The notes under the pieces are model-generated. The model was given only the letters and a program-made list of their open reading frames with translations. It did not search any database and was not told where the DNA came from. Shown here one piece after another: positions 1 to 64,000 of a stretch of DNA of 64,000 bases; within the stretch, counting starts at the first letter, position 1; every line of letters begins with the position of its first letter. The translations under genes were made by a program, and so were the position numbers. Location of the stretch: NCBI GenBank assembly GCA_963678065.2, contig CAXXVZ010000002.1:608001-672000 (forward strand). Direction: 5' to 3'. Source of the stretch: Treponemataceae bacterium (GTDB lineage: Bacteria > Spirochaetota > Spirochaetia > Treponematales > Rectinemataceae).

Positions 1-1413
1 GATTCCGATATAATCGCAGCGTTCTCCATGAACGAGCCACAGTACATCATTCAGCCGATAGTGGAACGTATCCGCATATTTACGGAAACCAGCTTCATTG
101 TCGTCTTCAACATGAACAGCGTCCGGTATTCGCACCCCGCCCCCTCGAGAATAGGAAAGAAATTCATCGGCGGGGATGAAGAACGCGCCTTGAAAGGCGA
201 GAGCTATGTCTCAACGGCAAAGGGAACCTTGACCACTTCCATTCGTTCTTTCGTTCCCATCAAGAATGAGGAAGGTATACAGATCGGCGTCGTCTCCGTC
301 GGCCTCAATCTGGATGATCTCAAGGAAGAGACGCAGAACATCACCACTATCCTTTACTATATCGGAGTGATCACCCTCGCCATAGGCATAGTGGGCTCGA
401 CCATCCTCACGCACAATATCAAAAAGAGCATTTTTGGACTTGAACCTGCGGAAATAGCCACACTCCTGGAAGAAAGGAACGTCATCATCTCCACTGTGAT
501 GGAAGGCATAGTAGCGGTGGATCGGACGGGCAATCTGCTCCTGATCAACGAAAGCGCCCGCAGGCTCCTGGCCATCGATGACGGCGCCGATTCTTCGGAT
601 TGCCCGGCAATATCCACGTCGATAGGCCTTGATTCGGTGATCGCCACCGGGAGGTCATCAATCGATGAGGAGATGAGCCTTGGAGGAAGGGATGTTGTGG
701 TAAACCGCATACCCATGGTGTCGGGCGAGGAGATAATCGGCGCCGTCGCCACCTTGCGGGACAGAAGCGAGATGAAATTGCTTGCCGGGGAATTGATGGC
801 GATTAAACAGTACACTGCGGCCCTCCGGGCTCAAAAGCATGAGTTCATGAATAAATTGCAGGTCGTTTCCGGTCTGTTGCAGATAGATCGTCACGCCGAT
901 GCGTTGGCATACGTGAAAAGCACTGTGTCCAGGCAGCAACGATCAGTGGATGCTTTGCGCCTCGCCATCGAGCCCGCAGAGATTTTGGCCTTGGTTCTTG
1001 CAAAGATGGACGAGGCATGCGAATCAAACATAGATGTGGAGATAGAAGAAAGAAGCCATCTTCCCGCCTTGAGATCCTCAACGACCGCGGCCTTCATCAC
1101 CATCATCGGCAATTTGGTGCAGAATGCGATCGAAGCCTTAAAAGCGAGCAACCAGGAGGAAAAACATATCGTTTTGCATTTTTTGCCCCGGAGCGGATGG
1201 CTTGAACTCATCGTCGAGGACAACGGAACAGGGATAGATCCATCATTGCGCAAAAGACTATTCTTTCAAGGAACCACTTCGAAAGGGGAAGGTCACATGG
1301 GCGTTGGGCTCTATCTCGTCAAAAAGCAGGTGGAGATGTTGGAAGGGACAATAGAAGTGCGAGAAAAAGATGGCGTGATGATGATTGTTCACATACCCAA
1401 GGACAGACTATGA
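1..1413 (+). CDS. CitA/DcuS-family sensor histidine kinase, 5'-truncated by window edge
   Basis: Frame open from base 1; sCache-like region (RYSHP...IGKKFIGGDE), TM helix, H-box LRAQKHEFMNKL, N-box GNLVQNAIEA, G boxes DNGTG and GVGL. Confidence 0.9.
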   Translation, partial: DSDIIAAFSMNEPQYIIQPIVERIRIFTETSFIVVFNMNSVRYSHPAPSRIGKKFIGGDEERALKGESYVSTAKGTLTTSIRSFVPIKNEEGIQIGVVSVGLNLDDLKEETQNITTILYYIGVITLAIGIVGSTILTHNIKKSIFGLEPAEIATLLEERNVIISTVMEGIVAVDRTGNLLLINESARRLLAIDDGADSSDCPAISTSIGLDSVIATGRSSIDEEMSLGGRDVVVNRIPMVSGEEIIGAVATLRDRSEMKLLAGELMAIKQYTAALRAQKHEFMNKLQVVSGLLQIDRHADALAYVKSTVSRQQRSVDALRLAIEPAEILALVLAKMDEACESNIDVEIEERSHLPALRSSTTAAFITIIGNLVQNAIEALKASNQEEKHIVLHFLPRSGWLELIVEDNGTGIDPSLRKRLFFQGTTSKGEGHMGVGLYLVKKQVEMLEGTIEVREKDGVMMIVHIPKDRL

Positions 1414-2114
1414 ACCCCATATGTGTGATGATCGTGGAGGATGATTTTATGGTCGCCGACCTGAATCGGCAGTTTACCGAATCATCCGATGGCTTTATCG
1501 TGACCAAGGTGGCGCATAATGGCGCCGAAGCCTTGGATTTCCTTGCCCAGAATATAATCGACCTTATCATACTCGATATTTATCTGCCGGACATTCGCGG
1601 GATCGAGCTGCTGAAGATCATAAGAAAGAACGATTATCCATCCGACATAATACTGATCACCGCTGCACACGATGCTGATACCGTGAAAGAATCAATCCGT
1701 TTCGGCGTATTCGACTACATAATCAAGCCTTTCGATGTGACCAGATACAAAAACTCCCTCTCCAGCTATATTCGCCGCCGCAAATCGCTGGAATCCGCGG
1801 GAATAATCGACCAGGAACGAGTCGATACCGTGATGACGGGAGCCACAACAAAAAGCATTTCACCCGACACACTGCCCAAGGGAATCAGTCTGACTACCAT
1901 GGAACGAGTCAAAATGGCTCTCGAGCCTATGAACGGAGAGATTGGAATAGATGACATTTGTTCGTCCATTCCCGTCTCCCGCATCACGGCCCACCGCTAT
2001 CTGGAATATCTCGCAGAAGAAGGTTTTCTCGAGAAAAACTATCGCTACCAGCATATCGGCAGGCCTCTCACGGTCTATGCCAGAAAGCGTTCAGGGAATT
2101 CCATCCGCGCGTGA
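1410..2114 (+). CDS. CitB/DcuR-family response regulator
   Basis: Receiver motifs VEDD, LDIYLPD, YIIKPF; C-terminal LPKGI...SRITAHRYLEYL; ATGA overlap with kinase. Confidence 0.9.
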   Translation: MNPICVMIVEDDFMVADLNRQFTESSDGFIVTKVAHNGAEALDFLAQNIIDLIILDIYLPDIRGIELLKIIRKNDYPSDIILITAAHDADTVKESIRFGVFDYIIKPFDVTRYKNSLSSYIRRRKSLESAGIIDQERVDTVMTGATTKSISPDTLPKGISLTTMERVKMALEPMNGEIGIDDICSSIPVSRITAHRYLEYLAEEGFLEKNYRYQHIGRPLTVYARKRSGNSIRA

Positions 2115-2236
2115 CGTTATGATCGCCATGCAAAGATGTGGTGATAAAAATGATTATAAAGATAATAATGAAACATATCTTTACGCAAAACTGAATCTGT
2201 GCAAACAATGTGCATGTGGCAAACAAAAGAGCAGAA

Positions 2237-2809
2237 ATGAAACGATCATTGTACGTCATTTCATTTATATGCTGTCTTTGCCTTGCCTCCGCGGATTTAT
2301 TCTCGCAAAGCGGGATAAATGGCCATGTTTTCCATGCCATGACTCCGGCGTTGATCACTTCGTGCGGGCAAAGTCCTGATGCGTTCACTGTCAGCGCCGC
2401 GGCACGGCGTATCGGCGTCGAACATCTGTACGACGACCTCATCGACGTTCCGGAACTCAATGGTTTCAAAACGGTAATAGTCGTGACGGGAGCGAGCCTG
2501 AAAGGCTTGGGCGAGGCTGGCTTCAGCGTTTCCATGGAGCTCTCAAGAGTTTCAGCCCTTCTTGCAAAAGCAAAAACGGCGGGGGTGAAAGTCATTGCCG
2601 TCCATATCGGCGGCGAGGCGCGGCGCGGAGCCAACTCCGAGAAGTTCATAGACCTCGTCATCGCGCGGGCTGACTGCATCATCGCTACGCTCGAGGGGAA
2701 CAAGGATGGAAAATTTTCAAAGGAAGCGCAAAGGCTGGGAATACCGCTGTTCCTCTTAAAAGCCCCTAAGGATATCGGCGATCTTCTGCAGAGGATATTC
2801 CGGATCTGA
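2237..2809 (+). CDS. DUF6305-like exported protein (paralog 1)
   Basis: Signal-peptide-like N-terminus; motifs TSCGQSPD, GASLKGLGEAG, HIGGEARRG, GNKDGKF. Confidence 0.7.
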   Translation: MKRSLYVISFICCLCLASADLFSQSGINGHVFHAMTPALITSCGQSPDAFTVSAAARRIGVEHLYDDLIDVPELNGFKTVIVVTGASLKGLGEAGFSVSMELSRVSALLAKAKTAGVKVIAVHIGGEARRGANSEKFIDLVIARADCIIATLEGNKDGKFSKEAQRLGIPLFLLKAPKDIGDLLQRIFRI

Positions 2810-2888
2810 CAGGTCGCCCACGTATCGGACAAGACAATAAAACTCAATGACCAGGTCTACAAAAGGATCAAAAGGGAGAGGTGTAAGT

Positions 2889-3467
2889 ATGCCCGGAAGG
2901 CAAGCAACGCGTTTTGGCACATTGCTGTTGGTCTTGACTATGTTCGTCTCATATTTGGGAGCCATCCCTTCCGGATCGGCGGTACCAAGCGCAGGAATAC
3001 CTGTATTCGTCACTACGGCCGGACAAAGCGCGGATGCGCACGCCGTAAAACTCCTTCTGGACCGCAGCAAGATCAAATCCGGCTACGATGCCATCGCTGA
3101 AGTCGATAAGATCACGGGGTCAAAAACCCTCTTTCTGGTCATGGGCGGCAGCTCCAAGGGCCTGGGCGCGGCTGGCATGGATGAAGATGAGGAGATCGCC
3201 CGCATCAATCACCTCATAGATAAGGCGCGGAAAGAGAAGATGTACATTGTCGGTCTCCACATCGGGGGGGAATCCCGCCGTGGCGCCCTTTCGGCCAAAT
3301 TCATCAATCTTGTGGCTCCGTACTGCAATTATCTCATCGTGAAGAAGGATGGCAACAAGGATGGCTATTTCACCGACCTCGGTTCCAAGAAAAAGATCCC
3401 TGTCACACTCATAGATGAGACCCTCGATCTGGTCACCATATTCAAGTCGCTGTTTACGGGAAATTGA
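2889..3467 (+). CDS. DUF6305-like exported protein (paralog 2)
   Basis: GGAGAGG RBS before ATG 2889; motifs TTAGQSAD, GGSSKGLGAAG, HIGGESRRG, GNKDGYF shared with paralog 1. Confidence 0.75.
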   Translation: MPGRQATRFGTLLLVLTMFVSYLGAIPSGSAVPSAGIPVFVTTAGQSADAHAVKLLLDRSKIKSGYDAIAEVDKITGSKTLFLVMGGSSKGLGAAGMDEDEEIARINHLIDKARKEKMYIVGLHIGGESRRGALSAKFINLVAPYCNYLIVKKDGNKDGYFTDLGSKKKIPVTLIDETLDLVTIFKSLFTGN

Positions 3468-3566
3468 CGACTTGAGTATTCATCGCAGAGCGGCGATCGG
3501 CGTCACAGACCAGGATACGGTCCACGCGTACGGCCGCCGCAGTACTACCCTAAAAGGAGGGAGTGT

Positions 3567-5411
3567 ATGAACAAGAACAAGGCAACTCGAGCCTCGAGCG
3601 CTCGCTTTACGGCCTTGCTGGTCGTTGCGATTCTGCTCGTCGTCGGGACATCCGTGGGTGCCCAAACCACATACCGACCGGATGTAGTCGGCAAACAGGG
3701 TGTCGTGGCTTCTGCCCACTCGCTTGCGTCCGAGGCTGGACTGCAGATTCTCCGCGACGGAGGCAATGCCGTCGACGCAGCCGTGGCAGTGATGGCAGCC
3801 CTCAACGTCGTGGAGCCCAACGCTTCGGGCGCCGCGGGGAATGGCTGCCTCACCATCTTCTGGAAGCCCGACGGACAGGTGAAAGAACTCCTCATGACGG
3901 GCGCTGCGCCTTATAAAATGCCCTCCGACGGTCTGAGCCCTGAACAGCGCGACGGAGGAATCCTCGCCGGCGTCACTCCCGGCAACTATGGCGGCTGGAT
4001 CGAAGCGCTCGATAAGTACGGCACGAAAAGCCTCGCGGAAGTGCTCAGGCCGGCGATAGGTTACGCGGAGCGTGGCTTCGCGATCAGCAAGTCCCTAAGC
4101 GACGTCATCGAGAGCTACAGGCCAATCCTCGAACTGAATCCCACGACGGCTAAAATATGGCTGCAGGACGGCAAGGCGCCGAAGGCCGGTACGGTCGTCA
4201 TCCAGACGGATCTGGCGAACACCTTCAAGAAGCTCTGCGAGGCCGAAAGCGCGGCTCTCGCCAAAGGTCAGGGCAGGAGCGCCGCGCTGAAAGCCGCCTA
4301 CGATCGCTTCTATACAGGCGACATTGCGCGCGAGATCGCCGACTTCTACAAGGAAAACGGCGGGCTCTTCACTCTGGAGGATCTGGCATCGTACAGCCCC
4401 GAATGGGTGAAACCCGTCACGACGAACTACAGAGGCTACGACGTCTACAGCACGCCGGCCACTTCCCGCGGCGGAATCGAGCTCATCATGGCGTTGAACA
4501 TGATCGAAGCCTACGATGTCAAGAAAATGGGCCTCAATAGCGCCGAAGAGCTCCACCTCATCGCGGAAATCATGAAAATCGTCAAGAGCGACGTCTACCA
4601 GTACGTCGCCGATCCCAAGTTCGTCGATATCCCCCTCGAAGGGCTGACATCCAAAGAGTACGCAGCGAAGCGCCGCTCTCTCATCGACCTTGGCAAGGCG
4701 ATAAAATTCCCCGAGCCCGGGCAACCGAAGGACTACCAGAAAGCCGCGTTGTCCGCGGACAAGACGTCTTCCGTCATCTACGCGAAGGCCGGAGACCCCT
4801 CGTATGTCACGAGCGCGGGCTGCACCACCAGCTTCAGCATCGTCGACCGATACGGAAACGCGGTGGGTGGTACGGTGACGCTCGGCGACTACTGGGGAAC
4901 CAAGGTCGTCGTAGGCAACACTGGCTTATTGTTCAACAACGGAACGCGCGATGGCTCCACCGCTGGCATATACCCGAAGAATGTCAACTATCCACAGCCG
5001 GGGAAACGCGGGCTCCTCAACAACTCGCCCACGATTGTGCTCAAGGACGGCAAGTTCGTCACGGTCTTCGGGACACCGGGAGGCGAAGGCATCGGCCTGA
5101 CTCAATTCCAGCTGCTCATGAACGTGGTGGATTTTGGCATGGGGATGCAGGAGGCCATCGAGTCTCCGCGGTTCATCCTCGGAGCAAAGCCGGACTTCTA
5201 CACACGTGGCGCTGAAGTGTCCTGGACCATTGAAAACAGGGTTGATCCAAAAGTAATTAAAACTCTCACGAGCCTTGGCCACAACGTCAAGGTTTCCAGC
5301 GCCTTCACCAGCAGCGTGGGAGGAATGCAGGGTGTTCTCGTGGATCAGAAAACCGGATGGATGTATGGAGGCGGTGATCCGCGGCGCGGCGGTTACGCGG
5401 TCGGATTCTGA
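3567..5411 (+). CDS. ggt: Gamma-glutamyltransferase family Ntn hydrolase with signal peptide
   Basis: AAGGAGG RBS; GGNAVDAAVA, autoprocessing TTSFSIVD, GTPGG oxyanion loop, C-terminal GGGDPRRGG. Confidence 0.9.
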   Translation: MNKNKATRASSARFTALLVVAILLVVGTSVGAQTTYRPDVVGKQGVVASAHSLASEAGLQILRDGGNAVDAAVAVMAALNVVEPNASGAAGNGCLTIFWKPDGQVKELLMTGAAPYKMPSDGLSPEQRDGGILAGVTPGNYGGWIEALDKYGTKSLAEVLRPAIGYAERGFAISKSLSDVIESYRPILELNPTTAKIWLQDGKAPKAGTVVIQTDLANTFKKLCEAESAALAKGQGRSAALKAAYDRFYTGDIAREIADFYKENGGLFTLEDLASYSPEWVKPVTTNYRGYDVYSTPATSRGGIELIMALNMIEAYDVKKMGLNSAEELHLIAEIMKIVKSDVYQYVADPKFVDIPLEGLTSKEYAAKRRSLIDLGKAIKFPEPGQPKDYQKAALSADKTSSVIYAKAGDPSYVTSAGCTTSFSIVDRYGNAVGGTVTLGDYWGTKVVVGNTGLLFNNGTRDGSTAGIYPKNVNYPQPGKRGLLNNSPTIVLKDGKFVTVFGTPGGEGIGLTQFQLLMNVVDFGMGMQEAIESPRFILGAKPDFYTRGAEVSWTIENRVDPKVIKTLTSLGHNVKVSSAFTSSVGGMQGVLVDQKTGWMYGGGDPRRGGYAVGF

Positions 5412-5436
5412 GCTAAGCGGTCAATACGATAAACGA

Positions 5437-5466
5437 GGCCCGGGGCTCCCCGGGCCCCTATTTTCT
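5437..5466 (+). terminator. GC-rich hairpin after ggt (terminator or mRNA-stabilising stem)
   Basis: GGCCCGGG-GCTC-CCCGGGCC followed by CCTATTTTCT. Confidence 0.55.
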
Positions 5467-5484
5467 TCATAAGGAGCTCCTAAG

Positions 5485-6777
5485 GTGTCGCAGATCTGGC
5501 AGACTATAATAATCCTACTGATAATGATCGGGGTCTTCCTTATAGCAACAAGGGCGCTGAAGCTTTCTCCCGCCTTTGGCATGCTCTTTGGCGCCATTGG
5601 TGGCGCTCTCATAGCTGGGAAAGGGTTGGCGCTCCGGCATCTCGTGGAAGGCGCCTTCATGTATTTCGATGTCGTGATGGTGATCATCACGGCCTCCATC
5701 TTCATGAGACTGTGGAGTCAGTCCGGCGGTCTCAATGTATTCGTGCGGGACTTGATCAGAGGCTTCTCCTGGTCGCCATCGCTGCTCCTTGTACTCCTCA
5801 TGTTCGTCGTCATGCTCCCCGGAGCCCTCACCGGTTCAGGTACCGCGGCCATAATGGCGGCGGGCGGGCTGGTCGCAACCGTCCTGGAAAAGATGGGCCT
5901 CCCCAAGAAGAGCATCGTCGGCTTCATCGCCATGGGCGCCGTCTTCGGATTGGTCGCTCCCCCCATCAACATACCGGCGATGATCATCAGCACCGGCATC
6001 AACATGCCTTACGATGGCTTCTTCGGTCCGTTGCTCGTTCTCAGCGTCCCCCTGGGAGCGCTCTCCGCCATCCTCATCGGCAGAAAGCACGTCGGAAAGA
6101 AACTGAACGCCGGCGAACTCCTCGCCACTGTCGGTGGCGAAATCCCGCGGCTCGGCTCCTTGGGTGCCTACCTGCCCTTGATCGTCGTCATTGCAATCAT
6201 GATACTCCAGCGCGCCTTTCCGAGAAGCTTCCCGCAGATCGGCAACACCATGGTCTTCGTCACGGGATCCGCAGTCGCGGCTCTGCTGTCGAAGAAGCTC
6301 AAGCTGATCGAAACCGTCAAGAACACCATCACCGATTCCATAAGCGTCTGCTGCCTCCTCATCGCGGTTGGCTCCATTGTCCAAGTCATGACGCTAACGG
6401 GCGTGCGCGGACTCCTCGTCGTGAGCACCGTTTCGGCTCCTGTCACCCTCCTGTTTGTGCTCCTCTTCTTCGGCTTGCCACTTTCCGGATGCGTCCTCGG
6501 CACCTACGGAGCCGCGTCGGTGTTCGGCATCCCCTTCATGCTCGCCCTTCTCGGGCGAAACCCCATCATCGCCACTGCAGGCATCAGCCTCATCGCCGGC
6601 CTTGCAACCCTCACCCCCCCCACGGCCTTGGACGGACGCGCCGCCATGCTCGTAGTGAAGTACGACGGAAGCTACGCCCAAGCCCTGAAGACAATGGCTG
6701 TGCCGGTCATCCTCGCCGATATCCTGGGAACCCTCGCGGTCATCTTCGCATCCAGCCTCAAATGGCTGATCTTTTAA
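5485..6777 (+). CDS. TRAP DctM-like / ion-transporter-superfamily permease
   Basis: 430 aa, about 11-12 hydrophobic segments, PGALTGSGT, APPINIPAM, TPPTAL motifs; GTG start after AAGGAG. Confidence 0.75.
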   Translation: MSQIWQTIIILLIMIGVFLIATRALKLSPAFGMLFGAIGGALIAGKGLALRHLVEGAFMYFDVVMVIITASIFMRLWSQSGGLNVFVRDLIRGFSWSPSLLLVLLMFVVMLPGALTGSGTAAIMAAGGLVATVLEKMGLPKKSIVGFIAMGAVFGLVAPPINIPAMIISTGINMPYDGFFGPLLVLSVPLGALSAILIGRKHVGKKLNAGELLATVGGEIPRLGSLGAYLPLIVVIAIMILQRAFPRSFPQIGNTMVFVTGSAVAALLSKKLKLIETVKNTITDSISVCCLLIAVGSIVQVMTLTGVRGLLVVSTVSAPVTLLFVLLFFGLPLSGCVLGTYGAASVFGIPFMLALLGRNPIIATAGISLIAGLATLTPPTALDGRAAMLVVKYDGSYAQALKTMAVPVILADILGTLAVIFASSLKWLIF

Positions 6778-6789
6778 GGGAGGTCGAGA

Positions 6790-6939
6790 ATGCTTCTCGT
6801 CATTTTGTACAAAACCGTCTACTGCTGCATCCTCGCCGCAATAGCCGTGAGCCTCTTTCAGGCGACATCGCTGAAAACGAAAGCCTCCTTCGCGATTGTG
6901 GCGCTGCCCCTCCTCTTGCGATTGTTCGGGATCAAATGA
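6790..6939 (+). CDS. 49-aa two-TM membrane protein (absent from ORF track)
   Basis: GGGAGG RBS; MLLVILYKTVYCCILAAIAVSLFQATSLKTKASFAIVALPLLLRLFGIK; fills the gap between permease and desuccinylase. Confidence 0.7.
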   Translation: MLLVILYKTVYCCILAAIAVSLFQATSLKTKASFAIVALPLLLRLFGIK

Positions 6940-6952
6940 GGGAGATGAATAC

Positions 6953-8119
6953 ATGACAAGCCAGCCAAAGAAAAACAAGGCGAAAGCCGCACTGTCGAAC
7001 ACCGCTCTTTCATTCATCGTCGTCGGAGTCATGACCGCGATATTCATCTACGCGACCATTACCTTCTTGGGTATGAGGAAATTCGAGACTGTGCCCAAAG
7101 GCCCTGGCGTGACCCGCACTGGCCTTCTCTCCGATTACTTTTCTGACCTCAAAGGAAGCCCGGGTGACACCGAAGTCTTTTACCTCGAGGGTGCAGCGCC
7201 CGGGAAAACAGTCATCTGTCTCGGCGGCGTCCACCCCAACGAGCCTTCGGGTGTTCTCGCCGCGACCCTCCTCGTGGAGAATGCGCGGGTGAACACCGGG
7301 CGATTGATCATCATCCCGCACACCAACGCCAGCGCTTTCTCCTATTCGACTCCGGGCGAAGGCACTCCGATGAGCTACACCATCAAGACCGACTGGGGCG
7401 AACAGAAGTACCGCTACGGCAGCCGCCTCACTAATCCCCTCCACCAATTTCCCGATCCCGATGTCTATGTCCACTTTCCGAGCAATCAGCTCATGTCCGG
7501 AAACGAAGCGAGAAATCTCGACCGCTCGTTCCCGGGCAATCCGAAGGGAGGCCTGACCCAGAAGGTCGCTTATGCGGTTGCCGAGATGGTGAGGAAGGAG
7601 GGGGCCGGACTCGTGATCGACATGCACGAGGCCAGGCCGATGAACCCCATCGTGAACTGCATAATCACTCCGGAACGGGCCCTCACCCTCGCATCCTTCG
7701 CCCAGATGGACCTCGAGTCCAGCACAAAAGAGCCTTGGCATCTTGAGCCTTCCCCCACCAAAATGTTCGGTATGACACACCGAGGACTCACCGACGCCAC
7801 CGATGCCCTCGCGGTGCTCATGGAGACGGGAAACCCCGCGATGGACTATCCGCGCGGCCCCACCACCGAAAAGCTCATCGTTGAAGGCAAGGATGATTTC
7901 TACAAGATGGCCTCGGCCAAAGGGCTTCTCTATGTCCCGTATCCCGAGAAAGGCCTGCCCCTCCAACATCGCGTGGCCCGTCATCTCGCGGGCGCGGATG
8001 AGCTCATCCGTGTCTTCTCAGAAATATCCGAAGATGGACAAACCATCAGTGTCAATCACATCCCCACCTATGAAGATGTCGAGACCTACGGCCTCGGACA
8101 TTTTATCCTGAAGCCTTAA
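6953..8119 (+). CDS. Succinylglutamate desuccinylase/aspartoacylase (M14-like) family protein, N-terminal membrane anchor
   Basis: GGVHPNE (HxxE), NLDRSFPG, IDMHE; GAGGGAG RBS before ATG 6953. Confidence 0.85.
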   Translation: MTSQPKKNKAKAALSNTALSFIVVGVMTAIFIYATITFLGMRKFETVPKGPGVTRTGLLSDYFSDLKGSPGDTEVFYLEGAAPGKTVICLGGVHPNEPSGVLAATLLVENARVNTGRLIIIPHTNASAFSYSTPGEGTPMSYTIKTDWGEQKYRYGSRLTNPLHQFPDPDVYVHFPSNQLMSGNEARNLDRSFPGNPKGGLTQKVAYAVAEMVRKEGAGLVIDMHEARPMNPIVNCIITPERALTLASFAQMDLESSTKEPWHLEPSPTKMFGMTHRGLTDATDALAVLMETGNPAMDYPRGPTTEKLIVEGKDDFYKMASAKGLLYVPYPEKGLPLQHRVARHLAGADELIRVFSEISEDGQTISVNHIPTYEDVETYGLGHFILKP

Positions 8120-8260
8120 GTGCACACTCCCCGCCGCTCTCTGTGGAGAGTGGCGGGTCTCGAATGTCCCGCACAATACTATTGCAGGATCAACCATGCG
8201 CCTTGATTTCAATGATCCGTGCGATTGTCAGTCATTCCCTGCTATTCTTTTTCGACTAGA
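7743..8260 (+). repeat. 518-bp direct repeat, copy 1 (copy 2 at 22737-23254)
   Basis: Same sequence at offset 14994; 3 substitutions seen. Confidence 0.95.
8130..8157. terminator. Hairpin after desuccinylase gene (also present in repeat copy 2)
   Basis: CCCGCCGCTCTC-TGTG-GAGAGTGGCGGG. Confidence 0.5.
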
Positions 8261-9652
8261 GATTCTTTCAAAACTCAGTAGCCTGTTTTGTAGAAAGGCA
8301 CGTTATTGTAACCGAAACTTTGTTTTGACACGGTGAAAATCATATTTCCACTAAAAAAGCCCTCTTTGTAGTGCCCTCGATGGACTACCCCTACAAAATC
8401 CGGTTCTGCCGGATTGCCCGGTTACGATTTCTGCAGTTCGGGAAGGATGAAGTACTGCAAAGCCTTGATGGCCGCCAGAACCACTACCCCGCACATGAGC
8501 AGGAATGATACTTTCTCAAATCCCCGTACAAATATCTGACCCGGTATGAGCCAATCCTTCAAATGCGAGTTTGCACGTTCAACCGTTGTCCTGATTGTGT
8601 ACCGCTCCTTCTGTGACGGCGAAAATGGTTCCCGTTCCGTCCCACGACGCGTATTCCGATCAATCAGCGGAACACGCCCACGTCCCTGGATATAGGTCGC
8701 GATGGGATCCGCATCGTATGCAGCGTCCATGACTGAATACAGATGTCGGACCTTTTTCTCTGTTATCTTTTCCAGAGGAATCGCTACTTGCGAATCATGA
8801 ACATTGGCGCCGGTTACGACTGCTGAAATAGGGAATCCTGTGTCGCTGACATCAAGGTGCAACTTGTATCCTTTCCATGTTTCCCTATTCCCCTGGCTGT
8901 TCTTCTTGCATCCCCATGCACAGTCTTTGGATAGTTCTGACAAGGATTTCCTGACGCTTTGGCCGACTTGCTTTTCTATCTGTGTCGGCTCCTTCACAGG
9001 CCGAACTTCTCCTTTTCGGGGACGACCTCGTTTCCGTTGCGGTGTCACGGAAGAAACAGCTTCACGTTTGGCAGGTACAGGTTTTTCTCGTGCTCGTATC
9101 TCCGTCGCATCCCGATTTATGTGTCCGACGATATGGCCGTCATGACAATCCTTCACCATGGTATTCAAAGTCTGAATCAGCGGAGTCTTTTTTGAAAACT
9201 CCGCGTAGCGACGCGAAAAGGTCGCAGAGCTTGGAACGGAGGTGAAGCCGCATATCCTCCGCAGATTCGGATCGTTGATCAGCCTGTTCCTAAGGTCCGT
9301 GACTGTCGCTATGTGGAATACCGTTCGGGCGAAAAACGCCCGCATGATCGGTTCGTTCCGATGTGGAGGACGGCCAGTCCGTGCACATGGTGATGTAATC
9401 CGTGGCTGAGCATCTTCAATGACTCTGAGCAGGGCGATAAAAAAGCGATGTTCGTCGGTGAGATATTCTTCGAAACATCGCTGGATATCGTAAGAAATCG
9501 GCAAAAGTATTTGCGCTCCGCCCAGTATTTCTGGTATGGTTTTCATCAGCGGGGGCTCCTCCTGGTGACGTTTGTGTTGCAACATCATCATACAGGTTCT
9601 GTCCCCGCTTTTCATCATAATTCATTCTGTTCTTGTGTTTTGAAAGAGCCTC
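8259..9652 (-). mobile_element. IS5/IS1182-like insertion sequence, copy 1 (no matching target duplication)
   Basis: TIRs GAGATTCTTTCAAAAC (8259) and GTTTTGAAAGAGCCTC (9652); DDE transposase inside; homologous to 38446-39840. Confidence 0.85.
8422..9618 (-). CDS. DDE transposase (DUF772 + DDE_Tnp_1-like)
   Basis: RDATEI, GYKLHL, ANVHDS, MDAAYD, RTTVERANS motifs. Confidence 0.9.
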   Translation of the reverse strand: MMKSGDRTCMMMLQHKRHQEEPPLMKTIPEILGGAQILLPISYDIQRCFEEYLTDEHRFFIALLRVIEDAQPRITSPCARTGRPPHRNEPIMRAFFARTVFHIATVTDLRNRLINDPNLRRICGFTSVPSSATFSRRYAEFSKKTPLIQTLNTMVKDCHDGHIVGHINRDATEIRAREKPVPAKREAVSSVTPQRKRGRPRKGEVRPVKEPTQIEKQVGQSVRKSLSELSKDCAWGCKKNSQGNRETWKGYKLHLDVSDTGFPISAVVTGANVHDSQVAIPLEKITEKKVRHLYSVMDAAYDADPIATYIQGRGRVPLIDRNTRRGTEREPFSPSQKERYTIRTTVERANSHLKDWLIPGQIFVRGFEKVSFLLMCGVVVLAAIKALQYFILPELQKS

Positions 9653-9960
9653 CGTCATCAAATTATTCGACAAGAGGCAACGATAGGAGATGATCTCTTA
9701 CCGAATTGCCATCGTGTTGCCAGCTCATTGAAACGCTGGCTCTTGGGTACCCATCAAGGAGCGGTACATAGTGAAAATCTGCAGTATTATCTTGATGAAT
9801 TTACCTTCCGCTTTAACCATCGAACGTCTTCATCGAGAGAGAAATTGTTTTTTCGGTTGGTTCAGCAGGCCGTGCTGCTCGATCCGGTACCGCTTACATC
9901 ATTGAGAAGCACTCAAAAAACCCCAGACCTATAGTGTATAGGGGAGTCAGGGGCATAGCC
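9653..9960 (+). mobile_element. IS1595-family remnant (3' transposase fragment plus right end)
   Basis: LKRWLLGTHQGAV...LQYYLDEFTFRFN is a typical ISXO2-like C-terminus; element ends ...GGGGCATAGCC at 9960. Confidence 0.8.
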
Positions 9961-10340
9961 CTAAATCCTTTTACTATCGCCTCCAAGGGATCCGATGGCA
10001 CGCCCCCCGCGCCGGACAGCTCGGCGAGGGTGAAAGGCAGAGGGAGCAGAAAAGCGGCCCTGCCTGCGAGCGATTCGGTGATTACCGCGGGACGTCCAAA
10101 CTGCCGCGGGCCCGTCACGACGAAGCGCCCGGCCTGGGATCCGCGTCCACGGCAATCTTCAGATACGCGAATCTCTCCAGGACATACTGAGCCTCGTCCA
10201 AGATGAGGCCATCGCGATAGCTGCCGAGAAGTTCCCCGGGGGTCCTCCCGCGCGAGCCGGGCGATATCCGGGTTCTCGAGCGAGAGGAAGGATTTCCCGG
10301 GAAAACCCTTCCATAGACAGGAGGTGGAGGATCCCATATC
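9961..10340 (-). pseudogene. AAA+ ATPase (AAA_14/DUF4143-type) pseudogene
   Basis: Fragments in different frames: LSLENPDIARLAREDPRG / LILDEAQY / RFVVTG...ESLAGRA; truncated at the IS1595 end. Confidence 0.7.
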
Positions 10341-10426
10341 ATCGTTCACATGCGCGGGCGCATGATGGCAGCCCGTAAAAACCTCGTCCATACTGCTTCA
10401 GGTATGCATTTGTTGAGGGAAGACCC

Positions 10427-12466
10427 ATGGAATGTTCCAGGAAGATAGCGATTGTCACAAACACCCGAGGTTCTTCCTTGAGCCTGTTCTTGAGGAAGAA
10501 CCTGGAGTCGGTTCTGTCGGGTTATGCCGTGATAGAGAATCATTATATCGAGGAGCTGAAGGACGCAAGACATCTCGAGGCGGACGCGATCCTGGTCATG
10601 AATAAAAGCAAGGCCAGGCAAGTCCTGCCTTGGGTGGCCGACCCCTCCCGCCTCATAGTGATCCAGCGAACCATCCAGGAGAGTGAAGTCTATCCAATCT
10701 GTTCCATACCGATGGGAACCAGGGTTCTGGTCGTAAACGACAACGCCGAGACAACCCAGGAGCTGGCCGCGCTGTTGTACAAGCTCGATACAAACTCCTT
10801 GAATCTCGTCATCTACGAGGAGGGTCTTGAGTACCCGGATATCCACATAGCGATTACCCCAGGGGAAAGCTGGAGGGTTCCGACGAGTATAAGCACGGTG
10901 ATCGACATCGGGCATCGGTACATAGATATCTCGACATTCGTGAAGATCGTCGGCATGCTGAAGCTCTACGAGGGCGAGATAAGCCAAAGGATCCTGAAGT
11001 ATTCGGAAAACTTGGTCGATCTGGATTCCGGGATAAAGGCCCAGTACCGCGAGCTCTTCCTGAAGAACGTCGAGCTCGATACCGTCGTGAACCTGTCGCA
11101 CGAAGGCATCCTGCTTCTCGATAACGGCGGTAACATAAACCTCTGCAACAGGAGCCTCTGCGGGATGCTGGAGATAGGCATGGAGGTACGCGGCATGCCC
11201 GCCAGGGATGTCATGCCACAGGGAATGATTCCAATGATGGCGCAGGAACGCATCGAGGATGAAGTTTTCGAGTACAAAGACCGCTCGTTCATGATAAACA
11301 AGCGAAATATCGAGCATTTCGGCGAAATAGCGGGATCCTATTGCAATATACAAGAAGTGACGTATATCCGGCAGCTGGAGCAGAACCTGTCGCGGAAGCT
11401 GCAGCAGAAAGGTCTGTTGGCCCGATACAGCTTCGACGACATCAAGACACTCTCTCCCGAAATGCGCAAGTGCATCGACCTGGCGCGCGAAATAGCGCGG
11501 TCGGACCTGACTGTGCTCATCACCGGAGAGAGCGGCACGGGGAAGGAGCTCCTCGCCCAGTCCATCCATAATACATCCGGCAGGGCGAAGCATCCGTTCG
11601 TGGCGTTCAATTGCGCTGCGGTCTCCGAAAGCCTTATGGAAAGCGAACTCTTCGGCTATGAAGGCGGTTCGTTTACGGGCGCCCTTAAGGATGGCAAGGC
11701 TGGACTGTTCGAGCAGGCGCATCATGGAACCGTACTGCTCGACGAAATCGGTGACATGCCATTGCCCCTTCAAGTGAAAATTCTCCGGGTTCTCCAGGAA
11801 CGACAGATCATGCGTGTCGGATCCCAACGTGTCACCAATATTGATCTTCGAATCATAGCGGCCACGAACCACGACCTGCGACAACGGATCAAGACGGGGA
11901 CCTTCAGGGAAGACTTGTATTACAGACTCAATGTGCTGCCCCTCTGCGTTCCGCCATTGCGTGAGCGCACCGGCGATGTCCTGTACTTGCTCGATCACTT
12001 CCTGAAGCAGAACGCCAAACGCGAGTACGAATTATTGTCGGATGCCAAGGCCGTTCTTCTCAGATGTCGGTGGCCCGGGAATATCCGGGAATTGGCCAAT
12101 GTCGCGTCCTACATTTCGTTCATGGCCCAGAGACAGATCTCGATCGCTCATCTGCCGCACTATCTGATCGACGACAGGGACAGCTTCGAGGCTGAGCGCG
12201 AAAACCTGTCATGTCATTGCGACTTCAACATCGCACTCAAGGTGCTGGATGTCCTGGCCGGGCTTGCCGCCCGGGAATCGGGCGCCGGCAGGAACACGCT
12301 TCGCGAGAATTTGCTGCGGTCCGGTGTATGCCTTGCCGAAGGGGAGACCAGAAGGCTGTTGACCGTGCTCGGCAGCGGCGGGCTGATACGGTCGAGCGTT
12401 GGGCGAAGGGGCAGCGAGATCACGCCGAAGGGCGAAGCGTTCCGGCGTTGGGCTCGAGACACGTAA
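10427..12466 (+). CDS. Sigma54-dependent enhancer-binding protein (PAS, AAA+, C-terminal wHTH)
   Basis: GESGTGKE, ESELFGYEGGSFTGA (GAFTGA variant), LDEIGDM, FREDLYYRL, WPGNIREL. Confidence 0.92.
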   Translation: MECSRKIAIVTNTRGSSLSLFLRKNLESVLSGYAVIENHYIEELKDARHLEADAILVMNKSKARQVLPWVADPSRLIVIQRTIQESEVYPICSIPMGTRVLVVNDNAETTQELAALLYKLDTNSLNLVIYEEGLEYPDIHIAITPGESWRVPTSISTVIDIGHRYIDISTFVKIVGMLKLYEGEISQRILKYSENLVDLDSGIKAQYRELFLKNVELDTVVNLSHEGILLLDNGGNINLCNRSLCGMLEIGMEVRGMPARDVMPQGMIPMMAQERIEDEVFEYKDRSFMINKRNIEHFGEIAGSYCNIQEVTYIRQLEQNLSRKLQQKGLLARYSFDDIKTLSPEMRKCIDLAREIARSDLTVLITGESGTGKELLAQSIHNTSGRAKHPFVAFNCAAVSESLMESELFGYEGGSFTGALKDGKAGLFEQAHHGTVLLDEIGDMPLPLQVKILRVLQERQIMRVGSQRVTNIDLRIIAATNHDLRQRIKTGTFREDLYYRLNVLPLCVPPLRERTGDVLYLLDHFLKQNAKREYELLSDAKAVLLRCRWPGNIRELANVASYISFMAQRQISIAHLPHYLIDDRDSFEAERENLSCHCDFNIALKVLDVLAGLAARESGAGRNTLRENLLRSGVCLAEGETRRLLTVLGSGGLIRSSVGRRGSEITPKGEAFRRWARDT

Positions 12467-12479
12467 TCCTGGCGGCGCT

Positions 12480-13679
12480 TCAGTCAGGCTGGATCTCTTT
12501 TCGCTCGAAGACTTCATGTACCTCGTGGATAAGAGTTGGGTCCGAGAACAGGTCGACAACCGTCATGCCCATCGCCTTGGCGCCCGCCGCGATCGCCCTC
12601 CCGGCTGATTTCCCGACGCATGCTTCCGCGAATCCCACGGTATGCGGTTCTATGCCCGGTTCTACCTTGATGTAACAGTGCAGTCCGGGCAGACTCCGCG
12701 TGACATTCCCCATATCGGTCGATCCAAGTCCGGCTCCCTTGGGCATCGGTATGACTTCTTCTCCCGCGAGGGATAGATTGGCGGCCATCAAGCCCTTGAG
12801 CACGGGGTTGTTCATGATTGAATCGTACCCCTTGCCGACGCGCTCTATGTCGACCGATACCCCCATCCCCAGGGCAGCGGCTGTGGCGCATTGGCGTACC
12901 CGGTCGATCAGTTCCTCGAGGTAATCCCTGCCGGTCGCCCTGATACCGAAATGCGCTTCCGCGTATTCGGGGATAATATTCACGACAGTGCCGCCATTCA
13001 CGATTATTCCATTGATCCTGGACGGTTCCCGCAGCTGGCACCTCCATGCGTTGATCAGGTTGAACGTCTGGATGACAGCCTCCAGCGCGTTCGCTCCGCT
13101 CCATGGCGAGACGGTTGCGTGGGCCGGCTTGCCGGAATACCGGACGATCAGCCGTATGCTGGCCAGTGAAGAATCGTCGACCCTGGTATGGGTAGAGGGG
13201 TGAATCATCATTGCGCAATCGACTCCAGTGAAGCACCCTTTGGACACGAGTATGCCCTTGCCTCCACCGCGTTCCTCGGCCGGGGTTCCCACGAGAACGA
13301 CCGTGCCGTTCATCTCGCTCTCCCGCAGAACCCGCTTCGCCGCAAGTGCCGCGCCGACGCTCATGGCAGCGATCATGTTGTGCCCGCATGCATGGCCGAT
13401 CTCCGGCAGCGCATCGTATTCCGCGAGTATCGCGACGACAGGGCCGCCCTTTCCATTGGCACTCGCCGCCCTGAATGCGGTATCAAGTCCGCCTGTGCCG
13501 CGCTCGATGGCAAAACCGTCCCGCTCGAGAATCGAGAGTATCCGTTCGCAAGCCTTGAACTCTTTGAATGCGGTTTCCGGATTATCGTGAAGATATCCGC
13601 TCAGGTCGCATAATGCCGGCAAACATTCGTCGACGACGCTCATAATCCTCGCCTTGAGCATGGCACTATCCCCATTCAT
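12480..13679 (-). CDS. M20 family amidohydrolase
   Basis: AEYDALP, HACGHN, GTPAEE, GSTDMGNV. Confidence 0.9.
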   Translation of the reverse strand: MNGDSAMLKARIMSVVDECLPALCDLSGYLHDNPETAFKEFKACERILSILERDGFAIERGTGGLDTAFRAASANGKGGPVVAILAEYDALPEIGHACGHNMIAAMSVGAALAAKRVLRESEMNGTVVLVGTPAEERGGGKGILVSKGCFTGVDCAMMIHPSTHTRVDDSSLASIRLIVRYSGKPAHATVSPWSGANALEAVIQTFNLINAWRCQLREPSRINGIIVNGGTVVNIIPEYAEAHFGIRATGRDYLEELIDRVRQCATAAALGMGVSVDIERVGKGYDSIMNNPVLKGLMAANLSLAGEEVIPMPKGAGLGSTDMGNVTRSLPGLHCYIKVEPGIEPHTVGFAEACVGKSAGRAIAAGAKAMGMTVVDLFSDPTLIHEVHEVFERKEIQPD

Positions 13680-14482
13680 GATAGTTTCTCCATGACAGGG
13701 GCCACGGTCTGGCGGAAATGCGGGTCGTTCCCTGCGATTATTTCCATGAAGCCCTTGAAGATCTCGAGCATCACAGGGTGCTTCTCGAACATCATTTCAG
13801 GATGCCATTGTACAGCCACTATAGGAGTCCCTCCATGACGTTCGATCCCCTCCACTATGCCATCCTGGGCTTTCGCGCTGATGATAAAGCCTTCTGCCAG
13901 GTCCTTTACCGCCAGGTGATGAAAACTGTTAGTCACGATCAGGGCTTCTCCAAAGACGTCACCGAGGAAGGTCCCCCGATCCAGTGAGACTTCATGCCCG
14001 GGGGAATGCCTTCTGCTCTTCTGGGTATGTTGCACATAGCTGAGCGGCACGAGCGAGACATCTTGATGGAGCGTGCCGCCGAAAGCGATATTCAGTATCT
14101 GAAGCCCGCGGCAAATCCCCAGCATGGGTTTTCCAGCCCTGTCCGCCAAGTGTATCGCGGCCAATTGGTGCTCATCCACTTCGGGAAAGATGAAGCCTGC
14201 CATCCTCCTCGGATTCTCACCGTACAGAAGAGGGTTCGGGTCGTAGCCTCCGGACAGAACCAGAGCGTCGACCGATTCGATTTGGCGACGGATTGCTTTC
14301 GTGTTTTTGACAACAGGAAGAAGAACGGGAATTCCGCCAGCAGCGTCGATGGCGGCTACATAGTCATGATTGACGTAAGATCGTTCCATACCGGGGAATG
14401 TTCCAGAGTCCATCACCAGTATGTTTGACAGGATGCCGATTATCGGTGCGTCGCGGAGAGTGGAGTCGTCTTGTTCAGGCAT
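13676..14482 (-). CDS. Gamma-glutamyl-gamma-aminobutyrate hydrolase family (peptidase C26, PuuD-like)
   Basis: LSGGYD, GICRG nucleophile, NSFHH, VQWHPE. Confidence 0.9.
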   Translation of the reverse strand: MPEQDDSTLRDAPIIGILSNILVMDSGTFPGMERSYVNHDYVAAIDAAGGIPVLLPVVKNTKAIRRQIESVDALVLSGGYDPNPLLYGENPRRMAGFIFPEVDEHQLAAIHLADRAGKPMLGICRGLQILNIAFGGTLHQDVSLVPLSYVQHTQKSRRHSPGHEVSLDRGTFLGDVFGEALIVTNSFHHLAVKDLAEGFIISAKAQDGIVEGIERHGGTPIVAVQWHPEMMFEKHPVMLEIFKGFMEIIAGNDPHFRQTVAPVMEKLS

Positions 14483-14514
14483 TTGCTTTTCTCCTCTTCG
14501 ATGAACTCCTGATA

Positions 14515-14530
14515 TGCAAAGGTCATGCCA
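14515..14530 (-). promoter_or_regulatory. Sigma54 -24/-12 promoter for the C26/M20 operon
   Basis: Minus strand TGGCAT-GACCT-TTGCA, exact consensus spacing. Confidence 0.8.
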
Positions 14531-14954
14531 TCTGCAAAAATGACGAAGATAATTTTTTTAAAGGCTTTGTGTATCGAATAATCGAGTTTTTTGGGGGTAT
14601 AAACGTATTTCTTCATGCCTGCCCGGATAGCCCGTTTGGGAAAAAACGGCATTTGTGCAGGTAAATAGGCAGATGATACTCATATACAAAAAGAGTTAAT
14701 TTTAAAATATTGAATGTAAACTTCATAAATGCAATTACCAATAGAAATAGCTATAATATGAAAACAGATGGAGTGATGGTTTCATTGAATTAATGGGTTT
14801 TTAATAGGCGGAATTTTGTTCCTATTTACTTTTCGCAGTCCCGGGCAGATTTTTTTTTGCATCCAAATAGCAAAAAACGTACCGAATCGAGTGAATTCAT
14901 GAGTAAACCTTCCTGTTTCCCCTCCGCGATGCTTTTTCAGTGCGTTATTGATGA

Positions 14955-14970
14955 TGGCATGATTCTTGCT
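14955..14970 (+). promoter_or_regulatory. Sigma54 -24/-12 promoter for the opp operon
   Basis: TGGCAT-GATTC-TTGCT, exact consensus spacing. Confidence 0.8.
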
Positions 14971-15232
14971 CGAATCATTATAGTCATGGTCTTTCCCGTC
15001 CTCCCTGAAAGAGGGCGCACAGGCTGTTCCAAGGTCATCTTGCGGGTTCGGCAATGAAGGCTGCCAGGCCACGCGATTCACAAGGAGGTTTCTGCGTGAA
15101 AAGAGGTTTTATGGTTCTTCCCGGTATCGCGCGCATTCCCGGCGCGGATACTATCGCCTTCGGCGAGTCAAGCAAGCCTCTCTCGGAGATAGCCACAGGT
15201 ATGAACGATTTCCATATTCCGGAGGAAAACCT

Positions 15233-16948
15233 ATGAAAAGAAGACTGCTCATGATGATGCTCGCAAGCATATTGGCGCTCTCGACAGTATCGGCCAATGG
15301 CCCCAAGATCATAAATCTTTCCCTCACAGCGCCGGCATCGACACTGAATGCCTATGTGACGGAGTTGAGCGAAATTGAAATCATCGATTACGTGCAGGCC
15401 TGTTTGTACCAGTGGGTGCCCAGTGCCGACAGGAAGTCCCATTTCCTGAATTCGGAGCTGGCTTCAGGGAAACCGACTGTGAACGCAGATGGAACCACTT
15501 GGCAGATAAAGATCAATCCCAAGGCCAAATGGGCCAATGGCGACCCGATTACCGCGGACTCTTTCATATATTCCTGGAAAATGGCTTTGGATCCCAAAAT
15601 GCTCAATACGCCAGGTGGCCCGACCTGTGGAAAGAACTATATAACCGTTAAAAACGCCCTTGAGTATTATACCCAGGTCTCGACCGGCAAGGCTGTGGCG
15701 TGGGCAGACGTCGGCCTGAAAAAAGTCGATAGCACAACGCTCTCCATCACGACAGAAGGGAAGTTCACGCAGAGGGAAGTCATGCAGCACTTCGCCTGGC
15801 GGACAACAGGTCCGGTGTATGAAAAGCTTTTCGAGGCTGGAATGGATGCCTCGAGGCGTACCACGCAATATGGAACCAGTATAGATAAATACATGCCTTC
15901 AGGGCCATTCAAAATCAAAAGCTGGACTGCGGGGGCCGATATCGTTCTTGAGAGGAACCCCCAATATTTGCATGACGAGATCATCAATCTGGACGGCATG
16001 AAATGGCGAGTCGTAGCTGACGCCGGCACGAGGCTTCAACTGTTCGAAAAAGGCGAGCTGGATTACGTTCCCCTGTCTGTCAGCACCATCGCCAAGTACG
16101 AAGACGATCCCCGGCTCGTTATGTATGATACCCCAAACATCCGGTGCATCGAAATAAACAGAACGAATCCCGACAAGCCCATACTGCACAACAAGAAATT
16201 CCTGACGGCTCTGTATTACGCGATGGACAGGCAGGCGATGGCCAGACTTGTCTATGCCATCCCCGCGCCACTCATAATCTCCACCAGGTCCATCGCCCTG
16301 GACGACGGTACGAAGTACCGGGCGTTGGCGATCGCGAAAGCCAACGTTCCGGAGAATTATGGGTATAATCCCAAACTGGCCAAGGAGTATTTCGACAAGG
16401 CCATGGCGGAAGAAAAACTGACCAAGCTTACTCTGCAGCTTAATTACTTCGAAACGATCGATGCCACAAAAGTGCTGTCCGAGTACTTGCAGAAACGCCT
16501 CGTCCAGGTTTTCGGTCCGGATAAGTTCGAGCTCAAGCTTCAGGGATTAACCACAGCTCTGGATATCATGAAAGCCTCGTTATCCAAGCAGCCCGCCTCC
16601 TACGAGCTTTCCTGGATGGGCTGGGCGCTCACCGCCGAATCCTTCTCGCCAGCCGCGAAATTCCAGGTTTATACGAGCAACTCCTCGCGCAGGGTCGCCA
16701 ATTACGGCAACAAGGAAATCGACGCGCTGTACGAAGAGGCCATCAGCGATGCGGTCAGAAGCGATGATGAGAAAGTCGTGAAGCTTGCCGCGAAGATGGA
16801 AAAGATATTCCTCGATGAAGTGCTGAGTGTGCCTGTCATCCAGGTTCAGAACTATGTGTTGATCTCCGACAGGATCAAAACTGCATGCATCGAGAATCAG
16901 CCCGGCTTCGCTACCTGGGGCTGGGAATTCGCGGATATAGTAAAATGA
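15233..16948 (+). CDS. oppA: Oligopeptide ABC transporter substrate-binding protein (family 5)
   Basis: Signal peptide; KWANGDPITADSFIYSW, GPFKIKSW, ERNPQY. Confidence 0.88.
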   Translation: MKRRLLMMMLASILALSTVSANGPKIINLSLTAPASTLNAYVTELSEIEIIDYVQACLYQWVPSADRKSHFLNSELASGKPTVNADGTTWQIKINPKAKWANGDPITADSFIYSWKMALDPKMLNTPGGPTCGKNYITVKNALEYYTQVSTGKAVAWADVGLKKVDSTTLSITTEGKFTQREVMQHFAWRTTGPVYEKLFEAGMDASRRTTQYGTSIDKYMPSGPFKIKSWTAGADIVLERNPQYLHDEIINLDGMKWRVVADAGTRLQLFEKGELDYVPLSVSTIAKYEDDPRLVMYDTPNIRCIEINRTNPDKPILHNKKFLTALYYAMDRQAMARLVYAIPAPLIISTRSIALDDGTKYRALAIAKANVPENYGYNPKLAKEYFDKAMAEEKLTKLTLQLNYFETIDATKVLSEYLQKRLVQVFGPDKFELKLQGLTTALDIMKASLSKQPASYELSWMGWALTAESFSPAAKFQVYTSNSSRRVANYGNKEIDALYEEAISDAVRSDDEKVVKLAAKMEKIFLDEVLSVPVIQVQNYVLISDRIKTACIENQPGFATWGWEFADIVK

Positions 16949-17033
16949 CGGACTCCTGAACACTGTGGCAGTACAACGGCGATGGCGATATCCCGTTGTA
17001 TCGTATCCCACTCTCAGGCAGGAGAAAAGAATC

Positions 17034-17984
17034 ATGACCAGGTACCTCATAGAGCGCATTTTCGCTATGCTCCTCACATTGTTCATCATCTTGACCATCA
17101 GCTTCGCCGTCGTGAGGCTGATGCCCGGCAGCGTTTACGATAATCCGGAATTGCCGGACAATGTCATCGAAGCCCTGGAAAAGAGCGCTCACCTGGATCA
17201 GCCCATGATCATTCAATACGGATACTACCTGAAAGGCATCGTATTGGAAAACGACTGGGGCACCTCCGTCAAGATCGAGCCGGCAGTCCCCGCATTCGAG
17301 GTTTTGAGGAAACGGATACCCGCGTCTCTCGGCGTTAACCTGATCGCCCTGTTCATCTCGATTCCCCTCGGCATCATAGCGGGCACCGCGGCAGCCTTGA
17401 AGAAAAACAGGATGACCGATACCGTCATTTCCTTCCTGGTAGTCATCTGCATTTCCGTTCCTTCGTTTGTCTTCGCGGCGATGCTGCAGTATTTCTTCGC
17501 GTTCAAGCTCGGCTGGTTTCCACTCCTGTACGAGGCTACGGGCAGCCTGGGACTGAGGCTGTATTCCATCGTCGTGCCGGTCATCGCGCTGGCTCTCGGG
17601 CCGATCGCCACTATCACCAGGTATCTTCGGGGCGAACTGATCGAAACCCTCGGCTCTGAGTTCATGCTGCTGGCCCAGACCAAGGGATTGACCCGCGTGC
17701 ATGCGACGGTGAGGCATGCGTTTCGGAATTCCTGCGTTCCCCTCGTCAACATCATACTTCCGATGTTTACCAACATCCTGGGCGGTTCGCTCGTCGTGGA
17801 AAAGATATTCTCCATCCCCGGAGTGGGCAGCATCATGATAAATTCCATCAACAGCAACGATTACTCTCTGACTGTCGCCGTTCTGATATTCTATTCGCTC
17901 GTCTCGCTGGTAACGATGCTGATCGTCGACATCACATACGGAATCGTCGATCCCCGCATCAGGCTGGGAGGGAAGTCACGATGA
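17034..17984 (+). CDS. oppB: Oligopeptide ABC permease
   Basis: LMPGS, DWGTS, EAA-loop variant LAQTKGL...HAFRN, VDPRIR. Confidence 0.9.
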   Translation: MTRYLIERIFAMLLTLFIILTISFAVVRLMPGSVYDNPELPDNVIEALEKSAHLDQPMIIQYGYYLKGIVLENDWGTSVKIEPAVPAFEVLRKRIPASLGVNLIALFISIPLGIIAGTAAALKKNRMTDTVISFLVVICISVPSFVFAAMLQYFFAFKLGWFPLLYEATGSLGLRLYSIVVPVIALALGPIATITRYLRGELIETLGSEFMLLAQTKGLTRVHATVRHAFRNSCVPLVNIILPMFTNILGGSLVVEKIFSIPGVGSIMINSINSNDYSLTVAVLIFYSLVSLVTMLIVDITYGIVDPRIRLGGKSR

Positions 17985-19108
17985 ACTCGATGGAAAACCA
18001 GCCAAAGGAAATGTTCGAATTCGTCCACAAGGACGATATGATCCATGATGCCAATTTCGAAACACAGCCTGTCGGCTATTTCAAGGATGCCATGATCAGG
18101 CTCAAGCGGAACAAGGCATCGGTACTGTCTTTTTCCGTCATTTGCCTGATCGCTTTCTTTTCCGTCTTCGGACCTGCGATGACACCGTATGGTTTCAATG
18201 ACCAGGATGGCGGCCTGGCGAACATGCCGCCCAGAATCCCTGGACTGGAGAAACTGGGGATCGCGGATGGAACCCGCCTGCTCACCAACAAAAGAGTGAC
18301 CAGCCTGGCGAACGCCTCGAAATATCCGGAAGGCTCCATTATCGCCATGAAGAACAAGAGGCTCATCAACGATGTCGAAATCGTCGATGTGCTCGTGGAC
18401 TATTACAAGTATTCCGGCGCGGGTGACCGCTATTTCTGGATGGGGACTGACTATCTGGGACGGGATCTGTGGGCGAGGTTGTGGAGGGGCTCGCGCGTGT
18501 CCTTGCTCATCGCGCTTGTCGCCGTAGCCGTCAATACGGTGATGGGAATCGTCTATGGCGCGATTTCCGGCTTCTACGGCGGCAGGGTGGATAACCTGAT
18601 GATGAGAATCACCGAGATCGTAAGCGCCTTCCCGGAAATAGTGGTCGTCACCCTTTTCATCATCGCTTTCGGTACAGGAATGACTTCGATAATCCTGGCC
18701 CTGGTAATCCGGGGATGGGTTCCAGTAGCCAGAATGGTGCGCTCGCAGTTCCTCAGGTTCAAGAACAGAGAGTATGTCCTGGCAGCCAGGACGCTAGGCG
18801 TCAAGGACAGTGCGCTCATCTTCAAGCATATTCTCCCCAACTCGATGGGACCGATCATCACCAGGATGATGATAGCCGTGCCATCGGCTATCTTCGCCGA
18901 GTCGTTTCTGGCATATGTCGGACTGGGTCTCAAGGCGCCAGAGCCTTCCATCGGCATCTTGCTTTCGAACGGGCAGAAGGTGCTGCTGCTCTACCCCTAT
19001 CAGACCCTGTTCCCCGCCATCCTCATATCGGCATTGATGATTTGCTTTAACCTGTTCTCCAATGGCCTGAGAGACGCGCTCAACCCGACCATGCGCGGTC
19101 AAGAATGA
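17981..19108 (+). CDS. oppC: Oligopeptide ABC permease
   Basis: GTDYLGRD, EYVLAARTLG...KHILPN, GLRDALNP. Confidence 0.9.
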   Translation: MNSMENQPKEMFEFVHKDDMIHDANFETQPVGYFKDAMIRLKRNKASVLSFSVICLIAFFSVFGPAMTPYGFNDQDGGLANMPPRIPGLEKLGIADGTRLLTNKRVTSLANASKYPEGSIIAMKNKRLINDVEIVDVLVDYYKYSGAGDRYFWMGTDYLGRDLWARLWRGSRVSLLIALVAVAVNTVMGIVYGAISGFYGGRVDNLMMRITEIVSAFPEIVVVTLFIIAFGTGMTSIILALVIRGWVPVARMVRSQFLRFKNREYVLAARTLGVKDSALIFKHILPNSMGPIITRMMIAVPSAIFAESFLAYVGLGLKAPEPSIGILLSNGQKVLLLYPYQTLFPAILISALMICFNLFSNGLRDALNPTMRGQE

Positions 19109-19120
19109 TGAGGGGCAGCC

Positions 19121-20176
19121 ATGTTTGATCCGAAGGAAGAGATCCTGAGCGTCAGGGACTTGCAGGTGCGTTTCAGGAGCTATGCGGGTAATGTACACGC
19201 GGTCAGAGGCGTTTCGTTCGGCTTGAAGAGAGGCGAGACCATCGCCATCGTCGGCGAATCCGGCTCGGGGAAATCGGTCAGCGTAAAAGCGATAATGGGA
19301 ATTCTCTCAAGGAACGCGATGATAGACGATGGGGAGATATTGTATGACGGCAAGAACCTGGCAAAAGCCACGGAAGATGATTTTCACCAGATCAGAGGGA
19401 AGAGAATCGGGCTGATCTTCCAGGACCCACTGTCTGCGCTCAACCCGATCATGAAAATCGGAAAACAGATCACCGAGGTTCTGACTCTGGAAAAAAAGAT
19501 GTCCAGGAAGGACGCGAAGGCGAAGGCCATAGAGCTCATGGGCGCGGTCGGAATCATCCAGCCTGAACTGCGCTTCAACCAGTATCCTTTCCAGTTTTCA
19601 GGAGGGATGAGGCAACGAATCGTCATCGCGATCGCTTTGGCCAACGATCCGGAGATTTTGATCTGTGATGAGCCTACGACCGCCTTGGACGTGACCGTCC
19701 AGGCAAGAATCCTTGAACTCATCAACAAACTCAAGGAACAGAGGAACCTATCCGTCGTATTCATCACCCATGATCTCGGCGTAGTGGCAAATATGGCGGA
19801 CCGGGTCTATGTGATGTACGCGGGCAAGATCGTGGAGCACGGAACCTGCGAGGATATTTTCTTCAGCCCCGTCCACCCCTACACCTGGGCCTTGCTGTCA
19901 TCCATGCCTGATCTGGAAACCAGGGAGAAGCTCCTCGCGATCCCGGGAACCCCGCCCAATATGGTCTTTCCGCCCAAAGGCGACGCATTCGCCGAGAGGA
20001 ATCAGTACGCCATGCGGATCGACTTCGAAGTGGAGCCGCCGTTATTCAAGGTAAGCGAGACCCATTCCGCCGCTACCTGGCTTCTGCATCCCGACGCTCC
20101 AAAAGTAGAGCTGCCGGAGATCCTTAGGAACAGAATCAAGCGCATGAGGGCGGAGGCGGCAGGTTGCCATGGGTAA
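19121..20176 (+). CDS. oppD: Oligopeptide ABC ATPase
   Basis: GESGSGKS, FSGGMRQR, DEPTTALDV, HPYT. Confidence 0.92.
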   Translation: MFDPKEEILSVRDLQVRFRSYAGNVHAVRGVSFGLKRGETIAIVGESGSGKSVSVKAIMGILSRNAMIDDGEILYDGKNLAKATEDDFHQIRGKRIGLIFQDPLSALNPIMKIGKQITEVLTLEKKMSRKDAKAKAIELMGAVGIIQPELRFNQYPFQFSGGMRQRIVIAIALANDPEILICDEPTTALDVTVQARILELINKLKEQRNLSVVFITHDLGVVANMADRVYVMYAGKIVEHGTCEDIFFSPVHPYTWALLSSMPDLETREKLLAIPGTPPNMVFPPKGDAFAERNQYAMRIDFEVEPPLFKVSETHSAATWLLHPDAPKVELPEILRNRIKRMRAEAAGCHG

Positions 20177-21119
20177 CGAACAAAAAGAAATTCTGCTCGA
20201 GGTCAAAAATCTGTCCATGCATTTCGATACGGGAAGGGGAAGGAACAAATCGCGGGTGAAATCCATCGATGATATATCCTTCTTCGTGCGCGAAGCCGAG
20301 ACATTCGGCCTGGTTGGAGAAAGCGGATGCGGGAAGACTACCACGGGAAGGACCATAATCCGTCTGTATGATCCGCTCAGCGGCGAAATCAAATTCAGGG
20401 GACGAGACATCAGCGGCAAAATGACCCGGGACTTGCGCCAGTATATAACTTCCAACATCGCGATGATCTTCCAGGATCCGGTCGAGTCCCTCAATCCGCG
20501 CATGACTGTCCGGGAGATCATTGGCGAAGGGCTGAAAATACGGGGAATGAAGGACGAGCGGGAAGTGGACCGCAGGGTCTATGACATGCTCGACAAGGTA
20601 GGGCTTACCCGGGAGCACGCGAGCCGCTACCCCCATGAGTTCTCGGGCGGACAGCGACAACGCATAGGTATCGCGAGGGCGATAATCATCAATCCCTCGC
20701 TCGTCATCGCCGACGAACCGGTATCGGCGCTGGACGTGTCGATCCGGGCGCAGGTCATCAACCTTCTCAACGACCTTAAAAAGGACTTGGGTCTGACCAT
20801 GATTTTCGTCGCCCACGACCTTTCCGTAGTCAAGTATTTCTCCGACAGGATTGGGGTCATGTATTGCGGAAAACTGTTGGAAGTAGCGGCAAGCGAAGCC
20901 CTGTACCGCGATCCGATCCATCCCTATACTCGGTCGCTGCTTTCGGCGATACCTCAGCCAAATCCCCTTTCCGAAAAGAAAAGAGTCCGTGTTTGCTATG
21001 ACCCCGAGAAAGAACACGACTACTCGGCTGAGAAGCCAAGCCTTGTCGAAATCAGGCAAGGTCACCTCGTGTACGCTTCGCCCTCGGAGGCGGAGCGCTA
21101 TCGCAAGGAGTTGCGGTAA
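20169..21119 (+). CDS. oppF: Oligopeptide ABC ATPase
   Basis: GESGCGKT, FSGGQRQR, DEPVSALDV. Confidence 0.92.
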   Translation: MGNEQKEILLEVKNLSMHFDTGRGRNKSRVKSIDDISFFVREAETFGLVGESGCGKTTTGRTIIRLYDPLSGEIKFRGRDISGKMTRDLRQYITSNIAMIFQDPVESLNPRMTVREIIGEGLKIRGMKDEREVDRRVYDMLDKVGLTREHASRYPHEFSGGQRQRIGIARAIIINPSLVIADEPVSALDVSIRAQVINLLNDLKKDLGLTMIFVAHDLSVVKYFSDRIGVMYCGKLLEVAASEALYRDPIHPYTRSLLSAIPQPNPLSEKKRVRVCYDPEKEHDYSAEKPSLVEIRQGHLVYASPSEAERYRKELR

Positions 21120-21171
21120 TCACGTGAGGGATGCAGGGTTGCCGCGTGTCAGGTGGACGCGTCCGCGACGA

Positions 21172-21528
21172 CTAGAGCAAGGCAAGCGCCGCCGACACCC
21201 CCAGTGCGGCGAGCGCAATTGCCAGAGGAGTTCCAGACGTCATTTTTTTATCGGTCGCCCGAATGTAGTCTTCATAGGATTCACCAATGGGCTTTCGAGG
21301 TCTTTTCGCATTTGTGATGAGTGCAATGAACTGCCGGATTCCGTATTGGGGAAAGAAAAAAAATCCGGTTCTTTTTACGATTCTTGCCAGGCCAACAGTC
21401 AGGCACGCTATACCGATGAGGAAGCACGTGTCCGATATGGTCATCTTGACGTTTTCCTTTCCGGATACGATATAGCTCACGACGCACAGCAGCGCCAGGA
21501 TCAAGCGATTCAGATTCTTCCTGCTCAT
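21172..21528 (-). CDS. Small membrane protein (DUF3899-like)
   Basis: Three hydrophobic segments, TGFF...YGIR motif, adjacent to opp. Confidence 0.55.
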   Translation of the reverse strand: MSRKNLNRLILALLCVVSYIVSGKENVKMTISDTCFLIGIACLTVGLARIVKRTGFFFFPQYGIRQFIALITNAKRPRKPIGESYEDYIRATDKKMTSGTPLAIALAALGVSAALALL

Positions 21529-21739
21529 TGTCCTTCCTCGGGTATTTGTCGAACCGCTTCCTGCCAAAGCTCGACGCTCAGCGATCGAGTCCGTGTTGGT
21601 GCCAGCCTACTCCAGCGGATAGACGACGACAAGACGCACAACTTCAGCGACCCCTGTGACGGATACTGCGAGCGGCATCGTACCCAAAAGCCCGCGCCAT
21701 TCTGGTAGCGGGAGAACTCCCGACAAGAGGTGAAAAACC

Positions 21740-22051
21740 ATGTATGAGTATTTTCCGAAGGACACGTGCTCAAAGAAAATTACGTTCTCGATCGAAGACA
21801 ACAAGATGCACAATCTCCACTTTTTCCGCGGATGCGATGGAAACCTGAAGACACTTTCAAGGTTGCTCGAAGGCATGGATGTGGGCGAAGCGGTCGAGAA
21901 ACTAAAGGGAATCCGATGCGGAATCAAGGAGACGTCATGCTCGGACCAGCTCGCGTTGGCGATAATCGAGGCACTGGATTTGCGTCGCAAATCGGCGGAC
22001 CGTGCGTCGACGTCAAAGCAGAGCTTTCTGGATGACGAAAGCAAGATATGA
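21740..22051 (+). CDS. TIGR03905/TSCPD-domain protein
   Basis: TCSKKI, GCDGNL, LKGIRCG...TSCSDQLA. Confidence 0.8.
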   Translation: MYEYFPKDTCSKKITFSIEDNKMHNLHFFRGCDGNLKTLSRLLEGMDVGEAVEKLKGIRCGIKETSCSDQLALAIIEALDLRRKSADRASTSKQSFLDDESKI

Positions 22052-22160
22052 CACGTACATTTCGATTCTTCGCGAGTAGAATTATATCTTCTTTCCGCAA
22101 GGTCCCATGATTGAATGCTTTATCGTCCAATGAATCATCTCTCTCCAGCGTAGGAGCGTC

Positions 22161-22227
22161 CGGCTGCCATTTCATTTGACCTGGGAGGCGGCTTGTCCGT
22201 TGGCTCAGGTTGAAGCGGCTATCAGGT
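22161..22227 (-). repeat. Degenerate attC-like site
   Basis: + strand TTGACCTG...CTTGTCC...CAGGTTGAAGCG, preceded by GCGTAGGAGCGTC as at other sites. Confidence 0.5.
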
Positions 22228-22311
22228 TTCGGCCTTTCTACTTTAATTGTGTATCTGTTATCATCTTTTCTTTTACAGGAAATCCCCTTTCAAACTCTTC
22301 CAATTCTGAGT

Positions 22312-22736
22312 CCCTCTGAAAAGGTAGCCACCGATCCCCAGAAGCCATCCGAATATGGTATAACTCTGCATGTTCCGCAACAATAACGAGCATATGCAGG
22401 GAGGATTTTCCGATATCGATACCTTCTTGAGCGAATCCCAGAAGGAAGCATTTCTGGACTCGCGGGAGCGGTGGTTCTACGACCTGGTGTTCAAGCGGAT
22501 CGATGAGAATCTGTTTGCTCCCCTCTATTCCGATGAGAAAAGCCGCCCGAACGCCCCGTCAATTGTCTGGTGAGTGCGCTCATCCTGCTGACGCATAATC
22601 GGTGGAGCTACTCGTTTCTGATACGGCAGGTCCGGTTCGATATCCTGACCCGCAAGACGCTCGGTCTGATTTCGCTGGACGAAGTGCCGTTCTGCGAAGC
22701 GACCCTGTTCAATTTCCAGAAACGACTGCTTGCCTA
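22312..22736 (+). pseudogene. Truncated, frameshifted DUF772-type transposase fragment
   Basis: IDENLFAPLYS...SRPNAP, then shifted frame LVSALIL...VRFDIL...PFCEATLFNFQKRL; cut off at the start of repeat copy 2. Confidence 0.75.
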
Positions 22737-23254
22737 TTGAGCCTTCCCCCACCAAAATGTTCGGTATGACACACCGAGGACTCACCGACGCCACCGATGC
22801 CCTCGCGGTGCTCATGGAGACGGGAAACCCCGCGATGGACTATCCGCGCGGCCCCACCACCGAAAAGCTCATCGTTGAAGGCAAGGATGATTTCTACAAG
22901 ATGGCCTCGGCCAAAGGGCTTCTCTATGTCCCGTATCCCGAGAAAGGCCTGCCCCTCCAACATCGCGTGGCCCGTCACCTCGCGGGCGCGGATGAGCTCA
23001 TCCGTGTCTTCTCAGAAATATCCGAAGATGGACAAACCATCAGTGTCAATCACATCCCCACCTATGAAGATGTCGAGACCTACGGCCTCGGACATTTTAT
23101 CCTGAAGCCCTAAGTGCACACTCCCCGCCGCTCTCTGTGGAGAGTGGCGGGTCTCGAATGTCCCGCACAATATTATTGCAGGATCAACCATGCGCCTTGA
23201 TTTCAATGATCCGTGCGATTGTCAGTCATTCCCTGCTATTCTTTTTCGACTAGA
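22737..23254 (+). repeat. 518-bp direct repeat, copy 2 (desuccinylase 3' fragment plus methyltransferase 3' end)
   Basis: Matches 7743-8260. Confidence 0.95.
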
Positions 23255-24075
23255 TAAAATGTTACGTTATCACCATTCCAGACATCGCCCGGGGGCAATA
23301 CATTTTCAAAGTGGCTTATTTTATGAAAGTCGGCTTCACGCAGGATTGGCTCCAAATCTCCATACTCATAATATGTGCTCCAGAATAAATAACTGTCCAC
23401 AGTATCCTTCTGGTCAATCACAATATGCTGATTTACCAGCACCTTGTTCTCCGGGAAATGGTATCCATCATTCAAGACAATGTATGGTTCGTTCTTCCAG
23501 AATCCTTTCGTACTGACTTCCCATGATTGCTTTAGTATTTTTTCAGCAATGTTCTTGCTGTTTATTACATCGAATACAAAAACACCACCTCTTTTCAAGG
23601 ATGCGTATACATTATTTAATAGTATTTTTCTCTCATCCGGTTTGAGCACACAAAAATCCAGATAGATCAGTATTACCAAATCAAACTTGTTTTTGTACTC
23701 CAATTTCAGGTAGTCATCACAGAAATATTCAACGCCAGACTGATTCTTGGCAGCAATGCTTTTCGCATAACCTATGGATGTTTTTGAAAAATCGATCCCT
23801 GTTACATGATGACCGAGTTTGGCAAACTTTTCAGCATATAAACCGGGACCGCATCCTAAATCGAGTATATTCATTCCCCTGTTTTTCATTCTTGATAGTA
23901 TCCAGTTAACCAGCAATTCAATTTTTTCATCACTCCTGCTGGCCATATCATTGGATGAATCAATATGACAATTCAGCAACTGTTGCGAAATGTAGGGATC
24001 GGTCCACATCACTGATGTTCCATTCTCGTACAATGAAGGTTTCTTCGTATATTCAATAAGTCTCTCGATGTTCAT
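23236..24075 (-). CDS. Class I SAM-dependent methyltransferase
   Basis: ILDLGCGPG, GIDFS, LKRGGVFVFD. Confidence 0.9.
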   Translation of the reverse strand: MNIERLIEYTKKPSLYENGTSVMWTDPYISQQLLNCHIDSSNDMASRSDEKIELLVNWILSRMKNRGMNILDLGCGPGLYAEKFAKLGHHVTGIDFSKTSIGYAKSIAAKNQSGVEYFCDDYLKLEYKNKFDLVILIYLDFCVLKPDERKILLNNVYASLKRGGVFVFDVINSKNIAEKILKQSWEVSTKGFWKNEPYIVLNDGYHFPENKVLVNQHIVIDQKDTVDSYLFWSTYYEYGDLEPILREADFHKISHFENVLPPGDVWNGDNVTFYLVEKE

Positions 24076-24258
24076 ATAGACTCCTAAAGATGATTATGCC
24101 GGAGTTTTCATTTTACGGATCAGTATACTCCCCACGCCCCTGCCCTGTCAAAACAGTCATCCCCAAGCATCCCGCTCATTTCCCTGTCAACCTATTCCAT
24201 CGAAGCCCCCGTCTGTTCCATGACAGCGTGCGTCTCCGGCATGCTGAGAAAAAAGATG

Positions 24259-24287
24259 TTGACAGCCCACCAAGTATGGCCTATATT
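24259..24287 (+). promoter_or_regulatory. Sigma70-type promoter
   Basis: TTGACA-N17-TATATT. Confidence 0.75.
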
Positions 24288-24293
24288 TTTCTT

Positions 24294-24437
24294 AATACAG
24301 GGAATATCAGGCAAGCGCCCCATGGCGGTTGACCGATATCCTCCGGGCTGAAACCCCTTCGTTGGAGGGGTGATAAGCAGCGGGTGGGAAACCCGCGGGA
24401 TTCATACTCTAATCAGTATCCTTCCTGCGGTTTTTTT
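24294..24437 (+). ncRNA. Structured 5' leader with intrinsic terminator (candidate riboswitch/attenuator)
   Basis: Three hairpins, then CCGCGGGA...TCCTGCGG-T7 terminator overlapping the third hairpin. Confidence 0.6.
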
Positions 24438-24524
24438 ATGCCCAAAACAGTGCGGCGTATCCCTTATGGATGCGCACGCTCTTTAGTCAGCAAAAAAACA
24501 CGGAACGGATGCGAAGAGGCTCGC

Positions 24525-25829
24525 ATGCCGGTGCCGGAAAACGCAATCGCCGTAAAACACATTTCAGCCACGAACCTCCTCACGCTCGCCTTCCTCAACA
24601 TGAGGCGGCACGGCCTCCGCGCCGTGGTGAATATCGTCGGAATCACCATTGCGGTGGCGGCTCTGGTCTTCTTCCTTTCTTTTTACCGAGGCACCTATGA
24701 AGGGGTCATGTTCTCTTCAGTAATCGACTATGCCACCTCCCATGGCCAATTCATGAGCTCAACCTTTGACGACGACGATCCTGAAGTCTGGCTTGACAGT
24801 GCAAATCTCTTTGACGGGGAATTGGCCCGAAGCGGGGATCTGGTGCGAAGGGCCGGATCCTCCAGGGGGACGTGGTCACCCCTTATCGCGCCGCGCCTGA
24901 TGAGCCCTGCCTTTGCCGGGGATGGTTCGCGCAAGGCCCCGATAATTCTTGCGGGCCTCGATTTCCAGAGGGAGAAAGAAATTCTGTCCATCGACGAACG
25001 GATGACGGCCGGGGTATACGGGGGAGAGGGTGTCGTTATCGGAAAAAAGCTGGCGGAGATTCTGTCCCTTGAGGTGGGGGATGAAATCCGTATCCAGGCA
25101 AGCACCGCCGATGGAGCGCCGAATCTGGATTACTGGAAGATATCGGGCATCTATTCCTCCGGATATCCCCCGATAGACCGGGGAATGGCGATGATGGATC
25201 TGGTCCAGGCGCAGAACTTCCTCGGTGCCGACGGGAAGATCAACAAGCTGTATTGCCGCCTCGCCGAAGGCTCCGATTCGGTCGCGCGGGAACGGGGGCT
25301 TTCAGCCATCGATGCAGACAGGGACAGGCTTTCCGGTCTCGGACTGGTATTCCGCAGTTGGCAGAATTACGCAAAACCCATCGTCGAGGATGCGAAAAAG
25401 GACAGCGGGTTTTTCGCCATCTTCATCGGCATACTTCTCTTCCTTTCCCTGTCGACAATGGCCGGCACAATGCGGGTGACCATCTTTGAACGCAAACGGG
25501 AAATCGGCATGCTCCGGGCCTCCGGCTGGATGCAGAGCGAGATTGCCGAGCTTTTTCTTTTTGAAGCCTTGGTAATCGGCATAGCGGGAAGTCTTGCCGG
25601 ATGCCTGGTCGGGGGACTGGCTTCCCTGGCCCTTGAACTGAATCCAGTAACCGTCGGGATGTCGATGGCCAACCTCGATATTCCCAGTTTCGCCTTGACC
25701 TGCAATGTGCAGCCCACTGATTTCATCTGGTCCCTGCTCGTCGGTTTCCTCACGGCCCTCGTGGCCGGAATTGTGCCCGCGTTGCGCGGTGCGCGTATGC
25801 CCATTCTCTCCGCCATAGCCGAGCGCTAG
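24525..25829 (+). CDS. FtsX/LolE-like ABC permease
   Basis: N-terminal TM, large periplasmic domain, ERKREIGMLRASG. Confidence 0.85.
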   Translation: MPVPENAIAVKHISATNLLTLAFLNMRRHGLRAVVNIVGITIAVAALVFFLSFYRGTYEGVMFSSVIDYATSHGQFMSSTFDDDDPEVWLDSANLFDGELARSGDLVRRAGSSRGTWSPLIAPRLMSPAFAGDGSRKAPIILAGLDFQREKEILSIDERMTAGVYGGEGVVIGKKLAEILSLEVGDEIRIQASTADGAPNLDYWKISGIYSSGYPPIDRGMAMMDLVQAQNFLGADGKINKLYCRLAEGSDSVARERGLSAIDADRDRLSGLGLVFRSWQNYAKPIVEDAKKDSGFFAIFIGILLFLSLSTMAGTMRVTIFERKREIGMLRASGWMQSEIAELFLFEALVIGIAGSLAGCLVGGLASLALELNPVTVGMSMANLDIPSFALTCNVQPTDFIWSLLVGFLTALVAGIVPALRGARMPILSAIAER

Positions 25830-25845
25830 GCACAAGGAGCAAATC

Positions 25846-26577
25846 ATGAAAAGCGCCTATGTACGTTCGCTCATCATCAGTTTTTTTCTTTCTGGTTTGA
25901 TTTCCCAATCACTCCTTGCACAGGAGAAAGACGGAAATGGGATCGTGGCCGAGATGGACAGACACATGAACTTTACCGAATGCCGGATGATCATCCGGAT
26001 AGAAGATGCCAAGGCTGGCGGAAAGAACCGCATGCTCAAGGCGCGGGTAGAATACCTCAAGGATGTCGGTACCCGCATGGAATTCATGGAACCGGCGCGG
26101 GATCTCGGGAAGTGTGTATTGATGTCCGGTTCTTCCATGTGGATGTCATCCCCCTCGGTTTCCAAGCCCGTGCGGCTGTCCGGGAAGGATGCCTTTATGG
26201 GAACCTCCTTCACCAATGACGATGTGATGAATCTGGACAAGTCCGATGACTACGATTCGGTGATTGCCGCCAGTGATGGAAATGGCTGGGACATTGTGAT
26301 GAAAGCCAAGACCGGCGGGCTTCCCTATTCAAAGATCGAGGCCAGGATCGGCAGGGATTATCTGCCGGTAAGTATGGTGTATTTCGCCCGCTCGGGAAAA
26401 GAATCGAAACGGGTCAGTTTTTCCGCCGTGAAGGATTTTGGCGGAAAGCTGAAACCCTCGATCATGACCATTATTGACTTGATGAAACCGGGTGATACAA
26501 GCGCTGTTATTTTCGAAGAAATCCGTGAAGAAACGGTGAGCCGATCCAGACTTACCCCCGCATCGCTGGGGAACTGA
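25846..26577 (+). CDS. Outer-membrane lipoprotein-sorting (LolA-like) protein
   Basis: Signal peptide; FMEPARDLG, FMGTSFTNDD. Confidence 0.75.
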   Translation: MKSAYVRSLIISFFLSGLISQSLLAQEKDGNGIVAEMDRHMNFTECRMIIRIEDAKAGGKNRMLKARVEYLKDVGTRMEFMEPARDLGKCVLMSGSSMWMSSPSVSKPVRLSGKDAFMGTSFTNDDVMNLDKSDDYDSVIAASDGNGWDIVMKAKTGGLPYSKIEARIGRDYLPVSMVYFARSGKESKRVSFSAVKDFGGKLKPSIMTIIDLMKPGDTSAVIFEEIREETVSRSRLTPASLGN

Positions 26578-26585
26578 GGTAGACC

Positions 26586-27284
26586 ATGAGCAAGATAGAG
26601 ATATGCAATCTGACCAAGACCTACCGGCTCGGACACACAAGTGTCGAAGCCCTGCGGGGAATAAACCTCTCAGTCGACAGCCCGGAGATCATCGGCATCG
26701 TCGGGCCCTCCGGCTCTGGAAAGAGTACCCTGCTCAATATTCTTGGGGGAATAGATCTGGCGACAGGGGGCACTGTATCCATAAACGATGTCGAACTCGG
26801 CGCCCTTGATGACCGGGCCCGAACTGCTCTGCGCCGGCGCGAGATCGGTTTTATCTTTCAGTCTTTCAACCTTATTCCGGTCCTGACCGCACTCGAAAAC
26901 GTCGAGCTGCCCCTGATGGCCTTGGGGGTCCCCAAAAAGGAACGGAGAACGAGGGCGCTGGCCCTGCTGGAACGAGTCGGTCTTGAGAAGGAGGCTGCAC
27001 AGCGCCCTGATGAACTTTCCGGCGGGCAGCGCCAGCGGGTAGCGATTGCCCGGGCCCTGATCATCAACCCGCGCCTGGTCCTGGCCGATGAACCCACTGC
27101 CAATCTGGACGGAGAGAGCGGCCGGAATGTGCTGGAACTGATGCATGAGATGAACCACGAAATGAAAACGACCTTCCTGCTTTCCACCCACGATCCGCGG
27201 GTGCTGCCGTATCTTGACCGGCGGATGTATCTGGAGGATGGGCGCATTACCCGCACCGAGGCCATGGAAGGGCACATCGTATGA
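26586..27284 (+). CDS. ABC ATPase (LolD/MacB-like)
   Basis: GPSGSGKS, LSGGQRQR, ADEPTANLD. Confidence 0.92.
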   Translation: MSKIEICNLTKTYRLGHTSVEALRGINLSVDSPEIIGIVGPSGSGKSTLLNILGGIDLATGGTVSINDVELGALDDRARTALRRREIGFIFQSFNLIPVLTALENVELPLMALGVPKKERRTRALALLERVGLEKEAAQRPDELSGGQRQRVAIARALIINPRLVLADEPTANLDGESGRNVLELMHEMNHEMKTTFLLSTHDPRVLPYLDRRMYLEDGRITRTEAMEGHIV

Positions 27285-28447
27285 TGAACGTAGCGCGCAC
27301 AAAACTGTTTCTCCTCCTGTGTCTCTTGTCGCAGGCCTTTACTGCCGCTGTCTTCGCCGAGGAAGATGAAACCCTTTTTCGGTTTTCCGGTTCGGTTCTG
27401 AATCAGACAGGATATATCGGCCTCCGTGGCGATATACCTGACGCTGCCGCCAGCGACTGGTATTCCCTTACCTCCGCGCGGGTGAGTTTCGGAAAAAACA
27501 GTGGACAGGGGCGCTTTCGCGCCGAGCTGTGGACGAGCTATGACAGCGTCATGGGCCGATGGGATCTTTCCCTGGACGAAGCCTGGGGCGAGTGGCGCCC
27601 CGGGCCCTTCCTTGCGGCGCGTCTGGGGCGCTCGCGGTTGCAGTTTGGTCCCTGTATAGCATTCAATCCGGCCAACTCTTTTGTCACTCGCAACATTTTT
27701 GACTCGCGTTCCAATAAAGCCGGGCAGGACGGTCTCTCGCTGGAAATCCTTCCCCTGCTGGTCGCGGGGGAACAGGATCTACCCGTTTCCCTTGTCATGA
27801 ATGCATCATTTATTCTGCCCGGAGATTCGCTGGAGCAGGGTGCTTCCGCGGGGCCGTACGATATTGAAGAATCAAGCGCGCTGGGGCGGATCACGGCCTA
27901 TCTACCCGGCACCGGTGTTCTAGGCCCGACCGAACTCGGGCTTTCCGGCGATCTCCGCCGCCTGGGTGTTACCGGAGTAAGGGGGTATCCTCCCTTTGCT
28001 GCGGGGGCCTGGCTCAGTGCCGATATAGCGGGCTTTGTATTTGGGACTGAAGGGGCAATCAGAAGTTCCGGGTACAGATCGGCCTCCGTGGCAGGCGCGG
28101 CAGTCACAGCCCAGGCCGATGGCAATCCCGAATATGAGTTCGCCTTCAGCCTGAACCGGAAAATAGGCAACTTTTGGGCGATTCTGGAAAGCGACTACAA
28201 CAGTTCAAAGGACAAATGGCTGGGGTTTGCCCAGCTCTCCCGAACCATCGAGGATATGAATCTTTCGGCGTCCGGCCTTATGGATTTCGACACCTTAGCG
28301 GCCCGCACGGCCATTGAAGCGGCATGGGACCTCACCGACTTTCTGGTACTGCGTATGCAGCTGTCCTGGAATTATCTGCCTGAAAAATGGGATGAAGACC
28401 TTCCCTCAGTCTATGCAGCCGGACTCGCGCTCGAGTGCTTCTTTTAA
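27281..28447 (+). CDS. Exported beta-strand-rich protein, possible outer-membrane beta-barrel
   Basis: Signal peptide, amphipathic strands (LDEAWGEW, RLGRSRLQFG), C-terminal Phe. Confidence 0.55.
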   Translation: MMNVARTKLFLLLCLLSQAFTAAVFAEEDETLFRFSGSVLNQTGYIGLRGDIPDAAASDWYSLTSARVSFGKNSGQGRFRAELWTSYDSVMGRWDLSLDEAWGEWRPGPFLAARLGRSRLQFGPCIAFNPANSFVTRNIFDSRSNKAGQDGLSLEILPLLVAGEQDLPVSLVMNASFILPGDSLEQGASAGPYDIEESSALGRITAYLPGTGVLGPTELGLSGDLRRLGVTGVRGYPPFAAGAWLSADIAGFVFGTEGAIRSSGYRSASVAGAAVTAQADGNPEYEFAFSLNRKIGNFWAILESDYNSSKDKWLGFAQLSRTIEDMNLSASGLMDFDTLAARTAIEAAWDLTDFLVLRMQLSWNYLPEKWDEDLPSVYAAGLALECFF

Positions 28448-28458
28448 AGGACGATAGC

Positions 28459-29769
28459 ATGGAATCGCTTAAGTTTATTTTTTACCTGGCCTGGCGGAAT
28501 GTCATCCGGTACCGGAAACGGACCCTCCAGTCCTTTCTGATCCTCTTTTGCGGGGCGTTCTGTATAATGGTGGTCGATGCCTATATGAAAGGATATGCGG
28601 CGTCATCCAGCGAACGCATCGTAAGCCAGTGCGGCCATATCGATGCCCATGCATCGGGCTATCTGGATTCAGCGGAGGCCATGCCCCTGGACCTCGCCAT
28701 TGTCGATGCGGACTCCGTGATGGAAAAGATGCTGACTTCCGCCAGTGCCAAAACCTCACCTGGAGTGCGGCCCATTTTGGCTCCGTCGATTGAGACCGGC
28801 TGCATGCTTTCCAACGGTGAACTTTCCCGGTCGGCAAACGTCTATATCACGGAAGCCTTTGCCCGCTCCCTTCCGGGGGAAAAGATCCAGGTCAATCCGC
28901 TGCTCGCCGATGCCCAGTCCGCCATTGTCTCCGGACATTTCTACAGGAACGCTTCGGAACGGGGGGTTCTCCTGGATGAAAAGTACGCCCGCAAACTTGG
29001 GCTTTCAGAAGGTGATTCCCTCATCCTGCTCGGAAATGATTCTTTCGGCTCCTTCTCCATGCTGGAGATCGAAATCATCGGCATAGTCCGCGAGGCCTTC
29101 CTCCCCGGAGAAGCCGGCTGTGTGGTGGATCCGGTCAGTTTTGCCCCTGCCTTCGGATTGGAAGGAATGGCCACCGCAATCTCCCTGTGGTTTGTTTCCG
29201 GAGACAATGCACACATGGCGGAAAGCGGGGCCGAACCCCTCGCCGTTGCAGAAGTCATGACGGCGCTGGAAGCCGATACGGGACTGAAGCTTCGCCCCTT
29301 CTCGGTCATCTCCGCAAGTTATGCGGCTATGTTTGAATTCCTGGATATCTTTCTGGCGGGGATGATGGCGGTCTTTGCCCTGGTCGCCGGTGTCGGTATG
29401 ACCAACGCCATTCTCCTTTCGGTACAGGACCGCGTAAAGGATCTCGGGACACTCAGAGCCATTACCCTCTCATCGCGGCAGGCAGGCCTGTTGATATATG
29501 CTGAAACCTTCATTACCGGGCTTGCCGCCGCTCTCAGCGCGCTCTGCCTGGGAAGCCTGACTATCTGGATAATGGACGTTACTGGTTTTGGCATCACGTT
29601 CGAGCTTTCGGACATGGCTTCAGCCCTTCCCGATTCAATCAGGCCCAGCCTCTTCCCCCTGCGTCTGTTGGTCATTGCTGGCGTGAGCGCGGTTTTCCCG
29701 ATCGTGGCGGCAATCTTGCCGGCCCGCACCGCGCAGAAACTGACAATCCGGGAGTGCTTCAGTTCCTGA
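28459..29769 (+). CDS. FtsX/LolE-like ABC permease
   Basis: LAWRNVIRYRKRT, DRVKDLGTLRAI. Confidence 0.85.
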   Translation: MESLKFIFYLAWRNVIRYRKRTLQSFLILFCGAFCIMVVDAYMKGYAASSSERIVSQCGHIDAHASGYLDSAEAMPLDLAIVDADSVMEKMLTSASAKTSPGVRPILAPSIETGCMLSNGELSRSANVYITEAFARSLPGEKIQVNPLLADAQSAIVSGHFYRNASERGVLLDEKYARKLGLSEGDSLILLGNDSFGSFSMLEIEIIGIVREAFLPGEAGCVVDPVSFAPAFGLEGMATAISLWFVSGDNAHMAESGAEPLAVAEVMTALEADTGLKLRPFSVISASYAAMFEFLDIFLAGMMAVFALVAGVGMTNAILLSVQDRVKDLGTLRAITLSSRQAGLLIYAETFITGLAAALSALCLGSLTIWIMDVTGFGITFELSDMASALPDSIRPSLFPLRLLVIAGVSAVFPIVAAILPARTAQKLTIRECFSS

Positions 29770-30568
29770 GAATCGCAACCCGCGCGGAATCCGCACTTTC
29801 CGGCGAATCGCAGGGATTGGAGATAGCAAGAAGCCTGAAACCTTGGCGTTCTACGATGGGCCTGCTCATAGGGCTCGCATCAATCGAGAGGAAGCGATAC
29901 CCCCGGGCAATCGCCTCCTTGGCTCGTGCCGCGAGGACAGCCGTGTAGATACCGCGTTTCCGGTATGGTTCCAGTGTTGCACCGCCCCAAATACTCGCAA
30001 AAGGCGATCGCTCAGGAAAATCGATGCGGGCCGCACAGACAGGCTTGCCCTCGGCATACGCGACCCAGGCGCTCATGCGGTCGGGCTCATCGCGCAGAGT
30101 ATCGGCGATCACTTTCATCCAGATTCCGTTATCCCCGGGCCAAGCCTCAGCATTTACCGCGGCGTAATCCTCAAGCCCTTTGGCATCGACAACTTTACGG
30201 ACATCGTGGGTATGATCCGCGACAAGATCCGGGGGCAGGTTTCCCAGATTGAGAGCCATGACGGCCTCATCGTCGCCGACCGTAAAGCCATGCGAGGCGA
30301 GTCGCAATTTGAGATCAGCCGGACGATCATGGGAATACAGCTTCCATTCGAAACGCAGGCCGAGTTTGGAAAAATATGAAAGCTCTCCATCTATGACTGC
30401 GTCAGCATCGGCCTCAGAGAGATCCGAATGGATAACAAAACTGTGCCCTCTCGGATCGAGACTGATCATCCGCAAAATTTTCCCTGCTTTTTCCCGGCGA
30501 CATCGAATATAGTCAGCCTCCAGGCGCTCGTAACGATCATACAGCTCAAGCATCTCGCTAGTGTTCAC
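29759..30568 (-). CDS. GNAT family N-acetyltransferase
   Basis: WGGATLEPYRKRGIY, DASPMSRPIVERQGF; GTG start after GGAGG. Confidence 0.85.
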   Translation of the reverse strand: MNTSEMLELYDRYERLEADYIRCRREKAGKILRMISLDPRGHSFVIHSDLSEADADAVIDGELSYFSKLGLRFEWKLYSHDRPADLKLRLASHGFTVGDDEAVMALNLGNLPPDLVADHTHDVRKVVDAKGLEDYAAVNAEAWPGDNGIWMKVIADTLRDEPDRMSAWVAYAEGKPVCAARIDFPERSPFASIWGGATLEPYRKRGIYTAVLAARAKEAIARGYRFLSIDASPMSRPIVERQGFRLLAISNPCDSPESADSARVAILRN

Positions 30569-30610
30569 GTACTCCCTCCATTGCTTGTCATCGATTCTCG
30601 CGAAACTTCC

Positions 30611-30673
30611 GCCCAACATACGCTTGACCGGCGGAAGCTTGTCCCCCAAGTCCGGTTAACCCGATTGTTCGAT
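30611..30673 (-). repeat. attC-like site (best preserved)
   Basis: Minus strand ATCGAAC...TTAACCGG...CCGGTCAAGCGTAT-GTTGGGC; AAC/GTT cores bracket an imperfect palindrome downstream of the VOC gene. Confidence 0.7.
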
Positions 30674-30711
30674 GTCTATTCCTTTTTTAAAGGCACCATG
30701 ATCGACGATAT

Positions 30712-31134
30712 TTACTTTATCCTCTTCGCGATTGGGTGCTCCTCATTTAATTGAAGCAAATCCCATAAATTCCCATAAAGATCTTCGAAAACCGCGACCA
30801 TCCCATAATCGGCCTCTTTGGGTTGTCTAACGAACTTGATTCCTTTTGAAATCATGCTATCATAATCTCTCCAGAAATCATCTGTATTAAGAAATAAAAA
30901 GACTCTTCCGCCTGACTGGTTCCCTATATACGCCTCTTGTTCCGGTTTGGAAGCCTTGGCAATTAGTAGCGTTGTTCCTACAGATCCAGGTGGTGAAATT
31001 ACCACCCATCGCTTATCATGTTCCGGCTGATAAGTATCTTCGATAAGAACAAAGTTTAGCTTGTTTACATAAAAATCTATTGCTTCATCGTAATCTCTTA
31101 CGACTATCGCGATGTGTACGATTGACTGCTTCAT
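30712..31134 (-). CDS. VOC/glyoxalase family protein
   Basis: VRDYDEAIDFY, YGMVAVFEDLYGNLWDL. Confidence 0.9.
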   Translation of the reverse strand: MKQSIVHIAIVVRDYDEAIDFYVNKLNFVLIEDTYQPEHDKRWVVISPPGSVGTTLLIAKASKPEQEAYIGNQSGGRVFLFLNTDDFWRDYDSMISKGIKFVRQPKEADYGMVAVFEDLYGNLWDLLQLNEEHPIAKRIK

Positions 31135-31279
31135 ACGACACCCCCTTGAATATGTCTTATGGCATGAATCGAATATGTCAGCGCATTATTTCATTTCCTT
31201 CTGGCGAGGGGAGACTCGTCCTCCCGAGTCACGTCGAAACGGTTGCTAGACTTCATCGATGTCGTAGATTGGTCACGGA

Positions 31280-32113
31280 TTAATTTATCAAGAAATCAAT
31301 CGCTCGCTCAGCGATTGAGCGATTCTGAATCAAAGACAGATGGTTACGACCTTCGTTCAGGCTGATGTCAATCGCCTGTGCCGCAGCTGGACACTCTTTA
31401 TTGAGGGCTTCTTTAAATTTCAGCGCGGCCTCTGGCGCTATATGTGTGTCTATAGTGCCAAGCTCCAGGTGCATAGCTGGTGCACGGAAATACGCAGCCC
31501 TATTCGTCATTGGATTCAGGTGCTTGTATAACCACTCTCCAAAAGGAGTTGGCTTACCTTGTTCTATGATTTTTTTATTATCCAGCACATCAGTCATGCC
31601 AGGACGTGTCCAGTCAGGTGTTGATGCAATTGCAGCCACCTTGCTGATTCTTTGATCGATTCCTGCAAGGGCAATTGCAATATCGCCTCCCATTGATACC
31701 CCACCAGCAACTACATTGCCATTAAGATTATACGTACGTATTGCCCAATCAATAATTCGGTATGTGTCAAGCGTTGTGATCCCCAGAATTGGCCACATAA
31801 TCGCACGAAAGTCCTTAAAAACACGAGTTCTGATGCTCGGATTTTTAGTACCTGTACGGTCGCCGTGTTGCCAAGGATCGAGACTGAGAGCAACGTATCC
31901 GGCTGAAGCAAGTTGCTGAAGCTCATGAATCCCTGTTTCTTTATTTCCACCAAGATAAGGTATCCATACAGCGAGCGAACCGTTGGCAACACTCTCGTTT
32001 GGTTGATAAACGGCTACAGGAACATCATCAACATTGATCACCTCTATCCTGTGCTTATTGCTTTTTTTTCTTTCCGTCGTAGTTTCCTTTTTGTCGTTCT
32101 TTTGATCACTCAT
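31280..32113 (-). CDS. Alpha/beta hydrolase
   Basis: GVSMGG nucleophile elbow, DPWQHGDR. Confidence 0.8.
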   Translation of the reverse strand: MSDQKNDKKETTTERKKSNKHRIEVINVDDVPVAVYQPNESVANGSLAVWIPYLGGNKETGIHELQQLASAGYVALSLDPWQHGDRTGTKNPSIRTRVFKDFRAIMWPILGITTLDTYRIIDWAIRTYNLNGNVVAGGVSMGGDIAIALAGIDQRISKVAAIASTPDWTRPGMTDVLDNKKIIEQGKPTPFGEWLYKHLNPMTNRAAYFRAPAMHLELGTIDTHIAPEAALKFKEALNKECPAAAQAIDISLNEGRNHLSLIQNRSIAERAIDFLIN

Positions 32114-32118
32114 TTTCG

Positions 32119-32568
32119 CTAATTGATATCGCCCCAATATACTTCTGGGTATTGGCATTTAATTCTCTCGACCAAAACTTTCGGATATACTCTATGTCGC
32201 ATACTCTCATCGATTTCTATCCATTCAATCCCGTTTTGCCCATCATCAATATGATTTGCTTTACTCTTATCCGGTGAAGAAATCAAGGTGCATTCGAACA
32301 TATACTCTACCTGGTGATTATTATCGATTGCACCGAATTCATGATTCTTTCCAATATACTCTCTTATGAATAAAAGTTTCCCAACACTGATTTCTGCTCC
32401 CAACTCTTCCATGCATTCCCGCTTTACGGTATCCACAAATGTTTCATTTTTTTCTTGTCCTCCTCCAGGAAGAATATAGTAGTAACCATCACTGTCACTT
32501 TTTCTTGTACACAAAAGCTTGTTATTCTCGATTATTATCGCTTTCACGGAATTTCTGACTGGATACAT
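32119..32568 (-). CDS. NUDIX hydrolase
   Basis: PGGGQEKNETFVDTVKRECMEELG. Confidence 0.9.
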   Translation of the reverse strand: MYPVRNSVKAIIIENNKLLCTRKSDSDGYYYILPGGGQEKNETFVDTVKRECMEELGAEISVGKLLFIREYIGKNHEFGAIDNNHQVEYMFECTLISSPDKSKANHIDDGQNGIEWIEIDESMRHRVYPKVLVERIKCQYPEVYWGDIN

Positions 32569-32589
32569 TTGATCTCCCTAAAATTGATT

Positions 32590-32931
32590 TCAAATTTGCT
32601 GTTCATTCTCGACAAAAATAGCGGACATGCACTTTCCATTAAGAAATTCCAATGCCGACTTTATCTCACATTCAGTGCAATTATACATGATCTTTATTTC
32701 TGCATCGTTTTTCTTACTATCAACTGTACAAATAATTCCTTGAATGATGTTACTGCACAGACTTCCTACAAAAATATCAATTCCACCACCATCAACAGTT
32801 GTGGTTTTTTCTAAATATCCATAATCAAGTGGGTATATCATTTCTGAATACCTTGGATGAGAATTACCTTTACGTCTATCAATTACGATTTGATGGTCCT
32901 TAACCAATCTGCCCAAAGCTTCCCAATACAC
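32590..32931 (-). CDS. Short inorganic-pyrophosphatase-like protein
   Basis: YPLDYGYLEKT..VDGGGIDIF. Confidence 0.75.
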   Translation of the reverse strand: MYWEALGRLVKDHQIVIDRRKGNSHPRYSEMIYPLDYGYLEKTTTVDGGGIDIFVGSLCSNIIQGIICTVDSKKNDAEIKIMYNCTECEIKSALEFLNGKCMSAIFVENEQQI

Positions 32932-32956
32932 TTCTTACCCCCTGCGCGAAGCGTCC

Positions 32957-33047
32957 ATCTTACTGATACTTAATCGGCAACGCGAACATGGCGCGGTTCG
33001 TGCCAAACGAAGCGACAGCACGCAACCATGCCATAGCGTTGTCAGAA
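32957..33047 (-). repeat. Degenerate attC-like site downstream of TenA
   Basis: Preceded by GCGCGAAGCGTC; CTTAATCGGC...palindrome...AGCGTTGTCAG. Confidence 0.45.
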
Positions 33048-33058
33048 GGTGACTGCTG

Positions 33059-33892
33059 TCACTCGATCCACTTCACCCCCCTGTAAACACCATCCCAAAA
33101 AATGTATTCCAGCTTCATTGCGGTTACATACGCTTTTTCCATTTTCAGCCTGTTTTCGTCGGTTGTCGCCCGCATATGCTTCTCGACGAAATCGATAACC
33201 TTCTTGGTCTCGCTGGTTTCCCAGGGAGCCTCCCTATATCCGTCGATCCATCCCTGGTATTTGCCGCCCTTCTCTTTTGCCAACTGGCTCATATCAACAC
33301 CAAGCTGGTAATAAATCCAGCGGCAGGGCAAAGTGGCCATCAAGCCCACCTCAAAAGGCTCGAGCGTCGCGGTCTTGACGAGAAAAGAGTTGTAAAACTC
33401 CGTGCTGGGATAGAGGGGTGAGTTTATCAACTCCTCTCTACCTATATTGAATTTTTCAATATAGGTATTGTGAATCTGTTCGATTTCTTCGTCTATTTCG
33501 TTAATCAAGTTCACGATGACCTTCATCGCCGTCTCGTCCGGGGCTTTTGCGAGCAGAATCCCATAAACTTTCTTGTAGTTTTGGAGATAAAGATAATCTT
33601 GAATGATGTAGTTTTTGAACACTTGCTCGTCGAGTTCGCCGCTGAGCAACTCCTGGTTGAAGGGTAGGTTCAGGATTTTCCGGTAGAACGTGAAATTTTC
33701 ATCCCAAATCAGCAGCGTAAAACTTCCCGAACGATTCAGCTTGTCCGCAATGGTGGTCATGATTTCGACCATCTCATCCCGGCGCGCGTTGGGGTCCGGC
33801 TTCGGACACGGCCCCTCGGCTTGGATCTGCCTGCCGAACAGCAGGCATAGGATCATCCATACAATGGAGAACAATTGCCGGTTCTTCATCAT
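33059..33892 (-). CDS. TenA (thiaminase II) family protein with signal peptide
   Basis: YIIQDYLYL, LPC, YQGWIDGY, EYIFWD. Confidence 0.8.
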   Translation of the reverse strand: MMKNRQLFSIVWMILCLLFGRQIQAEGPCPKPDPNARRDEMVEIMTTIADKLNRSGSFTLLIWDENFTFYRKILNLPFNQELLSGELDEQVFKNYIIQDYLYLQNYKKVYGILLAKAPDETAMKVIVNLINEIDEEIEQIHNTYIEKFNIGREELINSPLYPSTEFYNSFLVKTATLEPFEVGLMATLPCRWIYYQLGVDMSQLAKEKGGKYQGWIDGYREAPWETSETKKVIDFVEKHMRATTDENRLKMEKAYVTAMKLEYIFWDGVYRGVKWIE

Positions 33893-34402
33893 ACAACTCC
33901 CTTTTTGATCACAGATTATGTTGGTGAACATACGCTTAACCTTCTATGAGAAACGCAGTCAAGCAGCTTCCCCCATATCGTTCATGACCCGATTCATCTC
34001 CCGCATTTTTCGTCCACGTTTGTTCAGCCCTTCTCTTTTATATAGTCTGATATTCTATCAAATCGCTCTGCCCAAATACATCCGTAATAATTCGCAGGAA
34101 TTTCCTGTATATCATTGATTGAGCCAAATCCCCCAGACCACGGTCCTTTTTTCTTCACAACTACTATCCTGGTATAGGCACTATTCATTTTTTTGATAAT
34201 TGCTACTGCTTCATCATTTCCAAAAACTCTTCCCCTGGGAATTCCTTGATAACATCATCAAATGGCGGCATTAATCCAATACCAGTATTTCGTAGGGGCA
34301 TAAATAATGGCTACGATATTTGTATCCCATTTCACTTTCTCAATGTCAAAGGTTTGTGCAAGCCCTCAAGGTCGATCGAGATGCTAGATTTCTACCTTCT
34401 TG

Positions 34403-35230
34403 TCAAATCATCAAACAGACCATTTCCAACAGATGGTCACCCATTTCTTGATCTCCTTCTACCGTAACCTTTCTTTCGAATAAGCTGCTATTGAACCGCG
34501 TAAAAACCTTCCAGGCGATGTTCTGATCAATGACGATTCTTGTGTCACCCGATTTTCCGCTCTTGCGCAGAAGTATTCTTTCGCCGTCCATCCACTCAAG
34601 GAACCACTTACCTCCGGCAATACCAACTACCTCGACCTCAAGGAGATATCCATTTTCTCTGGTGAAACATCTGTAGTGATGAGGCAATGCTTCCATGAAA
34701 GTATCAAGAACCGGATAATACAGTTCTTTGGTAAGAAGACCAGACCTTCCTAAGGCTTCCCGGACCTGCATCTGATGATGCCACCGTTCAGTGTATTCAC
34801 GCGCAATGTCAAACCAATTGCAGGACTCAGTCTGACCTGCCCAGGCGACCGGATTGACTGCCTTCTGATCGGGGTCAAGTCTTTCCAGAAAGAGCATGAG
34901 ATCCTCTTGGTACTTTTCAACAAGCTCAACCAAAATACTGGGACTCACGACAGTGAAAGCATTGGCCCATCGATCTGCCAACTCTGTGATGTGTCTGATC
35001 AGATCATCGTAGGTTTGGATAGTTATTTTTTGCGGTGCTTCATAGTTGTCTCTTTGTGCAGAGAGCCGACGCACGGATGTATCGAGCAAATGTGCGACGA
35101 TATCTTTCACCTTCCAGTTCGGAAAGTTGGTATCAGCCATCCATTCCTCTGCGTGCAGGCTTGCGAGCAATTCGGTGAGATGAAGATTGAGTTTCCGAAA
35201 TACATGGATTGTTTCAACCTTGTAGGACAT
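34403..35230 (-). CDS. MDMPI_N/DinB-like metalloprotein
   Basis: WKVKDIVAHL, EYTERWHHQMQVR. Confidence 0.75.
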   Translation of the reverse strand: MSYKVETIHVFRKLNLHLTELLASLHAEEWMADTNFPNWKVKDIVAHLLDTSVRRLSAQRDNYEAPQKITIQTYDDLIRHITELADRWANAFTVVSPSILVELVEKYQEDLMLFLERLDPDQKAVNPVAWAGQTESCNWFDIAREYTERWHHQMQVREALGRSGLLTKELYYPVLDTFMEALPHHYRCFTRENGYLLEVEVVGIAGGKWFLEWMDGERILLRKSGKSGDTRIVIDQNIAWKVFTRFNSSLFERKVTVEGDQEMGDHLLEMVCLMI

Positions 35231-35268
35231 GCTTTTTTTCCTCTTTCTTTCCCCCACCTGGAGGGTCA

Positions 35269-35333
35269 ATCTTGCATACGCTTAGCCGGCGAGCGGATTT
35301 GCCCCGCGAGTCCGGCTGAAGAGATTATTGAGT
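35269..35333 (-). repeat. attC-like site
   Basis: + strand CATACGCTTAGCCGG...CCGGCTGAAGAGATTATTG; ends 4 nt from the phosphatase stop codon. Confidence 0.6.
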
Positions 35334-35337
35334 ATCT

Positions 35338-35886
35338 TCATTTTTCGCATTTGATAATATCCAGATTTCGTATTCGTCCATTCATTTTGTATTTCCAGCC
35401 TTTTTTTCTCAACATCTTCAGCATAATCCTGAAATAAAATCCATGGCCGACTATGGTTGCATCTTCATATCTACTCACGGTCTTCAGTATTTCATCAATT
35501 TCTTTTTCTACTATGTTACGATTCCTGGTTTGCCTTTCATTATTAAAATACCATTGCACTCTTCCATACATCATCCATTTCCATAATGGTTTTTCCTCAG
35601 GTGTACTGGTGTATGGTAAAACCGGAACTTCATCCAATTCATGCATGCTTAATTGTTGCTTATCCGGAAATAATTGCATTCCGGTTTCGATTGATCTTTT
35701 CAATTTGCTTGTAAGGATAATGCTTTCATCAGGTACAATACTTTGAATATGCGCAATTGTTTTTTTATCGATGGATTCTATATCAGCAGCATCATAACCT
35801 GAACATGCTAATGAAAAAGTATCTGAATTATACTTTTCGTCCCATGAATACTTGACCTTTGCATGTCGGATTAACGTCAATATCAC
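35338..35886 (-). CDS. Histidine phosphatase family protein
   Basis: LIRHA, SKLKRSIET, VGHG. Confidence 0.8.
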   Translation of the reverse strand: MILTLIRHAKVKYSWDEKYNSDTFSLACSGYDAADIESIDKKTIAHIQSIVPDESIILTSKLKRSIETGMQLFPDKQQLSMHELDEVPVLPYTSTPEEKPLWKWMMYGRVQWYFNNERQTRNRNIVEKEIDEILKTVSRYEDATIVGHGFYFRIMLKMLRKKGWKYKMNGRIRNLDIIKCEK

Positions 35887-36108
35887 AGGTTCCTCTTTTC
35901 AGACAGATTAAGACAATCGCGTGTAGCGTCTACCCAACATACGCATAACCTTCTATGAGAGGCACGGTCAAGTCGCATATTGTATTCGCAAAATCTAGTT
36001 TATCCTTTTCCTGAATGCTTTTTGATTTATACAGCAATACTACTTCGGGACATAAAAATGGAATACCGTTATAGGTCAAACATATTTATCCTCTGCGCGG
36101 GAGCGTCA

Positions 36109-36216
36109 ATCTACCATACGCTTGACCGGTAATCCAGGCCCGGCGAGATTCTTGCTCCAAGGCTCAAGCAAGAATTTCGCCGGGGCGGATCGTCAAGGCT
36201 GAAACGATTGCCAGAT
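36109..36216 (-). repeat. Long attC-like site
   Basis: + strand TCTACCATACGCTTGACCGG, inner stem CCGGCGAGATTCTTGCT/AGCAAGAATTTCGCCGG, GGCTGAAACGATTGCCAGAT. Confidence 0.6.
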
Positions 36217-36282
36217 CGCCTCTCCTGATGCTAAATAATCCTCATAATACTTTTTTTTCATATGGTCAAATCCGCTCACTAA

Positions 36283-37590
36283 GGCAATGCGTCAAAATAA
36301 CTTGACTAATATATTGATTATATTATAATGAAGTATGCAAGATCAGGCAACGGTAAAACAAATAGCTTCCAAGTACAACGCACTTGTGCCCATGATGGAT
36401 GAACGAATGCGACGTCAATGGGCGGCGGCTGAAGCAAGAGCGTATGGTCGTGGTGGGATACAGGCAGTCAATACCGCGATTAAGATGTCGCCGAACACAA
36501 TACGCAAAGGAATGAATGAGCTGGCATTACGCGAAAGTAATCCGCACGAGAAGATACGCACTCGCGTACGTTTCCCAGGCGGTGGAAGAAAACGATGCAG
36601 TGAAAACGATCCCGAGTTAAGGGAAAAACTTACGAGCTTAATTGAACCAATGACACGGGGTGATCCAGAGTCGCCACTACAGTGGACGTGCCTGAGCACC
36701 AGTAATCTTGCAGATACGCTTACACGACAAGGGCACACAGTAAGCCCGCGCACGGTTGGACGGCTACTGAACGCGGAAGGCTACAGTCTACAGAGCAATC
36801 GGAAGACCAAAGAAGGAACGTCGCATCCGGATCGAAATGCGCAGTTTGAGTATATCAACACCATGGTCAAGCGGTTTCAGCGTAAAGGGAATCCAGTTAT
36901 CTCGGTAGATACGAAAAAGAAAGAATTGATTGGGGAATTTCGAAATGGAGGACGAGAATGGCGTCCCAAAGGTGAACCGGAATCTGTAATGGTTCATGAC
37001 TTCATTGATACAGAGCTGGGCAAGGCCATACCATACGGAGTCTTCGATATAAGCGAAAACAAGGGCTGGGTCAGTGTAGGAATCGACCACGATACCGCAC
37101 ATTTTGCTGCCGAAGCCATCCGACGTTGGTGGGAAAAAATGGGTGTGAAACGGTATCGTACTGCAAAAGAATTGCTGATTACCGCTGATGGTGGTGGCAG
37201 CAACGGTAGTCGATGTCGGCTCTGGAAACTTGCATTGCACGAATTAGCGAATCAGCTTGGAATGTCAATTCACGTGTGTCACTTTCCACCAGGTACCAGC
37301 AAATGGAATAAAATCGAGCACCGAATGTTTTGCCATATCACTCAGAACTGGCGAGGCCGACCGTTGATTAGCCACGAGGTAATTATTCAATTGATTGCAA
37401 ATACAACCACTGCAGCGGGACTGAAAATATGCGCAGAATTGGATTCAGGTTCGTATCCACTCGGGATCAAGGTTAGTGATGAAGAACTTGCTGCCCTGAA
37501 CATTAAGCAGGCAAAATTCCATGGCGATTGGAACTATGCTTTGCTTCCGACTAAAGAATAAAAGCAGTCAAATTATTTTGGCGCGATGCC
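36283..37590 (+). mobile_element. ISAzo13-family insertion sequence
   Basis: TIRs GGCAATGCGTCAAAATAACTTGAC / GTCAAATTATTTTGGCGCGATGCC; TAA on both flanks. Confidence 0.9.
36335..37561 (+). CDS. ISAzo13 transposase
   Basis: SVDTKKKELIG, TADGGGSNG, PPGTSKWNKIEHR, FHGDWNY. Confidence 0.95.
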   Translation: MQDQATVKQIASKYNALVPMMDERMRRQWAAAEARAYGRGGIQAVNTAIKMSPNTIRKGMNELALRESNPHEKIRTRVRFPGGGRKRCSENDPELREKLTSLIEPMTRGDPESPLQWTCLSTSNLADTLTRQGHTVSPRTVGRLLNAEGYSLQSNRKTKEGTSHPDRNAQFEYINTMVKRFQRKGNPVISVDTKKKELIGEFRNGGREWRPKGEPESVMVHDFIDTELGKAIPYGVFDISENKGWVSVGIDHDTAHFAAEAIRRWWEKMGVKRYRTAKELLITADGGGSNGSRCRLWKLALHELANQLGMSIHVCHFPPGTSKWNKIEHRMFCHITQNWRGRPLISHEVIIQLIANTTTAAGLKICAELDSGSYPLGIKVSDEELAALNIKQAKFHGDWNYALLPTKE

Positions 37591-37649
37591 TAAATGAAGC
37601 AATGGGAATGGCATATCTGCTTCCTTTCATGTTGAAACGCTTGCTAGAA

Positions 37650-38195
37650 TCACAGTGTTTCCAGGTATTCTCTTGTCATTCTTGGATTCTTGAATACTAT
37701 GAATTCTTTGTTTTTATAAGGATTTTCCTTTATCATCAGAGAATACTGTTCTTTCCTCTTTCTATACGTGTTCCATGCCCAGAACACTATCGCGTCTTTA
37801 GCCAGAAATGAATTGTAGAATGTCTCTCGGTTACCAGACCACAACTCTTCTTTTGTGACTATTCTAGTTATTGTTCTTTTAATTACTCTCCACATCACAA
37901 CTACTCTGCTATAATCAAGCCATATTACCGTATTTACACTTCCCCATGTTAAGTCTTTAACTTTATTGTAATTACCATGAATAATGTATCCAGAAGCATT
38001 TTCAATTTCTTTTATTATCTTCTCTCTGAATTCATCCGGTTCTGACTGTCTCCACTTCTCCTTCCAAAAGAGCGCATCTAGTTCTATGTCCTTAATTCCA
38101 AGTTTTTTACTCAGATTTCTGGCCAGTGTAGTTTTGCCAGATCCGCTAGTGCCAACGATGAGAATCTTTGAATTGCTATCAAATTTCTTTTTCAT
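37650..38195 (-). CDS. Adenylate-kinase-like/FlaR-type P-loop protein
   Basis: IVGTSGSGKTT, ELDALFW, HGNY, VIWLD. Confidence 0.8.
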   Translation of the reverse strand: MKKKFDSNSKILIVGTSGSGKTTLARNLSKKLGIKDIELDALFWKEKWRQSEPDEFREKIIKEIENASGYIIHGNYNKVKDLTWGSVNTVIWLDYSRVVVMWRVIKRTITRIVTKEELWSGNRETFYNSFLAKDAIVFWAWNTYRKRKEQYSLMIKENPYKNKEFIVFKNPRMTREYLETL

Positions 38196-38219
38196 TCTAT
38201 ACTTCTTGCGCGCGGCGTC

Positions 38220-38288
38220 AGGATAGCATTTCCTTCAACATGATTGCCAGGCTTGTCCTGGCAATCATGTTGAAGGAAATGGTAGACG
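38220..38288 (-). repeat. attC-like site with perfect 25-bp inverted repeat
   Basis: CATTTCCTTCAACATGATTGCCAGG-CTTGT-CCTGGCAATCATGTTGAAGGAAATG. Confidence 0.65.
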
Positions 38289-38445
38289 TTTTTTGGTATA
38301 TCAAATTATAAATCACGCTCCACAAGTTCTTTGAGTGTCTTCAAAACAATATTCTCCTCTTCTGGTTCCTGATTTGTATTCTCAATACTTCTATTGTCAA
38401 TTTTAGTTATCATAAGAGTTGTCTCATTGTTTTTTTCTTCTAACT

Positions 38446-39840
38446 GAGGCTCTTTCAAAAGTCATGAGATGAACGAATTTTAATGAAAAGCGGGGACAGA
38501 ACCTGTATGATGATGTTGCAACACAAACGTCACCAGGAGGAGCCCCCGCTGATGAAAACCATACCAGAAATACTGGGCGGAGCGCAAATACTTTTGCCGA
38601 TTTCCTACGATATCCAGCGATGTTTCGAAGAATATCTCACCGACGAGCATCGCTTTTTTATCGCCCTGCTCAGAGTCATTGAAGATGCTCAGCCACGGAT
38701 TACATCACCATGTGCACGGACTGGCCGTCCTCCACATCGGAACGAACCGATCATGCGGGCGTTTTTCGCCCGTACTGTATTCCACATAGCGACAGTCACG
38801 GACCTTAGGAACAGGCTGATCAACGATCCGAATCTGCGGAGGATATGCGGCTTCACCTCCGTTCCAAGCTCTGCGACCTTTTCGCGTCGCTACGCGGAGT
38901 TTTCAAAAAAGACTCCGCTGATTCAGACTTTGAATACCATGGTGAAGGATTGTCATGACGGCCATATCGTCGGACACATAAATCGGGATGCGACGGAGAT
39001 ACGAGCACGAGAAAAACCTGTACCTGCCAAACGTGAAGCTGTTTCTTCCGTGACACCGCAACGGAAACGAGGTCGTCCCCGAAAAGGAGAAGTTCGGCCT
39101 GTGAAGGAGCCGACACAGATAGAAAAGCAAGTCGGCCAAAGCGTCAGGAAATCCTTGTCAGAACTATCCAAAGACTGTGCATGGGGATGCAAGAAGAACA
39201 GCCAGGGGAATAGGGAAACATGGAAAGGATACAAGTTGCACCTTGATGTCAGCGACACAGGATTCCCTATTTCAGCAGTCGTAACCGGCGCCAATGTTCA
39301 TGATTCGCAAGTAGCGATTCCTCTGGAAAAGATAACAGAGAAAAAGGTCCGACATCTGTATTCAGTCATGGACGCTGCATACGATGCGGATCCCATCGCG
39401 ACCTATATCCAGGGACGTGGGCGTGTTCCGCTGATTGATCGGAATACGCGTCGTGGGACGGAACGGGAACCATTTTCGCCGTCACAGAAGGAGCGGTACA
39501 CAATCAGGACAACGGTTGAACGTGCAAACTCGCATTTGAAGGATTGGCTCATACCGGGTCAGATATTTGTACGGGGATTTGAGAAAGTATCATTCCTGCT
39601 CATGTGCGGGGTAGTGGTTCTGGCGGCCATCAAGGCTTTGCAGTACTCCATCCTTCCCGAACTGCAGAAATCGTAACCTGGTAATCCGACAGAACCGGGT
39701 TTTGTAGGCGTAGTCCATCTTTTGCACTGAAAAGAGAGCCCTTTTTACTGCACATGTAATTTTTACTGTGCAAAAACGAAGCTTCAGTTACAATAACTCG
39801 CTTTTTTACAAAGCGGATTACGAAGTTTTGAAAAAGCCTC
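38446..39840 (+). mobile_element. IS5/IS1182-like insertion sequence, copy 2
   Basis: TIRs GAGGCTCTTTCAAAA / TTTTGAAAAAGCCTC; 4-bp target duplication AACT. Confidence 0.92.
38483..39676 (+). CDS. DDE transposase, near-identical to 8422-9618
   Basis: Same protein except F/S near the C-terminus. Confidence 0.9.
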   Translation: MKSGDRTCMMMLQHKRHQEEPPLMKTIPEILGGAQILLPISYDIQRCFEEYLTDEHRFFIALLRVIEDAQPRITSPCARTGRPPHRNEPIMRAFFARTVFHIATVTDLRNRLINDPNLRRICGFTSVPSSATFSRRYAEFSKKTPLIQTLNTMVKDCHDGHIVGHINRDATEIRAREKPVPAKREAVSSVTPQRKRGRPRKGEVRPVKEPTQIEKQVGQSVRKSLSELSKDCAWGCKKNSQGNRETWKGYKLHLDVSDTGFPISAVVTGANVHDSQVAIPLEKITEKKVRHLYSVMDAAYDADPIATYIQGRGRVPLIDRNTRRGTEREPFSPSQKERYTIRTTVERANSHLKDWLIPGQIFVRGFEKVSFLLMCGVVVLAAIKALQYSILPELQKS

Positions 39841-40951
39841 AACTGATAAATCATTTTGAAGTAGTTTTCTGGAATATCCTCCAACCCAGGCCTTGGTGCA
39901 AATAAACTATATGAAAGTGTATGGCAAGGTTTAAAACCTAATACTTTCCCATGTTGTTCATAGATATTGCCTTCCCATTTTGTTATGAATTTGATTGTTT
40001 CACCTACCTTCCAAGTAGTTATCAAATCAGAACCGTACTGCCATTGCTTGACAAGATCTGCCCTTGTTAATGCCGCCCAAACTTTTTCCGGTTCACTGGT
40101 TATTGTTACACATGACATGCTTTTGCTCATTTTTTATCTCCTTCCCGGCCTTTTCGACCATTAAAAATGACGAACTTTAGCCTTCCTGCTCCGGTTCCTC
40201 CGGAACAGTCTATCCTCATCACCGTGGTTGACCTACTGTTTTATCATTCCTCCTTGTCCATAGGGTTCTCGTCTGGCAGTGGGTGATGTCGTTACCACCA
40301 TGCTACCAGATTTGAACCCCTTATTCGTGGACAGGAACCGGCACGTTCTCGTCGGCGAATTGGGGGCAATTTACCACCGGCGCCGACACCGTACCGGGCT
40401 GACCGTCTTCTGGAAGCGGCTGTCGTTCTCGCCGATCCTCCACATCATGGCGATTCGATACGGTTTCTCCGTCGTCGATCTGACCGATGATAAACTTGCC
40501 ACGATTTTCACCTCTTGTCAAAAATGGCATTCCGTACGATACCTAAATCAGCTCATCTACTTGGCATAGAAGGAGTAACGGGGGCCTCCTCACAAGGGAG
40601 CGCCCTTTGCTTTTATAGAGGACTGGTACTCCCGCTCCAGCTTGTCGCGCGAATGTTGCCAGGTCAACATATATGCCATCCAGGGAATGAAATAGCCATC
40701 ATCGAAGAATAGATGAACGTTCGGTACGTTTTTACCGTCCTCGGCAGTTGTCAAGTATTCCTTGACAACTGCCCGTTCCGAAAGCTCCCCTCGGAGAGTA
40801 TACCGATCCATCGACGGCCCAAAGGGATACTGTGACCTTGCCATCGTGCTCAAGATGGCAACTCTCATCGCAGTAAATATTGAAACCATTCACATTCATG
40901 CCGCATCCCCATTCCCATATCGAAGTCGACTGGCCGGCCAGTCGCGGCGGA

Positions 40952-42448
40952 TTACTTCAACGCCTCGTAGATCTCCTTGAAACTCTCGATGCCCGCCTCC
41001 AGGTTTTCGATGATCTCGCCCGCGAGGAGGTCGGGGTCTGGTAGGTTGTCCAGGTCGGTCAGACTCTTGTCCTTGATCCAGGTGATGTCGAGGCTGGTCT
41101 TGTCGCGGGTCGCGATGTCCTCGTAGCTGAACCTGCGCCAGCGGCCTTCGGGGCTGGTTTCGGCGTTGTAGGTTTCCTTGCGCTTGTTGATGTTGGCCGG
41201 GAGGTAGCAGTCGACGAAATCCTTCAGGTCTTCCAGCTGAAGTGGATTCTTCTTGAGGGTGAAGTGGATGTTGGTGCGGAAATCGTAGATCCAGATCTCC
41301 TTTGTCCAAGGCGTCCTGGCGGCCGGGTGGTTGTCGAAGAAGAGGACATTGGCCTTGACGCCCTGCTTATAGAAGACACCGGTCGGAAGTCTCAGGATTG
41401 TGTGGAGGTTTGTCGTCTCCATCAGCTTCTTGCGGACGGTCTCGCCGACGCCGCCTTCGAAGAGGACATTGTCGGGGAGGACGACAGCGGCGTGGCCGTC
41501 GGATTTGAGGAGGGTCCGGATGTGCTGGAGAAAGTTCAGCTGCTTGTTGCTGGTGGTGACCCAGAAATCCTGGCGGTTGTAGGTCAGGTCTTCGCTGTCC
41601 TGCTCGCCCTCCTCGTTGGTGAAGGTCATGCTGCTCTTCTTGCCGAAGGGAGGATTGGCCAGCACATAGTCGACCCGCAGTCCCGTGTCGGAGATGAGGG
41701 CGTCGGCGGAGGAGATGAAGCTGTCGCTCTCGAAGTCGCCGATATTGTGCAGGAAGAGGTTCATCAGGGCCATTCGACGCGTCGACGGGACGATTTCGTT
41801 GCCGTAGAAGGTCCGGTGCTTGAGGAATTCCTTCTGGTCCTTGTCCAGGGTATGGTTCGCGGGGTTGGCGATGAAGTCGTAGGCCGCGAGAAAGAATCCG
41901 CCGGTGCCGCAGGCCGGGTCGGCGATGGTTTTCTGCGGCTCGGGGCGCACGCACTCCACCATCGCGCGGATCAGGGCGCGGGGCGTGAAATACTGTCCGG
42001 CTCCGCTCTTGGTGTCCTCGGCGTTCTTTTCGAGCAGCCCTTCGTAGATCTTGCCCTTGATGTCCGCGCCCATCGTGCTCCACTGCTCTTTGTCGATCAT
42101 GTCGACGAGCTTGTAGAGCTTGGCCGGGTCCTGGATCTTGTTCTGGCTCTTGAAGAATATCTGTCCCAGCACTCCCTTGGCCTGGGAGAGTTCCCGCAAG
42201 AGGATGGAATAATGCGCTTCGAGTTCGGCGCCGCGCTTCGCGGTCAGGCTCTCCCAGTTGCAGGCCGCGGGAATGGGCAGTTTCCGGCTGTAGGGCGGGC
42301 GGCTGAACTCGTCGGCCATTTTCAGGAACAAGAGGAAGGTGAGCTGCTCCAGATAGTCGCCGTAGCCCACGCCGTCGTCGCGGAGCGTGTTGCAGAAGCT
42401 CCAGACCTTGCCGATTATGCTCGATGTGTTGTTGACTTCGTTGGTCAT
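40952..42448 (-). CDS. hsdM: Second type I N6-methyltransferase (EcoKI-like HsdM), no cognate S in window
   Basis: NTLRDDG...EQLTFLLFLKM, GQYFTPR, DPACGTGGF, NPPF. Confidence 0.88.
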   Translation of the reverse strand: MTNEVNNTSSIIGKVWSFCNTLRDDGVGYGDYLEQLTFLLFLKMADEFSRPPYSRKLPIPAACNWESLTAKRGAELEAHYSILLRELSQAKGVLGQIFFKSQNKIQDPAKLYKLVDMIDKEQWSTMGADIKGKIYEGLLEKNAEDTKSGAGQYFTPRALIRAMVECVRPEPQKTIADPACGTGGFFLAAYDFIANPANHTLDKDQKEFLKHRTFYGNEIVPSTRRMALMNLFLHNIGDFESDSFISSADALISDTGLRVDYVLANPPFGKKSSMTFTNEEGEQDSEDLTYNRQDFWVTTSNKQLNFLQHIRTLLKSDGHAAVVLPDNVLFEGGVGETVRKKLMETTNLHTILRLPTGVFYKQGVKANVLFFDNHPAARTPWTKEIWIYDFRTNIHFTLKKNPLQLEDLKDFVDCYLPANINKRKETYNAETSPEGRWRRFSYEDIATRDKTSLDITWIKDKSLTDLDNLPDPDLLAGEIIENLEAGIESFKEIYEALK

Positions 42449-43425
42449 GCGAGTTCCTTTCTGTTCAGGATGCTGATCACGACGTTTTTGACCGTCTCCA
42501 TCTCTTCGGGTTTGCTGACGGCGATGAACAGGGTGACGGCCGCGAGGGCATCGTTGCTGATGACGGGATTTCCGGATTCCGCATACAAAAGGCTGTTCTT
42601 TTCCATAAAGTAGAGAAAGCAGGCTGCCGCGATGCGCTTGTTCCCGTCGACGAAAGAGTGGTTCTTGACGATCAGATACAGCAGCATGGCGGCCTTTTCT
42701 TCCAGGCCCGGATACAGCTCGAGGCCTCCATAACTCTGATAGATCTGCCTGACCGAGCTTTCAAAGCCGTCATCCTTTTCCCTGCCGAACAATTTGGAGG
42801 CGAACTCGCTTCGCATGGACTCGATCACCGCCCGGTATTCATGGATCTCGACGACAATAGCGGGGCGTCTGGTCACCCCGGCAGTATCCAGTGTCTTGTG
42901 GTCGTAGTCATCCAGGAGGGAGAGCCCCTGCGCAAACTCCTCAAGCAGCTGCGCAAGGTTGCCTGCGTCGACAAGGTCTATCACCCGATGTTCGATCGAT
43001 CGGCGGAGTATGCTGATACCGTTTTTCAGGTCCCGTAGCTCCATGTCCCGCTCGGCAAGTCGTTTTTGGTTGATGGAGTAGCCGTCGACAAGGTATTCCC
43101 CGAGCCGTTTGGTGGCCCACTGGCGGAATTGGGTACCCTGTTTCGAGTTAACCCGGTAGCCGACGGAGATTATTACATCGAGATTGTAATACTCTACCTG
43201 ATAGGTTTTACCGTCAGTGGCAGTTGTTGCATTTTTTGCAACAACTGAAGTCTGATTCAATTCACCTTGTTCGAAAATATTCTTGAGGTGCCGGGAAATG
43301 GAGGATTTATCCCTGTCAAACAAGGATGCGATCTGTACCAAAGTAAGCCAGAATGATTCTTCTTCAAAACGTACTTCGACCTGAGTCTGCTTGTCCTCGG
43401 CCTGATAAATCAGAATCTCATTCAT
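42445..43425 (-). CDS. RhuM-like N-terminal domain fused to Fic/Doc
   Basis: YNLDVIISVGYRVNS...QFRQWAT; Fic motif HSFVDGNKRIA. Confidence 0.85.
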   Translation of the reverse strand: MNEILIYQAEDKQTQVEVRFEEESFWLTLVQIASLFDRDKSSISRHLKNIFEQGELNQTSVVAKNATTATDGKTYQVEYYNLDVIISVGYRVNSKQGTQFRQWATKRLGEYLVDGYSINQKRLAERDMELRDLKNGISILRRSIEHRVIDLVDAGNLAQLLEEFAQGLSLLDDYDHKTLDTAGVTRRPAIVVEIHEYRAVIESMRSEFASKLFGREKDDGFESSVRQIYQSYGGLELYPGLEEKAAMLLYLIVKNHSFVDGNKRIAAACFLYFMEKNSLLYAESGNPVISNDALAAVTLFIAVSKPEEMETVKNVVISILNRKELA

Positions 43426-43754
43426 ATCCGTTTCCTCCCCGGCACACCGCCAGCGCGAGTTGTCGCATTTTTTGCAACTTATAAAGGAGCGCCCTTTGCT
43501 TTCGTGGAGGACTGATACTCCCGCTTCAACTAGTCGCGCGAATGTTGCCAAGTCGGCATATATGCTATTCAGGTATTGAGATAGCCATTCATTCATTCCT
43601 GGAAGGCAGTGTGCGAAATTTGCACTATGCATTTTTTTGCATGATGCTTTTCGCTTACGGTCTGTCTTCCTTGAACCAGAATCGACGCCAGCTTCGTTGC
43701 TGAAGGAATTGTGCCACAAACCGTGGCACAATTCGATGGACCGAAACCAAGGCC

Positions 43755-46700
43755 TCATGCTTCCTTCTCGATTATGCTTCTATAAATTTCCTTCGCGAGT
43801 AACGGAAAAACCGTCTTCTGGAAGTTCGAGTCGTCCATGTAGCGGGTGACGATGCTGTCGTTTTCACCGATTCTCTGCATCATCAGGGATTCGATAATGG
43901 ACTTGATGCCGAGCTGAAATTTGTCGAGAGGATTGGCGCGGGCGGTCTGGATGATCCGCTCGTCCTTGGAAGCTTTTTCCTTTATCTGTTCGAAAAATAG
44001 CCGGTCCTCTTCCGAGAAGTCCGTTCCAAAGCGTTCGTTCACGGTCTGGATGATTTCGGAGAGCGGTTTTTCTTCGTCCTTCGATGCGCCAGTTCCTACA
44101 GCTGTCGGCGATTTGACGCCGTACTGTTCTTCCTTTTCCAGAACGATAGTTCCCGACGACACCTTCTCGATCCTGTAATACTGGAGTGCAACCTCTTTTT
44201 CAGGATGCGGATTCACTATGTCTTCGCCCAGTTCGAGGTGAGGCAGCAGATATCGGCTGTAGCTGTAAAGCATCTCCAGTTCCTGGTCGGTGTAGGGCAT
44301 GATCTGGCTGACGAAGGAATAGAACCCGGCAAAAGCCGTCAGTTTTTCGTAGAACGATTCCCGCTTTTCTTCTTCGAGCGCCCTGAAACGGTCCACCGCG
44401 GGCTGCACCATCTTTTCCATCCGCGCATGGTCCGAGGGATTTTGTCTGTACTGCGGCAGATAGAAAACATGGCAGAATCCGACAACTTCCGACCAGAGAT
44501 ATACCTGAAAGGCATTCAATTCATGTTTCAGCTTCTCGAGGTGGGCGGGATCTGATTCCTCCTGCAAGGTCGTCACATTGTAGTAGGGTTTGAAAGCCTT
44601 GTAGATATCTTCCGCTTCGTTGACGAAATCCAGGACGAAAGGCTCTTCCTTTCCGGCGCTCATCCGGTTGAGCCGCGAAAGCGTCTGCACCGCCTGCACG
44701 CCATCGAGCCGTTTGTCCACATACATGGCGCACAGAAGCGGCTGGTCAAAACCAGTCTGATATTTGTTGGCGACCAGAAGAACCTGATAATCGGATGAAT
44801 CGAACTTGTCCGGCAGCTGGGATTCGGTAATGTTCTTGCCGGTCACCACATCGATGTTCATGGAGGATTCTGTAAAATCAGCCTCGGTGTCGGGATCTCT
44901 CACCGTTCCGCTGAACGCGACGAGGGGCCGAATGTCGGAATAATGGTTCTCCTCGATGTATTTCTGAAAGGACAGCATATAGCGTACCGCATGGAGCCGC
45001 GACCCGGTGACGACCATAGCTTTCGCCCGTCCGCCGAGTTTCTGCCTCACATGCTCGCGGAAGTGTTCGACCATGATTTCAGTTTTCTGCTCGATGTTGT
45101 GGGGATGTAAGGCCATGAATTTGCCGAGCTTCTTCTGCGCCTTCTTTTTCGGCATGGCCGGATCGTCTTCTACGCTTTTCACCAGCTTGAAATATGTCTT
45201 GTAGGTTGTGTAGCGCTTCAACACGTCCAGGATAAAGCCTTCTTCGATGGCCTGTTTCATGGAATACGTGTGGAATGCCTCGGGTTTTCCGCTCGATCCT
45301 TTTCGGCCGAAAAGTTCCAGGGTTTTCCCCTTGGGCGTCGCGGTAAACGCGAAAAAACTGAGATTCTTCTGTCTGCCGCGGGATTCCATGACTCTATTCA
45401 GGCCATCTTCCCAATCCAGCTCGCGCTCCTCGCCCTCGGATATATTCTCGCCGAACTCTGTCCCCGCACCAAGGATCCGCTTGAGCTCGCGGGCCGTCTC
45501 GCCGGTCTGGCTGGAATGGGCTTCATCTACGATGACCGCGTACTTTCGGGCGGCGATCGCATCCTGCCACTCTTTCGCCTTGGCGATGGCTGTTTCTTCT
45601 GGACTGTCCGGATTGTCGGCGCCGGCGATATGCAAAAGGCCGCGAAGGATGAATGGGAATTTCTGCAGGGTAGTGATGACGATCTTGGTCCCGTCGACCA
45701 GGGCTTCCGCGAGCTGGCGGGAGTTTTCATCGATAGCCTTCACGACGCCCTGGGCGTGTTCGATCTGATAGATGGCATCCTGCAATTGCTTGTCCAAAAT
45801 TTTGCGATCGGTGATGACCACGACACAATCGAAAACCTTGGCGTCAGCCTCGGTATGAAGGCTCGAAAGTCTATGCGAGAGCCAGGAAATGCTGTTTGTC
45901 TTCCCGCTTCCGGCAGAATGCTGGATCAGATAGTTGTTGCCGGCCCTTTCCGATCGCGCGGAGCGAATCAGACTGCGAACCGCGTCTAGTTGGTGATACC
46001 GGGGAAAAACCAGCGTCTCTCTGGTGACTTTTTTGCGTCCGCCCGCTCCGTCATCGAGCGTTTCTTCGCTCGTTTCAAGAAAGGCAAAACTGCCGATGAT
46101 ATCCAGAAAGCTTTCCCGTTCGAGTGTTTCTTCCCAGAAGTAGCCGGTGCGGTGCCCCGATGGATGCTGGGGATTGCCCCTGCCGCAGTCGATTTCTCCG
46201 GGAGCGCTGCCGCGGTTGAATGGCAGGAAGTATGTTTTTTCTCTGTTCAGGCGGGTCGCCATATACACTTCGGCGGGATCGACCGCAAAGTGAACTATCG
46301 CCCCATTTTTGAACCGGAAGAGCGGCGCGCGGGGATCCCGATCGGCCTTGTACTGGGCTACGGCATGTTTCCAGGTCTGCCAAGTTGCCGGATTTTTCAG
46401 CTCAAGCGTAGCGACGGGTAGTCCATTGAGGGAAAGCACCATGTCGACAGTGCTGGAATCGGCCGGATGACAGGCCACCTGCCGGGTGACATGCAGAAGA
46501 TTCTTGCCATAGAGCTCGATCGTCTCCGCGACCAGTCCGTGGGCCGGTTTGAAAAACGCCAGCTTGAAGGTCTTGCCATAGAATTTGAAACCGTGACGTA
46601 TGATGTGCAGCGTTCCTTTGGTCTCGCGCTCCTTGACGAGCATATCCACCAGTTTGGATGACAGTTCGCCGCCATGGAGCTTTTCCATCTGCGCCCAGAG

Positions 46701-46853
46701 TCCGCCTTGAGTACTCTTGATGAAGGCGATGACATATTCAGGAAAAAGTGCGCCGGTTTTGTCCCAAACCAGATTTGATCCCGCGATCCAGCCTCGCGCG
46801 GCCATGGTCTCCTGTGTATAGGCCTCAAAGGCTTTCTCGGTTGTCGCTTTCAT
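43755..46853 (-). CDS. hsdR: Type I restriction endonuclease subunit R
   Basis: D...NGLPVATLELK, QHSAGSGKT, DEAH, FTATPK, QTGFDQP. Confidence 0.93.
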   Translation of the reverse strand: MKATTEKAFEAYTQETMAARGWIAGSNLVWDKTGALFPEYVIAFIKSTQGGLWAQMEKLHGGELSSKLVDMLVKERETKGTLHIIRHGFKFYGKTFKLAFFKPAHGLVAETIELYGKNLLHVTRQVACHPADSSTVDMVLSLNGLPVATLELKNPATWQTWKHAVAQYKADRDPRAPLFRFKNGAIVHFAVDPAEVYMATRLNREKTYFLPFNRGSAPGEIDCGRGNPQHPSGHRTGYFWEETLERESFLDIIGSFAFLETSEETLDDGAGGRKKVTRETLVFPRYHQLDAVRSLIRSARSERAGNNYLIQHSAGSGKTNSISWLSHRLSSLHTEADAKVFDCVVVITDRKILDKQLQDAIYQIEHAQGVVKAIDENSRQLAEALVDGTKIVITTLQKFPFILRGLLHIAGADNPDSPEETAIAKAKEWQDAIAARKYAVIVDEAHSSQTGETARELKRILGAGTEFGENISEGEERELDWEDGLNRVMESRGRQKNLSFFAFTATPKGKTLELFGRKGSSGKPEAFHTYSMKQAIEEGFILDVLKRYTTYKTYFKLVKSVEDDPAMPKKKAQKKLGKFMALHPHNIEQKTEIMVEHFREHVRQKLGGRAKAMVVTGSRLHAVRYMLSFQKYIEENHYSDIRPLVAFSGTVRDPDTEADFTESSMNIDVVTGKNITESQLPDKFDSSDYQVLLVANKYQTGFDQPLLCAMYVDKRLDGVQAVQTLSRLNRMSAGKEEPFVLDFVNEAEDIYKAFKPYYNVTTLQEESDPAHLEKLKHELNAFQVYLWSEVVGFCHVFYLPQYRQNPSDHARMEKMVQPAVDRFRALEEEKRESFYEKLTAFAGFYSFVSQIMPYTDQELEMLYSYSRYLLPHLELGEDIVNPHPEKEVALQYYRIEKVSSGTIVLEKEEQYGVKSPTAVGTGASKDEEKPLSEIIQTVNERFGTDFSEEDRLFFEQIKEKASKDERIIQTARANPLDKFQLGIKSIIESLMMQRIGENDSIVTRYMDDSNFQKTVFPLLAKEIYRSIIEKEA

Positions 46854-47219
46854 GCTTGACTCCGGTTCAAAATGATTTGAACTGTCAAGTATTCCTTGAC
46901 AGTTGACTCCGAAGAAAGCTCGCCTTCCCTGAAACAGTTGCCGATATGCAGGCTGATATTCTGCTTTTCACCGCTTCCTTCCATGACTTCAAAGGCTTTC
47001 TCGGTCGTCACTTTCATCCGCGTCCCCTGAATTTTTGATCTCATAGAATCTCATAAACAACTCATTCGATCTCATGGATTCTCATAATTTGAAACGACAT
47101 ATTCATTGTACCATAACTATTTATATAACATGGTATTCCGAGCGAATATAATATTTCGCTGATTTTATGAGACCGCTTGCCGGGGCCGAGTATGTCAGCA
47201 AGGTGCTGGCTGTTGATGA

Positions 47220-48557
47220 TCATACAGCCTCCCGCACATCGATTTTGCCAGTAACCGCGGCGCTTATAAGAGCCGTCCGGTATTCCTTGAGTTTCTCGAT
47301 GACCGTTTTCACTTTGGCGGAAAGGATGTCAATTTTGGAGGTTTCGCGGTCGAGAAAGGCGGCGATGGCTTGTTGTTCGGGGAGTGGGGGGAAGCAAAAA
47401 CGAAACTCTTTTACATAATCATCAGGCACACGTTTCTGTCCACCCGCCCCATACATCCAAGCTTCGCCATTTTTTCGAAACTCATCCGAAATAGACAAGT
47501 AATACAGATATTCCACATCAAGATCTTTGCCTGGTCGCATTACTGTGAGCTCGGTTGTCCCAAAACCGCACCCGGTTCCAAGACCACGCATAATTGCGCC
47601 TTTGCCATTTTCAAAGCAAGGAGTGATTTTCGCAAAGGCTACATCACCTTCTGCAAAGAAGGTATAGCCAGTGCTTACTTCCGAAATTGGTCTCGTAGCA
47701 TCCAATCTCAGTGAACCGTCGCCACCAACAGCTTCCATTGGCAAAAATGCGAGTTCTGTCTCAAAATCGAGGTGATTTGCTTCTTGTTTGCTTGGATTCA
47801 TGCTGAGCATATATCGCGATCTCTTCAACACCCAATGCTCCGGCACATCCCCCAGCCATTCCACGCTAGAGGGTTTCATCATGACAGTTGCATCCAGTCC
47901 CTTGGTGACAGCCCGGGAGATGAGCGTCGAGCGCTGTTCCGCCAGCAACTCAAGCAGACGCTCTTTCTTGCCGAGGAGCGCATCGATACGCCCCGTCTCG
48001 CCGTCGAGAAAGGTGGCGATGGCTTGTTGTTCGGGGAGTGGGGGGAAGCAAAAACGAAACTCTTTTACATAATCATCAGGCACACGTTTCTGTCCACCCG
48101 CCCCATACATCCAAGCTTCGCCATTTTTTCGAAACTCATCCGAAATAGACAAGTAATACAGATATTCCACATCAAGATCTTTGCCTGGTCGCATTACTGT
48201 GAGCTCGGTTGTCCCAAAACCGCACCCGGTTCCAAGACCACGCATAATTGCGCCTTTGCCATTTTCAAAGCAAGGAGTGATTTTCGCAAAGGCTACATCA
48301 CCTTCTGCAAAGAAGGTATAGCCAGTGCTTACTTCCGAAATTGGTCTCGTAGCATCCAATCTCAGTGAACCGTCGCCACCAACAGCTTCCATTGGCAAAA
48401 ATGCGAGTTCTGTCTCAAAATCGAGGTGATTTGCTTCTTGTTTGCTTGGATTCATGCTGAGCATATATCGCGATCTCTTCAACACCCAATGCTCCGGCAC
48501 ATCCCCCAGCCATTCCACGCCGCTGCTCTTGTATTTCGGATAGGCTCTCGTCTTCAT
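47220..48557 (-). CDS. hsdS: Type I specificity subunit with two identical TRDs
   Basis: SGVEWLGDVPEHW, PPLPEQQAIA twice, LISAAVTGKIDV. Confidence 0.93.
   Translation of the reverse strand: MKTRAYPKYKSSGVEWLGDVPEHWVLKRSRYMLSMNPSKQEANHLDFETELAFLPMEAVGGDGSLRLDATRPISEVSTGYTFFAEGDVAFAKITPCFENGKGAIMRGLGTGCGFGTTELTVMRPGKDLDVEYLYYLSISDEFRKNGEAWMYGAGGQKRVPDDYVKEFRFCFPPLPEQQAIATFLDGETGRIDALLGKKERLLELLAEQRSTLISRAVTKGLDATVMMKPSSVEWLGDVPEHWVLKRSRYMLSMNPSKQEANHLDFETELAFLPMEAVGGDGSLRLDATRPISEVSTGYTFFAEGDVAFAKITPCFENGKGAIMRGLGTGCGFGTTELTVMRPGKDLDVEYLYYLSISDEFRKNGEAWMYGAGGQKRVPDDYVKEFRFCFPPLPEQQAIAAFLDRETSKIDILSAKVKTVIEKLKEYRTALISAAVTGKIDVREAV
47361..48520. repeat. 506-bp exact direct repeat inside hsdS (47361-47866 = 48015-48520)
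   Basis: 654-bp offset, no mismatch seen. Confidence 0.92.
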
Positions 48558-49576
48558 CGTCCGCCCTCCTTCCGCTCAAGAGTCCGTTCCAGCTCTTCCA
48601 GCTGGGCCAGATCTTCCCGGTCAGCCTGGCTGGCTTCCTCTTCCACGCGGCGGGCGTTGAATTCGTTGTAGCGCTGGTGGGCGATCTCCACCATGGTTTC
48701 GTGGCTGATCCCGCCAGGACTGCGCAAGATCGGCTTTTCGTTGAACTCGAGGAGCCGGTCCACATTGTTCCGCCAGTACGCGAGCGAAAGCTGCTTGCGC
48801 TCCTTGACCCGCAGTTCGGCCTGCTCCAGAAAGATCACCACAAGGCGGTTGAGGGTATCGATCTCGTCGGCGCCGAGGTAATTCTTGGCGACGATGACAT
48901 CCTGCCTGCGCACCCGACTGCCGCTCCAGGTGGTGAGAGCCATATTCGGCTCATTGGGACTGGAACGGGAGACGACCAACTCCGCCGCCGTCGCGCCGGT
49001 CACGGCGTAGAGAAGCTTGTTCTGCACCTCCGCGAAGAAGAGCTGGGCGGCCTTCTCATCATCCTTGTAGTCGACACTCAGGGCGAAGAGGTCGCGGACC
49101 TTCTGGTAGAAGCGTTTTTCGGATGCGCGGATCTCCCGGATTCGCTCCAGAAGCTCGTCGAAGTAATCCAACTTGCCGGGATTCTTGAGCCGCTCGTCGT
49201 CCATCACGAAGCCCTTGATCAGGAGTTCCTTGAGCTTGGTCGTTGCCCATTTCCTGAACTGAGTTCCCCGTGGCGACTTCACCCGATACCCGACGGCCAG
49301 GACTGCATCCAGATTGTAGTAGGACACGTCGTAGATTTTACCATCAGCGGCAGTTGTCCGGAAATTCCGGACAACTGAAATCTCGTCCAACTCACCCTCG
49401 GTGAAAATATTCCGAAGGTGCTCGCTGATGGTTCGCTTGGATCGTTCGAAAAGCTCCCCCATGAGTGCCTGCGAGAGCCAGACAGTGTCCCCGGCGAGTC
49501 TGCACTCGATACGGTCTTTCCCGTCATCAGTATGGTAGATGATGAGTTCGCCACGGTTGTTCGACGATTCGCTCAT
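48554..49576 (-). CDS. RhuM family protein
   Basis: YNLDAVLAVGYRVKS, KGFVMDDERLK, IREIRASEKRFY, AKNYL. Confidence 0.9.
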   Translation of the reverse strand: MSESSNNRGELIIYHTDDGKDRIECRLAGDTVWLSQALMGELFERSKRTISEHLRNIFTEGELDEISVVRNFRTTAADGKIYDVSYYNLDAVLAVGYRVKSPRGTQFRKWATTKLKELLIKGFVMDDERLKNPGKLDYFDELLERIREIRASEKRFYQKVRDLFALSVDYKDDEKAAQLFFAEVQNKLLYAVTGATAAELVVSRSSPNEPNMALTTWSGSRVRRQDVIVAKNYLGADEIDTLNRLVVIFLEQAELRVKERKQLSLAYWRNNVDRLLEFNEKPILRSPGGISHETMVEIAHQRYNEFNARRVEEEASQADREDLAQLEELERTLERKEGGR

Positions 49577-51654
49577 CTTTCGCCCTCGGCGCTGCCGGTG
49601 ATCCCGGCCAGCATGGCCACGATCTCGCTTTCCAGGGCCTTCACGTCGGCGGCGATATCTTCCAGCGCCCGGGGAGGCTCGTAGCAGTAGAAATGGCGGT
49701 TCATCGGTATTTCGTAGCCCACCTTGGTCTTTCCGTGGTCGATCCAGGCATCCGGCACATGGGGCAGGACTTCGCGCGCAAAGTAGGCTTCGATATTTTC
49801 CTTGAGCGGAACGTTCTCAGTATCGCGCAGATCGGCGTCGGGCTCGGGGTTGCCCCTGGCGTCGCGGCAAATTTCGGCGGTCTCGTCCTTCTCGCCCAGG
49901 GCTTCCATCACGAGCTTCAGTTCCGCCGAGGAGAGACGCAGCCCGGATTTCTGGTCGATGGCTTTAAGCTCCTTCAGGAAGGTGGTCCGGTCCCTGAAGA
50001 GTTTACCCCCGCTGACCGCGCCGAGATCGACCAGCACCGCCTTGATAGCCTCGCGCCGCTTGGTCCCAGCGTCGATCTTCTTGTCGCTCTCGGCGATCTT
50101 CTGAAATCCGCGCAGACCATCGAGGAGGGCGACCCGCTCGGCGCTGGCCTGGAAGTTCAGCCGCAGGGGCCGTTCCACTGTAATCTTGTTGTATCCAAAG
50201 TCCATGTTGTCGAAGATTTTGCTGACGATGACGCGCTTCGTAACTCCATCGACCTCAGTCGCGCGCGTTTCGTCATGTACGAAATTGCCGTAGATCCTGC
50301 TGATCTCGCCGATCTGATCCGGGCGATTTTCTTCGCCGTCGCCGATCTGGTTGCGCTTGTTCCCCAAACTCTTGCGCATCTTGACAGAGAACTCGCGCGC
50401 ATCGATCAGCTGGATCTTCCCCGCCCGTCGCTTTTCTTTCCTGTTGGTGATGATCCAGATGTAGGTCGAAATGCCGGTATTGTAGAAAAGCTGATCCGGC
50501 ATGGCGACGATAGCTTCCAGCCAGTCGTTCTCGATGATCCACTGACGGATATTCGACTCGCCGCTTCCCGCGTCGCCGGTGAAGAGCGGCGATCCGTTGA
50601 ACACGATCCCGATGCGGCTTCCTCCCTCGGCTGGAGAGCGCATTTTCGAAATCATGTGCTGCAGAAAGAGGAAAGAGCCATCGTTTATTCTGGGCAACCC
50701 GGCCCCGAAGCGCCCACCGTAGCCCAGCTTCGCCGCTTCATTTTCGATCGTCTTCTGCTGCTGTTTCCACTCCACGCCGAAGGGCGGATTGGCGAGCATG
50801 TAATCGAAGGTGGCTCCCTTGAATCCATCCTTCTCGAAGCTGCAATCGGGCTTGATGTTGTCGGAGTCCTCGCCCTTGATGAGCATATCAGCCCGGCACA
50901 CCGCGTAGGCTTCGTCGTTCAAGTCCTGACCGTACAGATGAGGCTGGGCTTCGCTGTTCAGGGTTCTGATATAGCGCTCCGCGACCGAGAGCATTCCGCC
51001 CGTGCCGCAGGCCGGATCGTAGATGGTCTTTACGACATGGCTCTTGCGCAGGTCAGTTTCAGGCGAGAGCAGGAGGTTGACCATGAGCTTTATGACTTCG
51101 CGCGGCGTGAAATGCTCTCCGGCCTCCTCGTTCGACTGCTCCGCCCCTATCCGGATGAGTTCCTCGAACACATAGCCCATCTGCATGTTGTCGATATTCC
51201 GCGGAGACAAGTCGATCCTGTCCGAAGCGAATTCCTTGATGACATTGAAGAGCAGATTCTTTTCATTCATTTTTCCGATCTGCTGCCCGAACTCGAACTT
51301 CTCGAATATCTGGCGCACATTTGGCGAAAAGGCATTGATGTAGCTGTTCAGGTTCGGGGCGACCTGATTCGGATCGTCCAGAAGCTTCCCGAAGGTAAGC
51401 CTGGACAGGTTGTAGAACGGCACTCCCGTGATCGTCCGCAACTGGGCGCTGACGATATTCTCCGACTTGCCCTTGAGTCTGTCGTATTCGGCCAGAACCG
51501 CATTCTTGGTCGATTCGAGAATGCAATCAAACCTCCGCAATATCGTCAGCGGCAGGATGACCTTGCGATATTCATTTCGTTTATATGGACCGCGGAGCAG
51601 ATTGCAGATGCTCCAGATGAAATTGGCCGTCTGGGCGTGGGTTTGCTGGGACAT
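49573..51654 (-). CDS. hsdM: Type I methyltransferase subunit M
   Basis: AGEHFTPREV, DPACGTGGM, NPPF, FYNTGI, KTKVGYEIP. Confidence 0.93.
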   Translation of the reverse strand: MSQQTHAQTANFIWSICNLLRGPYKRNEYRKVILPLTILRRFDCILESTKNAVLAEYDRLKGKSENIVSAQLRTITGVPFYNLSRLTFGKLLDDPNQVAPNLNSYINAFSPNVRQIFEKFEFGQQIGKMNEKNLLFNVIKEFASDRIDLSPRNIDNMQMGYVFEELIRIGAEQSNEEAGEHFTPREVIKLMVNLLLSPETDLRKSHVVKTIYDPACGTGGMLSVAERYIRTLNSEAQPHLYGQDLNDEAYAVCRADMLIKGEDSDNIKPDCSFEKDGFKGATFDYMLANPPFGVEWKQQQKTIENEAAKLGYGGRFGAGLPRINDGSFLFLQHMISKMRSPAEGGSRIGIVFNGSPLFTGDAGSGESNIRQWIIENDWLEAIVAMPDQLFYNTGISTYIWIITNRKEKRRAGKIQLIDAREFSVKMRKSLGNKRNQIGDGEENRPDQIGEISRIYGNFVHDETRATEVDGVTKRVIVSKIFDNMDFGYNKITVERPLRLNFQASAERVALLDGLRGFQKIAESDKKIDAGTKRREAIKAVLVDLGAVSGGKLFRDRTTFLKELKAIDQKSGLRLSSAELKLVMEALGEKDETAEICRDARGNPEPDADLRDTENVPLKENIEAYFAREVLPHVPDAWIDHGKTKVGYEIPMNRHFYCYEPPRALEDIAADVKALESEIVAMLAGITGSAEGER

Positions 51655-51667
51655 CGGATTATTTCCT

Positions 51668-52606
51668 TTATCGGGATTCAGTTAATTTTTTCGACTTGAT
51701 GATCGAATAGCCTGATTTTATAAGACTGACGATGTATTCCAGCTCGGAATCATCGGAAATCTGGATTTCATAATCTCCATTTCCATGATGCCCGATTCCG
51801 GAAACATCCCGGGCTACGCCCTTATGGTCGTCGAGTTCGCCTAGCGAAAGATTGATCCAGATTTTGATCGATTTTTTCTGGATCGCGATGTCGCAAAAAT
51901 TGGTAGATGAGACAAACGCGATGTACAACTTCGTAGGTCGCACCTGGATATCATCCGCGATATTGAGAATGTAGGACTTGAACTTGTCGTACAGTTCAGA
52001 AGTCGCGGGTGAGCCATTTGCCAGCTGATCGTCTTCCGAGTAGACCTTGATCTCTTTCGCTACCGTGTCGAGATCATCTGTCGGCTTGGCGATTGTCGCG
52101 ATTGATTCGGTCGCTCCCTTTGTCACCACGCGATTGAAAGAAATCGTGTTGTTGGAATACCGTCGAATCTCCCACAACTCGATCGGAAGGTCCCTGAAAT
52201 TGATCGCTTCTTTTTGATAGGTGGTAAAGGAGGGGGCAATAAAAATAACTCTTGATTGCGACCAGTCGACTTCGTTCCGCTTTAGGTTCTTCCTGGTAGA
52301 TTCATTGTACTCGAGGATAAAATCGGCCTTGTTGTTGAGCATCAAGGAAAGATACGCATAGCCTTGATCGATGACGCTGTAATTCCTGTCGCGCTTGTAT
52401 TCGATGACGATGAATGCGCGGGAATCCCCATCATAAGCCAGCGAGTCGATTCTGAACTCGCCCATCCTGAACTCGCTCCGGACAAAATCAAGCCCCAATA
52501 ATGATTTCAGATTATTTTCGCATATCGACTGGATTTCTTTTTCCAGCGTGAATGGCAGTTCCTCTATTGTCTGCAATTGGTTTTCCATCTGTCGATATAA
52601 TGCCAT
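51668..52606 (-). CDS. PD-(D/E)xK nuclease-like domain plus DUF5655-like C-terminal domain
   Basis: RIDSLAYD...IEYKR...QGYAY; C-terminal KLYIAF...RDVSGIGHHGNGD. Confidence 0.7.
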   Translation of the reverse strand: MALYRQMENQLQTIEELPFTLEKEIQSICENNLKSLLGLDFVRSEFRMGEFRIDSLAYDGDSRAFIVIEYKRDRNYSVIDQGYAYLSLMLNNKADFILEYNESTRKNLKRNEVDWSQSRVIFIAPSFTTYQKEAINFRDLPIELWEIRRYSNNTISFNRVVTKGATESIATIAKPTDDLDTVAKEIKVYSEDDQLANGSPATSELYDKFKSYILNIADDIQVRPTKLYIAFVSSTNFCDIAIQKKSIKIWINLSLGELDDHKGVARDVSGIGHHGNGDYEIQISDDSELEYIVSLIKSGYSIIKSKKLTESR

Positions 52607-52651
52607 GTTCTTTCCTCTCCATTTTCAGAAATCAGGGAATGAAAAATCAAG

Positions 52652-52757
52652 TTACAATGATGGCTTGACCTGCGACGCGGTCTGGTGTGGTTCCTGCATT
52701 GTTGTTCTTGCAGGAACCATGACAATGCCCTGAATCAGGTTGAAGCGATTAGTATAT
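52652..52757 (-). repeat. attC-like site downstream of the nuclease-ATPase-S1 gene
   Basis: + strand GCTTGACCTG...GGTTCCTGCA/TGCAGGAACC...CAGGTTGAAGCG, immediately after the stop codon. Confidence 0.65.
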
Positions 52758-52760
52758 TTT

Positions 52761-55388
52761 CTACGCTTCCTTAATTGGTTCAATATCAAATCGTTTATGA
52801 ATTTCGTTAAATCCGAGAATTTTCGCTTTTATAATATCCCCAGATTCAATTCCCATCGTTTTTAGGCTTGTCGGGGAAAACCCTTTCCCATTTAAACCAA
52901 AAACAGTAAATACGCCATATCCCTCGACGTGTATAACTTGTGTATCAATTATGCTGCCCTTTGGATATTGCTCTTTGAGTCGTTCATAATCAATGAATGA
53001 ATCATCTTCGCTAACCCTCTTTTCCATCCAATCCTTTAGCGCAAATATATTAGAGTACTTAGGCGAAGTTTTTTCATCTAGATACTTATCATATTTGTAA
53101 TTGCTATTATCATAATACTCAAACAGGTAATTAACTACGCTTCTTGCGTTTTCCAAAATTGACTGGTGACTTAAGAAAGGAAAACTATCTTTTCTAATTA
53201 AATTATCTGCAATTTTTCGAGCTCGACTTTCATCATTATATAAGGTATCTTCAGAAATAAATGCTAAATAAAATATGTTTTGTATTAGTTCTAGATGCAT
53301 CAATCCGCCTGCAGTTATCGATACCAGCTCGCTCTCTTCTGGAATATGCTTAATTTGAGTTTCCGACACTATGCAATCTGCCAGAATGAGCTCTTGTACT
53401 TCTTTTTCAATCCTTGCCTCTGCATGACCTAAAAGCATTAGCTCTGCTTTTAGGTCACTATATCTATGATATCCCCTAGCATTTGCTGCAAATGTAGAAT
53501 CCCTATGAGCGGCAAGCCATTCAAGTATGGCTTCTCTTGCAAATGGATCCGGGAGTTCGTCATCTTTGCTCATTTTATATACATTTTTTACTCTCGAAGA
53601 TTCATCGTCATAAAACCTTTTAGTACCTTTAATAATTATCTGCATTGTTGCTAGCACGGGTATCATTTGATTTCCTGCATTCTGCCTTATTCTTACTATT
53701 GTATCCTCTAAAATGTATCCACTCTTGCAGAAATCTAGAAATATTTCCAATCCTTTTCGAATGTCTCTACCGGCTAGCCCGATAAATAAGCGTTTTGTTA
53801 AATCAGTCTGAAAAATTGATTGTAGAATTGCCTTAAGATAAATAACGACATCATCAGACTTGCATAATATTCTCATACCATTTCTAGTCGTATAATGGAA
53901 ATCTCTATGATCTTTAGAAACTTCTCTTACGACATAATCTAGTCTAGCCTGTAAAACTTGATCAAGAAATGGCGGATCGATTCTAAACATTAAATCTTTT
54001 ATCGCAGTATCAAGCGGCGGAGTTCTTCTATATTGATCGAATGTTGTATCCCTAAGCGGAAGAAAAACCATACAGTGGAACGAATTCTTAATCCAATTAG
54101 CGACATCGAACATCAACAACTGAAGGTCCCTACTACGTTTATCAGAATTATCAAGAACAATTATTGGAGATATTTTTCTCTCCGCGTAGTAATATCTTAA
54201 TAAGGCATTTAATGTCTTTATCTTATCGCTTAATAATCTTGATAAAAGATCGTATAGTTCAGACTTGTATTTTTCCGATTCTTTTCCATAAATCGATATT
54301 GGCCCTTTTTCAAAAGTCTTAATCTCATTATGGAATATTTTGAGTTGTACTTTATAATCATCAATATCTTCACCGCATTTTTCTTTAATTTGACTAATTG
54401 CCTGTTCTAATACCCAGGAATAAATAATCTCACTTGATTCAGGAGCATCATTCATATTTAAGTTGATCCATACAGTACTGGCTCTTGTGCTCTCATCTAG
54501 TGCTTTATAGTGCAAATAGTCAACGAATGTTGATTTCCCGGAACCCACACTTCCAATCAAGATGCAGACTTCATGCTTATATCTATGAATATCTTTGATG
54601 GTTTCTAGTAGTTCTACAGGCTTACCTGTATCCATAATCTTTTTTACTTCAGTAATATCAATTGCTGAAGCTCTTCTAATAATTTTTTCAATCGGATTTA
54701 CATGAGAATCTCTCTTCTTTGATTCAACGTAAGCATTTAATACGATATTTTTTCGATCTTCTTCATTTGATGGGTTATAGACATATTTGTAATCTATGGC
54801 AATGTTTGTTCCAAAGCTATTATCTCCAATTACTTCAGAGGCTGCCGCTTTACCTCCAAGTAAATACACTGGCTTAATTAGACGTCCTTTGCCTCTTATT
54901 TTTTTTAGTACTTCAGTAGCGATATTTTCAATATTTTCTTTACACGCACGTTTAATAAATTCGTAATAGCTTTTTTGAGATGCGCACATATCTTTTGCGC
55001 TAAACACTATTTCTGGTTCTTCTGTATCCCATGTTCCAATACAAGTCTTCAGATAGTTAGTGGCAACTATCAGCGAGCATGGGTTAATATTTGACGGATA
55101 AAACCCGTTTATTTCACACGCATACAATCTAGCTTCTCTATAACCGACAAGAATATCTTCCTTGGGGCTTTTCGCCTCAATTACCATAATCGGCAAACCG
55201 TTCGAAATAACTACATAGTCTGGGAAATACACCTTTCTACTACTTCCCTTGCCAATTTCCAGTTTTCGCAAATTTTCTTTTGTGCGAAAATCAGAATATT
55301 TATAACCAAGCCCTATCGGGTGAACCTGAACGAGAAGTGGCGCGATAAATTTCTGTTCAACATCACTTTCATTAGTAATTGCTTCCAC
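52761..55388 (-). CDS. HSDR_N-like PD-(D/E)xK nuclease + P-loop ATPase + C-terminal S1-like domain; putative defence protein
   Basis: ESDVEQK, FPD...IEAK; GSVGSGKST, IIVLDN; YPKGSIIDTQVIHVEGYGVF; AT-rich. Confidence 0.7.
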   Translation of the reverse strand: MEAITNESDVEQKFIAPLLVQVHPIGLGYKYSDFRTKENLRKLEIGKGSSRKVYFPDYVVISNGLPIMVIEAKSPKEDILVGYREARLYACEINGFYPSNINPCSLIVATNYLKTCIGTWDTEEPEIVFSAKDMCASQKSYYEFIKRACKENIENIATEVLKKIRGKGRLIKPVYLLGGKAAASEVIGDNSFGTNIAIDYKYVYNPSNEEDRKNIVLNAYVESKKRDSHVNPIEKIIRRASAIDITEVKKIMDTGKPVELLETIKDIHRYKHEVCILIGSVGSGKSTFVDYLHYKALDESTRASTVWINLNMNDAPESSEIIYSWVLEQAISQIKEKCGEDIDDYKVQLKIFHNEIKTFEKGPISIYGKESEKYKSELYDLLSRLLSDKIKTLNALLRYYYAERKISPIIVLDNSDKRSRDLQLLMFDVANWIKNSFHCMVFLPLRDTTFDQYRRTPPLDTAIKDLMFRIDPPFLDQVLQARLDYVVREVSKDHRDFHYTTRNGMRILCKSDDVVIYLKAILQSIFQTDLTKRLFIGLAGRDIRKGLEIFLDFCKSGYILEDTIVRIRQNAGNQMIPVLATMQIIIKGTKRFYDDESSRVKNVYKMSKDDELPDPFAREAILEWLAAHRDSTFAANARGYHRYSDLKAELMLLGHAEARIEKEVQELILADCIVSETQIKHIPEESELVSITAGGLMHLELIQNIFYLAFISEDTLYNDESRARKIADNLIRKDSFPFLSHQSILENARSVVNYLFEYYDNSNYKYDKYLDEKTSPKYSNIFALKDWMEKRVSEDDSFIDYERLKEQYPKGSIIDTQVIHVEGYGVFTVFGLNGKGFSPTSLKTMGIESGDIIKAKILGFNEIHKRFDIEPIKEA

Positions 55389-55428
55389 ATTGTTCTCCAG
55401 TTTTCAATTCTACTAACATGAAAAATAA

Positions 55429-55494
55429 ATCTATCGTTGATTTGACCCGCGAAGGGGCTTGCCCCCTGAGTCGGTGTCGAAATCTTTGTTCGAT
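55429..55494 (-). repeat. attC-like site downstream of the PHP-ATPase
   Basis: + strand TTGACCCGCGAAGGGGCTTGCCCC...GTCGG...TTGTTCGAT, similar to 30611-30673. Confidence 0.6.
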
Positions 55495-55516
55495 GAGCTT
55501 TGGATTTGCTCACTTC

Positions 55517-58252
55517 CTATCCACTTAGCGCCTTCGAAATCCGGTAGTAACGTCTATCTAGAGCATCACGGCCGCCTTCCATAACTTCACAAACGGCCGT
55601 TCGAATCCCCTTGTCTTGGAGTGCATTGTTAGCTGATACGACAATCTGTCCAGATACGAATTCCATGTGGACGACATTGTCAGAATTGGCGTTTACGGTG
55701 ATATTTGGATTGTGTGTTACTACCACCAGTTGTCTAGATTGTTTCAGTTTCTTGAGGCCGTCGACAACGAAATTTGAGATCAGTTTGGAATCAAGATCGT
55801 CTTCAGGCTGGTCAATGATCAAAGGATTGTCATTGATTGCGAGCAATAGACCTAACATTCCAGCGGTTCGTTCACCGGCCGAACCTGACTGAATATCTTC
55901 TTCTTTCCCTTGCTTTCTGAATTTTAGGACCAACTTGTCTTCTGGTACCCATATCAATATTCGGTCTATGTCCTCTGGTGTTGTTGCCTTCAGGTAGTCG
56001 AGATGCTTCGCGAGTCTCATGTCCAAGTTCTTTTTGTCTTGTTCACTAGCAGACAAGAACTCGAGGATCGCAGCGTCTCTTTTCGCCCAACGAGAAGCCT
56101 CCGGCTCGTTGATGATTTCCGCAATCAGTCCCTTGCTTGTTCTCTTTTCGTCATCGTACACATAGAGATCGTTTGCAAATTCGCCACCTGTCTTTCGTAG
56201 GAGCTCTCGGAACGTAGCTACCGCGCCCTCAGGATCGCCCATACTATGAAGTTCAATTGTCAAAAACGGATTCTTTTGATCATCGATAGTTTTCCAACGT
56301 CCAATAACTTCCCGACGCATTCTCCGTAGATCTTGTTCTTTTCCAATGATGTCGACGTACAGGGCTCTCAGTTCATTCTGGAGTTTGGAGAGTTGCTCCT
56401 TCTGGCTTGAAATATTCGCCAATTTCTCACTAATTCCTGCTCGTCGTTGAAGCAAAGTCTCGTATGTATCTGTCCCTAGTTCCCCAATCTGGTCCGCGAT
56501 GCCGTCGTATGATGACTTTGCGTTCATGTAGTCTACGAACCAGTTCAAGGTCTTTGTCAAAGCGTCAAGATTCTCGCCATAAGGCCGAAGAACCTCTTCG
56601 GCTTCTAAAAGCTTTGCCTTAGCCGATTGCAGAGCAGCGTTCAATGTCTCTACGAACTCGAGCGAATCTCCAGTGATTGTGTCGAGAATATTTTCAGGAA
56701 TTTCAACTCGAGGTACTGCATTTTCAAAGATCAATAGCTGATCAATGAAACTCGAGACATCGGTCGATATATCAGAAAAGAATCTACTAGTTTCGGACAG
56801 CTTATTGAACTTTTCCAGAATTTCCTTAAACTCTGAACTCTCAAAGAGAGCTATCCTATTGTTCGTCTGTTTGAGTTGTGCGGAAATATTTGGTTCTTCG
56901 GAGATGGCGTTATGGAGTTGCCTTCGGGCGGCGCGACCGGCCAGCCAACGTTCAATTAATTGATTTTGCTCGGCAGACCACAGAGCCTTGTCAAACTGAG
57001 AATCAATAAGTTCGAGCAACTTCTGAGGATCACCAGTAACTGAATAGAGTTCTTTCTGCGAGAATATCTGAATAGGGAAAAGTTCCTTAATGTTCGATAC
57101 TGAAGTTACTGCACTCCATGTAGATGAATCATGTTCCCGTTCTTCCAATGTGTGAAGGTAGTTGTGCCATCGAATACGATGGACTTTTGCATCCTTGACA
57201 ATTTCGACGACTATTTCAGTTGCCGGCCTGAGCATTCCCGGGCTGTCTTTCTTTCCCAATGAATAGAACTTTCTAAATTCTCCATCAATTTCCTCAGGCA
57301 TTTCATCAATACGGTTCATCGCGATCCTCAAGTAGTTGAGGACCGACGATTCCCCTGAGCCACGGCCGCCAATTATCGAAGTGAGCCATGGGCTAAACTC
57401 CGCCGACATCGGAGTGCCATTTCCGGCTTTGTAGCCATTAACTATCGAGACTGATTTGATGAAATAACGGGATAGAATCTGATTTGGGTCATTTTTTGTC
57501 ACCTCATGTCGAATCAAACCATCGTCACCATCATGAAGTGCCAATTTTAGCGCATCAAGCGATGGAGACCCCATTTTCACCCATGTAAATCTTGAGCCAA
57601 CCTGATCGGCGATATGACTATCCGATCCAATTATTTCCGAAAGACTTAGTTTGCTTTGGACATAGATGTCGGGCTTGAGAACCGAAGGATCAATCACTTC
57701 GATGGCCAATAGTCCCTCAACAGCAAGAGATTGCTTGAGAGTGTTCCCGTCTTCCTTTGTAAAGAGCCCGCATGGTCCGTCCACATGCGCGGGTACAGCT
57801 ATACCACCAGCTAGATGGATTTTTTGGATAACCTCTACAACAGTTTTATTGGTCACCGCGTCAGAAGTTCCAAATTGATCTGAAGGAAATCCAACCGATC
57901 CCAGAAGGGCATGGACTTTCTTTGTATCTGCAGTAGGGTCGAAGATAGCAAGTAAATGTGTATTTCCGGAGGCAGAAATCTCAACGCCAGGAAACAGCCA
58001 TAGTTTTCGATAGCCCTTCGCCTTTTCTTCTTCCAATTCCCAAAGTGCACGTTTTAGAATGTCAATCCAGTCGCCGGTGTTGTGATCGGTTATGGCGACA
58101 CAGTCTATTTCCTGAGCCATGTACATTAGTAGCCAGTCTTTGGCGGAGATGTTCTTGTACGCGGCGTCGCCTTTTCCAAAATCTTTCGAAGCAGGCGTGT
58201 GATTGTGAAAGTCGAACTTCCACCAAAGGGCACCATGAATCAGATGTTTCAC
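55517..58252 (-). CDS. PHP phosphoesterase + SMC/ABC-like ATPase (TrlF/Ppl-like)
   Basis: DFHNHT, TDHN, AHVD, SDSH; GGRGSGES, SAGE, IDQPEDDLD, VTHN. Confidence 0.85.
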   Translation of the reverse strand: MKHLIHGALWWKFDFHNHTPASKDFGKGDAAYKNISAKDWLLMYMAQEIDCVAITDHNTGDWIDILKRALWELEEEKAKGYRKLWLFPGVEISASGNTHLLAIFDPTADTKKVHALLGSVGFPSDQFGTSDAVTNKTVVEVIQKIHLAGGIAVPAHVDGPCGLFTKEDGNTLKQSLAVEGLLAIEVIDPSVLKPDIYVQSKLSLSEIIGSDSHIADQVGSRFTWVKMGSPSLDALKLALHDGDDGLIRHEVTKNDPNQILSRYFIKSVSIVNGYKAGNGTPMSAEFSPWLTSIIGGRGSGESSVLNYLRIAMNRIDEMPEEIDGEFRKFYSLGKKDSPGMLRPATEIVVEIVKDAKVHRIRWHNYLHTLEEREHDSSTWSAVTSVSNIKELFPIQIFSQKELYSVTGDPQKLLELIDSQFDKALWSAEQNQLIERWLAGRAARRQLHNAISEEPNISAQLKQTNNRIALFESSEFKEILEKFNKLSETSRFFSDISTDVSSFIDQLLIFENAVPRVEIPENILDTITGDSLEFVETLNAALQSAKAKLLEAEEVLRPYGENLDALTKTLNWFVDYMNAKSSYDGIADQIGELGTDTYETLLQRRAGISEKLANISSQKEQLSKLQNELRALYVDIIGKEQDLRRMRREVIGRWKTIDDQKNPFLTIELHSMGDPEGAVATFRELLRKTGGEFANDLYVYDDEKRTSKGLIAEIINEPEASRWAKRDAAILEFLSASEQDKKNLDMRLAKHLDYLKATTPEDIDRILIWVPEDKLVLKFRKQGKEEDIQSGSAGERTAGMLGLLLAINDNPLIIDQPEDDLDSKLISNFVVDGLKKLKQSRQLVVVTHNPNITVNANSDNVVHMEFVSGQIVVSANNALQDKGIRTAVCEVMEGGRDALDRRYYRISKALSG

Positions 58253-58436
58253 GCCTTGATCTCCTATTTCAACATATTAGCTGCGTGCGCCACAGGCGTC
58301 CACCTAACGCCATGTTCAACCGATCCTCACAAGATGATTCTTCAGATAAAACACTAACAGGATTTCTATCTGAACCATATAGCTTGTTCTATATCATAGA
58401 CATTCTATCTGGCACGATCTAAAGATCACCGCATCC

Positions 58437-58464
58437 ATTATACCCGCCGACACCGGGTTTGCAA
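58437..58464 (-). promoter_or_regulatory. Sigma70-type promoter pointing into the defence genes
   Basis: Minus strand TTGCAA-N16-TATAAT. Confidence 0.65.
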
Positions 58465-58568
58465 TAATTATTCACAACAAAACCACTTCCCCGTTTTTCA
58501 TGACAGCAAAACAGAAAGAACCACCCATTACCCCAGCCAACCATCCGGCATATCCCGGTTCCTTACGA

Positions 58569-58597
58569 TTGACACCCCCTCCCCGCCCTTCTATCTT
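58569..58597 (+). promoter_or_regulatory. Sigma70-type promoter for the HAD gene
   Basis: TTGACA-N17-TATCTT. Confidence 0.6.
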
Positions 58598-58657
58598 TCA
58601 CCTTCAGCCACAGCCGCTCCCGCGCTGCTGCGCAGGCATAAGCAAACCGGAGGACAG

Positions 58658-59348
58658 TTGAAACCCTACAAAGTTCTCTTTCTCGACGCGGACGACACCC
58701 TCTTTGACTTCCGCGTGGCCGAGACGCAGGCTTTCGAGCGCTCCTTCGCGGAGTTCGATCTGGTCGCGGCGCCGGATGTCGTAGACACTAGGCGCCTACG
58801 GGCTCATCAACAAGGCGCTGTGGAAGAAGCTGGAGCGGGGCGAGACGACGCAGGAGCGGCTGAAGGTGGAGCGTTTCGAGCTTCTGTTCCGACAGGTCGG
58901 GATCGACGTCGATCCGGTCGATTTCTGCGAGACCTTCGTGCGCTGGCTCGGCGCGGGCACCTTTCTCCTTCCGGGGGCGCGGGAACTCTGCGAGTACTTG
59001 AGCGCGCGCTACAGGCTCGCCATCGTCACGAACGGGATCGCGCAGGTGCAGCGCGCGAGATTCGAGGCCTCGTCGATACGCGGTTTCGTCGACGCGATCG
59101 TGATCTCCGAAGAAGTGAAGTGCTCCAAGCCCGGCGTCGGGATTTTCGAACACGCCTGCGCGGCCATGGGCTTCTTCGACAAGGGCGGCATTTTGATGAT
59201 CGGCGACTCGCTCGCCTCCGACATCCAGGGCGGCGTCAATTTCGGGATCGACACCTGCTGGCTCAACCCCTCGCGCTCGCCCCGCCCGGGCGATCCCGCG
59301 CCCACATGGGAAGCGCACAGCCTGGCGGAGATCGGGCGGCTTCTGTAA
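58658..59348 (+). pseudogene. YjjG-like HAD nucleotidase, frameshifted
   Basis: DADDTLFDF; shifted frame TNG, KP, IGDSLASDI; 7-nt insertion at 58785-58791. Confidence 0.85.
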
Positions 59349-59509
59349 TTCGCGCTCCTTCGATACCTTCGACGTCAGCCCCGATTGCGGCGCGAAGCTT
59401 CCGGATATCGTTTTGTGCCTCTGACTGTCGGCGCACAGGTGGGCGCAACGAAGGCCAAAGAGTCGCCAGCTTCGTTGGCGACTGATGAGCGTGGGCAGTG
59501 CTGTTAGAC

Positions 59510-60802
59510 TATAATGAGCCCAAGAAATCAGACAGGAAACAAAGGGAAATAAGGTGACATTCCTCCTTGTAAAAAAAGATACGGGAGGCATAGAGTACAC
59601 CATGCGCAAAAGCTACGACACCAGCTTCAAGGCCAAAGTGGCCATGGAAGCAGTCCGGAACGAGAAAACCCTTCAGGAACTGTCCCAAATCTATGGAGTG
59701 CATCCGAATCAGATTGCCCAATGGAAAAAGCATGTGGTCGATCAAGTAGCCACGCTCTTTGAAAGATCAGGGAAGGACAAGGAAGCAGAAGTAGCCCAAG
59801 AGAAGCAGGACGAGCTCTTCAAGCAGATTGGGCAACTCCAGGTCGAGAATGCGTTTCTAAAAAAAAAGTACCGACAGGTGTACGGGAGCGAGCCGAACTT
59901 GTAGAACCCGACAATCAGGATCTGCCGATCATCACGCAATGTGAACTGTTGGGAATCAGCAGATCGGCGTATTACTACACATCAGTAAAGATGGATGACG
60001 AGTGGGGGATGGCCGTACTCACGGCAATTCTCGAAGAATTGAACAAGCATCCGTTCTATGGATACCGGCGGATGGCCTGTGCCTTGAAGGATATGAAGGT
60101 CACCCGCAAGCAGGTCAGGCGGATCATGAAGCGGGCAGGACTCAAGGCTCTCTTTCCCGGCAAGAATCTATCGAAACCGTCGAAACACCACAAGAAGTAC
60201 CCGTATTTATTGCGAGACAAGAAAATATGGATAGCGAACCATGTCTGGGCAACGGATGTGACCTACCTGAAGGTGAATGGGTCTCATGTCTATCTCGTGG
60301 CGATTATCGACCTGTTTTCACGGAAAGTTCTGTCGTGGCGAATCTCGAATACGATGGATGTAGGATTCTGCATCGATGCTCTGGAAGAAGCCCTTACCGT
60401 ACACGGGACTCCCGGGATCTTCAACACCGACCAAGGGAGCCAGTTCACATCCGAGGCGTTTGTCTCGGTTCTTGAAGCCAAAGGAATCCAGATCAGCATG
60501 GATGGCGTCAACCGGGCTTTGGACAACATCTATATCGAGCGGACCTGGAGGTCACTGAAGTACGAAGAAATTTACCTGAACTCGTACGAATCGCTCGTGG
60601 AACTAAAGACCGCCGTCGACAAATACTTCAATTTCTTCAACCAGGAACGATTTCATCAGTCCCTTGAGTATGCTACACCGGATGAGGTGTATAACCGATG
60701 CTTCAGCCTACGGCTGGCAGCATAGAAATTCATGAATACAAGGACAAATTGGGATCCACCTTATTTTTCTTTTTTTCTGTATTGACGATTAGGCGCACTT
60801 TA
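59510..60802 (+). mobile_element. IS3-family insertion sequence
   Basis: Imperfect 26-bp TIRs, GAC on both flanks, orfA/orfB with A9G slippery site at 59859-59868. Confidence 0.9.
59602..60725 (+). CDS. IS3 transposase OrfA (59602-59904) / OrfB via -1 frameshift
   Basis: FKAKVAMEA HTH; WATDVTY, NTDQGSQF, DNIYIER. Confidence 0.9.
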
Positions 60803-60820
60803 GACGAAGTGGGCATTTTC

Positions 60821-61153
60821 CTATTGGATCATAGCTAATTCATCAGTTATTGCTTTTTCTACAAAATTATTTATTGAAACATTCATTTTTTTGGCCGTTA
60901 TGGCTATTCGTTTATGGAGTTCTGGTGATAGGCGCAAATTAAATTTACCTGAATATGGTTTTTCAGGTTCTACCCCTTCAGATTTACACCAATTGATATA
61001 CTCATCAATAGAACCTTTAAAGGCTTCATCTATTTCTTTTACAGAGGTACCTTGAAATGTGATTACATCTCGAGTATTTAGTATATCTCCATGAAATAGT
61101 TTAGCCTCAGAGTCATATTCTACAATTCCAATATAGCCCTTATACTCCATCAT
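60821..61153 (-). CDS. hicB: HicB antitoxin
   Basis: YKGYIG, PEKPYSGKFNLRLSPELH. Confidence 0.9.
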   Translation of the reverse strand: MMEYKGYIGIVEYDSEAKLFHGDILNTRDVITFQGTSVKEIDEAFKGSIDEYINWCKSEGVEPEKPYSGKFNLRLSPELHKRIAITAKKMNVSINNFVEKAITDELAMIQ

Positions 61154-61404
61154 ATCTTTACCCCCGCATTTTCCAAAAAACGCCTTACGGAGTTTAGTGC
61201 TCCTTTATCAGTTGTTTTTTGAGGATGAGGCCGATGAAATACGGCTCTCACATCATTCAATTTTACCCTGACTCTAGAACCTGCTCCTTCAGTTATCTCT
61301 CCACCCAATGACAGAAATAGACTTTCAATATCTGACCATAAAATTCCAGATTGAATCGGGTTTCTAAAAATCATTTCAAGAGTTTTATGGTTCTTGGAAT
61401 TCAT
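61150..61404 (-). CDS. hicA: HicA toxin
   Basis: WSDIESL, GSRVRV, FHRPHP. Confidence 0.9.
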   Translation of the reverse strand: MNSKNHKTLEMIFRNPIQSGILWSDIESLFLSLGGEITEGAGSRVRVKLNDVRAVFHRPHPQKTTDKGALNSVRRFLENAGVKI

Positions 61405-61408
61405 ACTC

Positions 61409-61439
61409 GTATAGTACTATACTTTAGTACCGTGATCAA
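61409..61439 (-). promoter_or_regulatory. hicAB promoter with palindromic operator
   Basis: TTGATC-N17-TACTAT; palindrome GTATAGTACTATAC at 61409-61422. Confidence 0.6.
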
Positions 61440-61681
61440 GTCAATACCAAAGATATTTTGTGCGTAAAAAGTACACTGACAGTTTTGATGTACTTTTCAT
61501 GAATTCGATCCATTTTTTGCAGGCATTGTGTATGCCATATTCACAGAAGCTGAATCGTTCCCCAAATGCCCATTTCACCTGACGACATGATTCCGCACTC
61601 ATGCTCTTTGCAGTCCCGTCATAATGGTCTGTTCTCCCGGTTCTCGGGAAATCCCATCCATGATCGTGGACGGGAGGCGAA

Positions 61682-62080
61682 TCAGGCCAATTCCTCCCAG
61701 ATCCGCAATCCGGGGATGTTCCTGAAATGACCATCATGGGTGACGAGCTTCGAACCGGTTTCCATGGCATGCGCCGCGATCCAGATATCGTTCAGTGGAA
61801 TCATTTTCCCTTTCGCAGCCAATCCGGATTGTATCTCTCCGAATATCTCTGCCGTTTCCATGGTCACATCGATGATTGTGACACCATCTTTGCCGAGGAA
61901 GGCGTTCAGCTCTTCTTTGTTCCGGGCAAACTGCTTCCCTCCCCGGAAGCCCGCAAAAAGCTCTCCGAGCACTATTGTCGATATGTATACGACTTCGGCT
62001 TCGACGATATAGTCAAAGACAGATCTGTCTCCCGCCATGAATCCGCTGTACGCATTCGTATCGAGCAGAATTTTTGTCAT
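61682..62080 (-). CDS. vapC: VapC PIN-domain toxin
   Basis: LLDTN, LGEL, NDIWIAA, THDGHF. Confidence 0.9.
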   Translation of the reverse strand: MTKILLDTNAYSGFMAGDRSVFDYIVEAEVVYISTIVLGELFAGFRGGKQFARNKEELNAFLGKDGVTIIDVTMETAEIFGEIQSGLAAKGKMIPLNDIWIAAHAMETGSKLVTHDGHFRNIPGLRIWEELA

Positions 62081-62331
62081 TGTTTCCAATCCGATTCGTT
62101 GACTTTTTTCAGATCCGATATCCGGTCCTCAAATGACTTTTTCTCGCTTTCCGTCCATTTCCCGAATAAATCGGAAAACATTTCCCTTCTCGATGCCATC
62201 CGATCCGCCGCAAGCGAGTTTTGCAGAATCAACTTCACGGTGCGATTCTGGCTCAGTCCATATTCCTTTGACTTTTCCAGTATTTTTTTATCGAGAACGG
62301 CATCGATACCATGAATTGTCAATGCTTTCAC
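62077..62331 (-). CDS. Putative RHH antitoxin (VapB/FitA-like)
   Basis: LTIHGID...SQNRTV; overlaps vapC start; upstream TGAACCA/TGGTTCA inverted repeat at 62346-62374. Confidence 0.7.
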   Translation of the reverse strand: MKALTIHGIDAVLDKKILEKSKEYGLSQNRTVKLILQNSLAADRMASRREMFSDLFGKWTESEKKSFEDRISDLKKVNESDWKQ

Positions 62332-62487
62332 ATGAACCTCCATCTTGAACCACTACTATGTATAGTCTGGTTCATTCTGCGAGTAAATGCAAATCCTGTA
62401 TGAAGGATGACTGAAAACTACACTCGTTTTGTGCCGAGGGGGATCCACCCGGCTCCTCGTGAACCAGCGCGGGTCTGATCGGACTTC

Positions 62488-62838
62488 CTATTTCAGCAAC
62501 CTTGCCGCGACTTCCAGATTTTCCACGAACAACACCTTTCCGGTGCGGTTGCTCTCGTAGATAAAATCGCGCAGGCTTTTACTTTCGACGTTTTCGAAAT
62601 CGCCGAGTATGATCAGTCGTTTCCGATAGTTGGATGCTTTCTGGAGAATTTCCCCCGCCACGCCCGTTTTCAGGTCGAAAAATCTTTCGGTAATATTCGC
62701 CTTGTCGACTGAAATGGTGTGTGAGGGCGCACTCATGAGCGCATCGAAAAACTCGGAAAATGTATTCAACTTTTCGCCGGCTTCGAATGCCAGACTGGAG
62801 ATGATTCCTTTTTCTGTTTCAATTGTCTTTATCGTCAC
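62488..62838 (-). CDS. DUF4180 family protein
   Basis: FFDLKTGVAGEILQK...SKSLRDFIYESN. Confidence 0.8.
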   Translation of the reverse strand: MTIKTIETEKGIISSLAFEAGEKLNTFSEFFDALMSAPSHTISVDKANITERFFDLKTGVAGEILQKASNYRKRLIILGDFENVESKSLRDFIYESNRTGKVLFVENLEVAARLLK

Positions 62839-63205
62839 TGGGGGATTCCTTTGACCGCGCGAGATTCTGTTGCAGTTTCATTCCGGAAAAAATTGAATCC
62901 ATTCGCTCCCTGCTCAATGCTCCAATGTATGTTCCGATCTGGTTTTTTTCAACCGCGGACACCTGGGACACGATGACGACGCTTCGCTTTTCCAGATTTC
63001 CCTCGCCGGTTTCAAGCAGGACATTGCCGGGCTCGAATGCCCGTTTCATGTTGGTCGACAGCGAACAGACTGCCACCGTGGAAATTCTGCTCTGGTTGAT
63101 GACTGTCTCCTGCAGGATGACCTGCGGATGCAGTATTCCTTTGCCGACGCTCTCCTGGTTCGACAGGGGAATCCAGTAGATTTCGCCTTTCGTTATCGTC
63201 TTCAT
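62819..63205 (-). CDS. PemK/MazF-family protein
   Basis: GEIYW, HPQVILQ..N..ISTV..LST, PGNVLL, SQV. Confidence 0.8.
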   Translation of the reverse strand: MKTITKGEIYWIPLSNQESVGKGILHPQVILQETVINQSRISTVAVCSLSTNMKRAFEPGNVLLETGEGNLEKRSVVIVSQVSAVEKNQIGTYIGALSRERMDSIFSGMKLQQNLARSKESPSDDKDN

Positions 63206-63239
63206 ATGTCCCAGTATACCCGCCGAAGCCCGGTTTGCG

Positions 63240-63998
63240 CTATTTGTTCGCCATCGTTATCTCGGATGAACAGGTTTTTTTATTTACCGTGATTGCCACA
63301 TTCCCTTTTTTGTGACCTGTCTCGACATATTTATGCGCTTCGATGATTTGCCCAAAAGGATAGATTCTATCATTCACAGGTTTGATTATTCCTGATTCAA
63401 TCAATTCCGTGATTTTATTCAATCGATCCGATTGCAATAACAAGGCGCCATCATCTATGGAGACATATTTTCCGTTTGGCGCCAATGCTTTCTCACATGC
63501 CGTTTTCAAATCAGAAGTTTTTCTTCTTCCAACTGCATCGAGAATAAAATCATATTTTTCCAGCTTGTTTATGGAATCCTGCCTGGTGTAATCCAGTATT
63601 TTATCTGCTCCCAGGGATTTTACGAATTCAATATTCGATGATCCACAGACACCTGTAACTGCGGCTCCAAGATGCTTCGCGTACTGTACTGCGATTGTGC
63701 CGGAAGTCCCGGAGGCTCCATAAATCAGTACTTTCTGATCTCTTGCAATATTTCCTTTCTCCACATATTGAAATGCCAATAATCCTCCATACGCGGCCGA
63801 AGTGGCTTCTTCAAAGCTTATATTCATTGGTTTTATTGCCAAACAGCCTTGTTTTGAGTCGATTTCTTTCATGCATTTATAATCCGCATATGCTCCAAGA
63901 GAAAAACCGGTGAAACCATATACTTGATCGCCTGCTCTAAAACGCTTTATTTCAGGTCCCGCAAATTCGATTTCTCCCGAAAAGACTTCTCCGATGAT
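63240..63998 (-). CDS. NAD(P)-dependent MDR oxidoreductase, truncated by window edge
   Basis: Frame open to the end; GASGTSG, GHKKGNV. Confidence 0.85.
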   Translation of the reverse strand: MIGEVFSGEIEFAGPEIKRFRAGDQVYGFTGFSLGAYADYKCMKEIDSKQGCLAIKPMNISFEEATSAAYGGLLAFQYVEKGNIARDQKVLIYGASGTSGTIAVQYAKHLGAAVTGVCGSSNIEFVKSLGADKILDYTRQDSINKLEKYDFILDAVGRRKTSDLKTACEKALAPNGKYVSIDDGALLLQSDRLNKITELIESGIIKPVNDRIYPFGQIIEAHKYVETGHKKGNVAITVNKKTCSSEITMANK

Positions 63999-64000
63999 TG

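Follow-up and report, generated by a model that had tools for sequence, protein, structure and literature searches.

An AT-rich, stand-alone nuclease-ATPase gene with an exchangeable C-terminal tail in a Treponemataceae genome, a predicted sister of the anti-phage gene DS-14

The window analysed here is a stretch of 64,000 nucleotides from a Treponemataceae bacterium (NCBI GenBank assembly GCA_963678065.2, contig CAXXVZ010000002.1, positions 608,001 to 672,000 of the forward strand), and it carries on its minus strand, at positions 52761-55388, an open reading frame (ORF) of 875 amino acids (aa) with a GTG start codon and a GC content of 0.35, compared with 0.59 genome-wide. A defence island surrounds the gene. 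Upstream of it, a Ppl/TrlF-like gene with PHP and ATPase parts (55517-58252, minus strand) matches the PADLOC Ppl profile at E 9e-111 and scores above the NCBIfam cut-off for TrlF and below that for Ppl_antiphage; on the other side, between 40952 and 52606 on the minus strand, PADLOC and Pfam profiles detect genes for PDC-S18-like, HsdM, RhuM, HsdS, HsdR, RhuM-Fic, and second HsdM proteins. The first-pass annotation, made from the letters of this DNA, had placed the 875-aa gene between a Ppl-like gene and a type I restriction-modification (RM) system; the upstream neighbour is indeed Ppl/TrlF-like, but the PDC-S18-like gene (51668-52606, PADLOC) intervenes before HsdM. Genes on both sides are regarded as neighbours and not as partners. 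The Ppl/TrlF-like gene is not a recurrent neighbour in 80 homologous loci, HsdM-like genes are near just 5 of the 80, and the widest shared neighbour cluster among 1013 ORFs covers 7 of these loci at varying distances. The possibility that the protein is an HsdR-like subunit of the adjoining RM system was rejected, since that system has its own HsdR and the protein matches no REase_I profile. The gene stands alone, with no cognate methylase. A scan for promoters and terminators gave counts at chance level (13 versus 14.2 and 4 versus 4.6).

Four bases past the stop codon, and on the same strand, begins a decayed attC-like repeat of the genome's integron array (52664-52756, nhmmer E 2.9e-13). 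A matching attC-like array with an integron integrase (above cut-off, G000:C3:97196-98137) is found on another contig, and the attC-like profile gives 25 matches genome-wide, two of them reverse-strand overlaps. The copy beside the 875-aa gene is not in the integrase-linked array, both of its ends differ from those of the array copies, and it has lost both core ends, so that the gene is likely a stranded, decayed integron cassette. Two reports describe defence as a frequent function of the cassettes in chromosomal integrons (10.1101/2024.07.02.601686, 10.1101/2024.07.02.601719). The cassette origin would be local history, since the attC profile, which is specific to this genome, finds nothing in 94 homologous loci; a canonical attC pattern follows 0 of 79 homologue stops, and given these two counts a cassette origin is not supported as a trait of the family.

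The domain limits of the protein were read from an AlphaFold2 model (built from 120 relatives; pLDDT 88.6, pTM 0.82) together with fold matches, and all coordinates that follow are on the minus strand. The N-terminal region (aa 1-165, 54894-55388) is a predicted PD-(D/E)xK nuclease of the HSDR_N type: Pfam HSDR_N (PF04313) matches aa 55-122 at E 9e-10, passing the Pfam cut-off, the domain aligns with the HsdR fragment 3h1t at Z 11.5 in VIA, and it contains E11, the nuclease motif PD57...E71-A-K73, and E85-xxx-Y89, which we take to be a QxxxY-like motif. A linker and helices preceding the P-loop (aa 166-270, 54579-54893) are followed by the NTPase core (aa 271-470, 53979-54578), ORC/Cdc6-like and STAND-related by Foldseek, VIA, and residue conservation, with Walker A GSVGSGKST at aa 279-287 (the lysine is K285), Walker B IIVLD413-N414-S-D416, in which Asn stands in place of the usual second acid, and R446 after strand 4. 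Next come a helical lid (aa 471-600, 53589-53978; model and conservation) that contains R482, R544, and S556, a winged-helix domain (aa 601-705, 53274-53588), a helical region (aa 706-800, 52989-53273) that models and HHalign indicate is partly common to the tail-less protein DS-14 described below, and an S1 (OB-fold) domain as the exchangeable tail (aa 801-875, 52764-52988; profile and fold matches). This order (nuclease, Cdc6-like NTPase, lid, winged helix, helices, S1) is based on the Foldseek and VIA matches. The top Foldseek matches for the model are archaeal ORC2 and Cdc6 (E 3e-6 to 6e-6), and in VIA whole Cdc6/Orc1 chains, winged helix included, align over aa 190-704 (Z 11.6-12.3); TnsC is also among the closest folds, and Avs3 and CED-4/Apaf-1 are among the fold matches. 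Other Pfam matches are to weak P-loop families only (nSTAND3, nSTAND5, and AAA_22). Most of the anatomy given in the first-pass annotation is borne out by these results, namely the AT-rich ORF with an HSDR_N-like nuclease, the intact Walker A motif, the helical or winged-helix-like region, and the lack of helicase motifs, the fold being AAA+/Cdc6-like and not SF2.

Relatives of the protein are numerous. One sequence search, in which 8000 candidates were scored, returned 611 matches; with the protein itself left out, the top 119 have 41-55% identity across 95-100% of the length. An exhaustive search with this protein alone gave 217 clusters (50% identity) at E up to 1e-30. Two peptide patterns matched 295 stretches of a species-genome collection, and 192 of these held relatives, from many phyla. 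The gene is absent from all 60 examined relatives of the host genome. In databases the homologues are often named "type I restriction endonuclease" or "S1 RNA-binding protein", and the former name is a misannotation. Among 118 aligned representatives, D57, Y89, the Walker A glycines, K285, D413-N414-x-D416, R482, R544, and S556 are invariant, E71 and K73 are kept in 117, R446 in 113, and E11 in 110, and by this conservation the nuclease and NTPase active sites both look selected. The Walker B motif had been noted earlier as IIVLD; it is present with the Asn substitution, and the Asn appears to be conserved and not decayed, since D-N-x-D is found in every representative. As had been proposed, no named system covers the protein: PADLOC 2.0 and NCBIfam 20.0 contain no full-length profile match, only short P-loop matches, and no NCBIfam defence family scored above cut-off in 43 homologues.

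The closest relative with a tested function is DS-14 (RMOR, WP_040091717.1), a single gene encoding 816 aa (DefensePredictor Table S6, PMC13092281), with a PD-(D/E)xK domain at residues 27-167 and an ORC1-like AAA+ domain at residues 270-569 (Table S8, PMC13092281). In E. coli it reduces plating by 4.7 logs for Bas50 (a Vequintavirus), 3.7 logs for Candy, and 1.1 logs for RB69 (Table S7, PMC13092281), and it is active on only three of the 24 phages tested there. DS-14 is reported as validated with its mechanism unstudied: the strain table is without any mutant, the dependence of protection on the nuclease and ATPase is putative, and the main text of the paper does not discuss DS-14 (PMC13092281). 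Our literature search found it in just one further text, the preprint. P0370, from E. coli and likewise 816 aa long, stands in for DS-14 in the comparisons; inspection by eye of the 400 DS-14 residues in print found a single difference. The DS-14 family was reached via a plasmid relative, and WP_040091717.1 itself is not among the 15 listed members of the 160-member cluster.

BLASTP aligned the 875-aa protein with P0370 at 22% identity over 470 aa (E 3e-18), and HHalign matched DS-14 with a probability of 99.8% (E 4.5e-28, 693 columns, about 21% identity) in an alignment that runs from the nuclease past the winged helix, is collinear over about 740 residues, and leaves the S1 tail uncovered. 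A DS-14-family profile scores above 30 bits against 117 of the 118 representatives, the 875-aa protein reaching 127 bits versus 1266-1380 for DS-14 members, and models of the two proteins share their best folds. Both are single genes that join an N-terminal PD-(D/E)xK nuclease to an ORC1-like AAA+ ATPase, with the same D-N-x-D Walker B and three conserved arginines. They differ in that the 875-aa protein, at about 22% identity, is outside the DS-14 sequence clade and ends in an S1 tail, whereas S1 was found in 0 of 120 DS-14 family matches and the model of DS-14 ends in helices with no RNA-binding tail. In the trees the DS-14 family is a separate starred branch, on the side that also holds cold-shock-tailed proteins. 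By these sequence comparisons the 875-aa protein is assigned to a tailed sister family of DS-14, outside the DS-14 clade. That it defends against phage, by whatever mechanism, is very probable, because it is homologous to a protein shown to block three phages; its trigger and mechanism may differ from those of DS-14, since the identity is only about 22% and the DS-14 branch is separate and well supported.

For the mechanism we favour a triggered nuclease with an accessory tail, to which we give about an even chance; its steps are drawn from the anatomy of the protein and from the known behaviour of STAND and Cdc6 proteins. The protein would be autoinhibited before infection, and its nuclease is probably held off until triggered, since the gene has neither a partner gene nor a cognate methylase. 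Infection would activate the core formed by the ORC/Cdc6-like ATPase and the winged helix, this core would oligomerise with ATP, and assembly would free the N-terminal HsdR-type nuclease, which would presumably act on DNA, with cell death as the probable outcome. The S1 tail would be an accessory arm that may bind single-stranded RNA or DNA and tune the phage range.

The same anatomy could also be read as restriction without a methylase. Modified bases, origins, or replication structures of phage DNA would then be direct loading sites for the Cdc6-like ATPase and winged helix, the nuclease would cut the phage DNA while the cell survives, and the tail would contribute affinity for ssDNA or R-loops. 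This is consistent with the closest folds being the DNA-binding ORC/Cdc6 and TnsC proteins, with the HsdR type of the nuclease, and with the narrow phage range of DS-14; Pfam finds no modification-reading domain in the protein, the 118 relatives have no conserved arginine directly before strand 5, a position that we take to be that of the Cdc6 arginine finger, and the arginine after strand 4 that most of them retain is presumably a STAND trait. We consider direct restriction improbable.

What sets the protein apart from DS-14 is its tail. The Pfam S1 model does not match the 875-aa protein. Residues 800-875 of the structural model nonetheless align over 75 residues with rpsA S1 domains in VIA (Z 10.9 with rmsd 2.4, and Z 10.8 with rmsd 1.9), and the tail matches a profile of the family tails that excludes this protein and its nearest kin at E 7e-23. 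The family profile has ribosomal S1 domains as its best matches among solved structures (E 5e-29); in fold alignments the identity between the tail and solved S1 domains is low, at 16-20%. The C-terminal S1-like OB fold recognised in the first-pass annotation is thus borne out. The full-length relatives number 287 (8 of them added plasmid proteins) and over-represent close ones; 231 have S1 tails, 9 have one or two RRMs, 3 have tandem cold-shock domains, and 44 have no recognised tail, three of the last carrying longer, unclassified ends. The RRM tails are all above the Pfam cut-off (9/9) and five have two RRMs; CspA/CspE models recognise two of the cold-shock tails (E 1e-14 to 1e-19, short of the whole-protein cut-offs) and the third only weakly. 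The non-S1 tails resemble CspA/CspE and Rbp proteins in NCBIfam, and an ESM Atlas cluster of 109 members has CSD in 74% and HSDR_N in 30%.

Trees were built with FastTree only, from the first 780-800 residues (tails excluded; deep branches long, root not inferred). In the one from 780 residues, eight RRM rows form one group (support 84) nested in a starred group with seven S1 rows, a 29-row tail-less group is the sister of the tailed clade, S1 is absent from several nested lineages, and the S1 label requires five changes. The topology indicates that RRM, an unrelated fold, took the place of S1 within the S1 clade, and that there were at least two gains of a tail or else frequent losses, since the cold-shock tails are on a separate branch. 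Because unrelated RNA-binding folds fill the same slot, the job of the slot is suggested to be single-stranded nucleic-acid binding. Over 63 rows, variability is highest in S1 and in the helices leading up to it, with mean identities of 0.21 and 0.22 compared with 0.41 for the NTPase core. The tail appears not to be needed by the core, because it is repeatedly absent, and S1 is probably accessory rather than an essential sensor, because DS-14 protects without any tail; that 231 of the 287 relatives and 14 of 14 viral copies carry S1 suggests that it matters where present.

Two other readings give the tail a leading part. In one, which for S1 had been among the original proposals, the S1, RRM, or cold-shock tail is the primary sensor of phage RNA or ssDNA and drives ATPase assembly and the nuclease, tail-less DS-14 being triggered otherwise. 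The sharing of one C-terminal slot by three RNA-binding modules, the replacement of S1 by RRM inside the S1 clade, and the separate branch of the cold-shock tails all speak for it, as does the partial conservation of Y824, F827, and R866, which we take to be RNA-binding positions in S1 domains. We know of no single S1 domain that tells phage RNA from host RNA, and at an S1 position where 30 of 63 relatives show His this protein has Pro. In favour of this reading, the sensors of STAND receptors likewise lie at the C-terminal position (PMC13581612). Protection by tail-less DS-14, the 44 relatives with no recognised tail, and the repeated loss of S1 weaken the proposal, and we think it rather unlikely that the tail is the primary sensor. 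In the other reading the tail is a decoy of host RNA chaperones (ribosomal S1, CspA-type, or RRM-type Rbp), and a phage protein that binds or modifies these trips the nuclease. Phage proteins that engage S1 have been published (PMC9409239, PMC4678825), and the ribosomal S1 domains as best solved matches of the family profile, the likeness of the other tails to CspA/CspE and Rbp proteins, and the fast divergence of the tail would fit such a role. The low identity to solved S1 domains and the activity of DS-14 without a tail argue against it; moreover, one trigger cannot suit both OB and RRM folds, so that each tail swap would need a new phage target. The mimicry of ribosomal S1 suggested at first is weakened by the RRM replacement, and the looser decoy idea survives as an improbable one. 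The triggered nuclease with an accessory tail remains our preferred reading.

The surroundings of the homologues bear on the defence function itself. From the 80 loci, the 25 located on long contigs were searched with PADLOC at E 1e-20 over 223 ORFs within 6 kb; the controls were 208 ORFs in 12-kb regions of these contigs, at a distance of about 95-300 kb. Any PADLOC match was found at 12 of 25 loci versus 6 of 25 controls (p 0.14), and matches covering 70% of the PADLOC profile at 8 versus 3 (p 0.17); when generic families (ABC, UvrD, DinG, kinase, exonuclease, Csa3, subtilase, and partial methylase) were removed after the data had been seen, the counts were 7 versus 0 loci (p 0.01). Enrichment near known defence genes is therefore modest, and the defence-island enrichment expected in the first-pass annotation appears at p 0.01 only with this post hoc filter. 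The GC content of the gene is below that of its flanks in 64 of 66 loci. Isolated phage genomes in INPHARED gave no match with two query sequences, and in IMG/VR the gene, S1 included, is on 14 contigs. By a scan of 67 out of the 153 dereplicated neighbours, one viral copy is flanked by P2-type gpA and portal genes, four are beside a cI-like repressor, one is in a filamentous prophage, and two near-identical copies adjoin an integrase and a primase, these viral loci being not independent of one another; the gpA-gpQ slot is a published defence hotspot (PMC9122126). Plasmids gave 21 matches, three of them near full length, and several plasmid copies adjoin replication, relaxase, or recombinase genes. 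The family is widespread, patchy, AT-rich, and stand-alone, and is found also in prophage accessory slots.

The weak neighbourhood statistics, with 18 of 25 loci showing no specific PADLOC match within 6 kb, and the plasmid copies next to mobility and replication genes would be expected if the gene were not a phage defence at all, but either cargo with a selfish or anti-plasmid role or an unrelated enzyme that processes nucleic acids and travels with mobile DNA. We consider this very improbable in view of the homology to validated DS-14, the prophage hotspot positions, and the conserved nuclease site. The single-gene anti-phage role that had been put forward gains indirect support from the same homology and hotspot positions and from the patchy spread and AT richness of the gene.

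As a system the protein is undescribed only in part: the nuclease-ATPase-winged-helix core is known already as the DS-14 architecture, and what is new is the exchangeable S1, RRM, or cold-shock tail, of which no description was found in the mostly non-subscription literature searched (the supplements of PMC13581612 and PMC13092281 may list the family). DS-14 can now be seen as one branch of a much larger superfamily with misnamed members, and the natural series with no tail, S1, RRM, or cold-shock tails provides a test bed for nucleic-acid sensing by an ATPase-nuclease receptor. The tail exchange hints at a putative role of RNA or single-stranded DNA in phage sensing. Were the tail the sensor, the protein would be a bacterial nucleic-acid-sensing STAND-like receptor, set against Avs triggers that are described as proteins; the wider proposition, a superfamily of single-protein NLR/Cdc6-like ATPase receptors that phage RNA or ssDNA switches on via an exchangeable tail to turn on a DNase, we hold to be unlikely.

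Among known systems, the Avs/STAND proteins share with the 875-aa protein an N-terminal nuclease effector, the order effector, NTPase, and winged helix, intact Walker motifs, and a variable C-terminal module. In prokaryotes, STAND receptors have been sorted into 589 clades with 90 sensor clusters (Lee et al. 2026, PMC13581612). The 875-aa protein differs in having only about 170 aa after the winged helix, in which the model predicts about 95 aa of helices and then S1, with no TPR, WD40, or FGE-sulfatase sensor (Pfam finds no repeats), and in that its tail is an RNA-binding fold, while the described Avs triggers are phage proteins (PMC13581612). KpAvs21, with nuclease residues E69/K71, was considered as a possible relative. 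With HsdR the protein has in common the HSDR_N nuclease domain; it differs in its AAA+ Cdc6-like fold, as opposed to an SF2 (DEAD-type) translocase, and its family is not linked to HsdM/HsdS. BrxC of BREX and the DUF499 ATPases likewise combine an ORC/Cdc6-type ATPase with a winged helix (BrxC fold match Z 11.1), and the hypervariable domains at the end of DUF499 ATPases have an RRM fold and a proposed role in recognising invaders (PMC12839542); BrxC and the DUF499 ATPases are parts of multi-gene systems, whereas here a nuclease is fused and the gene is alone. CoCoNuT systems, which are McrBC variants and were compared by description only, combine an AAA+-class NTPase, a PD-(D/E)xK nuclease, and cold-shock-like OB folds predicted to engage RNA, and they differ from the lone gene studied here in belonging to the McrB GTPase clade, in their coiled coils, and in consisting of two or more genes (PMC11090510).

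The genome from which the window derives carries a chromosomal integron outside the window, on another of its contigs (G000:C3:97196-124711), in which an integrase gene, whose product scores over the TIGR02249 cut-off in a profile search, is followed by an AT-rich array (GC 0.41) with about 14 attC-like repeats. A 1556-codon open reading frame lies within this array (C3:107269-111936), and five further attC-like repeats are found at C3:2358745-2370597.

In the window, an imperfect short palindrome (55420-55492), present once in the genome, separates the Ppl-like gene from the 875-aa nuclease-ATPase gene; judged by eye, it resembles the ends of the C3 array repeat, and it gave no match to the array-repeat profile at E 0.01. 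Besides the 875-aa gene, itself a likely stranded cassette, the Ppl-like gene could be another. The Walker A motif of its Ppl/TrlF-like product (55517-58252) reads GGRGSGESS, with Glu at the usual Lys position, and from its sequence this protein may be ATPase-dead.

In the type I restriction-modification (R-M) region (window 40952-51654), PADLOC detected one HsdR, one HsdS, and two HsdM, the latter belonging to different subfamilies; RhuM and RhuM-Fic genes lie among these R-M genes. The two halves of HsdS (47220-48557) read as near-identical to each other and the two target-recognition domains are thus the same, an arrangement predicted to specify a symmetric site.

Among relatives of the 875-aa protein, the C-terminal 120 aa of P0185 form a fourth kind of tail, without match to S1, RRM, or any Pfam family. 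Plasmid-borne relatives that are tail-less or cold-shock-tailed are sometimes interrupted by insertion sequences (the loci L130:1716-4542, by IS3, and L086, and the plasmid match H18, overlapped by ISAba1), as expected for a costly gene. At another homologous locus (L065:3785-18681), the PADLOC scan placed the homologue in a dense defence island with type I R-M, Dodola (DolA, DolB), and PDC-S26 genes.
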